A stretch of 64,000 nucleotides of DNA, taken from positions 31,559-95,558 of the IMG/VR virus record IMGVR_UViG_3300047325_000072. The stretch is one strand, 5' to 3'. How positions within the stretch are numbered: the first letter of the stretch is position 1; the number at the start of each line of letters is the position of its first letter. Positions 1 to 64,000 of this stretch are shown in pieces. The stretch is from a virus. A program made the position numbers and the translations under genes. The notes beneath the pieces are model-generated. The model was not told the DNA's origin. It searched no databases and saw only the letters and a program-made list of their open reading frames with translations.

Positions 1-63
1 TTGGGCCGCGGCGCTGGCGACTGTGCTCTGGCTGCAATGGCTTTTGGATTGAGGAGAAACCCC

Positions 64-313
64 ATGAGGAAACGTAAGCTTCTATTTGCTGCTGCATTTT
101 TAGCAGGGATAACCCTATGTGCAATCGCCAACCATTCAAACGGGGCCGGCGACCGATCCTCTGACAAAATTGCCTGCCGATCAATGGGTTACGCTTGCTA
201 AGCATCTTGTTAATGGAAATTCGGTAATCGGAAAATCCTGGGTTTTTATGGTTAATGCAACCGGGGAGGAGCTTATTGCGGTAAACTGTGAGGGGGAGGT
301 TGCCGTCCTATGA
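64..313 (+). pseudogene. Possible frameshifted secreted protein (signal-peptide ORF 64-201, continuation in frame 119-313)
   Basis: RBS GAGGAG precedes ATG at 64; MRKRKLLFAAAFLAGITLCAIA looks like a signal peptide, but the ORF stops after 45 aa while an overlapping frame continues with protein-like sequence. Confidence 0.3.
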
Positions 314-439
314 GGAAACCATGGGGTTAGCCGCGAAATTTCTCCGGTCAGGAGACGAAGCCGATTTCTATTTCAGCACGGACGCGGGTGCGCCGGAATT
401 CTGGGAGCACGTATCTGTCGTGACCGGAGCAAGTAAGCG

Positions 440-913
440 ATGTGGCAAACCCACGCTACCCACCCCGCACCCCGTGACAGGCTTATCGAAGTCACTAACG
501 GTTATGCGTGGCACGCTATGGATGGTGTTCTAAAATATGATTGCGAACACGTTCGTAGCTGGCATCTACGCGGGATGATCATACTCGCTATCTTCAATCC
601 AGACCCTGGGCCAGGCTGGAAACCTTGCTTTGTCGCTGCTGAAGATCGCAGACCAATTCCACCTTTTCAATTCTGGCGCGAAGCCGTCAACCCATTACTG
701 TCACTGCCGCCCGACCCAACACTCTCCGTTGAGATGCTTCAAAACCAACCTCCCGGCGGGGCGCTCCACACATCGACCCCGTTTACCCCGGACGAAATAC
801 TCGCTCGACTTTCAGTAGTAAAGTCTCTCGGCGGCTTGGCTGCGCGCACCGAAGCGCGCCGTTTGGAAGCCAGGCTCGCCGAACTAATCGCGTCTGCGAA
901 AGGCGGCGCGTGA
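440..913 (+). CDS. Hypothetical phage protein
   Basis: 157-aa ORF whose stop overlaps the next start (GTGA). Confidence 0.5.
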   Translation: MWQTHATHPAPRDRLIEVTNGYAWHAMDGVLKYDCEHVRSWHLRGMIILAIFNPDPGPGWKPCFVAAEDRRPIPPFQFWREAVNPLLSLPPDPTLSVEMLQNQPPGGALHTSTPFTPDEILARLSVVKSLGGLAARTEARRLEARLAELIASAKGGA

Positions 914-1128
914 TGGCTGACGGTACAAACCTCGAATGGGCGGATGCGCTCTTTGACGATGTCTCGGATATCGACGCGACGATCGCGACCTGGAAGGGCG
1001 GCGGTCTCGACCCCGGCGAGGCATGGCTGGCGGTGGCCCGCCAATACCGCCGCGATGTCGGTTGGCCCGAAGTTCGCGGCTTCATACTCGGCTGGCTCGG
1101 CAACCAGCCGCCGCGTAAAAGGAGATAA
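910..1128 (+). CDS. Hypothetical phage protein
   Basis: 72-aa ORF translationally coupled to the upstream ORF. Confidence 0.5.
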   Translation: MMADGTNLEWADALFDDVSDIDATIATWKGGGLDPGEAWLAVARQYRRDVGWPEVRGFILGWLGNQPPRKRR

Positions 1129-1220
1129 AACACGATGAACTATCATGAAGCTTTCGCCCTCCAAAGCGCCATGAATAACGTGGCGACATTGGCCTATAAT
1201 CTCGACTCGCGGAAATTGGC

Positions 1221-1568
1221 ATGAAAACCGTTGTTGATTGGGGCAGCAAGCCGGAGCCGTGGCGCTCGATCGGCCCCGAGTTCAAGGCCGAGGTCGAGGC
1301 GATCGCATCGACGGAAGAGTGGGTTCCTGCACTGCGTCGGAGGATTGCAGCCGCTGGTCTAACCCTGAGCCAAGCTGCGGAAATTGCCGGCATAAGCCAG
1401 CCCAGCCTATCTCAGCTGCCCGAGCGAAAGGTGCCCCCGCGCTGGGACATGCGCCGCGCCGGCACTGCCAATGACGGCCGCCACACGGTCTATGTTATTA
1501 CCGAAGCCGGCAAACTCGCTCTTTCAAAGGTGCACGAGTATTTCGAGGAACAAGGGAAAATCCGATGA
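1221..1568 (+). CDS. XRE-type HTH protein, possibly chimeric
   Basis: LRRRIAAAGLTLSQAAEIAGISQPSLSQL is a Cro/XRE HTH pattern; C-terminal YVITEAGKLAL resembles a winged-helix wing. Confidence 0.6.
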   Translation: MKTVVDWGSKPEPWRSIGPEFKAEVEAIASTEEWVPALRRRIAAAGLTLSQAAEIAGISQPSLSQLPERKVPPRWDMRRAGTANDGRHTVYVITEAGKLALSKVHEYFEEQGKIR

Positions 1569-2467
1569 AAAACTACCTGCTTACCACTGTTGGCGTGCTT
1601 GCGCTTCTGATGCCTCTTGAAATGAAAGCTGAATCAAGAGGCGGCGGTCCGGAGGTCTCTAAACCGATCATCCGGCTTTGCACCGGCCCTGACGGAGGCA
1701 ACTACCAGCTTGCCGCCCAGGAAGTGACGAAATGGCTGCGGGACCGACTCGACGTACGCCTTGTCGAGACGAAAGGCTCCGTCGAAAACCTGGATCGGCT
1801 AGGCGCCAAAGAGTGCGATGTGGCCCCGGTGCAGGATGACGCTTTCCGGGTTTACAAGGTCAAGTATGCGCGCAGCGCGGGCGATCTGGAGCGGGCCGGG
1901 CCGTTATATCGCGAGTATGCCCACCTTGTTTGCAACCGCGCATCGGGGGTTAGCCGCGTTACCGACCTAATGAGCAAGAGCCACGGCGTCGCTATCGGCC
2001 CCAACGGCTCCGGCTCCTCGGTCACTTGGGATAGCTGGGTTTTGGCGGACAAAAGATATGCGGAGGCGCCCACCTTTCCGCTTGCAGGGCAGCGGGCTTT
2101 GGAAAAGGTCCGGCTGGGCACCGAGGTACAGTGCATGATCTTTACCGCTGCCCTGAACTCTTCCTTTGTGCGGGGCTTCGTCAACGCGGCTGGCGCAGAG
2201 GTCCACCTAGTGCGGGCTAACGACGGCGATTTCGATAATGCCAAGGACGAAAAGGGCAAGCCGATCTATCAATATGTCGATATTCCCGGCGGCACCTATC
2301 CCAAGATACAAGACGGCGCATTCAGTTCGTCGGTCCGCACCGTTGCCGTGCAAGCCGTTTGGGTTGCGCGCACCGAGTGGATCGAGGCCAATGAGCGCCC
2401 CTACAACTGGTTTCTGGAGGCGAAAACGCGGGCCGAGCCAGCCATTCGCAAGATTGTTGATCAATGA
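1565..2467 (+). CDS. TAXI-family TRAP transporter solute-binding protein
   Basis: Signal peptide; motifs TGPDGGNY, ETKGSVENL, DVAPVQDD, LYREYAHLV and IGPNGSGS are typical of TAXI solute-binding proteins. Confidence 0.85.
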   Translation: MKNYLLTTVGVLALLMPLEMKAESRGGGPEVSKPIIRLCTGPDGGNYQLAAQEVTKWLRDRLDVRLVETKGSVENLDRLGAKECDVAPVQDDAFRVYKVKYARSAGDLERAGPLYREYAHLVCNRASGVSRVTDLMSKSHGVAIGPNGSGSSVTWDSWVLADKRYAEAPTFPLAGQRALEKVRLGTEVQCMIFTAALNSSFVRGFVNAAGAEVHLVRANDGDFDNAKDEKGKPIYQYVDIPGGTYPKIQDGAFSSSVRTVAVQAVWVARTEWIEANERPYNWFLEAKTRAEPAIRKIVDQ

Positions 2468-2742
2468 GCCGTCTTTACGCTTACCTGGGAAGGTGGCGGC
2501 GAGGCTCAACCTTCCTGCTGCTGGTATCGTTAGTGGGCTTCGCGGTGCTTATGCACCCGAGCCTTACCGGATTTTTGCTTATCGTGGCAAATGGAGGGTT
2601 TTTATTCGTCATCCGAGAGGTTGCGCGGGCGGAGGGCGCGGCCGGCTTTACGGGTCCGTGGACGTTGCTCATCGCGCTCGGGGTTATCGTCGCATGCGGC
2701 TTTGCAGTTATGTCTATCCCTTGGGTCGGGGTTTACCGATGA
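2464..2742 (+). CDS. Small membrane protein (about 3 TM)
   Basis: Three hydrophobic stretches; ATGA overlap with the TAXI gene. Confidence 0.7.
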   Translation: MSRLYAYLGRWRRGSTFLLLVSLVGFAVLMHPSLTGFLLIVANGGFLFVIREVARAEGAAGFTGPWTLLIALGVIVACGFAVMSIPWVGVYR

Positions 2743-3123
2743 TTCGACGATATTTGTTTGCGCTGTACCGGCTGCAAATTGGTTAAGACGCCGCGGATCG
2801 GGCAGCTGGCCCCCGGTCGCGAAACGCACCGCGAGGGGATCGCCCGCAACGGGCAATCTTTGCGCGTTGCCCAACATGAACGAAGCTGGCAGTTGACGCT
2901 CAAAGGCGTATCGGGCGTGATCCATGCTTCCCGGAGTGATTGTACCCGGAGAACGGGACGATGATGGTTGGCTTCACGCCGACGTGATGTTTCGTGACGG
3001 CATGGCCGGATCGTCGCACAAGAGGCGAGGCTGATCCAAAATGAGGTTGCGCCACGCCCAGACCCGGTAGCACTCGCGAAATCGAATCAATGACTTAACA
3101 CCGCATAGCCCTTTGATCTCAAC

Positions 3124-3137
3124 ACCCGGCTCGCCGG
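3124..3137. terminator. Hairpin at the convergence of plus- and minus-strand operons
   Basis: CCCGGC-TC-GCCGGG inverted repeat about 20 bp past the stop of the last late gene; no clear U-tract. Confidence 0.3.
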
Positions 3138-3156
3138 GACAAAAGCGAGAGGCTGC

Positions 3157-3921
3157 TCAAAAACCAATAACCCAAAAGTCAGAGGCTAGATCGGCGCGCA
3201 ACACGTACTCAAAGGGCATTAGAAAATATCCCTTCAAACCCCAACCGGCTCCCCAGGAGTTCCGTATCAGAAAATTGCGCTCAGCAAGGTCATATCCGAC
3301 GATAAGGACCGCGTGGCCGCCCAGAGGGGCATCGCCGGGCGCCGGTAGCGGAACGCGGCCTGTGCGCGCGACTTCCGGAGAGTCGAAAGCAGGGTAGACT
3401 GTAAAGCCAAAAATCACCGGGTCGCCAGCAGCAAGCGCGCCGCATATTTGTTGGGTTGCTTGCTGAACCGCGGAGTAGGTTATAACTCGGTCGCGCACCG
3501 CTGCCGTGTAGCAAGCCGGCGCGGGCTTCACGCTCCAGCTTTTGGGGTCGTAGGGCCAGCCGTCGGGGCCGTCCTCGTAGCAAGCGCCCACTGAGGCCGC
3601 AAACTTTATGCCGTCCCGGAGATAGCCGCCTGCGTCGCTTGAAACGGTGCCCTCCATCTCGCGCTCGCCATAATAGATCATGAGCCGAGAGGGCACGCGA
3701 TCAGAGTCCGACAAATTGTGCCGCATCCTCTCATATTGCAGCGCCCCGGCAATCGCATTGCCGGTGCAAGAGCCGATGTAGCCTTGATCGTAGATCGGCG
3801 GCATTACTTTTCGCAGATCTACTAACGAGGGCAGCGCGGCCTGCATAGCGCGAGGCGCGGCATAAGCCTGGTCGCGATGATCCGGGAGTTGCGGGCGCCA
3901 GCCCAGGCCGCGTGTTGTCAC
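3157..3921 (-). CDS. Papain-like C1 cysteine peptidase
   Basis: LPSLVDLR, DQGYIGSC (Gln/Cys), GGHAVLIVGYD (His), IRNSWGAGWGLKGYF (Asn). Confidence 0.93.
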   Translation of the reverse strand: MTTRGLGWRPQLPDHRDQAYAAPRAMQAALPSLVDLRKVMPPIYDQGYIGSCTGNAIAGALQYERMRHNLSDSDRVPSRLMIYYGEREMEGTVSSDAGGYLRDGIKFAASVGACYEDGPDGWPYDPKSWSVKPAPACYTAAVRDRVITYSAVQQATQQICGALAAGDPVIFGFTVYPAFDSPEVARTGRVPLPAPGDAPLGGHAVLIVGYDLAERNFLIRNSWGAGWGLKGYFLMPFEYVLRADLASDFWVIGF

Positions 3922-4413
3922 CTAAATCTTTCCCGCGATAACATCGAGCAGGATGACCCGAGCTACGTCCGGGGGCATCCCCGACGCGGCGGCAGGGATA
4001 AGGATGCCGACCGCCGCCTCGATAACCGGCAACAGAGCCGACGCGGCCTCTAGTGCTAGAGAGACGCCCGAGGGGAGAATCCCGGTAGAGGAGGCTAATG
4101 CCCCGACCGCGGCATTCACAACCCCCTCTAGGAGCTTGACGGTCGGCTGCGCCGCATTAGCCGACGCGGCCGACACGATTTGCGCTGCCAGCGTAGCCGC
4201 CTGCGCCGCATAGTTGCTGTACCTTTCGATAGTTGCTGCCGATAGGCCGGCGAATGAGCCGAGCGTTCCGACGAGGGAAGTCAACGCTTGGGCTAAGAGT
4301 TGCGAATCCTGTGCATACTGCGGCAATACTTGCGGAAGCGGTGTTGAGCAAGCCGCAAGAGCGCCTGCAATAGCTGATGACATCAACAATTGACGCCGCG
4401 AAAGGACATTCAT
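3922..4413 (-). CDS. Tat-signal lipoprotein in the lysis region
   Basis: SRRQLL twin-arginine motif, hydrophobic core and LAAC lipobox. Confidence 0.7.
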   Translation of the reverse strand: MNVLSRRQLLMSSAIAGALAACSTPLPQVLPQYAQDSQLLAQALTSLVGTLGSFAGLSAATIERYSNYAAQAATLAAQIVSAASANAAQPTVKLLEGVVNAAVGALASSTGILPSGVSLALEAASALLPVIEAAVGILIPAAASGMPPDVARVILLDVIAGKI

Positions 4414-4417
4414 GGCT

Positions 4418-4687
4418 TCAAGCTACCTTCAAGGGGCGCCCGGCATTGGCCGAAGCGACGGAGTTGGCGTGATCAGCATGGGCGGCCTGAAACTTTTGGT
4501 AAAAGGATAGGATCACGGAGCCTAAGACCGAAAGTCCTCCGGCCACACCCCAAAGGACGCTAGCATCGGAAAGCGCCGAAACCGAAACGCCAAAAGTCCC
4601 GAGGATGGTTAGAAGGGCGCGTAGAGCCGTGTAAACAAGGGTTTGGATTGAAACGTCCGGCGTGGACGGCACGGGTAGATCGGGCAT
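4418..4687 (-). CDS. Putative holin (2 TM)
   Basis: 89 aa, two hydrophobic helices, charged C-terminus, lysis-region position. Confidence 0.6.
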   Translation of the reverse strand: MPDLPVPSTPDVSIQTLVYTALRALLTILGTFGVSVSALSDASVLWGVAGGLSVLGSVILSFYQKFQAAHADHANSVASANAGRPLKVA

Positions 4688-4990
4688 TTATGGTTTCTCC
4701 TCCGGCGCCGGCAGGAAACATCCCGGCTTGTCCCCGCATTTCACGGCGTAGTCCTCCAGGTCCTTCACGCGCTTTTCACGCTCGGCGAGGCGGGCGTTCT
4801 TCATCTGCACGTCCTGCAACAGCGCTGACAGCTTTGCCATCAACGTATCGCGCGTGCTCGAATGCGCCTCCCAGGCGGCCCCCACGTCGTCGGCCGGGCT
4901 GCGCTGCGGGGGCTGCTGTGCGTGCGCAGCACTTGCCGCGCCGAACAACGCCAGCCCTGCAAAGATGTATCTCCAACGCGTCTCGTTCAT
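4688..4990 (-). CDS. Secreted or anchored coiled-coil protein (i-spanin-like)
   Basis: N-terminal signal/TM, coiled coil, C-terminal Cys pair; RBS GAGGGG. Confidence 0.5.
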   Translation of the reverse strand: MNETRWRYIFAGLALFGAASAAHAQQPPQRSPADDVGAAWEAHSSTRDTLMAKLSALLQDVQMKNARLAEREKRVKDLEDYAVKCGDKPGCFLPAPEEKP

Positions 4991-5001
4991 CTTCCCCTCT
5001 C

Positions 5002-8000
5002 TCAGCAGCTAGTGACTATTCCAAGAAAAGTAGTAAAGCCTGATGTGGGAGACCCCGAGCATGATACCCCAGCTATGCCGTTTATAGTAAGGGGCTGCGC
5101 CCCTCCGGAGTCAATTTGAAACGCAAGCGGCCCGGTGGAAACATCTATTTCCAATCCAGCGGTAATGCCCGATGAGCTGGTAATGTGATTTTTTAGGCTG
5201 AGATCATCAACATACAGTTTAAGATACCTAGTCGATCCTCCCGACGTTCCAAGTGTAAGCTGAGAGAAGACCCCGGATCCACCACCACTATTTATGATTG
5301 ATACCTGTTCATTCCCGCCGCTTTGCGTGAAATTGAACTGCGACGCACTGCCCCCCGAAGATACAAAGTTCAGTGGACCAGCGACCGCGCCTATGTTAAG
5401 CGACGTATTTGCCGATCCCGAATTTAGGTATACTCCGGCCGCATCAAGCACCGCTAGATCGAAATAAGAATTAGCGGTTCCTGTAACGCCGAGAATGTCA
5501 ACTTTTGAAGACGTGGTTGCATTAGAAACCTCCAATCGAGTTTGGGTGTTGGTGCTGGAGGGCTGAGCGAAGACGAATTGCGGGTACATTTGCTGCACCC
5601 CGAACGTTGCCGCTGGCGAACCCCCGGAGGTAAGCGTAGGCGAGTTGCCGAAACTTATCAGCGATGAGGCCGTCACTCCCGATGCAAGCGTTGAGCCGGT
5701 AAGAGTACCAGCCGCAGCGGGCGGGGTGCAACTCCCGCCTAGAGAGCAAGAAGTTCCGTTTATCGTGATCGAGCCGCTTGCCGCAGACGCACTACCTGCG
5801 TAGCACGTCCAGGGACCAGTCGAGGACACGCCATTCGACCACTGAGCCTGTATCCCGTTACCGGGCGTCAGCGTAGACGGGCACGACACGAAGGGCCATG
5901 GAGGATCGCCCGAGGCCGGCGTCAGTGTTAGCGAGCTAATGGTAACATCGGACTGGATTATCGCGTTTTGCCCCTCGCTAGCCTGCGGCATGGCAATCGA
6001 ACAAGATGCGATCGTACCGGAGCCGTGAATAAATAAATAGGAGGTCGGGCCAAACTTTTGCATCGTCAGGCCGCCGCTGCACCCTGTCGTGCCGTTTACC
6101 GAAATTAGATACCCGCCGGGATAGTTTAGGGTAGAAGCTTTAAAGTTACCTGCGTCCCAATTTGTGATCGCTCCGGTGTTGTTTGATCCGAACGTCTCGA
6201 TCGGAGACGCAAGGGTCAACACGTTTCCAGTACCAACGTAAACCGCGGGGGATGCGGATACAATGCTGTCCTGACTATAATTCACAATCTGTGTTGTACC
6301 AACAAACAAACTCGCCCCTGCATTGTCGGCTAGATAAAGGGCCGATCCACCCGTCGCCAGCGTACGCAGGTTGCTGATCATAATCGACGCGACACCGTCC
6401 GTGCGGACGGCCTGCGAACCAAGTATTTGTTCGCCGGCAAGATAGGCGTTACCGATTTGGATAAAACTCCCTCCTGCATTCGATCGAGAGTGAATACCGT
6501 AAAGGCACTCGTCGCAACCATAATTCGCGAACGATAATCCTGTTGCGCTTCCGTTCACGGAAGATGTGAGATCAATACCGGCATAATACCCGAAATTGTA
6601 GAACGTAGTTGCCCCGAGTCCATCCATGCGCTCCGCGGTAAACGGCGTCCCGTTGCTAACCTGCCAACTTTGCACCGCTGAATTACTTGACCAAACCGGC
6701 CAAAAGATCATGCTTCCGTCGAGGCGTGTAGAATCCTCTTGATTATCAATAGTAACGAAATTCTTGAAAGGCTGACCGAATATCTGCCCGGTAAAGGATA
6801 ACCTGCCGCCGAAACCTACAGCTTCCATGAACTGATAAGAATTATAAACATAAACGTCGCCGAAGATAATGCGACCGGTAGTGTTATTGACGCTGAAGGT
6901 CGGCTGATAAACAGTCGGCGCCCAAAATGAAAGATAGAGCGTCCCGGAGCCTAGAGAATTGCAACTTGACGGAGAGCCGAGCGTCGGGCCGGGGCACTGA
7001 ATATGAATCTGTGTCCCGCTATCGATCGACGCGATTGTCGCTCCCGTCTGCACTTGGGTGTAGCTCGGCACCTGCGCAGACATCGCAGTTGAACCTATCG
7101 TGCCAAGATTAGCAGAAAGGGTGAATACCGTAGGACCGCCGCCCGTAATGGACACGCCGGCCGACACACCGGGGATAACGAGAAATTGGCGCTCTAGGAT
7201 TGTTCCGGTAACGCCGCTGACCGTGAGAGTGGTTGTTGAAATAGACCCCGTAAACGTTGCCGTCGTCGCGCCGCTTGTTGACATCGACTCGGACGAGATC
7301 GTACCGAGATTCGCGTTAAGGGTCCAAGTCGATCCGCTCCCGGAAAGAATATAGGTGTTGCCGACACCCGCGCCGACGAGTTGTTGCCCGACCAGGATCG
7401 TGCCCGCAACGCCGCTGACCGTAAGCGTCGTTCCAGATACGGAACCCGTGAAACTGGCCGCAGTAGTGCCCCCGACGCCCATCCCGACGGCAAGGTTGGC
7501 GGTTGAGGAAAGTCCCGAAATGATTGCCGAGCCGGCTGTCGTAGTCCCGAACTGATCGTTTGCGGTCGGCGAAGAATGATCTTCACACATGCTAAAATTA
7601 AAGAAACCGCCCGTACCCTCCAAAGAGCTACCAGTTATGGTTATAGGTTTGAAACCTGTGCTCGCCGACTTGCGATGATACCAAGTACCGTGCACCTGGG
7701 AAGCAGGACTAGGGCAAGCAGCACCTTGATTATATTCATTGCCGCCAGTACCTACAAACTTCGGGAGATAAGTGTTCAGCGTATTAGCCGATGCCAGCAG
7801 ATAAACACCATCGGGTTGAGAAACGAGCGGCACACCGGAGGTCGCGGCAGCAAGAATATACGGCACATAATCGGTAGTGTCGTCCGGCGTATAGCCGAAT
7901 TCCCGAATATCGAAGCCTCCCGGAGCATAAACTGCATTAAAGCAGCCGCCCCCGGACCCCGGTATTTGCGTCGCGCCGTCACCCGGTGCGTTTATCGCGC

Positions 8001-8655
8001 CCGATGAAACGTTTTGAGAAATATTAACGGTCCAAGTGTTCCCGCTACCCGAAAGAATAACAGTGCCCGGTGTTACGCCTGCACTGGAGATTACAAGACC
8101 GGGACGCACAACCCCAGATGCAAGCGTGCCGATAGTTAGAGTTGTGCCGGCAATAGAACTCCCGGTCGAGGTAAAAGTGGTTAAAGAGCATGTTGTGCCC
8201 GAAGCATTGTATTGCTGACAAGGGGCATCGCCACCGTTGGCCGCGAGGTAGCCGCAACGCTCTACTACGGTGCGTGCTGCCACAGTAGCAAGAGCCATCG
8301 CCTGATTATTTACAAACGGACCCGCCGCGGCCGTACCGCCAAGATTGGCAAGAGCGATCGCAGGGTTGTCAACGTCACTTAGGTTTCGGGCCGGGTTAAG
8401 CGGAATATAGCCTAGCGCTGCGACAATCTGATTAAAAGTCAGATTAAGTAAACCGACAATAGTCGGATTGCACAACGTGCCGTTGTTAGCGTCAACCTTA
8501 ACGGCAAAATATTGTTTCCAAACGCTGGCGATCGATCCGAAAACGCTCCCAGAGGGGTTTGGGAAAGCGGGAGACGATTGAGTGGCGCATTGTGCAAATG
8601 CCGGGCTTGCACCCGCAAGCAGCCATATTGCCAGAGCGAAGAATGTCTTTCTCAT
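5002..8655 (-). CDS. 1217-aa fibre/tailspike-like protein with Sec signal peptide
   Basis: ATG at 8655 overlaps the endolysin stop (ATGA); MRKTFFALAIWLLAGASPAFA-Q signal; FDIREFGYTPDDTTD resembles the start of a pectate-lyase-like beta-helix; Ser/Thr/Gly-rich repeats. Confidence 0.75.
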   Translation of the reverse strand: MRKTFFALAIWLLAGASPAFAQCATQSSPAFPNPSGSVFGSIASVWKQYFAVKVDANNGTLCNPTIVGLLNLTFNQIVAALGYIPLNPARNLSDVDNPAIALANLGGTAAAGPFVNNQAMALATVAARTVVERCGYLAANGGDAPCQQYNASGTTCSLTTFTSTGSSIAGTTLTIGTLASGVVRPGLVISSAGVTPGTVILSGSGNTWTVNISQNVSSGAINAPGDGATQIPGSGGGCFNAVYAPGGFDIREFGYTPDDTTDYVPYILAAATSGVPLVSQPDGVYLLASANTLNTYLPKFVGTGGNEYNQGAACPSPASQVHGTWYHRKSASTGFKPITITGSSLEGTGGFFNFSMCEDHSSPTANDQFGTTTAGSAIISGLSSTANLAVGMGVGGTTAASFTGSVSGTTLTVSGVAGTILVGQQLVGAGVGNTYILSGSGSTWTLNANLGTISSESMSTSGATTATFTGSISTTTLTVSGVTGTILERQFLVIPGVSAGVSITGGGPTVFTLSANLGTIGSTAMSAQVPSYTQVQTGATIASIDSGTQIHIQCPGPTLGSPSSCNSLGSGTLYLSFWAPTVYQPTFSVNNTTGRIIFGDVYVYNSYQFMEAVGFGGRLSFTGQIFGQPFKNFVTIDNQEDSTRLDGSMIFWPVWSSNSAVQSWQVSNGTPFTAERMDGLGATTFYNFGYYAGIDLTSSVNGSATGLSFANYGCDECLYGIHSRSNAGGSFIQIGNAYLAGEQILGSQAVRTDGVASIMISNLRTLATGGSALYLADNAGASLFVGTTQIVNYSQDSIVSASPAVYVGTGNVLTLASPIETFGSNNTGAITNWDAGNFKASTLNYPGGYLISVNGTTGCSGGLTMQKFGPTSYLFIHGSGTIASCSIAMPQASEGQNAIIQSDVTISSLTLTPASGDPPWPFVSCPSTLTPGNGIQAQWSNGVSSTGPWTCYAGSASAASGSITINGTSCSLGGSCTPPAAAGTLTGSTLASGVTASSLISFGNSPTLTSGGSPAATFGVQQMYPQFVFAQPSSTNTQTRLEVSNATTSSKVDILGVTGTANSYFDLAVLDAAGVYLNSGSANTSLNIGAVAGPLNFVSSGGSASQFNFTQSGGNEQVSIINSGGGSGVFSQLTLGTSGGSTRYLKLYVDDLSLKNHITSSSGITAGLEIDVSTGPLAFQIDSGGAQPLTINGIAGVSCSGSPTSGFTTFLGIVTSC

Positions 8656-9248
8656 GCCGTAGTAGCTCTCTTTTGATAGGCCGCTTCTAGCTTGCCGTCG
8701 TAATCGTTGTCCCGGTAGCCTGCGCCATTGTAGCGGAGCGCGAAACGCGCCCACTGATGCGTGCGGAGATAAGTGTCGAGAGCGTTGGCCCGGCAAAACG
8801 CGACGAAAGCGGCAAGGTGCGCTTCTTCACTCTTGACGAAAGCTGAAACCATATCTTGCGGAGTAGCAAAGCCACAGACAGCGTGGTTCAGCCCCAATAC
8901 TTGGAACATCCCCCAGCTTGCCGCTTCTAGCGCGGCCGTCTCGTCGAGCTTCATTGCCTCCGAGAGACGATCGTACTGATGCGCGCCCGGCGCGCCGTAG
9001 AGAGATCGGTTCCAAATCGGAGATGAAATATTGGGATTAGATTTGTCCCATTTATGGGCCGTAAGCCGTCCGAAAACCTGTGCCTCGTAAAGGATCTTGG
9101 GGCGCTTGTCCGGTAGAAATCCGCCCCCCGCAGCCTCAACGTCGCATACAGCCCAAACAGCGGCCGGCTCGCATCGCAGCGCATGGGCCGCGGCGCTCAC
9201 AGCGGCAGGAGTTAATCGAATTGCATCGCCAACGAAATTGATTGTCAA
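8652..9248 (-). CDS. Endolysin, N-acetylmuramidase (DUF3380-like)
   Basis: AVCDVEAAGGGF, PKILYEAQVF, ASWGMFQVLGLN, WARFALRYNGAGY..NDYD. Confidence 0.92.
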   Translation of the reverse strand: MTINFVGDAIRLTPAAVSAAAHALRCEPAAVWAVCDVEAAGGGFLPDKRPKILYEAQVFGRLTAHKWDKSNPNISSPIWNRSLYGAPGAHQYDRLSEAMKLDETAALEAASWGMFQVLGLNHAVCGFATPQDMVSAFVKSEEAHLAAFVAFCRANALDTYLRTHQWARFALRYNGAGYRDNDYDGKLEAAYQKRATTA

Positions 9249-10267
9249 GGTCCGATCCTGAAAGCTATGAATATGCCGCCGGAAGCGCCCGCTGTTCCGG
9301 GCGCTATCGCGCAGTTAGCGCCGCCGCCGCCGCCCGGCCAGATAGCTACCGGAGTCCCGGCGGCATTAGGCGGACTACCACCTTGCCCCCCGCGGGGTGC
9401 GCTTCCGCCCGCGGCAGCCTCGATACTCCCGTTAGAGTAAGCGCCGGTGCCGTTGCTGACATCCGTGCCGTTACCGCCCGCGATGCAAAGGCCGCCCATA
9501 GGTCCGCTGCCGGCGGCGCCCCCTTGCCCCGGCCCGGCGGCGCCCCCGAAGGCCCCTCCGGCCTGTAGAATGTTGCCCGTAACGCTCCCCGTAACGTTTA
9601 CCTCGCCGCCGTTACCGCCCGCGGCGGGGTAATATGCGCCCACACCGCCGCCGCCGTTTGTAAGAGTGAGAGTTTCGCCCGGAGCGACCGTTGCCCACCC
9701 ACCCTGATAGCCGCCGGCGCCGCCAGCGCCGCCAGCGCCGCCCCCGGAGATACCGCCGCTGCCGCCGCCGCCGCCGCCCCAACCCTCCATCCATGCCTGA
9801 TTACAAAAATCCGGAACGATTGCGGTCGATGTGCCAGGAGCCGAAACAACAACATATTGGAAACTACCCCATTGCAGCCAGTTCGCGCCGCCTGCGTCCG
9901 GGTTAGACAAATTGTTGTCTATGGTTGAAATCCAAAATAGACCAGAGCGCGTCGCGGACGGTACCATAGCGCCGCGCGGATAGCCCCCTATTGCGGTCGA
10001 AAAAGTCCCGTCGTAAGGGTAAATGCCGCCTGCCTGGAGCCAGCGTACCGCCAAAGTCACCATAAAAAGAATGCCGTTAGCGTCACTTCCCCAAGGGGGT
10101 ATACCCCCCGAGGCCACCGGCACAGAGTTTATAGGGCCGAAGCCCTCGGTAAAAGAGGCGTGCCCCTGGGGCTGCGGCGTGTCCGGGATCGGATTAGTTA
10201 TATTCCCGAACGGAGCACTATTCCCCCACGGGATCGAAAATTTCTGAGGAATACTAGAGTCTTGCAT
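9245..10267 (-). CDS. Tail fibre protein with glycine-rich C-terminal domain
   Basis: N-terminal ASFTEGFGP..GGIPPWGSDANGIL..FSTAIGGYPRGA is typical of this phage group's fibres; WGGGGGG glycine-rich domain. Confidence 0.85.
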   Translation of the reverse strand: MQDSSIPQKFSIPWGNSAPFGNITNPIPDTPQPQGHASFTEGFGPINSVPVASGGIPPWGSDANGILFMVTLAVRWLQAGGIYPYDGTFSTAIGGYPRGAMVPSATRSGLFWISTIDNNLSNPDAGGANWLQWGSFQYVVVSAPGTSTAIVPDFCNQAWMEGWGGGGGGSGGISGGGAGGAGGAGGYQGGWATVAPGETLTLTNGGGGVGAYYPAAGGNGGEVNVTGSVTGNILQAGGAFGGAAGPGQGGAAGSGPMGGLCIAGGNGTDVSNGTGAYSNGSIEAAAGGSAPRGGQGGSPPNAAGTPVAIWPGGGGGANCAIAPGTAGASGGIFIAFRIGP

Positions 10268-10268
10268 A

Positions 10269-10844
10269 TCACGTCACATATTGGACGGAGACTGAAACGC
10301 CAACCGGGCGCGGCAGCACGCCACTAGTCGCTACGATGGCAACCTCAAAAGGCGCTAATTGGTAATCGAATTTATAGATCATCGTCATGTCTAAATTGTC
10401 GATAACGTAAGCGTGACCGCGATCCGGGAAAAGAATATTAGTAAGGATGTAATTTATCGCCTGTATGGAGCCGTTGGTTATATTGGCGGCTGCCTTCGCA
10501 TAGATTAGCTGACGAAAGGCATCGTCCGTAAGCGAATAGTTCGAGGTTGTCGGCTCGCCCTCGTACCAAGGCGCGACCGTGAAAGAATCACCCGAGGCCG
10601 AGCCGGGAGATCCCTCAAAGCCGAGATATTCGTCGGCAGCCACCGTTAAGACACGGACGACACCAACAATCCGGCCCCAGACATCGAGGCCGTAACCTAC
10701 CGCGGTAGCAATGTTCCATATTGAATCGTAAAATACTTCAAAATTGGCATCTTGCTCTAACCAATCGTTAATAAAGCCAAGCAGCGCGGTCAAGTGCGCA
10801 CTGTCGGAATATTGTGAGATGACGGTTTGAGGAAAATTTTTCAA
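10269..10844 (-). CDS. Baseplate wedge protein (DUF2612-like)
   Basis: TVISQYSDS, TAVGYGLDVWGRIVGV, LPRPVGV. Confidence 0.88.
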   Translation of the reverse strand: MKNFPQTVISQYSDSAHLTALLGFINDWLEQDANFEVFYDSIWNIATAVGYGLDVWGRIVGVVRVLTVAADEYLGFEGSPGSASGDSFTVAPWYEGEPTTSNYSLTDDAFRQLIYAKAAANITNGSIQAINYILTNILFPDRGHAYVIDNLDMTMIYKFDYQLAPFEVAIVATSGVLPRPVGVSVSVQYVT

Positions 10845-12265
10845 TCTAGCGCCAAAAAGATTGTACCGTCCGAGACGGTTGGTAGTTGATCCAGGTTCAT
10901 TTGCACGTCGTCGAACATATTGACAGCGCTAAGCGTGCCCGGTGCTAATGTCTGAGAGCCGGAAACCAAGTATGTGCCTGTTAGACCCGTCCCGGAGATC
11001 AGCCCGGTTATCGTGGTGGGCGAGGCTAACCCCGACCCTCCGAGTAAAAGATCCCCGCGTCGAAGATTACCCGACGCAACGGATGTTACCGTCATCGTTG
11101 ACCCCGAGATATAGCCTACGATAGACGCCGTTATCGTCGTACCAACTTTAATTGAAATTATGTTGTGCGCCCATGCGCCGAGCGCCATGACCGGCCCGTA
11201 ATAGCGCGAGGCGTAGACAAGTGAACCGATCCGCGCGCGCGGGCCGCCGTCCGTCCCGGCAAAGGCGTTGATGACAACCGCCTGGACTTGAGTTAGCGCA
11301 GTTGACGGCACAGTGGGCGCATTGGTTATCGACACTAGCACATAGAAAGGAACCGAGGTTGGGCGATCAAAAGTTACCGGGTAGCTCGGGCCTAGCGTAC
11401 CGTAGCTCGGAGAGGGATCGTAAACTACGACGGTAGTATTGCCGGTGTAACCGCAGCCCGGTGCCTTACGAGTCCAAATTGCAAACGCCACCGAGGTGTC
11501 CGAGCCGCCCGCAACGCAGACGTAAAGTGAGCGCGGCTGAATTAAGACGCCCCCTACTATCAAAGGGCCTCCAGTGTAATTATCGTAAACAAAGGCGTCC
11601 AGCACGCCCGAAACGGTCAATACTGCGCCGAGCACAGACGGCAATGAGCCGATAGAGTTGACCGCGGTAGCGGCCGCGCGGCGTTGCTCAAAATCGGCCC
11701 GCGACTCTACATCGTTTCCCAAAGCGCCGTCGTCGGGGTTAGTTATCGTGTCCCAACCGAAGATCGCCTGAGTGATCTTGATAAGAGTGCCCGCGGAGCA
11801 AGGGATCGGGCCGGTTGCAATGTTTTCAAATTGACCCGTGCCGGTGCCGCTAGGCCCGATCGTTATGTCACCGTTAGCGAGGTAACTATTGCCCTCTGTG
11901 TCCGCTGCCAGCGTGCCGTTAGGAATCACTACATTAGGCAAGCCGGTTACAGTGACAGTGACAGCGGTTGGAAGCGCCGGGTTGCGTTCGATGAAGTAGA
12001 TGCGCCCGATAGCATCCTGCATGCGGCCGGACGAGGTAGCCGGATCAACGCCCGAAATAAACCAAAGGAAAGTGGCGTTGCTATCGCCGATTATGGCAGC
12101 CTCGGTAGAGGCTAGCTGCCCTTGAGGTGTGCTTAAACCAGGGTTGAGGTTCCCGCCAAAAGCATTATTTATGTCGGCAAAGACACCCGCTAAAATCGCG
12201 CTTTCCGGCGGCGCAACAAAGCCGTTATCCCCGAACTGCGGCGGCGGTACGCTAGTATCGGCCAT
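10841..12265 (-). CDS. Baseplate J-like protein
   Basis: STPQGQLA, GRMQDAIGRIYFIER, GNDVESRADFEQRR; carries an inserted Ser/Thr/Gly module near the C-terminus. Confidence 0.9.
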   Translation of the reverse strand: MADTSVPPPQFGDNGFVAPPESAILAGVFADINNAFGGNLNPGLSTPQGQLASTEAAIIGDSNATFLWFISGVDPATSSGRMQDAIGRIYFIERNPALPTAVTVTVTGLPNVVIPNGTLAADTEGNSYLANGDITIGPSGTGTGQFENIATGPIPCSAGTLIKITQAIFGWDTITNPDDGALGNDVESRADFEQRRAAATAVNSIGSLPSVLGAVLTVSGVLDAFVYDNYTGGPLIVGGVLIQPRSLYVCVAGGSDTSVAFAIWTRKAPGCGYTGNTTVVVYDPSPSYGTLGPSYPVTFDRPTSVPFYVLVSITNAPTVPSTALTQVQAVVINAFAGTDGGPRARIGSLVYASRYYGPVMALGAWAHNIISIKVGTTITASIVGYISGSTMTVTSVASGNLRRGDLLLGGSGLASPTTITGLISGTGLTGTYLVSGSQTLAPGTLSAVNMFDDVQMNLDQLPTVSDGTIFLALD

Positions 12266-12709
12266 TTAGGGGCTAAAGGCTCCGTCCGTAGCGCCCATAA
12301 CGTACCAAGGCGCGCCCCCGAAGAAGACATCAGATTGTACAGCCCCGACAAAATTGCCTAGATCATCAAATATTTGAAGTTGACCCCCAAGCTGGCGCGT
12401 GGCTTTATCCGGCCCCGTCAAATAGCAAGTTATTGACGTGACATCGGGCACTGTCTCGCCGGTCGTCACAAGCTGATATTTTATGTATTGAACCGGCGGG
12501 TTTTGGCCTAATATCTCGGCTCCCGATACGTTTGTACCGCGCAGCAAATAAGGAATCCCTTGAGACAGGTCATACCAAACTTCATCGCGGAAGGTACGAC
12601 AGGCTGAGGCTACGTCCTGTGCGATGGCATACTTCCCGGTTGCTAAGGCGATATTTCCGTTGACGACAGTCAAATCCCAGCTATCCAAGTCTAAAAGAAG
12701 GGTATTCAT
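12266..12709 (-). CDS. Baseplate wedge / sheath initiator (gp25-like)
   Basis: MNTLLLDLDSWDL..GNIA, AIAQDVASACRTF..EVWYD..GIPY; start moved to ATG 12709 (ATGA overlap). Confidence 0.8.
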   Translation of the reverse strand: MNTLLLDLDSWDLTVVNGNIALATGKYAIAQDVASACRTFRDEVWYDLSQGIPYLLRGTNVSGAEILGQNPPVQYIKYQLVTTGETVPDVTSITCYLTGPDKATRQLGGQLQIFDDLGNFVGAVQSDVFFGGAPWYVMGATDGAFSP

Positions 12710-13110
12710 CGAATAACCGTAGCCGTGTAAACGATGCAATAGGCCATAGCTGCCGAAAAGATAGCCCTAAGACCTAATTCCCAACCGATACGCACGATAA
12801 GGTAGCTTTGCGAAAGGAACAAGCAAGGAACCAAGTGAAGGTAGGCCCCGGCCATCAACAAGAATAAACCAAAATAAGAGGTATCGATCTGGCTTGCGGA
12901 AAAGAGCACGTTTACCACAGCGTTGATAAAAATTATCGAGATACCTAATCCAGCGATGGTTATTCCTAATACTAGATATCCCATATTGTAGTCGTTTTGA
13001 CGCAAGATACGGGGAGACCAAATGGCATAACGAACCGTAACCTCTAGTATGACTAGAATTATCATGATCCTGATTATCGTGGGATAGAATTCACCCGCGA
13101 ACATCTTCAC
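12706..13110 (-). CDS. Membrane protein (about 4 TM)
   Basis: Several hydrophobic helices; AT-rich; GTG start coupled to the upstream stop. Confidence 0.65.
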   Translation of the reverse strand: MKMFAGEFYPTIIRIMIILVILEVTVRYAIWSPRILRQNDYNMGYLVLGITIAGLGISIIFINAVVNVLFSASQIDTSYFGLFLLMAGAYLHLVPCLFLSQSYLIVRIGWELGLRAIFSAAMAYCIVYTATVIR

Positions 13111-13265
13111 CGGAGGTTAGCCCCCAAACGGTTAAAGGCTTCAACCAACTTTTTTGCTTCTTTCTCTAATCGTCGCGCTGAAACGACAGTCCTAACTACA
13201 TCCTCGATAGGGGGTTGAGCGGATAAATTTCCGATACCGAAAGCCCCGCATAGTATCTTCATCAT
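13107..13265 (-). CDS. Small hypothetical protein (52 aa, not in ORF track)
   Basis: MMKILCGAFGIGNLSAQPPIEDVVRTVVSARRLEKEAKKLVEAFNRLGANLR fills the gap with coupled start and stop. Confidence 0.5.
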   Translation of the reverse strand: MMKILCGAFGIGNLSAQPPIEDVVRTVVSARRLEKEAKKLVEAFNRLGANLR

Positions 13266-13267
13266 TT

Positions 13268-13516
13268 TCATAATTCCCGTCTCGCCGCGAGAGCACTCAA
13301 GAAGCCCCGCATCTCGGATAGCGAGAGCGCCAACGATTCAAACGCTTGTATCCGCGCATGGGCATCCGCAGAAAACTCGGCACGTTCCTTTTCACGCGCT
13401 TCGTTTATACGATAATTAACCCAAACCAAATAAAAAGCGATCATCCAGCCTATGATCGTAAGGCCGCCGCATTGGGAAAAAACCGCATCTGCGATCCTGT
13501 TTACAACTTCTAGCAT
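13268..13516 (-). CDS. Holin-like single-TM protein
   Basis: One TM followed by a charged coiled coil; TAATG coupling to the spike gene. Confidence 0.5.
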   Translation of the reverse strand: MLEVVNRIADAVFSQCGGLTIIGWMIAFYLVWVNYRINEAREKERAEFSADAHARIQAFESLALSLSEMRGFLSALAARREL

Positions 13517-14178
13517 TACGGGTTTTGGGGTTGCCCTACAACGCCGCCCTGTGGGTCCTCGTGAATATGCCGCGCGATATCGACATTATTGTAATTCAAA
13601 ATCTTGTCGGTAAAAGACGCCTGCGCGGTGGTAAACTTTATCCCATTGGAATTCATATCGATCTTGTTACCGTTCTTATCAGCAATTGAAATACCACCTT
13701 CGGTAAAAGTAATATACTGTGAAGGGTTAGCCCCTCCATTGACGACGCCCAGGAAGATACCGTCCTCGTATGCACCCCGACGGCGTGAACCGGGATTAGC
13801 CTGCCCCCCGGTCGATTTTACCGAGGAAATATCCTCATGGGCAATAAAGATCATCCCAATGTCACCGATAACGGGATCATTGATCACTGCATTCGCGCCG
13901 CCCTGATAGCGGGTATAGGGAAGCTGAAAAACATTGCCGTGCGGCACAGCGTTTCCCGAGCCGTCGAGTTGATTTACTAGCGGCAACACGTCCACATAGC
14001 CCACAGCGCCGGTAGCGCCGGTCGCTATATTTTGATCCTGTGCGTCATACGGCGCACGCACTATCTTGGCAAGCGTCATCACGCCGCGTCGATTCATCAC
14101 GCGTTCAGTAACGAATTCTAAAGCGGAGGGATCGCTGGTTTCCGAAAAAGAGTCGGCGGCGCCGGTTTGATCAGCCAT
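13516..14178 (-). CDS. Baseplate central spike / membrane-puncturing protein (gp138-like)
   Basis: GYVDVLPLVNQLDG, LPYTRYQGGANAVINDPVIGDIG, PGSRRR, C-terminal HIH iron-binding motif. Confidence 0.88.
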   Translation of the reverse strand: MADQTGAADSFSETSDPSALEFVTERVMNRRGVMTLAKIVRAPYDAQDQNIATGATGAVGYVDVLPLVNQLDGSGNAVPHGNVFQLPYTRYQGGANAVINDPVIGDIGMIFIAHEDISSVKSTGGQANPGSRRRGAYEDGIFLGVVNGGANPSQYITFTEGGISIADKNGNKIDMNSNGIKFTTAQASFTDKILNYNNVDIARHIHEDPQGGVVGQPQNP

Positions 14179-14183
14179 GTTCT

Positions 14184-14783
14184 TTAAGGGAGAAACGCCC
14201 AATATTGCAGCAAGAAACGCGTGCCCAGCCCTGGGATTATACCGGCGATAGCTGTGGGAGAACGTCCCTCCAGGTAAAGCGGATAAGCCCGCTGCTCGTC
14301 GTTACGCAGGTCTAGCGGCGGTAAGACGGTCGGCACGCCCTGCGCGTCCTCGCTAAGCTGAGTGTCGGTGAGTATAAGGTCGCCGATGAAAGCGCTGTAC
14401 GGGGCGCGGATAATCGGAACGTTGTTCAGGCAAATACAACCGCCCGCCACCAAAGCGGTGCCCAGGTAGAGATCCAGAAACACCGGGTTTATGTTGCGAT
14501 ATGTCGGGGGCGCTGTAGGGATCGATCCCGGAGGGGTTATCGGTACGTTTATCGATTTGGTATAAATTCGGATCGTACAAACCTGCCCTCCGAGCGTAAC
14601 ATTGATTGTTTGACGCGGTGCGGTTGTCAGCGGAATGATGAAGGGAGCCGGGACAAAGAAGCTGCCGTCCGGGTTGAAAACGAATATTACCGGCAGCCCC
14701 GGCATAGGCGCACTGGTCGCAAGTTGAATGCTGCCGTCCCGCGCGACTTCTATAGTCCGGAAAGTTGGCGAGGTAGAGGTCAT
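14184..14783 (-). CDS. Baseplate protein
   Basis: IPLTTAPRQTINVTLGGQVCTIRI, FIGDLILTDTQ, GLGTRFLLQY. Confidence 0.75.
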   Translation of the reverse strand: MTSTSPTFRTIEVARDGSIQLATSAPMPGLPVIFVFNPDGSFFVPAPFIIPLTTAPRQTINVTLGGQVCTIRIYTKSINVPITPPGSIPTAPPTYRNINPVFLDLYLGTALVAGGCICLNNVPIIRAPYSAFIGDLILTDTQLSEDAQGVPTVLPPLDLRNDEQRAYPLYLEGRSPTAIAGIIPGLGTRFLLQYWAFLP

Positions 14784-15613
14784 ATGGGCGGCGGAGTCAA
14801 CGGAGACTCGGGATAAGTCACTGTGACATTACCGCTGGTCGGATCGGGTGGGCTTACATTGGCAGCGGGAGGATCGTCCGGGAAGGCGGCTTGATGATCG
14901 ATGATGATCTGTTGCTGTTCGGGGGTTAGAGCGTTCAGCGGATTTCCGTTATCGATCGGATTTCCTTTATCGTCAAAGATGGTTAAATTTTCAAAACCAA
15001 CATCATTATTAACTGTGGTCGGGCTTGGTGATCCGGTTGCGTAGTTATTACCCCCGTTATTAGTGCCCCCGTTGCTGTCTCCCTGACCGCTAGCCGGCGC
15101 GGCCTGTACGTTACCGGATTGTGTCGAGTCTGCCCCGTTGGGGCTAGCGGTATCCTGCCCGGTTGGATTAGACGCGGTTGCCTGCGCGGTATTCGCAACA
15201 ACGCGAACTTCCTGGCACCACACATTAACGATTATGAGGGTCTTACCCTGGCTTGCCGTCCGACGATAATCGTAGTGGACAAGATTAGCTGAGGGATAGC
15301 GTATCTCCGGCGTTACTACCGTAACAAGATTGAGCGACGCAATCGCCTGCTCAATACTATTGAGAAACGCCTCGCGCGAAGCCGCAATAATGAAGCTGAG
15401 TTTCGCGATGAAAGGAACCTGAACCTTGTTATAGGACTGAAAGGCACCTTGCTCCTGGGGATAATCCGAAATCTGATAGTCGCGCGCGTAATCGACCGTG
15501 CTTACCGAGTCTGATTGTAAAATCGTATTTCCATTTTCGTCGTAGATTCCCCACTGCGGCGCCCCGAAGGCCCGCGTGACCGAGAGCGCATCGGCAAGTA
15601 GCAGGGCCGCCAC
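14780..15613 (-). CDS. Baseplate / tail-tube initiator protein (Dit-like) with low-complexity C-terminal extension
   Basis: PQWGIYD, ISDYPQEQGAFQSYNKVQVP, VVTPEIRYPS, YDYRRTA. Confidence 0.8.
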   Translation of the reverse strand: MAALLLADALSVTRAFGAPQWGIYDENGNTILQSDSVSTVDYARDYQISDYPQEQGAFQSYNKVQVPFIAKLSFIIAASREAFLNSIEQAIASLNLVTVVTPEIRYPSANLVHYDYRRTASQGKTLIIVNVWCQEVRVVANTAQATASNPTGQDTASPNGADSTQSGNVQAAPASGQGDSNGGTNNGGNNYATGSPSPTTVNNDVGFENLTIFDDKGNPIDNGNPLNALTPEQQQIIIDHQAAFPDDPPAANVSPPDPTSGNVTVTYPESPLTPPPI

Positions 15614-17656
15614 CTACTCGACGCCTGTGTTCGTGCTATAGACATTGGCACGGATGGCGTTAGCTACTGCACCCCCGATCGCCAGGCCATCCGATCCAGG
15701 GGGAACTGTGACATTAATTCCGCCATGAAAATCAAGATCATTGTGAGTATTGCCAATTGTTGAGCCAGGAACAATAGGGTTACTATAAGATTCGTTAATA
15801 CTCATTTTAGAATCATTATAGGTTTGAAGTGCTGGCCCATTTGGACCGATTGATCCTTCAGGGCCTTCAGCGCCGCGCGTTTTTCCGCTGTCGCCTCTCT
15901 CCCTTGCTAGCGCAGCGCTATAACCCGCGGAACGAGCGGTATCCCATTGTCGAGTGGCTCGCATTGCGGCCATCGCGGCATCAATATTTCCACCTTTTAG
16001 ATCTGTTAGAAGGTCTCGGCCCGTCTGCCTTTTATAGGCAACTACAGCATTATTCCAACCAACCCGGTCCTGATTTTCAGGGGTAAAAGGCGTATCTAGT
16101 GGCAATCCCATTGCTCGGAGATTGGATCTCCAAGTAGAGGAAAGCATTTGATAGCGTCCAGCCGCATCACTAGGCCCTTCTGGCCCCGATTCGTGTATAT
16201 TTGGATGCCGGCTAAAATCCGAAAAGGTTTTTCCAGGCCAACGGGCGTTATAGGAACCATGCGACTCCGGTCCCGCGATCGTATCTAAAAACGCGCGTGC
16301 CTCCAGCGGTAAAGATCTATTAGCTGTTGTATTAGAGCTTACAGGCCCCGAGCCTGTAGCATTTTCGGGAATTGGGGCCACCACTCTACCATTCCACCTA
16401 TCCTTAATGCGCCGCCAAAAGCTACGGTTATCGGGGATAGCGAATGCTGGCCCCTCTGGACCGATTGATCCTTCAGGGTCTTCAGCGCCGCGCGTTCCTG
16501 GATCCATTCCAGTCATCCATTGGATAAGTCTAATAAGCCAACCAAAGGATTTTCCCATCGGCGGCGGCCCGGTCCTGGGTGGTGGTTTTCCGGGAGTAAT
16601 TCCAGAGAGCAATTGAGCAATCGCCATCCAGCGGTCATAGTAGTTTGTGATTGATGATATGATTTCAGTAAGCGCGTCTACAAATTGAATTATCCAAGGG
16701 TTTCCCGCAATCAATGTTTCAGTAAGACCCTTTATAGCTTCTTCAAATCGATTGATGGACTGTTGAAGAAGCTCTAACTGCTTTAGATCCGTGTCTTTCG
16801 CCGCATATGATCCCGCCCGCTGCATTTCGCTTGCGATCGCAGTACCACCTTTAGAAAGACCCGGCGCTAGCTCTCCAAAACCAATCAATCCAGCTAATTT
16901 GTAGGCTGCCGCGCCGTCCGCTCCCTCCTTTTGCATGGCGTTAGGAAGAGTTTCGGTTAAAAATTTCTCGATAGAGAAATTTTTATCCAGGAAATTAACA
17001 TGAAGCTGCTGCGCTGCCAGACTGATCTCATCGGGAACTTGGCCGGTAAGCCGGTATTCCGCGATATTACCCGCCGCCTGCATAAGGGCGCCTTGCGTGG
17101 CAGCGGGATCGACATTTCCAAGAACTTTCATCGCAGCTTGGAAACGGTTTAACCATCCCGCGTTGACGTTCGCGGCATAGGCTGCGCGATTAGTCTGAGC
17201 GCCCGCAGCGGATTCGGCGCCGAGTGCCTTTAGACCGCCTTGCAAAGCCTTGATCGCGCCGAACGCCAAAAGAGCTTTGGCCCCGAGTTCGGTTATAGCC
17301 GAAACAGCCGGATCGAAATTCCGCGCCATTGAGAAGCCTGTGCGGCGCGTTTCGTCGGCGAGGTTACGATGGACCTGGCTTAATTTCGGCTGTAGCCGGG
17401 CGTAGGAGGCCGCTAGATCGTCGTTAGCTTGGGTAAGGCTTACCCGGCGCGTAGTTGCGTATTGCTGCGCCTCGCGGCGCGCCTGCGCGATAAAGGCCGC
17501 CTCTGCCGCTGCGGCCTGTTGTAAGCGCCCGTAGTTGTCGGCTCCCTGCTCCGCAAGCTTTTGGAGAGATGCGCGCGACTGATCAAGCGCGTCCTTGACT
17601 TGGCTCGCGCCCTGAATCTGTAATTCAATGATCAGGGAGTCGATAAGAGTGGGCAG
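15614..17656 (-). CDS. Tape measure protein with lambda-R-like (GH104) lytic transglycosylase domain; probable CTG start
   Basis: Frame is open 109 codons upstream of ATG 17329, reading (CTG)PTLIDSLIIELQIQG; Ala-rich helical body; ARAFLDTIAGPES..FSDFSRHP..SDAAGRYQ..FTPENQD lysozyme motifs. Confidence 0.85.
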   Translation of the reverse strand: MPTLIDSLIIELQIQGASQVKDALDQSRASLQKLAEQGADNYGRLQQAAAAEAAFIAQARREAQQYATTRRVSLTQANDDLAASYARLQPKLSQVHRNLADETRRTGFSMARNFDPAVSAITELGAKALLAFGAIKALQGGLKALGAESAAGAQTNRAAYAANVNAGWLNRFQAAMKVLGNVDPAATQGALMQAAGNIAEYRLTGQVPDEISLAAQQLHVNFLDKNFSIEKFLTETLPNAMQKEGADGAAAYKLAGLIGFGELAPGLSKGGTAIASEMQRAGSYAAKDTDLKQLELLQQSINRFEEAIKGLTETLIAGNPWIIQFVDALTEIISSITNYYDRWMAIAQLLSGITPGKPPPRTGPPPMGKSFGWLIRLIQWMTGMDPGTRGAEDPEGSIGPEGPAFAIPDNRSFWRRIKDRWNGRVVAPIPENATGSGPVSSNTTANRSLPLEARAFLDTIAGPESHGSYNARWPGKTFSDFSRHPNIHESGPEGPSDAAGRYQMLSSTWRSNLRAMGLPLDTPFTPENQDRVGWNNAVVAYKRQTGRDLLTDLKGGNIDAAMAAMRATRQWDTARSAGYSAALARERGDSGKTRGAEGPEGSIGPNGPALQTYNDSKMSINESYSNPIVPGSTIGNTHNDLDFHGGINVTVPPGSDGLAIGGAVANAIRANVYSTNTGVE
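15830..16496. repeat. 52-bp direct repeat pair (15830-15881, 16445-16496) flanking the lysozyme domain
   Basis: tgctggccc(a/c)t(t/c)tggaccgattgatccttcaggg(c/t)cttcagcgccgcgcgtt, 3 mismatches, 615 bp apart. Confidence 0.95.
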
Positions 17657-17657
17657 A

Positions 17658-18602
17658 CTAACCCCCCTGACCCGACCCGATGGCAGCGGCAGTTAGTGCC
17701 AGTTCCCAAGGTCCGCCAGGGGTTTCGCTCGAAAGCGAAAGATCGATGCGGCTCGGGGTCCACTTGCCGTTAGCCGCGGCAAGTGGGATCGTCGGCGTCA
17801 AGTTAGCCTTGACCGTGACATTCGTGCCCACAGAGACAGCCGCGAGTCCCGGATCAAAGCGCGTCCTTACTCGCATCTGGTTCTTGGAAAAGGTTGGATA
17901 AGCGATCATACCAGTCGCGGCAGAAATCTCCAAATTAGCAGTAGAAGTGCGCGCTCCCGGCTTAGGCCAGACAGCCAGGACGCCCTTGGTCGTGTCAAGA
18001 TAGCCATAAATGTTGGCTGCTTTCAAAAGACGAATAACCTGTGACCAGGGCGAGCCTTGGAGGTAAGGATTAGAAAGCTGAACCTTTACGCCATTATTCT
18101 CCAAAGTTAATCCGAAGGGTTTTATAACTTGTTGCAACGCGGTCGCCGCATCCGTACCACCCTTAAAAGATAAGGGAGCAACTGAGGCCATTTGAATGTT
18201 ATAACCGTCCACTGAATACACGTGAAACGAAACATTTGGCTGCTGGGAAAAATTCGGCTCGGCCGCTAAGATGATACCCTTATGAACGATTACCATCCCG
18301 GTCTGATCATCTCCGGCATGGATTTCAATCGTGTTTTGCGGTCTCGTATCCCACAATAGCCCGGCATAAGAGAGTTGATTGATGTGGCTCGGCGTAAGCC
18401 CATAGATGACTGTATTCGCCGTGCCACCGGCAACCGGAGACGGAATCTTGGATATCTGCGTTGCGACGCGCAGACCGGCCAGACCGAGTTGGGAATTACC
18501 GCCCGAGTTCACGCTGGCCGTATCGAAAGAGCCATTAGCCAGCGTGAATATAACGTCTATCTTGCGCCGAGCATAAGGTGCTGTGGCAGAATTAGTTTGC
18601 AT
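17658..18602 (-). CDS. Baseplate hub protein
   Basis: RRKIDVIFTL, GLRVATQI, IEIHAGD, ENNGVKVQLSNPYLQGS, ISAATGMIAYP, LSSETPGGPW. Confidence 0.82.
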   Translation of the reverse strand: MQTNSATAPYARRKIDVIFTLANGSFDTASVNSGGNSQLGLAGLRVATQISKIPSPVAGGTANTVIYGLTPSHINQLSYAGLLWDTRPQNTIEIHAGDDQTGMVIVHKGIILAAEPNFSQQPNVSFHVYSVDGYNIQMASVAPLSFKGGTDAATALQQVIKPFGLTLENNGVKVQLSNPYLQGSPWSQVIRLLKAANIYGYLDTTKGVLAVWPKPGARTSTANLEISAATGMIAYPTFSKNQMRVRTRFDPGLAAVSVGTNVTVKANLTPTIPLAAANGKWTPSRIDLSLSSETPGGPWELALTAAAIGSGQGG

Positions 18603-18822
18603 TTTCCAAGGCTAATCGCTCGTTGGTGCCATCCACCGCTGCAATTTCCAACAGAGTGTAAAGATCCTCTAAACCATAGACCGTTTGAAGATCATTCAGG
18701 CTGGCGAGCCGTCTGCCGATAACGGCGCCAATGGCTCCGGTGGTGTTGGGGTAATCAATGAACTGTATTGTTGCATAACGCCGGACACCAAGGTTGAGAG
18801 GGCGCCGGCTAGAGAAAAACCC
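18592..18822 (-). CDS. -1 frameshift extension of the tail assembly chaperone
   Basis: Slippery G GGT TTT at 18822-18816, in frame with the chaperone; -1 frame is open to TAA 18592 (IDYPNTTGAIGAVIGRRLASLNDLQTVYGLEDLYTLLEIAAVDGTNER). Confidence 0.8.
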   Translation of the reverse strand, partial: GFFSSRRPLNLGVRRYATIQFIDYPNTTGAIGAVIGRRLASLNDLQTVYGLEDLYTLLEIAAVDGTNERLALENAN

Positions 18823-19202
18823 GTGTGTAAACGAAATACCTCGCTGCGTAGAAAGGATATCGTAGATGCTTCCTCGATATCGTCATGTGCCTTGTCTAAA
18901 GCGCGCTCAGTGTCCGGCTTTGCCGGGTCCGGGAGGTAATGCACGCACCCTAACATTTCCTCTAAGAGCGGGCGCGCCTGATCGTAAGGAAGATTGAAGA
19001 TAGAGCGCAGACCAAGCTCTAAAAGGCCCGCTATGCCCGAGTTGGGCGGCGGCGAGGGCACTTGTACGTTGCCCGCGCCCACCGCGAGCAATGCTCGCAT
19101 AGCCCAGGACTCAGCTTGAAAAGCCGACATTTCATGGAGCACGAAGGTCTTGCCGTGATCCCGGCCGGGCTGATCTATGACGACGGTTTCAGTTTTACGC
19201 AT
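18696..19202 (-). CDS. Tail assembly chaperone (short form)
   Basis: GRDHGKTFVLHEMSAFQAESWAMRALLA, DIEEASTISFLRSEVFRLHTGF; follows the tube gene. Confidence 0.85.
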   Translation of the reverse strand: MRKTETVVIDQPGRDHGKTFVLHEMSAFQAESWAMRALLAVGAGNVQVPSPPPNSGIAGLLELGLRSIFNLPYDQARPLLEEMLGCVHYLPDPAKPDTERALDKAHDDIEEASTISFLRSEVFRLHTGFSLAGALSTLVSGVMQQYSSLITPTPPEPLAPLSADGSPA

Positions 19203-19661
19203 TTAGGCTAGCGGGGTATAGGTGATTGCGGGAATCGTGCCGCTCGGGAGCCATTGGATATGGAACTCTCGATTTTGGAGTACTTTCCGTGCGTCCGCGA
19301 GAGAGGAAACGCCCATCAGGGAGCCTTTGTAGCAGGTGTAGGAGCGGCTAACCGACGGCAGCCGAATATTGGCATTCGCGTAAAGAACCTCTTGCAACTG
19401 GTCCATCTGCGCAACCCAATTTTCAAAAACGATCAGGCTGGCCGAACTAGCCAGCAACCGGATCGTCATCTCCGGCGCACGAGGAATATAGCCGGCGACG
19501 CCATAGCCATCGACGCCGACCTGCGTCTCAGTCGCCGGAACCTGGCTTGTGGTAAACGCATCGTCAACCCCGAACTCTTGTATCTGCACAGGGGTCGGGT
19601 AGATAGAGTCAATACCGAGAAGCAGTACCGCGTTAGCTGAGGTTATCGTGAGTGCCATCAT
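19203..19661 (-). CDS. Tail tube protein
   Basis: TITSANAVLLL, QEFGVDDAF, ETQVGVDG; follows the sheath gene. Confidence 0.85.
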   Translation of the reverse strand: MMALTITSANAVLLLGIDSIYPTPVQIQEFGVDDAFTTSQVPATETQVGVDGYGVAGYIPRAPEMTIRLLASSASLIVFENWVAQMDQLQEVLYANANIRLPSVSRSYTCYKGSLMGVSSLADARKVLQNREFHIQWLPSGTIPAITYTPLA

Positions 19662-19670
19662 AGCCTCCCT

Positions 19671-21413
19671 TTATTGAATTTCAATCGAGGCTATATTGAT
19701 TTCTTGTATGGAACCTCCGTCGCAATATAGTAAAGTACAGGGAGGTGAACCACGCGCTGCTCGGACCTGTGCAGTGGCAGGCACAACTTGAAAAAGCCAA
19801 CCGCGTTGAAACAAGATATCCGAGGCGTTAGGTATGTTAGTTAGGTTGCCTATTTCAGCAATCTGCGCCTGGCTTAGTTCCACTCCGGCCCGGATCGCGC
19901 CGAAGTTCACAGCAGCGTTGATCGGATCAAGAGCCGCCGCCTCGATCAGAGCATAACCGGCCTGGTTATACGGGATTGAGCCGACGTTATCGAGGAGAAC
20001 CATCATTGCAAGCTGAAGTTGATTATTCAGCCATATTTGATTGACATAGCTATCTTTCCAAAGGAAAGGACCAGAGATCGCGCCGGGATACCACCAATTG
20101 AATGCCTCGTTGGCAGTGGTATAATCACCGTAAAAATTCATCCCATAGGAGATCAGGTAATTGGCGATCGTCCCGGAGAAAACCTGTGGTTGGAGTCCGG
20201 TCTGACGCTTGAATGCCTGGGTTTGGCGCCCGTTCAAGCGTGTAAAGTCTAGCGAGGCGGTCCACCCCATGCCGAAGGCTGCTAGCTGTCCGGTGGTGTC
20301 CACGCTCGGATTGACATGAATCATGTCAATGCCCGAAAGCTGGCCGCTGTTGATAAATGCGACCGGCGCTGACGGACCTCCCGAGGAAATATTGGCCGCG
20401 GAAGTGTCCCACATTTCATAAACGTAGCGATTGTTTTGGGAATTGTTCCAGGTAGCGAACGCCTCCTTTTCGGCGTCAGTGCCCTCCCAAAGGGTCATGA
20501 ACGACGCCCAATCCTGGGTAATCGCCGTTATAGAGGTCATAAATGACCCCGGAGAGTAGGCCGCGGCGCCCGGAGAGATAACAGCGCCTAGTGCCTGCGT
20601 CATCAGCAATTGATTGGCCAGGGTACCGGAGGCATAAGTCACCATGGAGTTATTGCCAGTTGTCGCCGAGACAATGACAAAGCCGCCCGAAATAGAGTCA
20701 TAGCTGACGGCCGGCGCGTAAAGCGTCATCGCTTCGCTAGCCGCCATTTGCGACGTGCTAAGCTGATAGACACCCGTCGAGCCGGTTGTGCCGGAAATCT
20801 GCTGCACAACATAGGGCATCCCTGAGACGCCCGTTCCAGTGACCACTGCCGCGGACGTAACCGTTCCCGATGTGACACCCGTAACCGTCATCAAGGTGCC
20901 GGAAATCGAGGCCGTAATCGTCGCAGTCGGCGTACCGGACCGAATGCCCAGCCCGGCCCCGATGATCTCCGCTGCGTTCGAAAACGACGTAGCCGCAGCC
21001 AGAGAGATCGTCGCCGTGGTAGGCGTAGGCGAGCCGTCAAAAGAAATTGAAAAAGAACCCGAATAGGTTTGAAGAGTCGCAAGGGGTACACCCGCCAGCG
21101 ATGCGCCGCGCAGATAGGCCGAAACAGCCGTTTCAGCGTACTGCGCAAAAAGCAAAGACGCGGGTTTTACCGTGCTGTTGTCCGGGCCTAAGAAGTAAAT
21201 GGATGCGAGTGCCGCCTCTTGGCTCATTGTGCCGAAATAACTGCCCACGTCGGTGGCGTCGGCAAAACTTAGAACCTGCCCAATCGGAGGACGCGTGTTT
21301 TGTGTCACCATCAGGCCGATCAGATCTAGGGCGTTCCCCCCGGCTGAGAGGACGGAAGGGTTGACCTGAACGATTTGTGAAGCCGGAATCGCCGGGCGAA
21401 CTGAGATGCTCAA
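19671..21413 (-). CDS. Tail sheath protein (DUF3383-like)
   Basis: AIPASQIVQVNPSVL, AYLRG, QDWASF, DSYVNQIWLN, SIPYNQAGY, YCDGGSIQEI. Confidence 0.92.
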   Translation of the reverse strand: MSISVRPAIPASQIVQVNPSVLSAGGNALDLIGLMVTQNTRPPIGQVLSFADATDVGSYFGTMSQEAALASIYFLGPDNSTVKPASLLFAQYAETAVSAYLRGASLAGVPLATLQTYSGSFSISFDGSPTPTTATISLAAATSFSNAAEIIGAGLGIRSGTPTATITASISGTLMTVTGVTSGTVTSAAVVTGTGVSGMPYVVQQISGTTGSTGVYQLSTSQMAASEAMTLYAPAVSYDSISGGFVIVSATTGNNSMVTYASGTLANQLLMTQALGAVISPGAAAYSPGSFMTSITAITQDWASFMTLWEGTDAEKEAFATWNNSQNNRYVYEMWDTSAANISSGGPSAPVAFINSGQLSGIDMIHVNPSVDTTGQLAAFGMGWTASLDFTRLNGRQTQAFKRQTGLQPQVFSGTIANYLISYGMNFYGDYTTANEAFNWWYPGAISGPFLWKDSYVNQIWLNNQLQLAMMVLLDNVGSIPYNQAGYALIEAAALDPINAAVNFGAIRAGVELSQAQIAEIGNLTNIPNASDILFQRGWLFQVVPATAQVRAARGSPPCTLLYCDGGSIQEINIASIEIQ

Positions 21414-21419
21414 AGCTCT

Positions 21420-22157
21420 TTACTCCAATAACGCGTCCGCCTCGACCAGATCGATTATTACTTGATCAGCGAACTGTTGCCCGGTGCGGACAATCGGGTT
21501 GACCTGCAACACGAGGTCCATTCCCCATCGGTATTCAAATTGTTGCTCAGCGTTTATGAAGGGACGCTGCTGAGCGTCGTCGCACCATAAAGGTGCAATC
21601 GCATAGCCACTTTCCCCTAAATCATCCACTGCAATCTCAGTTCGGAAAAGTCCGACGATCGTCTGCGCTGTCCCGGCCGAGTTGGGTCCGTGAATGTCTA
21701 ATTGCACTGTCCACTTCGTTTGTGTTTCATCGTTGCGCGTTCCTGCATAAAGCGTCCCGCTCGCAAGTACCTGGCTCCCGGTAACGGCATAAGCGCCAGT
21801 GCCGCCAACAACCGACCCCGATAGCTGCGTGATAACTCCGGTATTGGCCGCTATAACCCCGACAGTGCCATCCGTAAGCGGCGCGCCGGGCTGAACCGTG
21901 CCGCGCGCCAATACAGTCACATTCATTATCGATCCGGCAATCGACGCTGTGACGATCGCATCATTGGTCGTGTAAAAATTTGTCCCGAGTCGCTCGATAC
22001 GCAACGGCGTCATAACAATGAAGTCCGCGCCTTGCGGCTCCGGCACGCGATTTATCTCAGCGCGGATTACGTCCGTAGTAGACGGCACAAGGCCGATCAG
22101 CCAAGCGCGCAGCGCCGTAAATTGCTGGACCTCGGTCTCAGTTAGGTATGGAACCAA
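21420..22157 (-). CDS. Tail completion / neck terminator protein
   Basis: INRVPEP..DFIVMTPL, VQLDIHGP, PFINAEQQFEYRW; contains an inserted Ser/Thr/Gly module. Confidence 0.8.
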   Translation of the reverse strand: MVPYLTETEVQQFTALRAWLIGLVPSTTDVIRAEINRVPEPQGADFIVMTPLRIERLGTNFYTTNDAIVTASIAGSIMNVTVLARGTVQPGAPLTDGTVGVIAANTGVITQLSGSVVGGTGAYAVTGSQVLASGTLYAGTRNDETQTKWTVQLDIHGPNSAGTAQTIVGLFRTEIAVDDLGESGYAIAPLWCDDAQQRPFINAEQQFEYRWGMDLVLQVNPIVRTGQQFADQVIIDLVEADALLE

Positions 22158-22158
22158 A

Positions 22159-22548
22159 TTACCCGTTATTCTGTAGCGTGCAAACTAGACGGCACCAATC
22201 GGGCCATTGTTCAGTGACCATAGCCACAAGCCATATAGTACCGAACGGGTAAACCGTGCCGTCCGCAAACACAACTAGATCCCCACCTTCGGAAGTGGGC
22301 CGATTTACACTGTTAAACTCGCCGTTGACATAAATCGCGCGGCGCTCGCCGTTTATTACCAACCCCTCGATTAGCTGCATATCCTGGTAGCTGAGCGCCT
22401 GCACCTGCGCCGTCACCGGCGTCGAGATATAAGTTGGAACCCGAGTACCATCCGAAGCCGTCACAGAACCCGATGAAACCATAATCGTCGCGGGCAGGAA
22501 AGGGTTTACTGTATTTATTGCACCCGAAACAATCTGATGAAGATTCAT
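22159..22548 (-). CDS. Head closure protein
   Basis: MNLHQIVSGAINTVNP, QVQALS, GGDLVVF, WLV...EQWPDWC. Confidence 0.82.
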   Translation of the reverse strand: MNLHQIVSGAINTVNPFLPATIMVSSGSVTASDGTRVPTYISTPVTAQVQALSYQDMQLIEGLVINGERRAIYVNGEFNSVNRPTSEGGDLVVFADGTVYPFGTIWLVAMVTEQWPDWCRLVCTLQNNG

Positions 22549-23535
22549 CTAGGCCGCCCGACGCAGAGCCGGCGCCACCCGGCCGACAGTCGCGTCAAGC
22601 ACGGTGCCCAAACAAGCCTCTGGCGAAAATTTCTTTCGAAAAGCTGCGAATTGTCGCTCCCAAGCTTCCCGCCAGCGGGCGCGTGTCAGCAACGCCACGC
22701 CAATAAAATCGCTCTCCGAAGAGGTAAACTTTACCACGTCTTCCCAACCTTGGGAAAGATCGTGCGGCTCGGCGACAACGGGTCGCCCTAAGCAAAGCGC
22801 GGTGTTGCACCGTGAGGAGGAGACTAAACCCATTTCGTCAAACTTACGAACCTGTAAAATAACCTTGGCCCGGCGCATCTGAATGTCGCGATCTATTTGC
22901 GACTTGAAGTCCATGACAACCTTTACAGCATTGCGCGTGCCGGTCGCCTTGGCGAGCTTTCGTAGCAACGCCTCGCGCCGGGGCGACATCGAGCCGTAAA
23001 AACCAAACTCGAAATCCGGAACGACTCGCGGATCGGGCCGATAAAGGGAGGGCGCGTACCCAAGCTCCAGGTAGGCGGTCGGCGCGTATTGCGAATACCA
23101 GTCACTAACGCGCTGCCCAGGAACAAGGTGCCAAATAGCGTCCAAATATGGCGCAACCTCGCAGAACTTTTCCTGCCGTCTAACCATCTCGGGGTCTAGC
23201 CCGTGATTGAAACCCGCCTGAGTAGGTTCCTCGGTAGCCAGGCAAATAAACCGCGCTCCCCGCTCATGGGCACGACGTAGAACTTCCACGGACCAATCCG
23301 TAAAACCCTCGACAACAACATTGTAGCCCTTGTCCGCCGCCCAATAGGTAATATCCGTCTCCGGCGCAACGCCGTCTTTCCAAAGGATATCGTTTTTCGG
23401 GTCCCAAACAGCGTCATGCCCTAGCGCACGAAGTTGATGACCAATAATCCCGATTACATCCTCCAGGGAGCGTTTGCCGATAGCGTTGTGGTTAAAGAGA
23501 TGGAATAAAAAATCCAAGGTCAGTTTTCTCCCCAC
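22549..23535 (-). CDS. Putative glycosyltransferase (GT-B, CgeB/Glyco_trans_1_2-like), paralogue of 37342-38229
   Basis: FEFGFYGSMSPRR, RDIQMRRAKVILQV, SSSRCNTALCLGRPVVAE. Confidence 0.72.
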   Translation of the reverse strand: MGRKLTLDFLFHLFNHNAIGKRSLEDVIGIIGHQLRALGHDAVWDPKNDILWKDGVAPETDITYWAADKGYNVVVEGFTDWSVEVLRRAHERGARFICLATEEPTQAGFNHGLDPEMVRRQEKFCEVAPYLDAIWHLVPGQRVSDWYSQYAPTAYLELGYAPSLYRPDPRVVPDFEFGFYGSMSPRREALLRKLAKATGTRNAVKVVMDFKSQIDRDIQMRRAKVILQVRKFDEMGLVSSSRCNTALCLGRPVVAEPHDLSQGWEDVVKFTSSESDFIGVALLTRARWREAWERQFAAFRKKFSPEACLGTVLDATVGRVAPALRRAA

Positions 23536-24539
23536 TTAGCAACGTAGGCGGCGCGCAACCGAACGACAACAGCGGCTTGAAGAGCCTCTGCCGCGGTCTT
23601 CTCTATTGAGTTGCCCGCAACACTCTCTGTCCAAAACGTAGTTTCCAACCAGTGACGATTCCACTCGTCGCCGTAATCGTGCATTGCACGGACCATTCTT
23701 TCCTCGTCCGTCTCCTCACGATCCGGGTCGCGCCAAGGGTTTTCCGATGTATTGCTGGTTTCGATACCCGACATCATAAGCTCGGCTGATGATGTGACGA
23801 GCTTTACTTGCTCTAAGGAGCTAAGCGCGCGACGCGCGAGATCCTGGTCTGCGCCTCCCTCGCACCGCACGGGACCGTCGGGCACGTCGGGATAAACGAA
23901 CAAAGTCCGTAGGTGAAAGCCTTGCGACCCGTAAGCGTCCAGGCTCGCCGTTGAGCGTGATAATGTCCATCCCTCGCCGTCCGGCGGCGGCATCGCGCCG
24001 CGCATAAGCCCCAGGTGCCAGCGCGAAAGCTCAACGGGCGAAACGTCGATGATACCGCCCGCAAGGTAGTAATTAGCGACGCGCGCACGCAACTCCGGCT
24101 GTAGCCGATAGCCTAAGTGCAGCACTGCGCGGTAGCCCGCGGCGCAGGCCGCAACAATAGTTGTGCCGACCGTGTTTCCGGCAACCTCGTCGGCGCAAAG
24201 CGGCACAAAACCCGCGTCCATTTCGTAGGCAAGTGCAAGCCCGAAATTGTGGCACTCCTTCATCGCCGTGCCGCCGCCGCGCTCGCCGAAGTTTGCCTCC
24301 ATCCGCGACCCCATGTCGATGATATGTATTTCCGCATAGCGGGCAGCGGCTTGTAAGGCGGGCGCACGGCGTAGCGTCTTAGCGTCGCCGGAAACCGTGT
24401 AGAGCACTAAACGCACCGGGCCTAGGGTAGCCAGGGTCGGCAAATTATTATGCGCCAGCAGCGACGGCAGAAGGCAGGATAGAGCGTGCGCAACATAAGT
24501 CTGCCCCCAGACGGGGAGGGCTAGGACCAAGCCGTTCAC
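23520..24539 (-). CDS. Putative GT-A-like protein of glycan-modification clusters
   Basis: LALPVWGQTYVAHALSCLLPSLLAHNNLP, LVLYT, FVPLCADEV resemble GT-A-fold proteins of alphaproteobacterial glycosylation islands; weak assignment. Confidence 0.5.
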   Translation of the reverse strand: MNGLVLALPVWGQTYVAHALSCLLPSLLAHNNLPTLATLGPVRLVLYTVSGDAKTLRRAPALQAAARYAEIHIIDMGSRMEANFGERGGGTAMKECHNFGLALAYEMDAGFVPLCADEVAGNTVGTTIVAACAAGYRAVLHLGYRLQPELRARVANYYLAGGIIDVSPVELSRWHLGLMRGAMPPPDGEGWTLSRSTASLDAYGSQGFHLRTLFVYPDVPDGPVRCEGGADQDLARRALSSLEQVKLVTSSAELMMSGIETSNTSENPWRDPDREETDEERMVRAMHDYGDEWNRHWLETTFWTESVAGNSIEKTAAEALQAAVVVRLRAAYVAKWGEN

Positions 24540-24985
24540 GAAACCTCGTGCGAAACGGATTGCAACATTATTCCGTGGTCGATCAAAGGTTTAGAAAAGC
24601 CCTTCCGTTTAATTGTACTCGGCTTCAGCGGCGGCGATTGAAGGTCTACGATGCTCTGTCGCAGTTGTCCCGCAATTGCTGCGCCGATCTGGTCGAGCGA
24701 CTTCGGTACGTCGTAATTGTTCGCTTTCAGATTCGCGGCGATCGATGCAGGCCAGCGGGGGCTTTCCTTAGCAACCATATTGCGAAAAAAGGGGCGCGGC
24801 GGCTGGCCGCGGCTCGGGGCGCCGAATTCATTAACAGCGGCAACAAGGGCCACCGAAGTTCCGTCCGGATAGGTCGCGCCGGAAAGAAAGCCAACTTTGA
24901 CCGTGCCGCCGCGCCCTAGCTGATCGCCTATTTGGGCGAGCGCTGCGGTTAGCTTTTGGCCGCCAGAAATTTTCACAGAAGGCAT
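24536..24985 (-). CDS. Neck / virion morphogenesis protein (HK97 gp10-like)
   Basis: VKVGFLSGATYPDG, NEFG..PPRPFFR, PLKPSTIKRKGFSKPLIDHG. Confidence 0.85.
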   Translation of the reverse strand: MPSVKISGGQKLTAALAQIGDQLGRGGTVKVGFLSGATYPDGTSVALVAAVNEFGAPSRGQPPRPFFRNMVAKESPRWPASIAANLKANNYDVPKSLDQIGAAIAGQLRQSIVDLQSPPLKPSTIKRKGFSKPLIDHGIMLQSVSHEVS

Positions 24986-25440
24986 TATCGAACCCAAACC
25001 CGATTAAGTCCCAGGTAAGGCGGGAAAGATCGGGCCGAGCCGGGGCCGGGCACGTAGGTTGCTCGGCGCCAAGCCGAAGTTGCCTGCCAAAAAGCCGCGC
25101 CATAGCTGGTTTGCAAAAACCAAGCATTTTCCGGGTTCATCGGGAACTCGGCCGCGACCGAAACGGTTCCTTCGCTGGCGCTGCTGATCCTCCCAACCAA
25201 GCCGCTCGGGATGCCGCCCGTAGCCGGCGGCGCAAACAGCTTAGCTAAATGCGCCGTCAACATATTCAACAACGTAAGCTGCACTGTCGGGTCAAGCACA
25301 GGCCCCGTGCCGTCATTCCGCAAATACAACGTCGCCATGTCGAAATAGGATTGAGCGAGCGGCGCGGCAATGTAGGCAAACTCCGGATAGGTCGCTATCC
25401 AAAGATCGTAGTTGAATGTTACTTCAGCGCAAGGCGTCAT
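24985..25440 (-). CDS. Head-tail adaptor (DUF4054-like)
   Basis: YPEF, LLNMLTAHLA, GLVGRISSASEGTVSV, WFLQTSYGAAFWQAT. Confidence 0.9.
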   Translation of the reverse strand: MTPCAEVTFNYDLWIATYPEFAYIAAPLAQSYFDMATLYLRNDGTGPVLDPTVQLTLLNMLTAHLAKLFAPPATGGIPSGLVGRISSASEGTVSVAAEFPMNPENAWFLQTSYGAAFWQATSAWRRATYVPGPGSARSFPPYLGLNRVWVR

Positions 25441-25979
25441 GCTGCCTCGCGCTCACCCTTTTCGATTTTCTTCATAGACGGATCGTGTAGCTCCGGGCGA
25501 CCTGGGTCGATCGGTTCTAAACCAGATCGGGTTGCCCCTTGCGCCGCGACCCAGGCGCGAGCACGCGCACTATCTCCTGCATCAACCGGCGGCGGCCCGA
25601 TTAGTCGGTTACGGATCAGCATAGAGGACGGCTGGTTTGCTTCCCACCACGAGCGATAGAGGTCCAACGGCACGCCCTCCGTAATGGCATAGCCGTAAGC
25701 GCCGCCAACGATGAGATGCTCCGGCATGCGGCCGGCCACGATATCTTGTACAGAGACCGAATTACCGCGCAACCGGAAAGGCTCTCCAACCGCTTGGGCA
25801 ACCTTGACCACCTTGTAGCCGTGCGCTGTTGCCTCGCCGGAATCCACCATGGAGTAACCCTGCATAATGATTCCGTGAGGATGCTTCAACGCGACGGCAA
25901 CTGTTGCTGTGCCCGTTGAGGGGGGCGTAGGTGTCGAGATCGTGGTTGGATTAGGATTAGGTTTTGATTCGTTGGGCAT
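25437..25979 (-). CDS. Conserved phage protein downstream of the major capsid gene
   Basis: VAVALKHPHGII, YAITEGVP, SGLEPIDP are typical for this position in the group. Confidence 0.75.
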   Translation of the reverse strand: MPNESKPNPNPTTISTPTPPSTGTATVAVALKHPHGIIMQGYSMVDSGEATAHGYKVVKVAQAVGEPFRLRGNSVSVQDIVAGRMPEHLIVGGAYGYAITEGVPLDLYRSWWEANQPSSMLIRNRLIGPPPVDAGDSARARAWVAAQGATRSGLEPIDPGRPELHDPSMKKIEKGEREAA

Positions 25980-25983
25980 GTTT

Positions 25984-27126
25984 TCAAATACCCACCATCG
26001 CTGTAAGGCCGGCAGGATAGCGAATCACACATCCCCAACTGCCGCTCATACACTTTTGTTGAAAAGCGCTCAGCAACCGAATGATCGGAAACGCTCGCAT
26101 CTTTTCGGAATACGCGCAAAAGCCGGTCTTCTGGCCTTCGACCTCGTCAACGATCAACTGCATCGAGTTGCCCGCGGGATTACCCTGGGGGTTGGTCGAG
26201 CTTTGTCCGTTATATTGGACTGCTGTCTTGATCTTCAAATTTTTGAAGTTCTTGGTCAGCAAGTCCCGGACATTCACGTTGAACGTGTTTGTGGCGCCAA
26301 GCGCGACTTCGGAGGAAGGCCCGAGCGCGAGCGTCAGCGGCGACTCCATGTTGACGAGACCAGAATTTTGAGTAACAAGCTGCTGGTAAGTCGCCAGAAT
26401 GTCGTTGTAGATCTCGTTTGCCGTCGCGATGATCTGGCCCGTCGAGTAGTTCAGCCAAGCGGTGCCGCCCGCGGCCTTGGTCGCGGGAGTCAACGCCGCA
26501 GACAGGAACGGGTTATTGATCAATCCATAGTTCTGCAACGCCGACACACCATAGAAGTATGTCAGGTTGAGGAACTTGTTAAGGTTGATGGCCGCGGCCT
26601 TGTCGATCGACGAAACCCAATTGATCCGAGCCAGCCCTGCGCGTTCAAGCTCCCGCTCACCATACTGCTTGATAAGCTGGAACAAATACGCCTGGACTTG
26701 GGGCCAGTTCGTGTTAACACCGGCCCGGCCATTGTTGGAAAAGTCTCCGTAGCTGGAGACCTCGCCCGTGGCTTCGGCGACCGGGAACATGGTCGTATCG
26801 TTTAGCCACGTGCCCTTTTTGACCTCGCCCATGATCTCCGCGGCCATGTTCGGAGCGAACAAGACCTCATAGACCTGCGGATCAATAAGAGTTGTGAGCA
26901 TCGCCGGCACGGCCGAGTTCGGATCGGTCGTAAGGGTCGGGATGTTGGAAACCGCATCGAGGGCAAGCCGGTAATCGCGGCGCGAGCCGTCATCCGGAAT
27001 GTAGCCCACAGGGGCCGCGCCGGGGGCATACGAAATGCCGTACTCCTCCAGCATTGCCTGGTCCATCGCGAAGGCTGCAACAGCCTCCGCCATCGTCCCG
27101 AAGCGGAGCGGATTGGTAGTTATCAT
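25984..27126 (-). CDS. Major capsid protein (DUF2184-like)
   Basis: LALDA, GEVKKGTW, GEVSSYGDFS, YGERELERAG, YFYGV...NYGL.N.P. Confidence 0.93.
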   Translation of the reverse strand: MITTNPLRFGTMAEAVAAFAMDQAMLEEYGISYAPGAAPVGYIPDDGSRRDYRLALDAVSNIPTLTTDPNSAVPAMLTTLIDPQVYEVLFAPNMAAEIMGEVKKGTWLNDTTMFPVAEATGEVSSYGDFSNNGRAGVNTNWPQVQAYLFQLIKQYGERELERAGLARINWVSSIDKAAAINLNKFLNLTYFYGVSALQNYGLINNPFLSAALTPATKAAGGTAWLNYSTGQIIATANEIYNDILATYQQLVTQNSGLVNMESPLTLALGPSSEVALGATNTFNVNVRDLLTKNFKNLKIKTAVQYNGQSSTNPQGNPAGNSMQLIVDEVEGQKTGFCAYSEKMRAFPIIRLLSAFQQKCMSGSWGCVIRYPAGLTAMVGI

Positions 27127-27154
27127 ATCGAGCTATTCCTTTTTCCGCTCGGGG

Positions 27155-28135
27155 TTATGGACCGACGTTGACGCGATCAGACATCTTGACTACTTCCCCC
27201 GCCTGCCCAGAGGACAAGGCATAAAAACGAGTCTCGATGGTATTACCGAGCGTCAATGCCGAGGATGACATCGCCTGAGTAACGTCCAGGTAATACGTGC
27301 CGGTGCCGCCGGTTCCAAGCTGAGTGATGTGCGAAAACGGCGGGCTTGCAGCTACGCCGGTACCGGAAACCAGAGCACCATTTTCGATCGTGCCCGAAGA
27401 TACAGCCGAAACCGTCAGAATACCGTAGCTGAGCGATAGTGTACCGGACAAAACCAATTGCTCGGGGATAGACAAAGCGTATGTGCCAGTGCTGCCCGCA
27501 GTGCCGGAAAGCTGCGAGACGATCCGAGTATTGGCAATAACGCCAGACCCCGCGACAGTGCCGTAAAGCAATGCGCCATTGACAACCGTGCCCGATGCCA
27601 CATTCGTGACCGTAAGCACATTGCCCGCCACCGAGCCAGTCAGTGATCCGGTGCCCGCGGCGATCGAGCCAGTCACTGAGGCCGATCCCGGAGAACCGGT
27701 CGGGGCAAACGAAACCTTGCCGGTGGCAAGATCGGCGTAAGCCTTCATGCCCACCAACGCGGCAGTTGTGCCGTCATTTTTGACCCAAAAGCCGCCCGAA
27801 GTGAACAGCGTCACCCCGAAACCTTTAGGCACAACCATACTGGCATCTGCCAGATAAGTCGTGATCAGCCCCTGCTGTTCGCGGGCGATAAAGCCGGACG
27901 GGGCCGCGCCCTGATTGCTGAAACAATTGACAACTGTCGGCGCGTTGTCCGGGTCGATCCCTTGATACGAGGTCCAACCGAAATAACCAACCGTAACGCC
28001 CGCGCTGCCCGCTACGAGGCCGCCCGGACCTGCGTCGAGGGTAGAGCGCGGATTGAAGTCAGAAAAGTCACCGGGAATGCCCGGCGTGGGCAAGGTGCCG
28101 ACCGAGGTCTGCCACCCGCTGTTACCCGTAGCCAT
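27155..28135 (-). CDS. Head decoration / cement protein with inserted Ser/Thr/Gly modules
   Basis: [53 protein letters not shown]. Confidence 0.82.
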
Positions 28136-28160
28136 GAATAGCCTCCTATCTCACGGGTGG

Positions 28161-29213
28161 TTAGGCAAGGTCGAACTGAGTGCGCGAGGCGCCCGGAAAG
28201 CGCGTAGCGAAGGTCGAGCGCGCGCCTTGCGCAGCGTCGGCTGCTAGCCGCTCCGGCGACGCCGCGTGCCGTGCACCGGGGCGCGGGGTACGCTCGATCA
28301 GCAAACGCAACGCGCTCGGATCCTTGATCGTTGCCGCCCCGGTAATGCCGAGCGCGCGGCAACCGGCGCGAAGCACGTCCTCCGCCGAGTCGGCTGCAAG
28401 GCCCGGTAAGCCGCCTACCCAGGGGCGCACAAACTCGCGGGCATCGTCGATCGCGCGCTGCTCGCGGCGAAAATCAGCTTTCGCCTCTGCAATCGCCGCG
28501 TCCATCGCCTTTTTGTCCATTGTGCCTCCGGGCTTGGGCTGGCCCTTGAACGGAGGCGGCTCGTCAATCCCGCCGCCCTTAAATTCCTTGTTCGGGTCTT
28601 CCTCCTCGTCGTGAGCTTCCTCAGCCGGCGCCTCGCGGTGCATAGAAGCACCGATGGCCTCGTCAAGCCGGGCAAGCTCCTCCGGGGGCAATTTTCCCTT
28701 AAGCATCTCTTTGATGCGCGCCACGATCGCGGCCGGATCCTCAGCATCCTCGTCCTCACCCTCGCCGCCCATCGTAGCGGCATTCATGTCGGGATCGTCT
28801 TCCATGGTGTCCATTTCCGGCTCGTCGTCGCCGACGCGGGCGATAGCCTCCAGCATCTCAGTCACGTCGCTGATGTCGGCATCCTGGGCCAACCGGCCGC
28901 GCGTCTCGCGCTGTAGCGCGGCAACAAGATCGGGGATCTTGGAGGCGAAATTTTTCTGCGTAATCCCTTTCAAAAGGGGTGTAACGCGAATCTGCGCATC
29001 GGCAGCGAGCCGGGGCGCAAGGTAGGTACGCAGCGCGCCCGTAGCCAAAATGGCGGTGGGCGAGACGGTAGACTTAAACATCGTCTTCCTCTCACTATTT
29101 CCGCCGTTGGCGGGGGTTGCAAGCAACTTTGAATCCAGACCGAGCTTTTGAAGCGCCTCAGCAGGAGTCTTAAATCTTTTCTTTAATGCGGCCACGAGAC
29201 GGTCGCTCACCAT
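28161..29213 (-). CDS. Capsid scaffolding protein
   Basis: Acidic and helical; MDKKAMDAAI, AREFVRPWVG..AADSAEDV; lies between protease and decoration genes. Confidence 0.75.
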   Translation of the reverse strand: MVSDRLVAALKKRFKTPAEALQKLGLDSKLLATPANGGNSERKTMFKSTVSPTAILATGALRTYLAPRLAADAQIRVTPLLKGITQKNFASKIPDLVAALQRETRGRLAQDADISDVTEMLEAIARVGDDEPEMDTMEDDPDMNAATMGGEGEDEDAEDPAAIVARIKEMLKGKLPPEELARLDEAIGASMHREAPAEEAHDEEEDPNKEFKGGGIDEPPPFKGQPKPGGTMDKKAMDAAIAEAKADFRREQRAIDDAREFVRPWVGGLPGLAADSAEDVLRAGCRALGITGAATIKDPSALRLLIERTPRPGARHAASPERLAADAAQGARSTFATRFPGASRTQFDLA

Positions 29214-29263
29214 AGCCTCCTCCGAGAGAAACCGCCTGCTTTAGCTGGCGGAGGGATCTCCTT

Positions 29264-29449
29264 TTATTTAATCTTTCCGTGTTCACGGCCGATAAAAGCG
29301 GCTAAAGCCGCGGGATCGTGGACGCCTTTCTTGTGGGCCAGCGAGTTTTCTAGCTTACCGAAAGATTCGTCCTTAGCTCGCTTCATCTCTTTTGCCCAAG
29401 CATCAAAAGCGCGAGCTAGCTTGTCCCAACCTTGGGTGTTTTCCTTCAT
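29264..29449 (-). CDS. Small head-region protein
   Basis: ATGA overlap with protease stop; AKD followed by FGKLENSLAHKKGVHDPAALAAFIGR. Confidence 0.6.
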   Translation of the reverse strand: MKENTQGWDKLARAFDAWAKEMKRAKDESFGKLENSLAHKKGVHDPAALAAFIGREHGKIK

Positions 29450-31020
29450 TCTAACCAACTACTCCTGAGCGCCGCGGCAACGTCGTCCCAGCCGTAAGCG
29501 CGCGACATGGTGTCAGCGACTGTAACGTCTTTTCCTTGGCGCCCTTCTTCGACCTGGGCGAGATGCTGGAAACGAATACTGCACATTAAACCATCATAAT
29601 GCTCGCCGTCCGGCGACGTGCCCGGTTCCATTTTGGCAATATATCTGTAGCCTGGACTCAACTCTCTTTTAGAATTGGCCTCTACTTCATCGATAGCCTC
29701 TTGGGGCCAAAACACAAGTGAATTAGAAATAAAGGGTGCATCCCACCGGGCGTCAGTGCCGGTTGATCCAACAACAAGTTGTGCGTTCTTTGCATGTGTC
29801 TTTGCATCAACCCCTGCATGCTGCCCTAAAATCGGGATATTGTTCGCTGAGCGAACCGTCTCCGGCTTAGACAACTCTTCTGCCGATCGATAAAGCATGT
29901 ATTTCTTGTCAGGGTCTAGGCCCAGTTCTTCACTATTGGGGATTTCGTGACCGAAATACGGATCGACCCTCTCCATTGCGAGGTTGCTTCGTTCAACATG
30001 CAACCTTCCCTCAGCATCCTTAGAACGAACAGTGTCCTTATCCTGCCCGATATCCGCTCCGAACTCCCTCTCTCGGATACTATCCGCACGACGGGCAAGA
30101 TCTCCACGACCCTGGAGGCGCGCACGGCGCGCCGCGGCTAAGAGCAGGTTGCGGGTATATTTCCATTCGCCGTCACGTTTTTCCTTAACCGGATATTTTC
30201 GCTGACTTGGAATGAGAAACGCGCTTTCCGGCATATCCTCGCGGTGCGCCGTACTGTCAACCTCCTCGCGGGTTGTTTTCGAGAGTTTGCCTGTAGGATC
30301 GGAAGCGTCCTCTGCCTCCACATTTACCGTCGGCTGCCGGCTCTGCTCGCGCATTTGAGCAGCCGTGACATTGGTCAATCCACCTTCTTTATCGACCAGG
30401 TTCGAACGACTTAGATCGACGAAAGGCTGCAAGACCTTACCGGGACCAGTGCGAAACTCTACGTCAGCCGCATACCGCTTCGCCGTTCCGGCTAACGTTT
30501 CGCGTACCCCCGGATGGAGAGGGTCCGGCAAATCATCCAACCCGCGCCAGCAATAAGCGCTATGCTCGGCATTCAATTTCGGCTCAAACTCGTCGTCTAC
30601 CGGACACAAAAAGCTCGTATGATCCCAACCGTGCGGAGTGCGCGTTGTGCCTAGATTGATCCACTGCCCGTCGTCCTCCGGTACGTGTCCGATTTCCTCT
30701 TGGCTCTCACGGCGCACTGCGTCGTAAGCACCTTCTTCGCCGTCGCATTGGCCGCCCGGCCATGACCAGGTATCGGGCCAGTTCTTTTCATCCGAAGCGC
30801 GTTTTACGAAAAGAACACGTTTCGTTTTAGGCGAAAAATAACCCACCGAGGCAGCTCGGCCTAACGGCGGGACGCCACTATTAGGCGAAAGGTCATCTTG
30901 AGCATGTTCACCTTCGCCTTCTTCCTCGGAAATAAAGGTGATAAAACCTTGAAAGAAACGCTTTAGGTCGCCCAGCCAAGACATGCTGGCGGGGCTATCC
31001 TTAGCCCTGGCGGGTATCAT
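29446..31020 (-). CDS. Prohead protease (DUF2213-like) fused to an N-terminal NUDIX hydrolase and a small DUF6582-like domain
   Basis: Nudix box GGQCDGEEGAYDAVRRESQEEIG; MPESAFLIPSQRKYPV domain; protease region DAEGRLHV..PYFGHEIP..RELSPGYRY..HLAQVEEGRQG. Confidence 0.88.
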   Translation of the reverse strand: MIPARAKDSPASMSWLGDLKRFFQGFITFISEEEGEGEHAQDDLSPNSGVPPLGRAASVGYFSPKTKRVLFVKRASDEKNWPDTWSWPGGQCDGEEGAYDAVRRESQEEIGHVPEDDGQWINLGTTRTPHGWDHTSFLCPVDDEFEPKLNAEHSAYCWRGLDDLPDPLHPGVRETLAGTAKRYAADVEFRTGPGKVLQPFVDLSRSNLVDKEGGLTNVTAAQMREQSRQPTVNVEAEDASDPTGKLSKTTREEVDSTAHREDMPESAFLIPSQRKYPVKEKRDGEWKYTRNLLLAAARRARLQGRGDLARRADSIREREFGADIGQDKDTVRSKDAEGRLHVERSNLAMERVDPYFGHEIPNSEELGLDPDKKYMLYRSAEELSKPETVRSANNIPILGQHAGVDAKTHAKNAQLVVGSTGTDARWDAPFISNSLVFWPQEAIDEVEANSKRELSPGYRYIAKMEPGTSPDGEHYDGLMCSIRFQHLAQVEEGRQGKDVTVADTMSRAYGWDDVAAALRSSWLE

Positions 31021-31211
31021 CAACCAATAAATCCCTTGCAAGGCAAGTAATCGTATACTCCGGAATCAGGTTTACGACAGGCTTCCTTACGCTTGCCGCA
31101 ACGTTTGCACGCCTCAAAACTCTCGCCTTCTTTTGTCACTGCGCCAAAGTCATGGTTTACGCGTGTTGCTAATTCCCGCACAAAATTGTCAATTTCCGAC
31201 GATTTAGGCAT
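31020..31211 (-). CDS. Small Cys-rich hypothetical protein
   Basis: HDF..CKRCG..C..C; translationally coupled on both sides. Confidence 0.55.
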   Translation of the reverse strand: MPKSSEIDNFVRELATRVNHDFGAVTKEGESFEACKRCGKRKEACRKPDSGVYDYLPCKGFIG

Positions 31212-32273
31212 TTACGCTGGTACCAACAAACCGGCCGGCGGCCACGCGAATGCCGTACCCAGCGGATTGGGTGCTGAGACGGTGCGGATGTCGGTCGAAT
31301 GCCGGCAATCGACCATTACTAAACCAATGGGATCGACCAAACCGGCAATGGCAGGAGCGCGGCCAGCAGCAAGCATAGCGGCGTTGCGCTGCTCAGCGGT
31401 ATAGCCGGCGACTACGCTGCCCGGCAATTCCCAAGCTGACCACTGGACCTCACCGAGGTCACGGGCAAATATCATCCGCTCGCAATCACCGCGGATGTCT
31501 GTCGGCGCAATGTTGTAGTGCATCGACACAATGCAATCGAGATTAGGCGTCTGTGCCACGCCGTTGACCGAGCACGGCACCGGCAGGGTCAAGCGCTGAT
31601 AGGTGGTATATGCCGTTCCAGTCTGCGGTGTAGTTGGACATACAATCGCCATGCCGCCCTGCTGTGATCCTCCGATCGGCGTCGCGTTCCGCAAGGTACC
31701 ATCGACATCGTTGAGCCAGTTGAGCCAGGAAGGTTTCTGACAATCCGGGCTGAAAAACCAGACGCCATTGACATCGGCAGCCGAACCGTCGTGGGTGTAG
31801 AAATCACCGACACCGTGCGCGACCGATCCACTCGCGAGTTGAATGTCGCTGACCCGGAAACAATCACCGCCATCGTCCGGCGCGTCGTAGGTGAACCATG
31901 AACCCTGCGGATAGCTAGGGCCACCGTAATCGAAGGTGCGGATTGCGAATTGCACACCGTTGCGAGTGACAAGGTAACAGTCGCAGCGCTGCACATCCAA
32001 ACCGGCATCGAGCTTGTACCAGTAGATTGGGTCGGCTTCGGTTTGCGGACGGGTGTAAAGGTATCCCGGATCAAGTGGTGTCAGTGTCGGATCAGCCCCG
32101 ACCCCATGCACGAGGTAGCGCAGCATGTCGGCATCGGCCATACCGATCGGAACCGGAGCCGGAGCCGGCGGCGATGGTGTAGGAATGGGAGCCGGCGTCG
32201 GGGTCGGAGCCGATGACCCGCCGCACCCGGCGACCGCCAATGTGGACAACAGAAGCCCACGTCGCGATATCAC
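31212..32273 (-). CDS. Tat-signal lipoprotein with Pro/Thr linker
   Basis: RBS GGGAG and GTG at 32273; ISRRGLLLSTLAVAGC; PTPTPAPIPTPSPP linker. Confidence 0.72.
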   Translation of the reverse strand: MISRRGLLLSTLAVAGCGGSSAPTPTPAPIPTPSPPAPAPVPIGMADADMLRYLVHGVGADPTLTPLDPGYLYTRPQTEADPIYWYKLDAGLDVQRCDCYLVTRNGVQFAIRTFDYGGPSYPQGSWFTYDAPDDGGDCFRVSDIQLASGSVAHGVGDFYTHDGSAADVNGVWFFSPDCQKPSWLNWLNDVDGTLRNATPIGGSQQGGMAIVCPTTPQTGTAYTTYQRLTLPVPCSVNGVAQTPNLDCIVSMHYNIAPTDIRGDCERMIFARDLGEVQWSAWELPGSVVAGYTAEQRNAAMLAAGRAPAIAGLVDPIGLVMVDCRHSTDIRTVSAPNPLGTAFAWPPAGLLVPA

Positions 32274-32344
32274 CTTATTTTCTCCCGCGTTGCGGCGGCC
32301 GCCGTGGCAAGAGATTGGATGGCGAGATCGCTCATAGGCATCGA

Positions 32345-32701
32345 CTATTGGCAATTGTGATTAAACGCCTGGACCGCTTTATCAAGCATAGACGGGATGA
32401 TCTTCCGCTGCGCCCAGATATCTGGGTCGTTTTTCTCCATCCGGGAAATCTCAGTATCCATAAGATCGCGGATTTCCGGCGTGATCTTGTAAACTGGCTG
32501 AGGCGGTGTGTCGCCGATCTTGATCAAATTACTTCCTCGGACCGAAACACCCTCGCCGATAGCTATCACGCATCGCCCCTCGGCGTTACTATTTGGGCCA
32601 ATCGCAAATGCAAATCCGGTCGGCATTGCGTCGGTAGCTGAAACCGGAACGGCTAGAGCGCAAGCCAGAGCCGTCGCCCCCAACAAACGAACGATCATCA
32701 T
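32345..32701 (-). CDS. Small secreted protein with YadA-head-like motifs
   Basis: Signal peptide; AIGPNSNAEGRCVIAIGEG. Confidence 0.55.
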   Translation of the reverse strand: MMIVRLLGATALACALAVPVSATDAMPTGFAFAIGPNSNAEGRCVIAIGEGVSVRGSNLIKIGDTPPQPVYKITPEIRDLMDTEISRMEKNDPDIWAQRKIIPSMLDKAVQAFNHNCQ

Positions 32702-34845
32702 TTCCCAACCCCCACATAGCGGCGAAGCGCCTCGACCTCGCGCTGCTGATCCTGCATGGCGGCGACAAGCACGGCAATCGCGTTCAGGTAGCGCACCTTG
32801 AGCGGCCGGCCGTCATTGTCGTTCGCGACGAGCCGGGGATCGATCTTAGCGACTTGCTCGGCGATCAGACCAAGTTGCTCGCCCTCAGCCTCGTTATCGT
32901 TGTACGCGAACGACACCGGCGCCATCGCCATGATCTCACTTAGCGCGCCTGTAAGCGGCTGAATTCCGTGCTTGAAGCGCTCGGACGAGACGAGGCAGGT
33001 GTTTGTGTTGTCGTAAGTTAGCAAACCGGCTGGGGAGCTTCCTGAGCTAAAGCAAACACTACCGGTTTGCGCGGCGGTAGAATTAGCCATCCCTGACACG
33101 GAAAGAGTGCCGCCGATCGTGGTAGCAGAAGTGCTCGGCGTTCCGGTACCGGTTGCCTTCCAGACACCCTCGATATTTATGGTATTGCTGCCACCCGATG
33201 TCAGGCTCGACTGTGTTCCCACCACAATGGCGTTACTATCGCTCCCGCCACCGCAGGTAACATTGCCGTCAGTACCGATAAAAATCAGCCTATGACCATT
33301 GGTGCATGTGGTAGTGCCAATGGTTGAGCCAAGAAACGTCAGGGCGAAGCCGGTAAGATTTCCATTGCCGGAAGCTGCTCCGACTACAACGGAGTTGTTC
33401 GGCCCCCGAGCACCGGAGGCCCCGCCAGTCTGGTTTCCGCCGATAATTACCGAGTTCCCAGACGTGCCGACTACATTATCAGCCTTAAAGCCGATAATGA
33501 CATCGCCATTCGAGTTTACTACTGAGGGAGCAACCCCAGACCCAAGTAAAACAGATTGGGTAGCGGAGGTTAGATTGAGAGTGGCAGCTTGGCTCCCTAT
33601 GATCACGTCATCGGTGCCTGAAATATTCTCAGCACTGCCCGTGCCGACGATTACATCACGTGCGGCCCCACTGGCAACATTTCTGCCAGTATCAGTTCCA
33701 AAGCACAGCATAGAGCCGCCCGATGTCCCGGTACCGCCGACACCGCAAGCATTCAAGCCGAGAGCTGTATTGAAATTACCGCCGCGTATTCCACTGCCTG
33801 CGCTATATCCAACAAATGTACTTTCAGTCCCGGAAAACCCTGGGTATGTCAGGCCGGCATTGAGGAACAGATTTCCTTGACCGTTTGAAAGGGTCGCATA
33901 TTGCAAACCAGCAACCAACTCTCCGAAGCTGAGAGTGTTAAACGTTGCCCCCGTACCGCTCCCCGTTGAAGACCCCTGGCTGATCGTGCCGCTGGGCGGA
34001 ATAGAATATATGCCGTTTGTAGTTGTCTGATACTTCAACGCTCCCATCGTCATCGCAACTTGTGCGCCGCTGAGGCCGCATCCGGTTACTGGCTCATTCG
34101 GAACAACTCCTGACGCTATTCCGGTCGGGTTTGTTGTATAGTCTCCGGCTACTGCGACCGTCAAAGCGCCCGTCAAAGCGTTGCCGCTTACAGTTCCGGC
34201 AAACTGTGCCTTGGTTCCTAGTCCGGTCGTAGCTGTAACAGTACACGCACCATTTGTTCCGCCCGACCCACCTGCGGCCACCGTACCGGATATTGCCTCG
34301 ATGTCCGTTACAGCGAGCGTAGCTTGAAGGGTTGCGGTCCCGCCGGTGATTGTGATGCCGTCCCCGACAGCATATAATGTTCCTGGAGCGGCGGTGTTGC
34401 CTCCACTTCCGACAAGTCCATAACTGAAATTAACGCTATTTAGGCTCGGGGCCGTGATCGTCCCGCCCAGCGTGTAGGTGCCTGTCGCCGTGCCGGACAG
34501 CACCGGCGACGCAATCGCCAGCCCACTAGGCAGCGTCGAGGATATCGACGGCACGCCGCTGCCGTTGGTAACAAGAACGCCGCTATTGCCCGTGGCAAGG
34601 TTTCCGAGGACACCGCCATTGTCATACAAAAGGCCATTTGGTGTGTCACCGACGATATTCGTCTTGCCTACAGCGATTGAGGCTGCCGAGCCAATCGACG
34701 AGATCAATCCGTTGACGCAATTCGTGGTAGAACCGTCACACTGGACAATACCCTTGCGAGTATTTGTTGCGGGATCGGTTTGCGCAAAGGCTAACGGCGA
34801 CCACAGGAAAACTACAGCAACAACCAGGAGCCGGCTAATGATCAT
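32698..34845 (-). CDS. Fibre/adhesin-like protein with Sec signal peptide and C-terminal S74 intramolecular chaperone
   Basis: RBS GGGAGG and ATG 34845; MIISRLLVVAVVFLWSPLAFA-Q; VIIG-type beta-roll repeats; SSERFKHGI..GLIAEQV..VRYLNAIAVLVAAMQDQ. Confidence 0.85.
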   Translation of the reverse strand: MIISRLLVVAVVFLWSPLAFAQTDPATNTRKGIVQCDGSTTNCVNGLISSIGSAASIAVGKTNIVGDTPNGLLYDNGGVLGNLATGNSGVLVTNGSGVPSISSTLPSGLAIASPVLSGTATGTYTLGGTITAPSLNSVNFSYGLVGSGGNTAAPGTLYAVGDGITITGGTATLQATLAVTDIEAISGTVAAGGSGGTNGACTVTATTGLGTKAQFAGTVSGNALTGALTVAVAGDYTTNPTGIASGVVPNEPVTGCGLSGAQVAMTMGALKYQTTTNGIYSIPPSGTISQGSSTGSGTGATFNTLSFGELVAGLQYATLSNGQGNLFLNAGLTYPGFSGTESTFVGYSAGSGIRGGNFNTALGLNACGVGGTGTSGGSMLCFGTDTGRNVASGAARDVIVGTGSAENISGTDDVIIGSQAATLNLTSATQSVLLGSGVAPSVVNSNGDVIIGFKADNVVGTSGNSVIIGGNQTGGASGARGPNNSVVVGAASGNGNLTGFALTFLGSTIGTTTCTNGHRLIFIGTDGNVTCGGGSDSNAIVVGTQSSLTSGGSNTINIEGVWKATGTGTPSTSATTIGGTLSVSGMANSTAAQTGSVCFSSGSSPAGLLTYDNTNTCLVSSERFKHGIQPLTGALSEIMAMAPVSFAYNDNEAEGEQLGLIAEQVAKIDPRLVANDNDGRPLKVRYLNAIAVLVAAMQDQQREVEALRRYVGVGK

Positions 34846-34991
34846 ACGGCCTCCCAATGGATTCCCTCTGCCGGGATCTCCATGTTGGCCGACATCAGAG
34901 AGCGCCAGATTACCCCGGCACACATAACAAGCTGATTGAGGGCATAGCCGCCTAGAGCAATCTGATTGGCGCGAGTATGGACAATGGGCAA
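34842..34991 (-). CDS. 49-aa CBM5/12-like protein (not in ORF track)
   Basis: RBS GAGGAG, TTG start; YALNQLVMCAGVIWRSLMSANMEIPAEGIHWEAV matches the Y..V..G..W....P....W pattern; stop overlaps the next ATG. Confidence 0.5.
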   Translation of the reverse strand: MPIVHTRANQIALGGYALNQLVMCAGVIWRSLMSANMEIPAEGIHWEAV

Positions 34992-34996
34992 ACGAT

Positions 34997-35185
34997 TTAG
35001 CTCCTCACGCTCCGGGCAACATCCATGTCGGCAAGCGCGCGGGTAGCGGCGTCCTTAACATCGATCGCTTCCTTGCGGGTTGTGCGACCCTCCCGCAGAT
35101 GGCCGATCGTACGTTTGATGTCAGTCATGATCTTTTCGGCCTCAGCGGCCTTCGGATTGGCAGTGTCAGCGTTGGTGGTTGTCAT
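34997..35185 (-). CDS. Small hypothetical protein
   Basis: 62-aa ORF abutting the upstream stop; begins TTTNAD and contains VKD. Confidence 0.55.
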   Translation of the reverse strand: MTTTNADTANPKAAEAEKIMTDIKRTIGHLREGRTTRKEAIDVKDAATRALADMDVARSVRS

Positions 35186-35344
35186 CTATCGGATCCCTGG
35201 CATAAATATGTAAAGACCTAGTAGCAAAACCGCGACAAACGCGAAGAATATGTTGCTAGAGGAAAACTGTACGAGCGGCGGAAAAGGTAAAATCGTAAGT
35301 AGCCATAGAAACATGACTACAACAAAGAGGATTTCTAGGATCAT
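35186..35344 (-). CDS. 52-aa two-TM membrane protein (not in ORF track)
   Basis: MILEILFVVVMFLWLLTILPFPPLVQFSSSNIFFAFVAVLLLGLYIFMPGIR; ATGA overlap with MuF stop. Confidence 0.6.
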   Translation of the reverse strand: MILEILFVVVMFLWLLTILPFPPLVQFSSSNIFFAFVAVLLLGLYIFMPGIR

Positions 35345-36150
35345 ATGTTAAATCCTGCGACTACTGGACGGCTCACACATCGACAATTTATTAAAGAACC
35401 CGGAAAAACCCAATCTTCTTCGACTGGGTCCCACCAACCAGTGGAAAGATCAAATCGAACCTTATCGCGCCCCGCCTTTACATGCGAGGGCCGCGGAACT
35501 TTGCCACCCGCCGAATGAACCCAAACAGCTTCACGGATGCCAACCTCCATCGAGCGTATCCGCTGTAGGTTGGCGGTGGCTTTGTTATTCTGATCTCGGC
35601 TGATCAGCGCAGCCCGGCGCTTCGCCACACCGAACTGCGTCTGTAGCGTCTCAGCCAACGGCCCCATATCGCGACCCGCGGCCACTGAGCGCATAACCGC
35701 GCCGCCGATCTCCTCGAAATACCGCGAGGGGATCGATCGGATTAACCCCACATTTTCCTCGACGATCGCGTTCAGAGAATCGCGCATCGCGGCAGTCATC
35801 TTGAATTCAACCGTCATGCCGCCTTTGGCGAGGGATCGGCGTAATGCAGCGTCGCTGCGTTTTGCTGTTTCCTGAGCAAAATAAGCCGCAAGGTCCAGGG
35901 CTAACTGGTTAAATCGCCGTTGCCAGCGTCGTTTGAGTCGATTGACGGCGCGTCGCAACGCGGTAGCGGGTAGTTCATCCTGTGCTAGCAGCGCGACCTC
36001 GGGATTGTTAGCCCGATAGCACGCCTGTAACCAATAGGTTACAGAGCGCGACATCTCCTCGATAAGATCGTCCAACCGCCTTCTATAGCGTTGCTGTATG
36101 GCCGCGGAAGGACGAACCGGCGCGGCTGTTTTAAGTCGAGTGGTCGCCAC
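35341..36150 (-). CDS. Minor head protein (MuF / SPP1 gp7-like)
   Basis: ENVGLIRSIP, RRAALISRDQNNKA, W.HS....PRPSH, PGSLINCRC. Confidence 0.93.
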   Translation of the reverse strand: MATTRLKTAAPVRPSAAIQQRYRRRLDDLIEEMSRSVTYWLQACYRANNPEVALLAQDELPATALRRAVNRLKRRWQRRFNQLALDLAAYFAQETAKRSDAALRRSLAKGGMTVEFKMTAAMRDSLNAIVEENVGLIRSIPSRYFEEIGGAVMRSVAAGRDMGPLAETLQTQFGVAKRRAALISRDQNNKATANLQRIRSMEVGIREAVWVHSAGGKVPRPSHVKAGRDKVRFDLSTGWWDPVEEDWVFPGSLINCRCVSRPVVAGFNI

Positions 36151-37345
36151 GATAGTAGCTCTTTACTTCCGTGTAAGCCGCGCCATACGCGACATCGAGA
36201 GCCTGCTTTAGAGCGACACGCTCGCGGTTTAATCGCACGGCATAAAGATGTTCGTTTGTGGCAACTGCGTTTTCAGACAGGGAAGCAGGAACCAACGTCT
36301 CAAGTAAATCGAAAGTGCGCAAGTGCAACGCTTCCAATTCCCCGTAGAGCGCATCGGCCTGCGGGTTGGCGGGAAGAACGCGCCGAAGCTCGGTAAAGCG
36401 CTGATATTCACGCTCGATAAGCGCACGCTCAATTGCACCCAAACGAGCGCGCTTAACCGCGAGCACAGCTAAACGGTCCAGGACATCGCCGGGGGAAAGC
36501 GACGCCTGGACCGTTAGCACCGGGCCGGGGGACGCGGTCCGGGTTCCTACGGCGAGCAATGCCGCGATAACCTCTTCATGGTTGTGCTCAGTGAGCTTGA
36601 ACTCATCGGCGTCGTAATCATTGCCCGTGAACTTGGTAACATAGGCGTAAGGGTAAGTATCGAACGCCCAGGGGTGCTGCTTGCCCCCATCCACTGACGG
36701 CGTAACAAGCGACTTACGACACGGGAAAGCAGCCGCTGTCAAAATTGACATTACACCGCATTGCGGGCCGATTACCCAATCACTCGCCGCGGCACACGCG
36801 AATAAGTCGCCCAAAGACCAAGCTGGGTTATTTCGACGCGTGCTATAGCCGGCGCGCGTAAGAGCATAGTTCAAATTATCCCAAAACCAGGGCCAGTGAT
36901 TAGGCCAACTCCGGGCCTCCGGTACCAGCAACACAGTGCCCGGATCGCGCGGCGGCGTCGGTAGATTGCAGGGCGCTGCTAGCGGCACGTAATGCGGCAA
37001 GCCCAGAAGCACGCGATACATATCCGCCTGGCTAGCGTGGTAATGCGCAGTAAGCTGATCGATCCGCGCACCGGAACGAACAAAGCTCGGGTGAACGTAA
37101 AAAGGCCGCTCATCCTTTAGAAGGACGTTCTCGTAAGTGCGCTGAAAGTCCGGGTGGTTTTCAGCAAAAATGACGAGATGATCGTCGATCGTATAAGTGT
37201 GATCGAATAAATCCGCGATCGGCGCGTCGTGAGCCTTGACGACTAACTCGACATCCAAGCGATCATGGTATTGCTTGAAAGACTCCAAAAGCGCACAAGC
37301 AAGGTAAACGTCGCCTGTACCAAACATTGCGACGAGTCGGGTCAC
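36131..37345 (-). CDS. GT9 (heptosyltransferase-like) glycosyltransferase fused to a C-terminal DUF6165-like domain
   Basis: GTG start overlaps the upstream stop; GTGDVYL, VLLVPEARSW, LGDLFACAAASDWVIGPQCGVMSIL (GT9 pattern); C-terminal SPGDVLDRLAVL..NRERVALKQ..EVKSY. Confidence 0.65.
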   Translation of the reverse strand: MTRLVAMFGTGDVYLACALLESFKQYHDRLDVELVVKAHDAPIADLFDHTYTIDDHLVIFAENHPDFQRTYENVLLKDERPFYVHPSFVRSGARIDQLTAHYHASQADMYRVLLGLPHYVPLAAPCNLPTPPRDPGTVLLVPEARSWPNHWPWFWDNLNYALTRAGYSTRRNNPAWSLGDLFACAAASDWVIGPQCGVMSILTAAAFPCRKSLVTPSVDGGKQHPWAFDTYPYAYVTKFTGNDYDADEFKLTEHNHEEVIAALLAVGTRTASPGPVLTVQASLSPGDVLDRLAVLAVKRARLGAIERALIEREYQRFTELRRVLPANPQADALYGELEALHLRTFDLLETLVPASLSENAVATNEHLYAVRLNRERVALKQALDVAYGAAYTEVKSYYRGDHST

Positions 37346-38229
37346 AGAGCGAGCGCAGCGCCCAAGCAGAAATCGGGCGAAAAGCGCTTTCGGAAACGAT
37401 CCAGTTGCGCGCAATAGTGATCTTGCCAGTCGTCTTTGACTTTTCGTACATCGTTATAGAAAGACTCGACCGAATCGGAGAAATCGATCACCTCCTTCCA
37501 CTCTCCTGAATGCACGTGCGGCTCGGCCACGACTGGCCTACCCATATGTAGGGCTGTAGCGCAGCGAGAAGATGAAATAATACCTTGCGAATCGTGCGCT
37601 CGGATCTGCGGTATTACACAACAACGACGCATCTCAGTATCACGCTCAGCGGCGCTTAATTTAATAAATGGAAGTATGTACCAAGTACCGCCAATTTTAT
37701 TGATAATGCTTTGCCGGCGCGGCGTTAACTGGCCATAAAAGCCATAATCGAACTCAGGTACCGGATAGTCTTCGCCGACGAATAAGAGTTCTTGGGCAAA
37801 TCCTAACTCCACATAAGCGGCCGGGGCAAACTTTCCGTACCAATTTGTAATATGAGATCCGGGCGCCAGGTGCCAAATCGTTTCGGCATAGCGTGCCGCG
37901 TCCGGAAAGATCGCCTGACGAGCGTCCATAGCATTGTCTAACCGGCCATTGAACGTGCCGCTTGGGGTCGGTTCCTCGGTGGCAATATAAATGAAACGAG
38001 AACCTAGAAAGAAAGCGCTTCTTATCATTTCAAGCGTAAATGGATCGGCGAAACTCTCATAGAGAACGTTTAAAGTATCCGAGTTTTCATCGGAAATATC
38101 CTCGTATTGCGAGGATTCGGAAGTCTGATGCCCGAGTTCGCGTAACTGAGATGAAAGAATGCGCGTCAAATCCTCAATGCAACGGCGCCCATCCTCACAA
38201 TGATTAAAAGTATTGAAGTGAAAATTCAT
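37342..38229 (-). CDS. Putative glycosyltransferase (GT-B), paralogue of 22549-23535
   Basis: ATEEPT, IWHLAPG, AYVELGF, DYGFYGQLTPRR, RDTEMRR, SSSRCATALHMGRPVVAEPH. Confidence 0.72.
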   Translation of the reverse strand: MNFHFNTFNHCEDGRRCIEDLTRILSSQLRELGHQTSESSQYEDISDENSDTLNVLYESFADPFTLEMIRSAFFLGSRFIYIATEEPTPSGTFNGRLDNAMDARQAIFPDAARYAETIWHLAPGSHITNWYGKFAPAAYVELGFAQELLFVGEDYPVPEFDYGFYGQLTPRRQSIINKIGGTWYILPFIKLSAAERDTEMRRCCVIPQIRAHDSQGIISSSRCATALHMGRPVVAEPHVHSGEWKEVIDFSDSVESFYNDVRKVKDDWQDHYCAQLDRFRKRFSPDFCLGAALAL

Positions 38230-38230
38230 T

Positions 38231-38947
38231 TTATCGTATCAACAATCTCAACAAATCCCGCGTGGCAGTGTCAGTCGGATAACGATTGCCCAGACAACGC
38301 GCCTCTAACGGCTCGATCTTATCCCAAACGTAAGCCGCTGGGCGTTCAGAAATCCCCCACCGAAACCACCAAATACCGCGCTCTCGACTACGAGGTTTCA
38401 GGCCCCGATGCGGACGCATCGTATCGGAGAGAAAGACCGTTCCCGCAGGGCCATAAATACGTCGAAGAATGTTATTGGGACCAGCCAATTCTTGAGGTCC
38501 GTCTTCGTCCGTAAGCACATCAGTCAAGAAAACGAACATCGCTAGAAAACGATCGTCGTCTTGGTCGCAATGCAACTCTTGAATATCCGCACGCGTTGCA
38601 GCAGGGCCAGGACGCGTCCAAAAAGCATTCATGGAGTACGCAACTGACCGTTCGACATCGAGATATTCAGCGGCAAATGGTGTATATTCTAGCGCGATCT
38701 CTAGAAGATGTGGCGCGCGAATCGCGTCCCATGTATGGACGCAAAGGCACTCGGACGTTTGAGCATCATTACGGCCTACCGGCCCGCGATGAAGATTACG
38801 CGCTGTCTGTGGCACATGCGCGTCAGCATAAACCGGACGGCTTAAAAGAAAGGTATTAGTCTCGGCGATCTTTTCAGGCGAAAGCTGAGCCACGACCGAG
38901 TAGCCCTGAGTTCGAAGCTCGTCTAAAATCAAACTTTTGTCAAACAA
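38231..38947 (-). CDS. 2OG-Fe(II) dioxygenase (PhyH-like)
   Basis: ELRTQGY, ELHCDQDD (HxD), MFVFLTDV..EDGP, GPAGTVFLSDT..PHRG..P..RER. Confidence 0.8.
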   Translation of the reverse strand: MFDKSLILDELRTQGYSVVAQLSPEKIAETNTFLLSRPVYADAHVPQTARNLHRGPVGRNDAQTSECLCVHTWDAIRAPHLLEIALEYTPFAAEYLDVERSVAYSMNAFWTRPGPAATRADIQELHCDQDDDRFLAMFVFLTDVLTDEDGPQELAGPNNILRRIYGPAGTVFLSDTMRPHRGLKPRSRERGIWWFRWGISERPAAYVWDKIEPLEARCLGNRYPTDTATRDLLRLLIR

Positions 38948-39169
38948 GCGATATCAACCCACTCGGGTCACGGCGGAACACCCTCGTCGTAACCGTATTC
39001 ATACTCGTCAGTCGCTTCGTCATATCCGCGCAAGTAGTGAACCCAAGTCTTATACTCTTTAGACGGGTCCGCAGTATTGAAGCGAAATTCGGTGGTAAAA
39101 TGCCGACTGCAAGCCGTCCCAGTCAATCATCCCGCCCATTCTACGTAACCTCTTGTGAGTAAAGTATCC

Positions 39170-39574
39170 TCAAGCAACTGGATTAGTTTCGGACCAATGT
39201 GGTTGAGTGTGGCGTTCCGTGGAACATTGAATATGTCCGCATATTTCACAAGCTGACGCAGTCCCGATATCAGCTAAATAATCCACTTCAATTGAAGCGC
39301 CTCGACAGCGCGCGGCGCGCACTTCAAAAGCAAATATTGCAGTTTGTAGGGAAGCAATAATAATATCGGTTTCCGCGCAGCTTTTCTGCCCCTTCATGTA
39401 AAGGGCGCGATCCAGGCAAGCGCGCAATACTTCTTGGGTCAATACGCCAGGATGACTGCCGACATTACCAGGATAATTACGGCCTGCGCGTTTGACGAAA
39501 ACTAAACGCTGCACATAAGTAGTATCATCAATACCTTGCAAATCGTAGACATGACCGGGGTCGATAACTTTCAA
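39170..39574 (-). CDS. Tad1/Acb2-like putative anti-defence sponge protein
   Basis: PGHVYDL..LVFVK..GVLTQEVLRACLDR..SCAETDIIIASLQTAIFAFEVR resembles the Tad1 pattern (H.Y; I.F.K; GV...LL....DR; REN..A....EEA..W..RR). Confidence 0.5.
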   Translation of the reverse strand: MKVIDPGHVYDLQGIDDTTYVQRLVFVKRAGRNYPGNVGSHPGVLTQEVLRACLDRALYMKGQKSCAETDIIIASLQTAIFAFEVRAARCRGASIEVDYLADIGTASACEICGHIQCSTERHTQPHWSETNPVA

Positions 39575-39727
39575 TACGGGCCTCCGCCGGAAACTCAGAA
39601 TCTCAGGTCAACCGGGTCGCCGTATTCGCCGAGATCGGCGCATGACCCCAATCGGCAGGGGTAAGACCCTTGAATTCCGGATGGATTGACGTGTCAACCG
39701 CTGTTTCGCCGAGATATCGCGGCACTG

Positions 39728-40294
39728 TTATCCCCCCGCGGACATATAAGCGGTACCAACCTTATCCCCAACGATTGTCAGCCCGGAAAGCTCCGCTAAG
39801 AACCTATGGACCTGTACTTCGGGATAAGCCGAACGCGGCAGTGCGTCGTGGAAAGCGATTATGCCGCCGGGGCGCACGAGCCGAGCATAAGTGGCATAAT
39901 CAGCGCGAACGTCGTTGTAGCTATGCCCTGCGTCGATAAAAAGCAAATCATAGGGCGCGTATGATTCAGCTAACGCAACGGCACGCACATCATGGGTATC
40001 GGCACCAATTTCCGGCGGTAGATCGTCTATTAGAACGCGTCCAAGATCAATCGAAACAACACGATCGAAGTACAAGCGCCAAAGATCGTGACTAGCAACG
40101 CACGGACCTATTCCAAGTTGAAGGCAACTATCAAACTTTGTCGATGCTTTGATAATTGCCTCGAACTCTGCTCGAACCTGCATTACTGCCGGCAGGTAAT
40201 TAGGAGTACCATCGGCCGCAGCATGATCGTCATGCCAACCCCAGCGTGGAGAATATTTCTGCGATCTCAATAAAGTGTCGTAGGTGTTCATCAC
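39728..40294 (-). CDS. Class I SAM-dependent methyltransferase (Methyltransf_24-like)
   Basis: CLQLGIG, VVSID, YDLLFIDAGHSYNDVRADY..LVRPGGIIAFHD. Confidence 0.88.
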   Translation of the reverse strand: MMNTYDTLLRSQKYSPRWGWHDDHAAADGTPNYLPAVMQVRAEFEAIIKASTKFDSCLQLGIGPCVASHDLWRLYFDRVVSIDLGRVLIDDLPPEIGADTHDVRAVALAESYAPYDLLFIDAGHSYNDVRADYATYARLVRPGGIIAFHDALPRSAYPEVQVHRFLAELSGLTIVGDKVGTAYMSAGG

Positions 40295-42099
40295 TTTAAC
40301 TCAAACAACGAACACCCCGCGCTAGGGGATATGAGTCCTGCTACCAACTCGCATCCATGCGGTGAAAGAAAGTTTACGCAAACCGCGCACCGCTTAGTCG
40401 GATCACTAGAAAGATAAACGTAATGTACATCCTCCTTCGCGTCTTTCTCTTGGTTCAGCATAATATCGGGAGCAAAACCCCCACTAACCGGCTTTCCGAA
40501 GTTGGCAGCCTTGCTGGAAAGAGAACTCGCGAGACGGTTGGAAGGATCACGAGGATGAAGTTCGCCGCCCGGCGTCAAAGTTTCCGTGCCAGGATGCCCA
40601 ACGGGATCAATACCAGGCTCAGACGTTGGTAACGAATCAGAAAGATCGATAGTTGAGAAAGGAGATTGATGATCTACGGCTATTTGTTCCCGGACCTCCT
40701 CCGGCGCGACAGCGCCCATCGCGACAGCCGCGTCGTAGATATCCATCTTTGTCTTCTGAACGCCTACCAAGGCAACCTCATCCAACTGCCAAAGCGGTTT
40801 GAACTCGGCTACAATCTCCCGATCAACTTCACCCCAAAGATGCAACATCAAAAAGCCTAGGCAGGCGTGCAGATTAGGACGAAAAAGCAATTCCTGAAAG
40901 GCAGCAATCCAATCGTAAAAGGTTCGAATTTCCCCCTCGGACGAAGCATTCAGCCCGGCGGGCTGAATACCTAGAAGTTTTACTAAAGGAATGCGTCCAA
41001 TAGCAGCCATGTGCTCCTGCGTCTGGGCTTGGAGCGCATCCAAAGAGGCTAGCGACGCAGAAATGTTCTTGAATTCTTCAGAGTTCTTGTCTATCGCCAG
41101 GACGCCGGAATTGTCGCGAAGAATATTGAACAATTCCAGCCGAGAGAAAAGCTGTTCACCCCCAACCTGGAGAGTGGACTGCATGTCCGTCGATAGAACA
41201 AATACCGAAAATGAACGAATGATATCCGCGACAGCCTGCCTTGTACGCAGCCAATTATCTACATAAGGTTTTGCCATCTGCGACATCGCCAAGCCGCCGA
41301 AAGCATAGGTAGGCTTTAGCAGGTCCGGCGCCTCTCGCCCAACAAATGTCAATAATGACGAGCGGTGAATAGCGTTACCCATGACAAACCATGTCACAGG
41401 CTTATACCAATCCTCTTTCAAAGGGTTGGCCGCATCATATTGTGTCGGGTATGTCCAAACCGGCTCGATTGGCCGAAATGCCTTCAAACTGCCCTTTGGG
41501 ACCCTCATACGGGATAATTCATTCCATCCCGTACCGATATCTAATGGCAATTCCTCCCGATCGTCCGTGCGCCCGGTATCAATGTAGATATGCCCGCGGC
41601 CAAAGAAACCGTCGTAAGCCGCACATTTCTGAAACGCGCCACGAAGATCGAACTCTTCCATGGCGTCGTTAAGCTGCTTGATACGATCAACCTTCTTGTC
41701 AACCGTCGATGTAGATTTAAGCTCTATCCACTCCCGTGTCATTTCCGACGCGATAACCTCGGTCAGGGCGCGGTACTCCGGCACCTGAGCCAATTCGCTC
41801 AATGCCGCATAGCCAAAAAATGTGTATCCCGAGTTGATAGACCCGGAGAGAATTGACCCCGCTGTCCAAGCGTTCAGTTCGCCGAAAGCGGAATCCATCG
41901 CGAGCGTTGGCTCGGCCGGCTTAACACCGGCCGGGAAGTCAGGCAGACGCAACTTGCCCGGAGCAGCGACGGCGACAGACGAGCGCCGATCGCCCGGCAA
42001 CTCTAACCAGCGCCGCAAGCGCCCCCCGCGCGCGCCGGCAACTACGTCAGGCGTAATGCGCTTCAACCAGGACTGAAAAAATGAATACTGTTCGGGCAT
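40291..42099 (-). CDS. Portal protein (DUF1073-like) with C-terminal HiPIP-like domain
   Basis: FFGYAALSELAQVPEYR, EMTREWI, IPLVKLLGIQPAGLNASSEGEIR; C-terminus RCAVCVNF..GCELVAGLISP..GCSLF. Confidence 0.9.
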   Translation of the reverse strand: MPEQYSFFQSWLKRITPDVVAGARGGRLRRWLELPGDRRSSVAVAAPGKLRLPDFPAGVKPAEPTLAMDSAFGELNAWTAGSILSGSINSGYTFFGYAALSELAQVPEYRALTEVIASEMTREWIELKSTSTVDKKVDRIKQLNDAMEEFDLRGAFQKCAAYDGFFGRGHIYIDTGRTDDREELPLDIGTGWNELSRMRVPKGSLKAFRPIEPVWTYPTQYDAANPLKEDWYKPVTWFVMGNAIHRSSLLTFVGREAPDLLKPTYAFGGLAMSQMAKPYVDNWLRTRQAVADIIRSFSVFVLSTDMQSTLQVGGEQLFSRLELFNILRDNSGVLAIDKNSEEFKNISASLASLDALQAQTQEHMAAIGRIPLVKLLGIQPAGLNASSEGEIRTFYDWIAAFQELLFRPNLHACLGFLMLHLWGEVDREIVAEFKPLWQLDEVALVGVQKTKMDIYDAAVAMGAVAPEEVREQIAVDHQSPFSTIDLSDSLPTSEPGIDPVGHPGTETLTPGGELHPRDPSNRLASSLSSKAANFGKPVSGGFAPDIMLNQEKDAKEDVHYVYLSSDPTKRCAVCVNFLSPHGCELVAGLISPSAGCSLFELK

Positions 42100-43940
42100 T
42101 AGCGCCGCCGGGCCATCGCACGCGCGCGCTCTAAGACCGCCGAATTGATCGCGAGGCCACCGCCGGCAAGCTCCGGGCGCGGCCCCGGATCGACCGGGGA
42201 GGAAGCTAGAAAGCGTTGCATTGGCGACGGCACAGCCGCACGCACAAGCACGCCGTTGGTAATAACGATAGGCTGCGGCGCGCGCGCAAAACGGATCATC
42301 GCCGCGTCTGCCAGGTTAGGAGAACGCGAGCCGTCCGGTTTCTTATCTATCAAAATCTTCCCGACGCCGTTTACCGAGTAAGTGGGTTGCGAAAGTTGCG
42401 AAGCTAATTCCATCTTTAGCTCGCAACCTTCATGGATCGAAACGATATCGTCGGGATGACACGGAACACCCTCTACAACCCAGCGATAGACGTTCCGAAA
42501 CCGGCGACGAAGTGCCCACCAACCCTGAGCCTTTCGATTAGCAAAAAAGTCCTTATTGAAACGTCCCGGCTCGTCCTGTTTATCGGGTTCAAAAGGTGCC
42601 TCAGAGCCACGAAACGGCAAAACTTCCACCCGCGGACGATGTTGCGTTAGCCGACGCTCGTTAATAACGCGCGCGTCGCCCCGGACACCGGCCCCGAGGC
42701 CATCCGAATCGAAACGATATTCCGTAACCCCGAGCGTGTCACAAAGGTCAAAGCATCGCTGCGTGGTGCCGAAAATGTCGTCACCTTTCCCCGACCATTC
42801 CGCGATGTGCTGTACTTCCACCCCGAGCGTGGCAATAAAGGCGTTGCGGTCCATCCCCTCGTCAGCGACATCGAGGGCCGCGGCGAGCTTTCCACTAGGC
42901 TCAATCCCGAGCTTAGCGCAAGCGCCGATAGCAGCGAGCACCCAAGGGCGCGGGATAAGGACGCCCTCTACCGAGGCGGAGTAATCGATATCAATTTCTT
43001 GAGCGACCACAGCCGCGGAAAACGCCTCAGAAACCTGCTTGTTGTACCAAGCGTCGTCTTTTCGAGGATCGTCACGCCAATGAAAAGTAAAGACCTTTAT
43101 GCGTCCCGAATGGCGGTTTTGCTCGAAAGGATTACCTAAGCCGGCCGCTGTCGAAATATCATGCCGGGCATAGGTCGTTGACATCAACGACGCCTCAGCT
43201 AGATGAGGCCGCTCTAAGTGCGCGGCCTCGTCAACAAAGTACAATGCCGTGCGGTCCGACCGACCGATATTGTCGCCCCCGTCACCCGCAATAAACGAGC
43301 CGGTGCTAGGAAACGTAATACGCATGGAGGGGGCCATGCTACGATTCCAGCCACCCGTCCACTCGTTCGGGAGATGCTCCAAAAAGAGCCGCCCTTTTTC
43401 CAAGAGGGACTTAGGCTGCCCAATCGTATCCACATTGCGTGCCAAATTGGAGCCGAAACCAGCAGACATCTGCCGCGAGAATAAGCAAAGCGTGCATGCT
43501 GTTGCAACCGCCAGCCAGGAAACTCCCGACTCGCGGGATTTTTCCGTAAGCGCGCGGTTTCGACGGCGCCACGATTCTATGGCAAACTCTACCCAATCAA
43601 CCTGCCGGGGAAAGAGAAGGAATGGGATCGTAGCCGGCAGACCGATATCTAGGTTACGCGGCTCGAACGTAGATCCCCAATCGGTTATGAATTCAGCCGG
43701 ATAGTGTAAATAGTAAACCTTAGCAGGCTCGATTACACTAGGATCTTCTCGGATCCTTTCTAGGGCAGCCTCCCGGTGCTCGGCTACTCTGTCGTAGTCA
43801 GGCGCTTTCCAATCAAACTCAAGCGCATCCGGCCCCCGGATATAGGCAACAGCGTCACTCGGCGACCATACGTGGCCGGATCGTGCCAGGGACCGGCGCC
43901 GGTATTCCCTCTCGGCCAATTGCAACCGGCGCGCCTCCAT
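42099..43940 (-). CDS. terL: Terminase large subunit
   Basis: Walker A EKSRESGVSW, Walker B YFVDEAAH, nuclease ALDVADEG and SPNLADA; start uncertain (43940 or 43964), overlapping terS. Confidence 0.93.
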   Translation of the reverse strand: MEARRLQLAEREYRRRSLARSGHVWSPSDAVAYIRGPDALEFDWKAPDYDRVAEHREAALERIREDPSVIEPAKVYYLHYPAEFITDWGSTFEPRNLDIGLPATIPFLLFPRQVDWVEFAIESWRRRNRALTEKSRESGVSWLAVATACTLCLFSRQMSAGFGSNLARNVDTIGQPKSLLEKGRLFLEHLPNEWTGGWNRSMAPSMRITFPSTGSFIAGDGGDNIGRSDRTALYFVDEAAHLERPHLAEASLMSTTYARHDISTAAGLGNPFEQNRHSGRIKVFTFHWRDDPRKDDAWYNKQVSEAFSAAVVAQEIDIDYSASVEGVLIPRPWVLAAIGACAKLGIEPSGKLAAALDVADEGMDRNAFIATLGVEVQHIAEWSGKGDDIFGTTQRCFDLCDTLGVTEYRFDSDGLGAGVRGDARVINERRLTQHRPRVEVLPFRGSEAPFEPDKQDEPGRFNKDFFANRKAQGWWALRRRFRNVYRWVVEGVPCHPDDIVSIHEGCELKMELASQLSQPTYSVNGVGKILIDKKPDGSRSPNLADAAMIRFARAPQPIVITNGVLVRAAVPSPMQRFLASSPVDPGPRPELAGGGLAINSAVLERARAMARRR

Positions 43941-44817
43941 CGACGCGCGTAAACTGGCCCTCAATTTCTACTCCGTTCGCTTCAAGGTCGGCCTCAAGCT
44001 CCTCGTCGGTCATTTCCTCGATAGACTTCGAAGAATATTTGTTTGGGTCCGGGAGGTGCTTCGCCAGTTGTACCTCCGCAAACTCCTGATCGCGCATCAA
44101 AACTTCAAAACCGCCGTTGGCAAGGCGACGCACTCCCTTGTACAACGCGCGACCGCCCGGTGATAATGACCGCGTATCATGAAAAATTGGCGTTGCCATA
44201 CCATGGCCGTGACACTCCGGGCAGGAATGATTCGAATTCGCCTCAACAATCTGCCCATGGGCTTTAGCCATTTCAACGAAATCCGGTCCGCGCATCGGAA
44301 ATCGATTGATCGAGTATCCGGCGCCCCCCTGCTCGTCGAAGTCCGTCCGATCCTGCGGCGAAAACTCAAGCATATTCTCTTGATGTGCGCTTCGCGCCGC
44401 ACGAAATTCGCCATCCGTCATCTGGAGACTGTGATCTATACCCCAACAATAGCGACACGCCACCATCCACATTTCGGTAAGCTCGCGCGGATCGGCGTCA
44501 ACGAGCACTTTCCAGCGATTGATAACGTAATCCGCGTGAATTTGGACGCGCGTTGCGCGACGCGCCCTGCTGAGCGCGATAGCTCTCTGAATTTTACGGC
44601 GAGAGAGAAGCCTAGGACCGGACTTCTCTGGCTCCGCGATGCCCGCACGCCGGGCCGCCTCGATAGGATCGAAATCAACCAGATACTCTTCGGCAAACCA
44701 TGCCTCTTTCGGCTCCAGCACAAAATCGCGCTGTGAGGGGGGGCGAAGATAACGGGCGCTAGGCGCAGGGCGTTTAGGCTCCGGAGTAGCGCGGATATAT
44801 CCAGAGGGGAGCGGCAT
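43855..44817 (-). CDS. terS: Terminase small subunit with CxxC/CxxC insert
   Basis: FAEEYLVDFD..EAARRAG; CRYCWG...CPECHGHG; IEEMTDEELE. Confidence 0.88.
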   Translation of the reverse strand: MPLPSGYIRATPEPKRPAPSARYLRPPSQRDFVLEPKEAWFAEEYLVDFDPIEAARRAGIAEPEKSGPRLLSRRKIQRAIALSRARRATRVQIHADYVINRWKVLVDADPRELTEMWMVACRYCWGIDHSLQMTDGEFRAARSAHQENMLEFSPQDRTDFDEQGGAGYSINRFPMRGPDFVEMAKAHGQIVEANSNHSCPECHGHGMATPIFHDTRSLSPGGRALYKGVRRLANGGFEVLMRDQEFAEVQLAKHLPDPNKYSSKSIEEMTDEELEADLEANGVEIEGQFTRVDGGAPVAIGREGIPAPVPGTIRPRMVAE

Positions 44818-44866
44818 TGTATTGGAGTCAAATCCAAGATTCTGATGGAATCCGAAAAATTAGGGC

Positions 44867-44895
44867 TTTACTTTAGGCGGTGATAAGTAGATAAT
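44867..44895 (+). promoter_or_regulatory. Sigma70-like phage promoter
   Basis: TTTACT-17 bp-GATAAT; motif recurs upstream of plus-strand operons. Confidence 0.65.
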
Positions 44896-44926
44896 CTGTC
44901 TTGTCAGACGGAGGGAAAACAGACAG

Positions 44927-45040
44927 ATGGTTCGCACAACGCTTTACACCATACACGGCGCCGGCCATGTCGAGGTCGCGCCGCTTCCACCGGATGAAAC
45001 AATCGTTGTGGCTATCAAGCCGGAGGCGTCCGATGCCTGA
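44927..45040 (+). CDS. 37-aa small protein (not in ORF track)
   Basis: RBS GGAGGG; MVRTTLYTIHGAGHVEVAPLPPDETIVVAIKPEASDA; overlaps the next start. Confidence 0.5.
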   Translation: MVRTTLYTIHGAGHVEVAPLPPDETIVVAIKPEASDA

Positions 45041-45479
45041 TTACCCGATACCAATCAGCTCGAACTTCGCCATTATAGATATCAAAGCAGGGCGTGGTTT
45101 CATACGCAAGCGTATCGAAAAGGCCGGCGGCGACAACGCACGCATTCCCGTGGTCATTCGTGGGCATATCGACAGAATTCATAGTCGTGACGATGGTATC
45201 TCACAAGAGTTCTCCATTGCCGTCGTCAGTGCAGTCAAAGTTCCCAGTACCAAAATCATTATCTCGGACATCGAGTATGACCGGGCGAAGTCACTGGAGC
45301 TGCGTGAGCGTGTAATCGACTTGCGCAACGCTTTGCATGGCAGCTTGGACAAGCACGGCGACATGGCTGTGTATCTGACTCACCTTGCTTCATGGATGAC
45401 CGTCGTCATTGACGAGCGTTGGCCTGAGATGGGCAAGCACGATAACCAGCCCAAATCAAAACAGAAGGGTAAGTCCTGA
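45033..45479 (+). CDS. Hypothetical phage protein
   Basis: RBS GGAGG before ATG 45033 (MPDYPIPISSNFAIIDIKAGR). Confidence 0.6.
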   Translation: MPDYPIPISSNFAIIDIKAGRGFIRKRIEKAGGDNARIPVVIRGHIDRIHSRDDGISQEFSIAVVSAVKVPSTKIIISDIEYDRAKSLELRERVIDLRNALHGSLDKHGDMAVYLTHLASWMTVVIDERWPEMGKHDNQPKSKQKGKS

Positions 45480-45480
45480 G

Positions 45481-45861
45481 ATGGCCCACAAGCTGGCACG
45501 CGGGCGCAAGCTGTACCGGCGGATGAACGCGTGCTGGGATGCCGGAGGCTTCGTGCGCGTCGGCACGGCGGCCCGCTACACCGATCTAAAGGCTAAGAAC
45601 CGGGAGCTGGTTAAGCTTGGCGCGTCCGGGTCAGTCTACATGGCCCGTGGCGTTCTCCTAAACACGGAAAGATATTCCATGAGTAGGTTCCTGCTTCGCA
45701 GCAGTCCGTTTCGTCTTAACCGCAAGGCTAAGACCAGAGCGTCCCGCTCCACAGGCTGTGACCGAAGAACTTCCGGCCCCAACGGCTGGCGATACACGTT
45801 TCGGCCAATATCTAAAGATTTTGGCCGAAACGTGTATCGAAAACACACGGATCACCATTAA
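45481..45861 (+). CDS. Hypothetical phage protein
   Basis: ATG immediately after the upstream stop (MAHKLARGRKLYRRM). Confidence 0.45.
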   Translation: MAHKLARGRKLYRRMNACWDAGGFVRVGTAARYTDLKAKNRELVKLGASGSVYMARGVLLNTERYSMSRFLLRSSPFRLNRKAKTRASRSTGCDRRTSGPNGWRYTFRPISKDFGRNVYRKHTDHH

Positions 45862-46081
45862 CGCGGGCGCCCTTAACCCTAGGCGGCCGGATGTTACACG
45901 TCCTCTAAGGTAGAGCCTTAAGCTCAAAAGGGACTAAACACCAAAGCCTATATAGCGGGCAAAAGCGACCGCGTAAAGGGATATTTCGCTGTCTGATCCA
46001 AAAAATTATTACTGAATTTCAGAAATTAGAGCTTTTACTTTAGGCGACGATCTGTCTTGTCGAACGGAGGAGAGAACGAAG

Positions 46082-46279
46082 ATGCCTATGCACGAACACG
46101 ACGAACTGCAGCGTGAGCTCGACAGCGGCGAAGTGATTACCATGTACAAGCTGGAGCAAGACTACCCACCGGGCAAGCCCTGGGAAGTCGCCTGCTGGAC
46201 TAGCACGTACGGCGACAACAGGTGGACCAGTTATTTTGCAACCGAGGCTGAGGCATTCAGGGAGTATATGCGCTACTAG
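46082..46279 (+). CDS. Hypothetical phage protein
   Basis: RBS GGAGGAG; 65 aa. Confidence 0.6.
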   Translation: MPMHEHDELQRELDSGEVITMYKLEQDYPPGKPWEVACWTSTYGDNRWTSYFATEAEAFREYMRY

Positions 46280-46583
46280 CTGGCAACTCTCAGAGAGGGG
46301 GCGGGCTGTGGGGCCTGCCCCCTCCAAAGCATCCCTTGGCCACCTGGATTAAGGGAAGCAGACGTTTTGAGACTGAAGAGGAAGCTCACAAGTTCTTGGA
46401 AGAGGTAGCCAAGCCGGTGTACGGGAAGCACAATGTTCGCATTTTTGCTATTACGGATTAACAATTCGCAAGGGAGGGTGTCTAGGCACTCTCCCATATC
46501 ACCCGACAGGCCAGGCGCTCGACGTGGCAACGTGCCACCCGGCAATGTGGCACAGCCGGCAATAGCCGGACGCAATCGAGCCG

Positions 46584-47255
46584 CTATCCGCGAGGATGAG
46601 ACGTTGGAAACCGCCGCGCCGAAAGGGGATCGACAATACGCAACAAACGCTTCTTCTTGCCTAAATATGGGGTTAACAATAGATTTTCCTCGCTCTTACC
46701 TATCTTATCCAAAATCCTGGACGAATGAGGAAAATAACCTTCTACCTCGCGCCCTAGCATTTGATAAACCACTTTGGCACCCCTTACATCGGACCAAATA
46801 ACGCGGCCGATAACAGCTACACTGTCTCCCTCGTTATTGGCCGCCGCCAGAGCGGCCAATATCCTGACACGATCTCCTACACACAAATCCACCCGAGCGA
46901 CTTCCTGCGCCGGCGCAGGCATCAATCCGCGTGCGTCGGCTCCGTACAAAATATGTAACGGATCGAAAGCACGCTCCGGTACATCCAAAGGTCTCTCCCC
47001 TCCAAAGAAACCGCGAAACCCGTCCCGAAAACAGTCACGCACAGCGTGCCATTCGTGCGGGTCGTCCGCGTCGAACCGTACAAACATCAACCTTGGTGAA
47101 AGCGGAACAAGACGCTCCATACTACGCCCAAGGCGCATGCTATTCGTGACCCAGCGCGGATAGAAGTAGGCATAACCGCGATCCTCCAAACTGAGCAAAG
47201 CGCCCGCAGCCTCCCGCGCAGCGAATTCGGCGACGTGCCAGGGGAAATTTTCCAT
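46584..47255 (-). CDS. NusG/RfaH-like transcription antiterminator
   Basis: WHV..L..RGYAYFYP..VPLSPRLMFVRF (NGN domain); LCVGDRVRIL..MLGREVE (KOW-like); co-oriented with the late operon. Confidence 0.75.
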   Translation of the reverse strand: MENFPWHVAEFAAREAAGALLSLEDRGYAYFYPRWVTNSMRLGRSMERLVPLSPRLMFVRFDADDPHEWHAVRDCFRDGFRGFFGGERPLDVPERAFDPLHILYGADARGLMPAPAQEVARVDLCVGDRVRILAALAAANNEGDSVAVIGRVIWSDVRGAKVVYQMLGREVEGYFPHSSRILDKIGKSEENLLLTPYLGKKKRLLRIVDPLSARRFPTSHPRG

Positions 47256-47317
47256 TTTACCAACTCTCCCTTTTCCTAGAATTCTCCATTTTCATTTTAC
47301 CAACTCTCCCTTTTCCT
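47237..47317. repeat. Tandem 25-bp duplication of the RBS-ATG unit of the NusG-like gene
   Basis: CATTTTACCAACTCTCCCTTTTCCT at 47253-47277 and 47293-47317; a similar third copy at 49501-49535. Confidence 0.9.
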
Positions 47318-48148
47318 GGAAACCGGCTGTGTTGGGGGCGGCCCCGAATGCCCAGCGAGCGGAAACCGCCCTCCGCCGCACACTTCAGCCCCGTTGGCAG
47401 CGTGGCTGGGGCGGATTTGCGATACCGGCTACTGACAGGCATCATTCGTTCGATTGGCCTTGGGGCGAAAATATATGCCGACGAGATGCACCCGCAATCG
47501 GCTGCTAATCGTGCGAGGCGATCGCATGATCCTTCGCTTTGCCGGGTGCCGCTGAATCGGCTGTACGAGGCGCAGGCTGAGATGATCCGGCGCGGAGAGT
47601 TGTTGTTGGTCAATGTGGCTGCCCGCGAGCGGCCCCGCCTATTCGACCGAAACGCCTTGGGTATGAAAGGCCGCTCCCCGAGAGATAATCCCTCGGGGAG
47701 CCTGCTTGCGGGCCATACCCGGCGGTGACTGTCGCCGAGGAGAAAGGCTGCGACGGTGCGATACCGTCTTGGGTCGGGGGTGTTGAACCCACCCCTGTAC
47801 CCATTGCTCTTAAAGGTGGAACCCGCAGGACTTAGTGACCGTCTGCGGGAACGCTACGCTTGCGTCCTCAAGTTGGGGTCATTAGCCGCGGAATCGAGAC
47901 GGCCGCCGACGACTCGTGCGGCGTCTGCGAGTATGTTCAGGCAACCACTGGCGGTCCACGTCACATTTGTATTTAGGCATATGGTTTCCCCTTTCCCGTA
48001 CCGTCGGCCGGGACGATTCCCGTGTCGCTGAGAGGAATATACGGGGGCACTACCCGCCCGCCAATGGATTGTTTTGCGTATTTGCATGTTTAATTACGGG
48101 GTCAGACAGCGGAGGCCGTGGGCACCGCGGGAGGGCTGCTGCGGGCCT

Positions 48149-48340
48149 TTAATCCCCAGGCGCGCCTAGATCTTCCAATACGGCGTTGACCAGATCGAGC
48201 ACCGTCAAAAGCGCCATCGCCGGCGGCCCGGTCAGCCACCAAACCCAGCGTTTTGCAGGATGCTTCCGCAGGTCATGCCACAGCCCTGCCCATTCCCATT
48301 TCAGGCGTAGCACTGCGCAGCGCAGGAAAAGCATGCTCAT
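48149..48340 (-). CDS. Small hydrophobic hypothetical protein
   Basis: 63 aa, Trp-rich. Confidence 0.35.
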   Translation of the reverse strand: MSMLFLRCAVLRLKWEWAGLWHDLRKHPAKRWVWWLTGPPAMALLTVLDLVNAVLEDLGAPGD

Positions 48341-48363
48341 TACGCTATGAGCCGGCCTCGCCC

Positions 48364-48543
48364 TTATTGGTCAAGCTCTTCCGGGGTCATCTTGTCGGTC
48401 CCGTTTTCCGCATCGGCGAAAAACTTGTTAATCTCTCGCGCATAGTCATCAGGCGAGACATCACGGTCCGATCCAGGGAAAAACTTGATGTTCCTTACGG
48501 AGTTGTCCTCGAACAACCGCTTTTTTAGAGCCGCTATTTCCAT
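48364..48543 (-). CDS. Hypothetical protein
   Basis: MEIAALKKRLFEDNSVRNIKFFPG; protein-like composition. Confidence 0.5.
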   Translation of the reverse strand: MEIAALKKRLFEDNSVRNIKFFPGSDRDVSPDDYAREINKFFADAENGTDKMTPEELDQ

Positions 48544-48574
48544 CACGGTGGGACACCTTCGTTGTAAAACCGCA

Positions 48575-48988
48575 TCATGCGGCAGCCCTCCGCTTCTCAA
48601 TTTCCTGTTTCAGGGCGCTAGCGGACCCTTTCCACAGCAGAAACGGGTTGATTCGGTAATATCCGCGGCTCGTTTCCGGGCGCTCGATCAGACCGCATTC
48701 GACGAGCGAGCGCGTCGCTTTGCTAACGGCTGCCTGATCCATTGCCAGATGGGATGCGAGGTCTTTCGGTCCCATGCACACCCGATTCCCGTAGTCGCAG
48801 CTTTGCAACATCGCGACCAGCACGCGTACGGCCTGCATGCCGAGGGAGCGATCGGCCAATCGGCGATCAGGCTCGGTCAATCCGTCTCTCGATATGAGCA
48901 TGAAGCCTTCCGCTCCGTAGGGGTGCAGCGGCATTTTCGGCCGCTTCTCGATGAACACCGTCGTTGTTTTCGAGGCGTCGGATTGCAT
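48575..48988 (-). CDS. RepL-like (plasmid replication/maintenance) winged-HTH protein
   Basis: DYGNRV..LASHLAMDQAAVSKATRSLVECGLI..YYRINPFLLWKG. Confidence 0.75.
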   Translation of the reverse strand: MQSDASKTTTVFIEKRPKMPLHPYGAEGFMLISRDGLTEPDRRLADRSLGMQAVRVLVAMLQSCDYGNRVCMGPKDLASHLAMDQAAVSKATRSLVECGLIERPETSRGYYRINPFLLWKGSASALKQEIEKRRAAA

Positions 48989-49592
48989 CTAATTATCGCA
49001 TTCGTGAACTTCAACACATTTAATAGGGTAACTAAACACATATCACTTGTCTACTAACACATATCGCCCCCTTACAGATCAAGGGCTTACAGGTCGCTCT
49101 TTCTATGATCTTATCTATAGGCATCGGAACTCACGGAGGGAGAGCGTCCGATGCGCAACCCGAGGCGTAGCCGAAGGCCATCGCGATAGCGACCCAAACG
49201 CTCGACACAGAGCGGGGCCGATCGCGCTCCAGCTGACGATCGCATGATCGCAGCGCAGCCCGCGGGCCACCACCGCCCGCCGGCGAGCGTAACCGCTTCG
49301 CCCACCGCACACCCAACCGACCAGGTGGCCCTAAAAGCCGCCAGGAAGCCCGTACAGCACACTTCGCCAAACGGGCTACCCAAGTAGCCCAGGAGCCGCA
49401 AACGCCCCTCTGCGGGCTTCCTACGCGGTTTTTAGGGCCGGTCTAGCCGACCCGCTTCTGTAGTCGGGCATGCAGACCGTGCGCGTGCTGGTCGCGACGG
49501 GCCAGGGGAAAATTTACCATTTACCAACCCTCCTTCTGAAAAACCAGGGAAAATCCCAGGGGGCGCCCCCTGGCGCGAATAGCAGGCAGAAA

Positions 49593-50096
49593 TTACCCCA
49601 CTTACCCCTTAGTTACCCCATCACTTTTTTTTATGGGGTAATTTCTATACCCTTGAAACTACTCACATATTTAGCGTTATTATGTAATATTACCCCTATT
49701 ACCCCTTCTTTCTACCTTCCTAAAGCAACTGAAGAAGAGGCACATTGCGTTGCGTTACGTTACCCAGTCTTAAAAAATAACTTATAACGCACACAAATTT
49801 GCGACGCAAACGTACTCTTACGGGGTACCCGATTGAGGGGTAACAGGGGTAATTTCCGCACCACTTTCGTTACGATTTACCCTCCTTTTTAAGCTATTTC
49901 GACCGATATCTCTACGATCTAACCCTAAACCTCACATTAGTGGGCATAAACCCCTATTTTCCGCTAGCCGGCAATCAGGCCGTAACGCTGCCGGCGATAG
50001 CCGGCAATCAGGCCGTAACGCCCGTAACGCTGCCGTAACGCTGCCGGAAATCAGGCCGTAACGATAACGGGGGTTATCGCCCCCGCCCGTAACGCT
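49593..50096. repeat. Putative replication origin: TTACCCC/GGGGTAA heptamers, AT-rich tract and CCGTAACG iterons
   Basis: TTACCCC at 49593, 49602, 49613, 49690, 49699; GGGGTAA at 49635, 49837, 49846; duplicated GCCGGCAATCAGGCCGTAACG units 49967-50062; upstream of the primase-helicase. Confidence 0.65.
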
Positions 50097-50127
50097 AAAA
50101 CTCCCTATTTATCGGCAAAACTATCGC

Positions 50128-50156
50128 TTTACTCACACTTCAGACCCCGCTATTAT
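50128..50156 (+). promoter_or_regulatory. Sigma70-like phage promoter
   Basis: TTTACT-17 bp-TATTAT. Confidence 0.7.
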
Positions 50157-50197
50157 ATCGCCCCGGTGATGAGCCGCGCTGAACGGGGGGATAGCCT

Positions 50198-50677
50198 ATG
50201 GACATCGCCGAAAGTTTCCTCGACGATTTCAATTCCCTCTTAGACGACGATTTCAATTCCCGTGACCGCCCTAATAAACCTAAACCTAAACCTAAACTTA
50301 AACTTAAACTTAAATCGCCGTCTCTGACTAACGCCGAGCGGCAACGGCGTTATCGAGAGCGTGGCCGCCTCTGGCGTGACAGCATACAAGAGCGCAACAG
50401 CGTTGCGGTCGCTGAAGCCCGCGCCCAGATTGCTACCCTGTGGGCTGCTAATTTCGGAAATGCGGCTTTTACTGCCGGCACCCTTGTCGAAAGCGCCCGA
50501 AGCGTTCCGTCTCTCACTGAAGCCCTTCACATTTTGGCACCGTCCACTGTAAGGGGTGGGCAGCCCTCACTGAATCGTCTCGGGCGTGAACTGCGGAGCG
50601 CTTCTAACACCCTTTGGGCACCGGAGTTGCGCCTCTGCATCGCCGCTGCGCCGGATATCTGGAGATTCGCCAACTAA
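50198..50677 (+). CDS. Hypothetical DNA-binding protein
   Basis: LTNAERQRRYRER motif; AAAC(C/T)T hexamer run encoding KPKPKPKLKLKL; duplicated LDDFNS. Confidence 0.6.
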   Translation: MDIAESFLDDFNSLLDDDFNSRDRPNKPKPKPKLKLKLKSPSLTNAERQRRYRERGRLWRDSIQERNSVAVAEARAQIATLWAANFGNAAFTAGTLVESARSVPSLTEALHILAPSTVRGGQPSLNRLGRELRSASNTLWAPELRLCIAAAPDIWRFAN

Positions 50678-50702
50678 CTAACTCACCCCCAACAACACAC
50701 AA

Positions 50703-53003
50703 ATGCCCGCCAACACCCCCCAGGCCGTTGCATGGCTAATCGCGTGGTATGCGGGGGGGCCTTATACCATTGTCCACGACCGCGAGGCCGACGGCGGCGC
50801 AGGCACTTGGCGCGCTCGGCAGTTCCCCCGCGGGCAGGAAGCCGCGCTAGCAGCCTTTATCGAGGCCAATCAGGGCCGCAACAACCTCTATTTCGTCCCT
50901 AACCTTGCAACCTTGGGCGTGCGCTCCTCCCCGCTGGAGGAGGACATGCGGGCGCGCCTCACCGTCGTTGCGGACGTTGACCTCCCTATCGTTCTCAACC
51001 CTAAAGACCCGCTCGTCCTTGACGGTATGGCCCTCCCCCACGAGCGCGTCGTTGCGGAGGCCGCTCTAGCCACTTTAGAGGGCTGCGAGCCGCCCCCGAG
51101 CGCCTTGGTGTGGTCCGGGGGCGGCTATCAGGCTTTCTGGCGCCTAGAGTGTGCCCTGCTGGCCGAATACGATGCGGAGGTCGCGCCCCGCATCGTTGCC
51201 CTCGCTGACGCCGTGGGCGGCGACTATGTGCAAAATATAAATCGCCTGATGCGCCTGCCGGGCACGGTAAACGTGCTCAACAAAAAGAAACGTAACGAGG
51301 GGCGCATCCCCTCGATTTCCTTTGTCCTATTTGCCGATTGGGACCGTGTCTATCCCCTAGACGTTGCGCCCCTCCCTATTCCTCCCTCTCCCGCAATCGA
51401 CCCGCTCGCATCGCTTCCGCCTTCCTGGGCGGAGCGCATTCGGGACGGGTCCACGTCCCATCTGAAGGGCAAAGATAAATCCCGCTCCGCGGCGCTTTGG
51501 GCAGTTGTTTGTTACTTGCTACGGCAACATTGGTCCGATGCGCAGATTTTGCCGATCCTGCTCAACCCCGATTACGGAATATCGACGCACGTCCTTGACC
51601 AAGGCAATCCCGAGGCATACGCGCGCCGCCAGATTGCCGACGCCAAAGCTCTTTTAGAAAAAGACTTTACACGCGACGAACGCAACCGCATCGACTCGGA
51701 TAATCTAGATAATATCAACAAAGGTTTAACAGCCTTGAATACAACTCTTTCATATAACTCTTTTTCCGACAAATTCTATTACATGAATGGCGATGCCCGT
51801 CCGAAAGCTCTCGACGATGCCTCCATTATTCATTACCGTTTTCGCTTTGAGAAGGATTTGGGGTTTCGCCCCACAAAAGAATATTTCCGGGACGCCCTTA
51901 CCGAAACCGCGCGCCGGACCTCCTTTCATCCTATTCAGGATTACCTTTCACCCGCGAACCTTGTTTGGGACCGCACTCCGCGCCTCGACACCTGGGCGAT
52001 CGAGCATGGCGGCGCGCCCGATACTCTTTATGCCCGCGCAGTCTGCTCTTTGATTATGATAGCCGCGGTGGCCCGGATATATCATCCCGGTATAAAATTT
52101 GATCAGATGTTGGTTTTAGAAAGTCAGCAGCAAGGAACAAACAAGTCTCAAGCAATAGAAACACTTGCGGTAAATCCGGACTGGTATACCTCTTCCCTTG
52201 AGTTGGGAGACACGGAGCAAAAGATCATGGAACAAACCGCGGGAAAATGGTTCGTAGAGTTTTCCGAGTTAGGTGGAATGACCAAGAGCGAGGTAGAAAA
52301 AGTTAAGAGCCAGATGTCACGCACCGTGGACTCCGCCCGCCCTGCTTACGGCTATTTCCGGGTTGACCGCTCTCGGCAATTTGTATTTTGGGGCACCACC
52401 AACTCGTCTCAGTATTTAAGGGACGATCAAAATCGTCGTTTTTGGCCTTTGATCGTTTCGGAGTTCGACCTAACTGCGCTGCGCGCCGTGCGTGATCAGC
52501 TTTGGGCGGAGGCCCGCGATCGGTTTTTCCTCGCTCGGGACCGGGCCGCGGCCGCAGGCGTTCCCATTCACGAAAGCATTACCCTATCCCGCGATCTTTG
52601 GCCGGCCGCTGCTGCCGAGCAGGACGCGCGGCGCGAGCATGACCCCTGGGAGGACATCTTCGACCGAGCTTTCCTCGATCTTAAGGGCCATATCGCTACG
52701 GGCGAGGCTTTCCAAGTCATCGCCAAGCCCGACGAGCGGTTAACCGAGATTGACCAGCGCCGGGTCGGCAAGATCATGCGCCTTTTGGGCTTTCAACGGG
52801 TTCATACTACCTATAAGGCATCCTCCCCGCGAATTGGTTATTACTATGCGCGCGGCACGCCGGAAGAGCGTCACACACCTCTATTTGTTTTCCGGGACGT
52901 ACACACAGGGCACGTGATTGTCACTGATAACTGCGTGGACCCCGAGACCATCGACCCCGGCGACAACCTTCTGGGCTTTTCCAGTCCCCGCGTTAGGCAT
53001 TAG
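50703..53003 (+). CDS. RepB-type DNA primase fused to VapE/VirE-like helicase
   Basis: VADVD, VWSGGGYQAFW, RLMRLPGTVN (RepB primase); HPIQDYL..WDRTPRLD, QGTNKS, VEFSEL, RQFVFWGTTN..YLRD.QNRRFWP. Confidence 0.92.
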   Translation: MPANTPQAVAWLIAWYAGGPYTIVHDREADGGAGTWRARQFPRGQEAALAAFIEANQGRNNLYFVPNLATLGVRSSPLEEDMRARLTVVADVDLPIVLNPKDPLVLDGMALPHERVVAEAALATLEGCEPPPSALVWSGGGYQAFWRLECALLAEYDAEVAPRIVALADAVGGDYVQNINRLMRLPGTVNVLNKKKRNEGRIPSISFVLFADWDRVYPLDVAPLPIPPSPAIDPLASLPPSWAERIRDGSTSHLKGKDKSRSAALWAVVCYLLRQHWSDAQILPILLNPDYGISTHVLDQGNPEAYARRQIADAKALLEKDFTRDERNRIDSDNLDNINKGLTALNTTLSYNSFSDKFYYMNGDARPKALDDASIIHYRFRFEKDLGFRPTKEYFRDALTETARRTSFHPIQDYLSPANLVWDRTPRLDTWAIEHGGAPDTLYARAVCSLIMIAAVARIYHPGIKFDQMLVLESQQQGTNKSQAIETLAVNPDWYTSSLELGDTEQKIMEQTAGKWFVEFSELGGMTKSEVEKVKSQMSRTVDSARPAYGYFRVDRSRQFVFWGTTNSSQYLRDDQNRRFWPLIVSEFDLTALRAVRDQLWAEARDRFFLARDRAAAAGVPIHESITLSRDLWPAAAAEQDARREHDPWEDIFDRAFLDLKGHIATGEAFQVIAKPDERLTEIDQRRVGKIMRLLGFQRVHTTYKASSPRIGYYYARGTPEERHTPLFVFRDVHTGHVIVTDNCVDPETIDPGDNLLGFSSPRVRH

Positions 53004-53022
53004 GCCACCCTTAAAATAGTGC

Positions 53023-53051
53023 TTTACTTTAGGTTGAAACCGCGCTATTCT
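53023..53051 (+). promoter_or_regulatory. Sigma70-like phage promoter
   Basis: TTTACT-17 bp-TATTCT. Confidence 0.7.
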
Positions 53052-53088
53052 CTCTTTGCCTCCGTAATTCTTAGTCATCGAACAACCA

Positions 53089-53694
53089 ATGAAAACCTCA
53101 ACCCAACTCATCGCCTTCGAGGAAAAAGTCGCCCGCGCGTTTAACGACGGCCAAATACGTGCGCCGATACATCTATCAGGAGGAAACGAGGTACAGCTCA
53201 TCAACTATTTTTCATACCATTTTCGTCCTGGAGACTACGTTTTTTCAACCTGGCGTTCGCACTATCATGCGTTGCTGGCAGGAATTTCTGAGGACGACGT
53301 TTTCAACGAAATCCTAGAGCACCGCTCTATCACGCTGTGCTTCCCTGAGCATCGTTTCTATGCCTCTGGTATCGTCGCCGGCCTCGTGCCTGTCGCTCTG
53401 GGCACGGCCCTTGCTCTGAAGCTGGCTCCTAGGTCTCTAGAGGGGCACAAAGTCCATTGCTTCGTTGGCGACATGGCTGCGCGCACTGGCGCCTTTCACG
53501 AAGCTTCTGAATACGCGCTCGGTCATGAGCTTCCTGTGACTTTCATAATCGAAGATAACGGCAAATCCGTCGCCTCGCCGACCGAGGAGATTTGGGGATC
53601 TAGCGGACCTTGGCGAAATCCGCACGTCGATCTTTATTCTTACAAATTGTCTTGGCCCCACTCGGGCACCGGCCAGCGTGTCAATTTTTGGTGA
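53089..53694 (+). CDS. TPP-dependent dehydrogenase E1 alpha-like subunit (short)
   Basis: PIHLSGGNE, STWRSHYH, SGIVAG, VGDMAA..FHEA..FIIEDN (TPP motif). Confidence 0.9.
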   Translation: MKTSTQLIAFEEKVARAFNDGQIRAPIHLSGGNEVQLINYFSYHFRPGDYVFSTWRSHYHALLAGISEDDVFNEILEHRSITLCFPEHRFYASGIVAGLVPVALGTALALKLAPRSLEGHKVHCFVGDMAARTGAFHEASEYALGHELPVTFIIEDNGKSVASPTEEIWGSSGPWRNPHVDLYSYKLSWPHSGTGQRVNFW

Positions 53695-53720
53695 TCCTCA
53701 CAATTCAGGAGATGGATTCG

Positions 53721-53951
53721 ATGCCTACGGCGCGCCAGATGAGCGACAGATCGATCGGGCGTTACCGCGCGTCGTTCGCAAGCATTTGCCCGGAATGCGG
53801 GGAAATCGTCGAATCCAAGTGGGTCGCTGGGGGCGGTTGCTTGCCCAGTCCGCGTGAATACCAACTGGTTGCGGACTGGGTTTATCACGCGCCGTGCTGG
53901 GATATAGCGCTCGCGAGACTGGCGCCGTCTATGCACACAGGAGAAAAATGA
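53721..53951 (+). CDS. Small Zn-finger-like protein
   Basis: CPECG..H.PCW; RBS AGGAG. Confidence 0.5.
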   Translation: MPTARQMSDRSIGRYRASFASICPECGEIVESKWVAGGGCLPSPREYQLVADWVYHAPCWDIALARLAPSMHTGEK

Positions 53952-54472
53952 CCCCCTACCTTTCGGCCCTCTCCGAAGCGATGGGAATCCTTGCCGCAGA
54001 CCCGCGGACCCTCTTTCTCGGGCAAGGTGTCTGCTATCCTGGCGTCGGCTACTTTCAAACTTTGTCCTCCGTTCCCGAGGACAAACGTCTTGAAGTTCCA
54101 GTTTTTGAAAATACCCAAGTCGGTCTAACGCTGGGCCTTGCCGTCGCCGGGCGCTTGCCGATCAGCCTTTTCCCGCGGATCAATTTTTTGATTGAAGGGA
54201 CCGGGCAACTCGTACAGCACGTTGATAAGTGGCACGCCCTCACCGGCACGCACCCGCATTTGATAATTCGCACCGTCGTGGCTGACGGCGACCCTCCTGG
54301 ACTTGATCCCGGACCCCAGCACCTGGGCGACTACACCGAAGCGCTTATGCGGATGTGCCCAAATATCGAATTTCATTGTCTACATTCCGCAGAACAAGTG
54401 CCTTTGTTTTATAATCACGCATTTCATGTTCGTGTTCCCCACATCCTGGTTGAATATGCGAGGCTGTATTGA
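53948..54472 (+). CDS. TPP-dependent E1 beta-like subunit (pyrimidine-binding domain only)
   Basis: TLFLGQGV, LEVPVFENTQVG...GLA, QLVQHVDK, PGPQH. Confidence 0.88.
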   Translation: MTPYLSALSEAMGILAADPRTLFLGQGVCYPGVGYFQTLSSVPEDKRLEVPVFENTQVGLTLGLAVAGRLPISLFPRINFLIEGTGQLVQHVDKWHALTGTHPHLIIRTVVADGDPPGLDPGPQHLGDYTEALMRMCPNIEFHCLHSAEQVPLFYNHAFHVRVPHILVEYARLY

Positions 54473-54654
54473 AAGACGACGATCTCATCATCCGCCTAGC
54501 CCGTATCATCGAGCCTGTTTTCGATCGGGCTTCTAGAAATACGCGCAACAACGCTTTGATCACGGCGCGCGCTGTGCTGGCCGAGGTTGAACGTTCCCGG
54601 TTCCTTGAGGGCCGCGCTATCAGCGAGCTTTATTTGGGGCCTAAAATCGGTTAA
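54469..54654 (+). CDS. Hypothetical protein
   Basis: 61 aa, TTGA coupling to the upstream stop. Confidence 0.5.
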   Translation: MKDDDLIIRLARIIEPVFDRASRNTRNNALITARAVLAEVERSRFLEGRAISELYLGPKIG

Positions 54655-54701
54655 AAAGTCATCCTATGGGATAGGAATTGCAGCACCCCTAAAAATAGTC
54701 C

Positions 54702-54730
54702 TTGTCTTTTATATAAGCCGAGGCTATTTT
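54702..54730 (+). promoter_or_regulatory. Phage-type promoter driving a probably leaderless tnpB
   Basis: TTGTCT-17 bp-TATTTT ending 7 nt before the tnpB ATG; upstream CACCCCTAAAAATAGTCCTT resembles CACCCTTAAAATAGTGCTT at 53006. Confidence 0.6.
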
Positions 54731-54736
54731 TAAGAA

Positions 54737-55912
54737 ATGCTCGACGCAAGCCGAATTCGCCTATATCCGACTTCCTTGCAAGCTCAAACCTTGGCCGTTC
54801 AATTTGGCTGTGTACGTTGGGTTTGGAACAACGCTCTAGCCGCAACAGGCGATCTTTATCGCGCCACAGGCAAACGCTTGCCCTATCATACGATGTCTAT
54901 TCGTCTTCCGAAATTAAAACAAGAATATGAATGGCTACGCGCTGCTGACAGCCAAGCGTTGCAACAATCCTTGCAGAACCTCGCCAGGGCGTTCGAGAAC
55001 TTCTTTGCCAAGCGGGGTAAATATCCACGCTTCAAGTTCAAGCACGGTCGTCAGTCTATCCAATATCCCCAACGGGTGAAGATCGAAGGCCCGCGCATCT
55101 ACCTGCCGAAAGTCGGCTGGGTGAAGTGCGTCGTGCATCGCACGATTGTCGGCAGGATGAAAACCGTAACGGTCAGTCGCAACACCTGCGGGCAGTTCCA
55201 TGCCTCGATCCTGACCGATAATGATGCACCCCTGCCTAAGGTGAGTACCGAGGGGCCGGCGATCGGCATCGATGTCGGGCTGACCCACATTGCTATTACC
55301 AGCAACGGATCGAAGTTTGAAAACCCCCGTCATCTACGCAAGGCGGAAAGGAATCTCAAGCGCAAACAGCGCAAGCTCTCACGCAAAAGGAAAGGATCGA
55401 ACAGCCGGAACAAAGCCCGACGGCTGGTTGCTCGCGCGCATGAGCGCGTCGTGTGCGCGCGAAAGGATAACCTGCACAAACTGTCTCGCCGGATCGTCAA
55501 CGAAAACCAAGTTGTCGTAGTCGAAGACCTGCATGTGAAAGGGATTAGTCTTGCGAAGGCCGTTGGCGAAGCAGGATGGGGCACGTTTACCAGGTTTCTT
55601 GAATACAAAGCCGCGCGTGCCGGAAAGGCATTCATCAGGTGCGACCGCTGGTATCCGAGTTCCAAGGCATGCTCTGCGTGCGGTTCGATCTGCGATAAGA
55701 TGCCGCTTTCTGTTCGGGTTTGGAACTGCGCCCATTGCGGCGCTAGCCACGATCGGGACATCAACGCGGCGATAAATATCCGCGACGAAGGTTTGCGGAT
55801 ATTGGCGGCCGGAGCGGTCGCTACTGCTAGTGGAGGCAGTGCAAGTCACGGCAAGAGGCGCAATCCTCGTGTTCGTGCGATTGCCGTTGAAACTAGAAGC
55901 TCCACCCCATGA
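54737..55912 (+). CDS. tnpB: RNA-guided endonuclease TnpB (IS200/IS605 family)
   Basis: RIRLYPT..FGCVRWVWN; RuvC residues IGIDVG, VEDL, DRDINAAINI; zinc finger CSAC..CAHC. Confidence 0.95.
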   Translation: MLDASRIRLYPTSLQAQTLAVQFGCVRWVWNNALAATGDLYRATGKRLPYHTMSIRLPKLKQEYEWLRAADSQALQQSLQNLARAFENFFAKRGKYPRFKFKHGRQSIQYPQRVKIEGPRIYLPKVGWVKCVVHRTIVGRMKTVTVSRNTCGQFHASILTDNDAPLPKVSTEGPAIGIDVGLTHIAITSNGSKFENPRHLRKAERNLKRKQRKLSRKRKGSNSRNKARRLVARAHERVVCARKDNLHKLSRRIVNENQVVVVEDLHVKGISLAKAVGEAGWGTFTRFLEYKAARAGKAFIRCDRWYPSSKACSACGSICDKMPLSVRVWNCAHCGASHDRDINAAINIRDEGLRILAAGAVATASGGSASHGKRRNPRVRAIAVETRSSTP

Positions 55913-55950
55913 GAAGGGGTAGAGTAGTTCACCAATATCCTACCGCATTC
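55780..55950 (+). ncRNA. Predicted TnpB omegaRNA (scaffold ending GTAGTTCAC at 55932, guide beginning 55933); 5' boundary approximate
   Basis: Hairpin CTCCACCCC-ATGAGAA-GGGGTAGAG (55900-55924) followed by TAGTTCAC, typical of IS605-family right ends. Confidence 0.65.
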
Positions 55951-57021
55951 AAAAATTGGGGAATCGAGGAAATTGAGGCGATCGAGCGCGTCATATCCTC
56001 GGATCGGTTCACGCAAGGCCCCGAGGTTGAGGCTTTTGAGGCCGAATTCGCCGCCTATCACGGCCGTTCTTATGCAATCATGACCAACAGCGGCTCGTCA
56101 GCCAATCTGGTCGCCACGGATGCGATCGTGATTCGAAGGGGCCTACAATGCTCTCTTTTTGATGTTTTAGTACCCGCCATAGCTTGGTCAACCACTTATG
56201 GGCCGATCATTCAAAGAGGCTTCTATCCAATTCTTAACGATGTTGATGCAACCTGGAATGCAGATCCTGGCTTGCATCCATCATCACTTGTTGTCGGTTG
56301 CTCCATACTAGGCTGCCCCGCGCGTCTCGATCATCCCTTTTTGGAGGACAACTGCGAGGCGTTAGGCGCCCGCACCGAAACCGGGCAGCTAACCGGCACC
56401 TTCGGAGACCTTTCAACCTTTTCTTTTTTCCATAGCCACCAAATTTCGGCCATTGAGGGCGGTTGTATCCTGACCGACGATCTGGAGCTAGCGCGGCTTT
56501 GCCGAGTGCTTGCCAATCACGGCAATGAGGGTTTCGCTTTCCCTACCAAGGATTTTGACCATAGTTATCGGTTCACTCAGTTTGGTTTCAATGTCCGGGG
56601 CCTGGAGATGCACGCAGCCATCGCCAGGGAGCAGCTTAAAAAGCTAGATCACCACAACGTCGCGCGCCGTTCCAACCTTGCGCATTTTACCGCGGCCACG
56701 GAGGGCCTTCCTATCACTTTGCAAGCCCAGCGGGGCACGCCGGCCCCCTTTGGCCTGGCGTTTACCGTTGACGGCGGCAACGCCGCACGTGCGCGGCTTG
56801 TAGCTGCGCTGCAAGCGACAGGTATCGATGCGAGATTGCCAACCGGGGGCAGCTTTTTGCGTCATCCTTACGGCGCGCCGTGGCGGGATCAAAAGACCCC
56901 GAATGCGGACCGCATTCACGACACGGGCCTTTTCCTGGGCAACGCGCCCTTTCCCATCCCCCACTTGATCGAAAAAGCTGTGGGGGTCATGCGTCATTCG
57001 TTGGAAGTCACATCGCCATGA
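55909..57021 (+). CDS. PLP-dependent DegT-family enzyme of ColD/DdhC (3-dehydratase) type
   Basis: FTQGPEVEAFE, NSGSSANL, VPAIAWSTT, LEDNCEALGA, FSFFHSHQISAIEGG with His in place of the Schiff-base Lys. Confidence 0.85.
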   Translation: MRRGRVVHQYPTAFKNWGIEEIEAIERVISSDRFTQGPEVEAFEAEFAAYHGRSYAIMTNSGSSANLVATDAIVIRRGLQCSLFDVLVPAIAWSTTYGPIIQRGFYPILNDVDATWNADPGLHPSSLVVGCSILGCPARLDHPFLEDNCEALGARTETGQLTGTFGDLSTFSFFHSHQISAIEGGCILTDDLELARLCRVLANHGNEGFAFPTKDFDHSYRFTQFGFNVRGLEMHAAIAREQLKKLDHHNVARRSNLAHFTAATEGLPITLQAQRGTPAPFGLAFTVDGGNAARARLVAALQATGIDARLPTGGSFLRHPYGAPWRDQKTPNADRIHDTGLFLGNAPFPIPHLIEKAVGVMRHSLEVTSP

Positions 57022-57926
57022 GAGTCTTGGTAACTGGAAGCTCCGGTTATATTGGTTCTATTCTCGTCCCTCTATTGTTAGAGAAGGGCCACAAGGTCAT
57101 CGGATTTGATTCCTTGCGCCACGCGCTTCCCGCAATATCCCATAACCCGAGTTTTACTTTTGTGCACGGAGACGTGCGTAATCCCTTTGGTCACATACTC
57201 CCTAAAGCCGATGCTGTGATTCATCTAGCGGCCCTGGTTGGTGCGCCCATTTGTGACAGATTTCCCGACGAAGCAACGGCCGTTAACGATTTAGCGGTGC
57301 GGGAATTGGTTTCCCGGTTGTCACCTTCCCAAATGTTGATCTATCCGAACTCTCAATCGGGTTACGGAAAGACTCCCGGTATACCGATAGACGAGTCTGC
57401 GTCGATGCAACCGCTATCCCTATATGCTTTCTCCAAATGCAACGGCGAGCGCCACGCGCTTGCGCATCCCCGATCTAAGGTGATGCGGCTTGCGACTCTT
57501 TACGGCGTTTCCCCGCGCATGCGTACCGACCTGTTGGTCAATGATTTTGTCTTGCGTGCTTACCGCGATCGAAAGCTAACGCTTTACGAAGGACATCACT
57601 GCCGGGCTATTTGCCACGTTCGCGATGCAGCCTACGCACTCTCTATGTGTTTGACCGAGGAAATACCCTTTCAATCGGTTCATAACGTGGTGAGCGATAA
57701 TGTAAGCAAGCGTTCTCTGGCTGAATGTATTCAGACATTTTACCCTGAATTTATCTTTGATGAAGATGAATTCAAAAAAGACCCGGATCAGCGCGACTAT
57801 GCCGTTTCGGCCGATGCTTTGAAGGGCCGCGGTTGGAAACCTCAGCATAGCCTCACAAACGGGATCCCGGAACTGCTAAAGTTCTACTCGACGGTTCCGA
57901 TAACCTATGTTTCGGGAAACATATGA
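57018..57926 (+). CDS. NAD-dependent epimerase/dehydratase/reductase (extended SDR)
   Basis: VLVTGSSGYIG, HLAALVG, YAFSK, RLATLYG.SPRMR.DLLVN. Confidence 0.92.
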   Translation: MRVLVTGSSGYIGSILVPLLLEKGHKVIGFDSLRHALPAISHNPSFTFVHGDVRNPFGHILPKADAVIHLAALVGAPICDRFPDEATAVNDLAVRELVSRLSPSQMLIYPNSQSGYGKTPGIPIDESASMQPLSLYAFSKCNGERHALAHPRSKVMRLATLYGVSPRMRTDLLVNDFVLRAYRDRKLTLYEGHHCRAICHVRDAAYALSMCLTEEIPFQSVHNVVSDNVSKRSLAECIQTFYPEFIFDEDEFKKDPDQRDYAVSADALKGRGWKPQHSLTNGIPELLKFYSTVPITYVSGNI

Positions 57927-59383
57927 GCACGGACGTGGCTTTCATACATCCGGGCGGCGTCCACGGGATCTTTTCCACCGAGTTGGTTGAGTCCTCCCTT
58001 GTCGCACGTGAGCAGCCGCTTTGGTGTCGGATTTGCGCGTCCTACCTTTTGGACCGCGGATACACCTGCGCGATTGTAGATCAGGAGGTTTCGATAGACG
58101 ACGTATCTGTTTTGATAGAGAAGCTAGACCCTAAGATTGTCGTCATCGTCGCTGCGGGGCATCAACCCTCAGCCTCAACTCAATCTATGGTGGCGGCAAC
58201 AAAAATTGCTGATAGCCTTCAGGGTCATACCACCAAACTGGTAATTATGGGAAACCACCCCTCCGCGCTTCCCGAACGAACATTGAGGAGTGTTGCGGTA
58301 GATTATGTTATCGACGGCGAAGGTCCAGCTACCATACTTGGTTTGTTGAAGGGTGACAAGTTAGAGAATATTCCTGGACTTGTCTGGTTTGACGAATTCG
58401 GCGACGTTATTCGCAACCCTGCCGCTTCGCTCCTTGATCTTGATCACGACCTGCACGGTTCGTCGGCCTGGCACCTGCTTCCCCCGCCAAGCCGCTATAT
58501 GGCCCATCAGTGGCAGTGCCTGGACGATCTCTCGCGCCGCACGCCTTATGCCGCAATTCATACATCTTTGGGTTGTTCTTTCAAATGCCATTTTTGTATG
58601 ATAAATGTATTTCAACATACGAACCGTTATCGTATGCGCTCTCCGGCTGCGGTTGTCGAGGAGATGGAAACGCTTTATCGAGATCATGGAGTTAAAACTT
58701 TCAAGATCATCGATGAACTTTTTGTTTTGAACAAACGACATTTTCGTGCTGTCTGCGCCGGCCTTGCTGCCTCTATAGGGCCGGATATCAATGTTTGGGC
58801 TTACAGTCGCACGGACACCGTAACCGAGGAGGATCTCCCGATTCTCCGCGCGGCCGGTATCAAATGGCTCGCTTTGGGTATTGAGTCGTCAGATGCGGGG
58901 GTACAAGCCGCCGCGGCCAAAACCCAGAAAGTAGATATCCGTGCGGTCGTTCGTCAAATCCAGGCTGCTGATATATCTGTCATTGGCAACTATATCTTTG
59001 GCCTTCCGGAGGATACCGGGGAGACGATGCAAGCCACCTTGGACCTTGCGCTGTCTTTGGGTACCGAATGGGCGAACTTTTACGTGGCGCTCCCCTATCC
59101 GGGATCCCCTCTTTTCGATGAGGTTCAAGCTACCCGGCCGCAGGATCTTCCCCCCGCTTGGGAAGCATACAGTCAGCACAATCCCCATACTTATCCGCTT
59201 TCTAATGCCAATCTCTCCGCAGCAGAAATCCTGGCTTTTAGAGATCAGGCTTTTCTCACTTTTTTTACCGATCCGTCTTTCCTGGCCCGTACCGCGGCTA
59301 AATTTGGATGCCCCGCCGTCGATCATGTTCGAGACATGACGCGCTATCGCTTGCGTCGTAATCTGCTGGAGACACCGGAATGA
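57923..59383 (+). CDS. B12-binding-domain radical SAM enzyme (class B methyltransferase-like)
   Basis: GNHPSALPE, VDYVIDGEG, TSLGCSFKCHFC (CxxxCxxC), LGIES, YIFGLPED, PYPGSPLF. Confidence 0.92.
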   Translation: MSTDVAFIHPGGVHGIFSTELVESSLVAREQPLWCRICASYLLDRGYTCAIVDQEVSIDDVSVLIEKLDPKIVVIVAAGHQPSASTQSMVAATKIADSLQGHTTKLVIMGNHPSALPERTLRSVAVDYVIDGEGPATILGLLKGDKLENIPGLVWFDEFGDVIRNPAASLLDLDHDLHGSSAWHLLPPPSRYMAHQWQCLDDLSRRTPYAAIHTSLGCSFKCHFCMINVFQHTNRYRMRSPAAVVEEMETLYRDHGVKTFKIIDELFVLNKRHFRAVCAGLAASIGPDINVWAYSRTDTVTEEDLPILRAAGIKWLALGIESSDAGVQAAAAKTQKVDIRAVVRQIQAADISVIGNYIFGLPEDTGETMQATLDLALSLGTEWANFYVALPYPGSPLFDEVQATRPQDLPPAWEAYSQHNPHTYPLSNANLSAAEILAFRDQAFLTFFTDPSFLARTAAKFGCPAVDHVRDMTRYRLRRNLLETPE

Positions 59384-59664
59384 AAAACACGCGCTGTGCA
59401 ACCTGTGGCGCGGAACAATGTTCCGGCGGCTGCACCCCGCGCCGATGCGTTTGCGGAAACGCAATCATACGCAAGGTTTATCCCGGCGGCGGTAGGGAGG
59501 CATGGAGTCTTTTCTTAAATCGTAAGACCTGTGGTCGCCCCGATTGTATCCACGCCTCTCGCGTGCGTATTAAACCAATCCCCGACGTACAGCCTATTTG
59601 GCCCCCGAACTGTTTCGCGCCGTACAACCTGACATTTCGGCGCCTATGCTCCCTTCAACCATAA
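59380..59664 (+). CDS. Cys-rich small protein
   Basis: CATCG, CVCG, TCGRPDC; ATGA overlap. Confidence 0.55.
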   Translation: MKNTRCATCGAEQCSGGCTPRRCVCGNAIIRKVYPGGGREAWSLFLNRKTCGRPDCIHASRVRIKPIPDVQPIWPPNCFAPYNLTFRRLCSLQP

Positions 59665-60242
59665 TCCTGGCAGGCGGCAAGGGCGCGCGCGCGCGCGCTT
59701 ACCTGGGCGATACGCCAAAATTCTTGGCTCCGATTGGCCGTAGCACGGTCGCCGGTTATTTGCTTCCATGGTTGCGTTCATTTAATCCGCAATCCGTTTC
59801 CCTGTTGCTTACGGCGGGTTGCGGAGACGAGGCGATCATGTCGCACCTTAGTCATAACTTTGTCGATGCGACCTATGTAGATTGGGGGGCAGACGGCACG
59901 CTTACGAGCTTAAGGCGCACTATGCGGTTTTTGCGCTACTCCGCCGATGGCGTTCTGCTTCTGAACGGTGACACATTGCTCGATGCCGATCTTGTCGCCG
60001 CTTATGCGCAGCACCGTCGTCAAGGCGCGCTTGTCACGGAGGTAATCGACCCGCTCACGGGCGTGTCGTCAGGCTGCCGATTCTTTTCGGAAGCGACTTT
60101 TCGTCTCGCGCTTCGCTCCTCTCAATCCCAAGTGGAGGACGCTATCCCGCTTCTTTGTTCGCCGATGATCTACCCCGCGCGCACTTTTGTCGATATCGGC
60201 ACGCGGGAGGGTTGGGAAGAGGCTCAGAAGTGGACTATGTGA
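59646..60242 (+). CDS. Sugar-phosphate nucleotidyltransferase (HddC-like)
   Basis: IILAGGKGAR..TPKFLAPI, LLNGDT, FVDIGT. Confidence 0.85.
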   Translation: MLPSTIILAGGKGARARAYLGDTPKFLAPIGRSTVAGYLLPWLRSFNPQSVSLLLTAGCGDEAIMSHLSHNFVDATYVDWGADGTLTSLRRTMRFLRYSADGVLLLNGDTLLDADLVAAYAQHRRQGALVTEVIDPLTGVSSGCRFFSEATFRLALRSSQSQVEDAIPLLCSPMIYPARTFVDIGTREGWEEAQKWTM

Positions 60243-60928
60243 TCTCGCCTCCCTTCGGGGCTTATTTCCGCCATCCGCGAGCGATATCGATTCACGGCTC
60301 CTACACAGTAAGACCGCGTCCGGGACGCCTTAGACAAGTCTTGCGGACGTTTCGTCCCGCGCCGGGCGGATGGATCAATGCTATCGGGCTGCGCAATAGC
60401 GGGCTGGAATCTGCTCCTAAAAATACTAGCGTGTCGCTTGCTCCGATTGAGCCTCAAGATTGGGAGATTTTTGATCTTTGGTTAGGTAAATTTCGGGATA
60501 TAGAATTTAACCTCGGATGCCCCAATATTGACGGCGATGCACCGCTGCCGCCGGAGTATTTGGTTGCTCGCACCGATGTAACCTGGAAGGTGCCGCCGGG
60601 TGCCAATGATCTAGTCGATTGGCTAGCCGCGCGCGGCGCGCGGTCTTTGCATCTTTCCAACGCATTACCCTCCCCGCGGGGCGGTATATCGGGGGCGCAG
60701 CTTAGGGCCGTCAACCTACCCTTCGTGGCCTCTGTGGCGCGTCGTCTATCAGGCATAGAGATAACGGCAGGCGGCGGGGTTTACGCGCCCGAGCACGCTC
60801 AGGCTTATCGCGATTTAGGCGCGACGCGTGTTTCGCTCGCGACAGCTTTCATGTGGCCGCCGCGGGCGTTCAGAATCCTTACAAAAACCGATTCCAGTCA
60901 CGAGAGAGTTACCGCTTGTCGCGGGTGA
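60230..60928 (+). CDS. Dihydroorotate dehydrogenase-like FMN TIM-barrel protein
   Basis: ISPPFG, WINAIGLRNSG, EFNLGCPN, HLSNALP..GGISG..L, AGGGV. Confidence 0.8.
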   Translation: MDYVISPPFGAYFRHPRAISIHGSYTVRPRPGRLRQVLRTFRPAPGGWINAIGLRNSGLESAPKNTSVSLAPIEPQDWEIFDLWLGKFRDIEFNLGCPNIDGDAPLPPEYLVARTDVTWKVPPGANDLVDWLAARGARSLHLSNALPSPRGGISGAQLRAVNLPFVASVARRLSGIEITAGGGVYAPEHAQAYRDLGATRVSLATAFMWPPRAFRILTKTDSSHERVTACRG

Positions 60929-60932
60929 CGAA

Positions 60933-61123
60933 TTGCCCAAACATCAACAGGATGTTCTCGATTTCCTTCGTAAGCGCAGCAGAGCTTGCACTGCGAGGAA
61001 CCGGCTCAATCTAGCTCAGCCCTGGCTCGCAGCGTGCTTAATGAATTGATCAAAAAGGGAATGGTCGTGCGACGACGCAGAGCTAAAGATCTATTTGAAT
61101 ATGAGGCGGTAAAGAATGGCTGA
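60933..61123 (+). pseudogene. Possible frameshifted winged-HTH gene
   Basis: LPKHQQDVLDFLRKRSRACTA in one frame continues as ARSVLNELIKKGMVVRRRRAKDLFEYEAV in another. Confidence 0.3.
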
Positions 61124-61150
61124 GCGATTGGCCAACCGCGTCAACGATCT

Positions 61151-62119
61151 ATGATCATCACGCGCACGCCGCATCGTCTGTCTTTGGTGGGTGGTGGGAC
61201 GGATCATCCCGCGTGGTACAATGAGCACCCCGGCGCGTGTATTGGCTTTGCTGTCAAGCTGTATTGCTACGTGGCGTTGCGCGCATTGCCGCCATACTTT
61301 CCGGGCTATCGGCACAGATTTAGCTGGTCCCGGATCGAGTTGCTTGACGACCATGCGGCTTCAACCCATCCCGCAATGCGGGCAGTGTTTGCAGACAAAT
61401 GCGTAGAGGAAGGGCTAGAGGTCCATCATTTTGCCGATGTGCCGGCCCGCGCCGGCTTGGGATCGTCGTCAGCTTTCGTTGTAGGACTTTTGAACGCACT
61501 TGGCGTTTATCGCTCGGGCACGGCTGACGAACGCGCGTATCTTGCTCGCGAGGCGATCCGCCTTGAGCGCGATGTTATGCGGGAAACGGTCGGCGATCAG
61601 GATCAGTATTTATGCGCGTTGGGAGGCGTTAATCGCCTTGATTTTGCAGTTGGAGAGCCTGCGCGGATCACGCCGCTTGCTATAAGCGCGCACATTCTTG
61701 ATCACTTGACACTTTTCTATACGGGCCTCCAACGCAACGCGAGTGAAATCGAAGCCAGGAAGGTTGCCCGGAAAAAGGATCTGACTTATTTATATAATCT
61801 AGTGGATGAAACCGAGGGCATCCTGGTTTCTGGCGATCCTTGCCGGCTGGGCGAGATTTTCAATTTCGCCTGGGAGGTTAAGCGTAGCCTCGATCCTGCT
61901 GTAACCAACGATCATATCGACAGCATCTATAAGTGCGGCATCGCAGCCGGTGCCACGGGCGGTCGCCTTGTAGGCGCGGGGGGAGGCGGATTTTTTCTCT
62001 TTTGTCGAAGCCCCGACAAAGCGGCTGCTTTAAGCGCTGCTTTGAGCGGGCTTATCGAGGTCCGCCCTGAGATCGATCACGAGGGAACTAAAGTTTTGCC
62101 GGTCAATGGGGAAACGTGA
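61151..62119 (+). CDS. GHMP sugar kinase, D-glycero-D-manno-heptose-7-phosphate kinase (HddA)-like
   Basis: MIITRTPHRLSLVGGGTD.P, DVPARAGLGSSSAF, GDQDQY..ALGG.N, GGRLVGAGGGGF. Confidence 0.88.
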   Translation: MIITRTPHRLSLVGGGTDHPAWYNEHPGACIGFAVKLYCYVALRALPPYFPGYRHRFSWSRIELLDDHAASTHPAMRAVFADKCVEEGLEVHHFADVPARAGLGSSSAFVVGLLNALGVYRSGTADERAYLAREAIRLERDVMRETVGDQDQYLCALGGVNRLDFAVGEPARITPLAISAHILDHLTLFYTGLQRNASEIEARKVARKKDLTYLYNLVDETEGILVSGDPCRLGEIFNFAWEVKRSLDPAVTNDHIDSIYKCGIAAGATGGRLVGAGGGGFFLFCRSPDKAAALSAALSGLIEVRPEIDHEGTKVLPVNGET

Positions 62120-62140
62120 GCCACTCTCGCGTGGGGGTAC

Positions 62141-62170
62141 TTTACTTTTACCCCTATTAAGGTTTATAGA
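62141..62170 (+). promoter_or_regulatory. Sigma70-like phage promoter
   Basis: TTTACT-18 bp-TATAGA. Confidence 0.5.
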
Positions 62171-62197
62171 TATCCTCGTTTTACTGAAACGAGGGCC

Positions 62198-63274
62198 ATG
62201 ATAACCCCCACCAACGAGCAAAGCTCCGTAATTCGCGGGATCTTGGAGTGGTACCGCAGCGGTGCCGCGCCTTTCATCTATATCGCCGGCTATGCGGGGG
62301 TCGGTAAGACAACTACAGTTCGTTTCATCCTGGATGAGCTTAAAGTCCGGGCTTTGGCCGCGACCTATACCGGGAAAGCGTCGGCCGTGTTGCGCTCTAA
62401 AGGAATCAAATCTCAAACAATCCATTCTTTGATATATGCTCCGCTGCCCGGATCCTCCCCGGTAGAGTTTGCTCTTAATCCGGAAAGCGATTTGCGCGAT
62501 GCGGATTTACTCGTATTAGACGAGGTTAGTATGGTTGACAGGCAAACCGCTGAGGATCTGCTTTCTTTTGGTAAAAAGATTATTGTCCTTGGCGACCCCG
62601 GTCAATTGCCGCCGATCCGGGGCGCGGGTTATTTCACATCGGTAAGCCCGGATTTCTTTCTAAGTGAAATCCATCGTCAAGCTAAGGAATCTCCGATTCT
62701 ACGCGCAGCTACCGCGGCCCGCGAAGGGCGCCGGCTGCCGCTTTATCGGTCCGAGGCCTTGAGTATCGTCGAGTTTAGGGGCTTTGACGAAATCGATCCC
62801 GACGCCCAGGCACTTTGCGGAGTGCATAGGGTACGGTGGGCCTTAACGCGCCACCTGCGCGGGGCTGATGCGCCCGACCTGCCGGGGGCAGAGCGCGTTA
62901 TCTGCCGCCGCAATCAACGATCCCGCGCGCTCTATAACGGTTTGATGGGCAATGCGGTTGGCTGTGAGATCATCCGCGATCGGGTATATTTAACGGTGCA
63001 CATGGATGACGAGGAGTTTACTCGATGCCTCGTCGTGGATCGCACGCCTTTCGACGAGCACCGTCAGCAAAGGGTGCTCGACAGCCCTCGCTATTCGCGG
63101 GATGTGGACCTTTTTGATTTCGGCCGAGTTTTAACCGTTCACTCCGCCCAGGGGTCCGAATGGCCGGCTGTTTCTCTGATCGACGATAGCGGCATGTTCC
63201 GTAAGGATGCCAATCGCTGGCTCTATACGGGCATCACCCGCGCTGCGGAGAAACTGACGATTTATCGCCGTTAG
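62198..63274 (+). CDS. RecD/Dda-like SF1B DNA helicase
   Basis: GYAGVGKTT, LDEVSMV, GDPGQLPP, LSEIHRQ, TVHSAQGSEW, WLYTGITRA. Confidence 0.93.
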   Translation: MITPTNEQSSVIRGILEWYRSGAAPFIYIAGYAGVGKTTTVRFILDELKVRALAATYTGKASAVLRSKGIKSQTIHSLIYAPLPGSSPVEFALNPESDLRDADLLVLDEVSMVDRQTAEDLLSFGKKIIVLGDPGQLPPIRGAGYFTSVSPDFFLSEIHRQAKESPILRAATAAREGRRLPLYRSEALSIVEFRGFDEIDPDAQALCGVHRVRWALTRHLRGADAPDLPGAERVICRRNQRSRALYNGLMGNAVGCEIIRDRVYLTVHMDDEEFTRCLVVDRTPFDEHRQQRVLDSPRYSRDVDLFDFGRVLTVHSAQGSEWPAVSLIDDSGMFRKDANRWLYTGITRAAEKLTIYRR

Positions 63275-63277
63275 GGC

Positions 63278-63306
63278 TTTACTTTATCCCCGGTAGCCTT
63301 TATACA
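63278..63306 (+). promoter_or_regulatory. Sigma70-like phage promoter
   Basis: TTTACT-17 bp-TATACA. Confidence 0.65.
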
Positions 63307-63334
63307 AGGCCCTACCGAAACGAGGAGACGCCCT

Positions 63335-64000
63335 ATGAGACAGAAACGCATCACGGAAACGGTCACGAGCATAAAGGGCTTCGACAAAGATCTTCGCTGT
63401 CGCGGTTTTCAATTTGAACTTGGCAAGACATATGAGCACAGTGGTCCGGTGATAGCCTGCGAAAGCGGATTTCACGCGATAGAGGGAAATCCGCTATATG
63501 TGCTTAACTACTACGCGGCCGGCAGCCGTTATGCGGAAGTCATTCAATCGGGGCAACTGATGCGGCATGAGGCCGACAGCAAGGTCGCGTCCTCGAAGAT
63601 AACCATTGGTGATGAAATCCCTCTGCATGAGTTGATTGGGCGTGCGGTCAAATGGGTATTTGATCGCGCGATACCTGAAGGCTTAGGGTCTCAAGCAACC
63701 GGCGAAAGCGGCGCGGCATCCGCAACCGGCGACAGCGGCGCGGCATCCGCAACCGGCGACAGCGGCGCGGCATCCGCAACCGGCATCAGCGGCGCGGCAT
63801 CCGCAACCGGCGAAAGCGGCGCGGCATCCGCAACCGGCGACAGCGGCGCGGCATCCGCAACCGGCGAAAGCGGCGCGGCATCCGCAACCGGCATCAGAGG
63901 CGCGGCATCCGCCACCGGCTACGGCGGCGCGGCATCCGCAACCGGCATCAGAGGCGCGGCATCCGCAACCGGCGTCAGCGGCGCGGCATCCGCAACCGGC
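63335..64000 (+). CDS. DUF7666-like phage protein with 9-aa tandem repeats (runs off the window end)
   Basis: RBS GAGGAG; [30 protein letters not shown], followed by ATGxxGAAS repeats. Confidence 0.85.
63695..64000 (+). repeat. 27-bp coding tandem repeat (about 11 copies, truncated)
   Basis: GCAACCGGC-NNN-NGN-GGCGCGGCATCC units without spacers. Confidence 0.97.

Follow-up and report, generated by a model that had tools for sequence, protein, structure and literature searches.

A four-cysteine domain at the end of a phage portal protein

In textbooks, high-potential iron-sulfur proteins (HiPIPs) appear as electron carriers in the periplasm of phototrophs and of iron or sulfur oxidizers. In the complete, 95-kb genome of an uncultured phage, the portal gene appeared to end in a domain of this kind, which raises the questions of whether the portal tail belongs to the HiPIPs, whether its fusion to a structural protein is genuine and what it could do there. 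The window below means the whole 64-kb stretch of DNA that was analysed. Its relevant features are as follows.

28161..29213: scaffold-like protein
29446..31041, minus strand: NUDIX-DUF2213 head maturation protease (Pfam NUDIX and DUF2213; phrog_2229, E 3.3e-68)
35341..36150, minus strand: MuF-type head morphogenesis protein (Pfam Phage_Mu_F; phrog_324, E 5.8e-73)
40291..42099, minus strand: portal gene, 602 aa plus TGA stop (Pfam PF06381, PHROG portal families, solved portal homologues)
40294..40446, minus strand: HiPIP-type module, residues 552-602 of the portal
40447..40635, minus strand: Pro/Gly/Ser-rich linker by composition, approximately residues 489-551, joining the portal crown to the HiPIP module
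40474..40548, minus strand: conserved linker motif DPSNRLASS..KAANFG..SGGF, residues 518-542 (alignment of P0001, P0011 and P0043)
40735..41802, minus strand: Phage_portal_3 core (Pfam), residues 100-455
42099..43964, minus strand: large terminase, 621 aa, directly upstream of the portal
43855..44817, minus strand: small terminase (Pfam Terminase_2, E 4.8e-10)

The 602-aa ORF is a phage portal, as indicated jointly by the family HMM, solved homologues and terminase adjacency. The Phage_portal_3 (DUF1073) model PF06381 matched it with an E value of 6.7e-71 and a score of 239 bits, the cut-off being 33.8, and the protein was homologous to the solved dodecameric portals 8fvh and 9b41 (E217 gp19, 8fvh, E 4.8e-35). 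Together with the adjoining terminases, these matches bore out the original prediction that the ORF carrying the domain encodes a portal. The nuclease half of the large terminase resembled solved large terminases (8dkr, E 1.4e-21; Sf6 gp2), and the Pfam search of this protein returned no match. For three of the unexplained genes that lie between the portal and the MuF gene, PDB searches gave no useful match. The portal stop codon TGA occupies 40291-40293, the interval 40291..40464 comprises 57 codons plus this stop at the 3′ end of the gene, and the next gene, which begins with GTG, overlaps the portal stop by 4 nt.

The last 57 residues had been described as carrying the pattern C-x2-C-x8-C-x12-C after a tyrosine, and this was found to be exact in both the translation and the minus-strand codons. 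The cysteines are Cys571, Cys574, Cys583 and Cys596, whose codons were checked by eye at 40387-89, 40378-80, 40351-53 and 40312-14, and their spacing is the same as in the HiPIP PioC. The other marked residues of the module are Tyr560, Phe577, Pro580, Val586, Gly588, Ile590, Pro592 and Phe599. Tyr560 lies 11 residues ahead of the first cysteine and is near-invariant in alignments A1 and A4, and Phe599 provides the aromatic residue that HiPIPs have at C-x2-[FYW] after the last cysteine. The cysteine pattern occurred once in all six frames of the 64-kb window, where 100 shuffles gave 0.06 occurrences on average, and the HiPIP-type module is present as a single copy in the complete genome.

The position before the last cysteine is occupied by Gly595, where most HiPIPs have an aromatic residue, in agreement with the earlier observation that the usual tryptophan is replaced. 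PROSITE-type HiPIP signatures place Tyr or Trp directly before the last cysteine, and the portal domain does not fit them in this respect. Among 69 viral copies of the module, this residue was Trp in 37, Val in 14, His in five, Thr in four, Ala in three and Cys in two, with Leu, Tyr, Gly and Lys found once each. The glycine could leave the predicted cluster more exposed or labile. No signal peptide was found, and the domain, being residues 552-602 of the portal, is thus not a Tat-exported carrier.

Ahead of the module, the Pro/Gly/Ser linker and the APD motif that had been noticed there are both present, with nine Pro, eight Ser and eight Gly among the 72 residues of 489-560. The linker is poorly conserved among relatives except for the single motif listed above, which the window portal has in common with two further HiPIP-tailed portals. 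A shared protease site was considered for this motif and rejected, as the motif recurred neither in the other carrier proteins of the module nor in the other proteins of the window.

Homology and predicted fold of the portal tail

When the tail alone was searched against 177,635 PDB sequences, the top two matches were HiPIPs, namely PioC (E 0.018) and 3h31 (E 0.09), and the alignment with PioC was ungapped across all four cysteines. A search of 1.84 billion representatives yielded 95 matches at E<=1e-3, about 87 of which had identical cysteine spacing, and phmmer linked the tail directly to HiPIPs with a Tat signal, e.g. P0016 at 8e-6. Profile A1 matched HiPIPs only (PioC, 2.1e-14). The viral-only profile A4 retrieved PioC (2.6e-13), 3h31 (1.2e-6) and 1isu (1.5e-4), with nothing else below 0.29, and also recovered dozens of 92-130-aa proteins bearing PF01355. 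Apart from the cysteines, the core residues Tyr, Phe, Pro, Val, Gly, Ile and Pro are PioC-like and near-invariant across the viral copies. In the ESM atlas, the top cluster was HiPIP (0.92), and the language-model neighbours carried the HiPIP name. A HiPIP-like domain at the portal C-terminus, as originally proposed, is therefore supported by sequence and profile homology, by the predicted fold and by these neighbours. The proposed resemblance to Rhodopila-type HiPIPs held for the HiPIP part; the closest solved relative was PioC of Rhodopseudomonas palustris rather than the Rhodopila protein.

The Pfam HIPIP model (PF01355), which had been suggested as a check on the last 57 residues, gave no match to the tail even at E<=10, and its cut-off of 22 bits was not reached. 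This negative result says little, because solved PioC itself scored 14.6 bits and thus fell under the same cut-off, which shows that the model is blind to the minimal HiPIP subfamily. Relatives with a Tat signal scored 13.8-24 bits, and the model matched 19 of 58 relatives at E<=0.1. Three other searches were negative within their scope: the tail alone matched nothing in PHROGs, GenBank phages searched by tblastn with the tail gave noise only, and a homologue search with residues 530-602 among near-length proteins returned only the query itself.

An AlphaFold2 model of the tail reached a pLDDT of about 96 over its residues 21-70, and 18 of the 19 Foldseek matches obtained with it were HiPIPs. 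The suggested structure check thus predicted a HiPIP fold with confidence, although the input alignment of AlphaFold2 included true HiPIPs and the model is not independent of homology. VIA comparisons with 1isu, 6xyv and 3h31 gave Z values of 6.4-6.9 (in falling order 6.9, 6.8 and 6.4) and rmsd of 1.2-3.1 Å, with 1.2 Å over 48 residues for 1isu. A single-sequence AlphaFold model was poor (pLDDT 47) and was discarded. Judged from the sequence, the residues that wrap the [4Fe-4S] cluster in HiPIPs are intact in the portal tail; the cluster itself is predicted.

Recurrence of the fusion and other carriers of the module

A survey of DUF1073 portals for the same C-terminal fusion, as had been recommended, revealed four further cases (P0011, P0043, P0180 and L236). 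These portals are metagenomic and independent, share 42-54% identity and remain colinear over their full length, and the linker motif is present in two of them. In a quick tree, the three tailed portals that it included fell into one five-row clade (SH-aLRT 99), with the window portal and P0043 as sisters (96). The tail was found in none of the closest 31 IMG/VR portals. Overall, the module was present in about 5 of 85 related phage groups, which leaves approximately 94% of the related portals without it.

Viral copies were sought with a degenerate DNA pattern, and genomic contexts were read from IMG/VR relatives. In two related phages (L237 and L176), the module forms the N-terminus of the MuF gene directly after the portal, and in L237 it opens a gene of its own, which overlaps with the stop of the portal gene. 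The MuF protein of the window lacks a HiPIP and shares 51% identity with the HiPIP-MuF gene of L237. In a further set of relatives (L035/L259, L044, L058, L070, L081 and L254), the homologues of the window protease, matched by BLASTP and phmmer, carry the module N-terminal of the DUF2213 head-protease domain. The module is thus interchangeable between head-interior carriers, i.e. portal, MuF and DUF2213 protease, within one lineage. Beyond Phage_portal_3, at least five portal Pfam families have members with it (Phage_portal, SPP1, P22, SU10 and Mu), and in some phages it is inserted within P22-type and SU10-type portals. Further carriers included S78 proteases, protease-capsid fusions and polyvalent proteins, and the module co-occurred with InPase, ART-PolyVal, NUDIX and Zeta-toxin domains, which are characteristic of polyvalent proteins. 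A ParB/Srx partner of the module is absent from the present genome. Many viral contigs contained free-standing HiPIP genes of 55-100 aa, whose neighbours were mixed, with many head and packaging families, and only loosely head-related. Among 50,697 GenBank phage records, a single isolate, Synechococcus phage S-SRM01, had the module.

Alternative explanations

The origin, metal and purpose of the tail can each be read otherwise. It is barely credible that an assembly or frameshift error joined a separate small HiPIP gene to the portal. Free-standing genes of this type are common in viral contigs, and the L237 module does begin a gene of its own; however, the reading frame here continues without a stop from the portal core across the linker as far as the last cysteine, no plausible ribosome-binding site or start was seen by eye just ahead of the module, there is no composition break, and the colinear metagenomic portals described above repeat the arrangement. 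The chance is slim that the four cysteines bind zinc in a zinc-knuckle-like mini-domain whose HiPIP likeness reflects fold ancestry only. Zinc ribbons are very frequent among the small CxxC domains of phages, and the shielding Trp before the last cysteine is lost in this portal, but the spacing and non-Cys core are of the PioC type throughout the viral copies, the sequence and fold searches returned HiPIPs with no zinc ribbon above noise, and the relatives with a Tat signal are ordinary HiPIPs.

Two other explanations concern the use of the domain. A purely structural metal knot, staying on the portal inside the head for life without a redox role and serving near the portal channel as a plug, as a holder of the DNA end or as a gauge of head fullness, is unlikely. 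In its favour, twelve copies would be tethered at the crown end of the portal, the tail-tip [4Fe-4S] of lambda gpL is a virion cluster with no known redox role, and the module sits inside some P22-type and SU10-type portals. Against it, the module also occurs on prohead proteases, protease-capsid fusions and polyvalent proteins, which do not reside on the portal, many copies are free-standing genes, and most related portals manage without it. We hold it very improbable that the module is a sensor in which oxidation, nitric oxide or iron limitation damages the cluster and so gates head assembly or DNA release. Iron-sulfur clusters commonly serve as sensors, and the glycine before the last cysteine may expose this one; however, among [4Fe-4S] types, those of HiPIPs are the least reactive and the most stable to oxygen, most viral copies (37 of 69) retain the shielding Trp, and the sequence data offer nothing that bears on gating.

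A putative head-interior cargo module

The portal end is probably a minimal PioC-type HiPIP that serves as an optional, swappable cargo module of the head interior rather than as a component of the portal machine. Cargo that can be swapped is suggested because related phages put the module on two other head-interior proteins, and its occurrence on many such carriers makes the carrier seem only to deliver it into the head. The cluster would be loaded in the cytoplasm by the host ISC/SUF machinery, as in cellular HiPIPs before export, because the portal lacks a Tat signal and the cytoplasm is where phage heads are built. In solved portals, the C-termini point into the capsid, and for this reason twelve modules would be expected inside the head, each on a flexible tether of about 60 residues. 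In this putative virion location, the module may remain near the portal and leave with, or act on, the first DNA to exit, and it might, by way of speculation, serve as infection begins as a small redox or iron-sulfur unit that tolerates oxygen.

It is possible, though doubtful, that many tailed phages package a redox-active, oxygen-tolerant [4Fe-4S] HiPIP in the head, using any available carrier (portal, MuF or prohead protease), and let it pass into the host along with the leading DNA. In the host, it could donate or accept electrons, or supply clusters, at the earliest stage of infection. Possible partners or targets would be co-packaged Nudix-type enzymes and redox-dependent host defence. 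If this were true, a family of classic 'photosynthetic electron carriers' would lead a second life in viruses, where it is injected as an effector.

A minimal HiPIP fold as a recurrent, swappable phage head module is unexpected for both phage-structure and bioinorganic research. It suggests that iron-sulfur clusters inside the capsid, so far described only for tail tips, may exist in many uncultured phages. The swapping of carriers within one lineage represents a natural experiment in which selection seems to keep encapsidation rather than the carrier, and the 50-residue module is a concrete, easily expressed target for tests.

Comparison with known systems

PioC (Rhodopseudomonas palustris TIE-1, 6xyv) and the short HiPIPs 1isu, 3h31 and 1hlq have the same fold as that predicted for the module, which superposes on them at 1.2-2.1 Å. 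PioC and the portal module have in common the upstream Tyr, the Phe after CxxC and the aromatic residue three positions past the last cysteine, and both lie below the Pfam threshold. Unlike PioC, the portal module lacks a Tat signal, is a domain of a structural protein and has Gly in place of Trp.

Accessory domains on head proteins are known from portal/MuF-effector fusions and 'polyvalent proteins' (Iyer et al. 2017, PMC5512222), a work that makes no mention of HiPIP, iron-sulfur or cysteine. The present case is similar in that an accessory domain is fused to a portal or MuF protein and is therefore probably packaged in the head. However, polyvalent proteins are chains of enzymes, whereas here a single non-enzymatic, redox-type module is found. 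A four-Cys [4Fe-4S] site in a virion protein has been described in the lambda gpL-type tail tip (Tam et al. 2013; cryo-EM, PMC10721106). That site differs in its cysteine spacing, lies in the tail tip rather than the head, is oxygen-sensitive and is universal in its family, whereas the HiPIP module is optional. gpL was absent among the matches of the sequence and fold searches with the portal tail, and it is compared as a functional precedent only.

No publication on a HiPIP as a portal domain or phage head module was found in a literature search whose coverage stopped short of subscription journals, probably because cultured phages almost entirely lack the module. The genome paper of Synechococcus phage S-SRM01 does not mention its small HiPIP. 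This 67-aa protein (A0A879R316) belongs to the same family and fold (Foldseek E 1.7e-5) and was matched by tblastn at 9e-9 with a typical viral copy. Unlike the portal fusion, it is encoded by a free-standing small gene and carries its HiPIP name as an automatic label.

A four-cysteine module closes the portal gene

The original prediction placed a domain resembling high-potential iron-sulfur proteins (HiPIPs) in the last 57 residues of the portal protein, and translation reproduced these residues, including the pattern C-x2-C-x8-C-x12-C. The genes concerned are listed below.

40291..42099, minus strand: portal ORF (602 aa), established by ORF calling and translation, with a TGA stop
40291..40464, minus strand: tail stretch at the 3' end of the portal ORF
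42099..43964, minus strand: large terminase, nuclease half compared with solved terminases (8dkr, Sf6 gp2)

The four cysteine codons (Cys571, Cys574, Cys583 and Cys596) and the TGA stop were seen directly in the DNA. A tyrosine ahead of the motif and a missing tryptophan before the last cysteine had also been described, and both were seen, as Tyr560 and a glycine, respectively. Across six frames the pattern occurred once in the window, against 0.06 per window in shuffled sequence. Phage_portal_3 (Pfam) matched residues 100-455 of the ORF (E 6.7e-71), PHROG portal families matched it too, and solved dodecameric portals were homologous to it (E217 gp19, E 4.8e-35). The portal followed the small and large terminases; the latter had no Pfam match at E<=0.01 and was identified solely via its nuclease half. 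The source record, a 95,558-bp IMG/VR virus rated 100% complete by CheckV, contained just one HiPIP-like copy, that of the portal tail.

The tail is related to minimal HiPIPs

Pfam and PHROG searches with the tail alone gave no match, so the Pfam HIPIP check proposed in the prediction came back negative. The Pfam model is insensitive to the minimal PioC-type subfamily, because PioC itself, the solved HiPIP of Rhodopseudomonas palustris TIE-1 (PDB 6xyv), scored only 14.6 bits as a control against a cut-off of 22. When the tail was compared with all PDB sequences by phmmer, the top two matches were HiPIPs, namely PioC (E 0.018, four cysteines aligned without gaps) and the Rhodothermus protein 3h31 (E 0.09). 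Among 1.84 billion representative proteins, phmmer returned 95 matches at E<=1e-3, about 87 of which shared the cysteine spacing. Several of these relatives carried twin-arginine signals (for example the database protein P0016, 8e-6) and are therefore ordinary cellular HiPIPs.

When the tail and 57 small relatives were aligned, the four cysteines proved invariant and Tyr, Phe, Pro, Val and Gly positions nearly so; the profile of this alignment retrieved only HiPIPs from the PDB (PioC, 2.1e-14). Since cellular HiPIPs were among these relatives, a second alignment was built from the window and 69 segments taken solely from IMG/VR viral contigs. Its profile matched PioC (2.6e-13), 3h31 (1.2e-6) and 1isu (1.5e-4), with no non-HiPIP match in the PDB below E 0.29, and also recovered dozens of PF01355 proteins of 92-130 aa from cellular contigs. 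The nearest ESM atlas cluster was named HiPIP (0.92, 204/256 features), and the second and third were mostly viral.

The AlphaFold2 model, computed with an alignment, reached a pLDDT of ~96 across the domain, and 18 of its 19 Foldseek matches in the PDB were HiPIPs. VIA-align gave Z-scores of 6.9 (3h31), 6.8 (1isu; rmsd 1.2 Å over 48 residues) and 6.4 (PioC). The model depends on the homology evidence, because its alignment contains HiPIPs. Homology of the tail to PioC-type minimal HiPIPs is well supported. The initial observation is confirmed and its HiPIP reading supported; the module would bind a [4Fe-4S] cluster. The glycine before the last cysteine, found in one of the 69 viral copies, may leave the cluster exposed.

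The portal fusion recurs in related phages

The frame was open from portal core to last residue, with neither a composition break at the fusion nor a convincing internal start before the module found. Four more portals of the same Pfam family are colinear with it and end in the module, all metagenomic and 42-54% identical to the window portal: P0011, P0043 and P0180 from the protein database and the IMG/VR locus L236. The window, P0011 and P0043 share the linker motif DPSNRLASS..KAANFG..SGGF. In a quick tree, the window portal and P0043 were sisters (SH-aLRT 96) within a five-member clade (SH-aLRT 99) that also held P0011, L001 (with a different 325-aa extension) and L035 (a plain portal). P0011 bears an intein insertion at residues ~380-650 (Pfam Hint_2, Intein_splicing).

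The module changes carriers

The following window gene is relevant here.

29446..31041, minus strand: NUDIX-DUF2213 head maturation protease, NUDIX hydrolase domain at residues 62-183

Among 166 loci (85 distinct groups) compared around Phage_portal_3-family portals, only 5 of the 85 groups had the module. It forms the portal C-terminus in L236 and lies in the N-terminal part of MuF in L176. In L237 the portal ends Pro-rich, and the next gene, overlapping the portal stop (ATGA), starts with the HiPIP module (38% identical to the tail) and continues as MuF (51% identical to the window MuF). Portal followed directly by MuF is the usual order in this family (~60 related loci); the module is therefore located where portal and MuF meet, and either of the two genes can include it. 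In L254, L259/L035, L044, L070, L081 and L058 it sits just N-terminal of DUF2213, in homologues 45-54% identical to the window protease, with the order NUDIX-HiPIP-DUF2213 in L044 and L254. Within this one lineage three carriers occur (portal, MuF and DUF2213 protease), and the module is optional and interchangeable among head-interior carriers.

A degenerate DNA pattern located the module at at least 120 places in IMG/VR, and a profile confirmed it at all 80 loci retrieved from these. In about half of the 80 the module was a gene on its own, 55-130 aa in length; the loci also included 36 distinct, larger host proteins. Besides Phage_portal_3, five portal families carried it (Phage_portal, P22, SU10, Mu and SPP1). 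Other carriers were head proteases (DUF2213 and S78), fusions of protease and capsid, MuF, and polyvalent-type proteins containing NUDIX, InPase or ART domains. The protein-database search gave the same set of hosts, and a viral structure library extended it by Zeta-toxin, XkdF, SppA-protease and ParB/Srx hosts. The module recurs C-terminally on SPP1-type (L055) and HK97-type (L096, L106, L032) portals, is inserted internally in P22-type and SU10-type portals, and is N-terminal in S78 proteases.

Possible role and relation to known systems

Portal and MuF effector fusions are already published, with no mention of HiPIP or iron-sulfur (PMC5512222), and a virion [4Fe-4S] cluster, of unknown function, is known from lambda gpL tail tips (PMC10721106). 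In full-text literature searches, no publication describing a HiPIP module on a structural protein of a phage came up. A few viral proteins bear a HiPIP-domain label assigned automatically by UniProt; the single cultured carrier found is S-SRM01, whose genome paper does not mention the protein. The fold of the tail is a known one; its recurrent viral setting is new.

A HiPIP-family module lies in frame at the portal end, and portal C-termini point into the capsid lumen. HiPIPs receive their cluster in the cytoplasm, before the Tat system exports them, which makes loading of a cytoplasmic phage protein feasible as well; their clusters are buried and oxygen-tolerant, and therefore suit a particle outside the cell. 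Portal fusions and proteins of the MuF type are regarded as carriers of cargo that enters the host (PMC5512222). On these grounds, twelve tethered iron-sulfur modules inside the head may constitute cargo; the head protease might free them from the portal, and they might enter the host together with the DNA. The portal C-terminus in the Phage_portal_3 family behaves as a general cargo slot.

Other features of the head genes

36131..40294, minus strand: block of five genes separating portal from MuF (Methyltransf_24-like plus four ORFs)
39728..40294, minus strand: Methyltransf_24-like protein of this block
32698..34923, minus strand: 741-aa protein with C-terminal Peptidase_S74 (endosialidase chaperone), between MuF and protease
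28161..29213: 350-aa scaffold-like protein

The ORFs of 134, 238, 295 and 427 aa between portal and MuF had no Pfam or PHROG match, and a PDB search with the 238-, 295- and 427-aa ORFs gave no significant match. Because portal directly precedes MuF in the ~60 related loci, the five genes represent an insertion among the head genes. The profile phrog_30637 ('unknown function', 1119 positions) matched three window proteins, the portal at profile positions 1-253, the DUF2213 protease at 717-906 and the scaffold-like protein at 966-1105, and these three would therefore form one polyprotein in some phages.

In relatives of the NUDIX-DUF2213 protease the HiPIP module either separates NUDIX from DUF2213 or adjoins them. 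Family portals L016, L021 and L028 extend 200-300 aa beyond core length, and across L001-L031 the portal ends are either short and acidic or consist of unrelated extensions (150-740 aa), among them one with an HExxH-like motif (L019) and one of 738 aa (L030). Peptidase_S74, a domain typical of tail spikes and fibres, here lies within the head-gene block.
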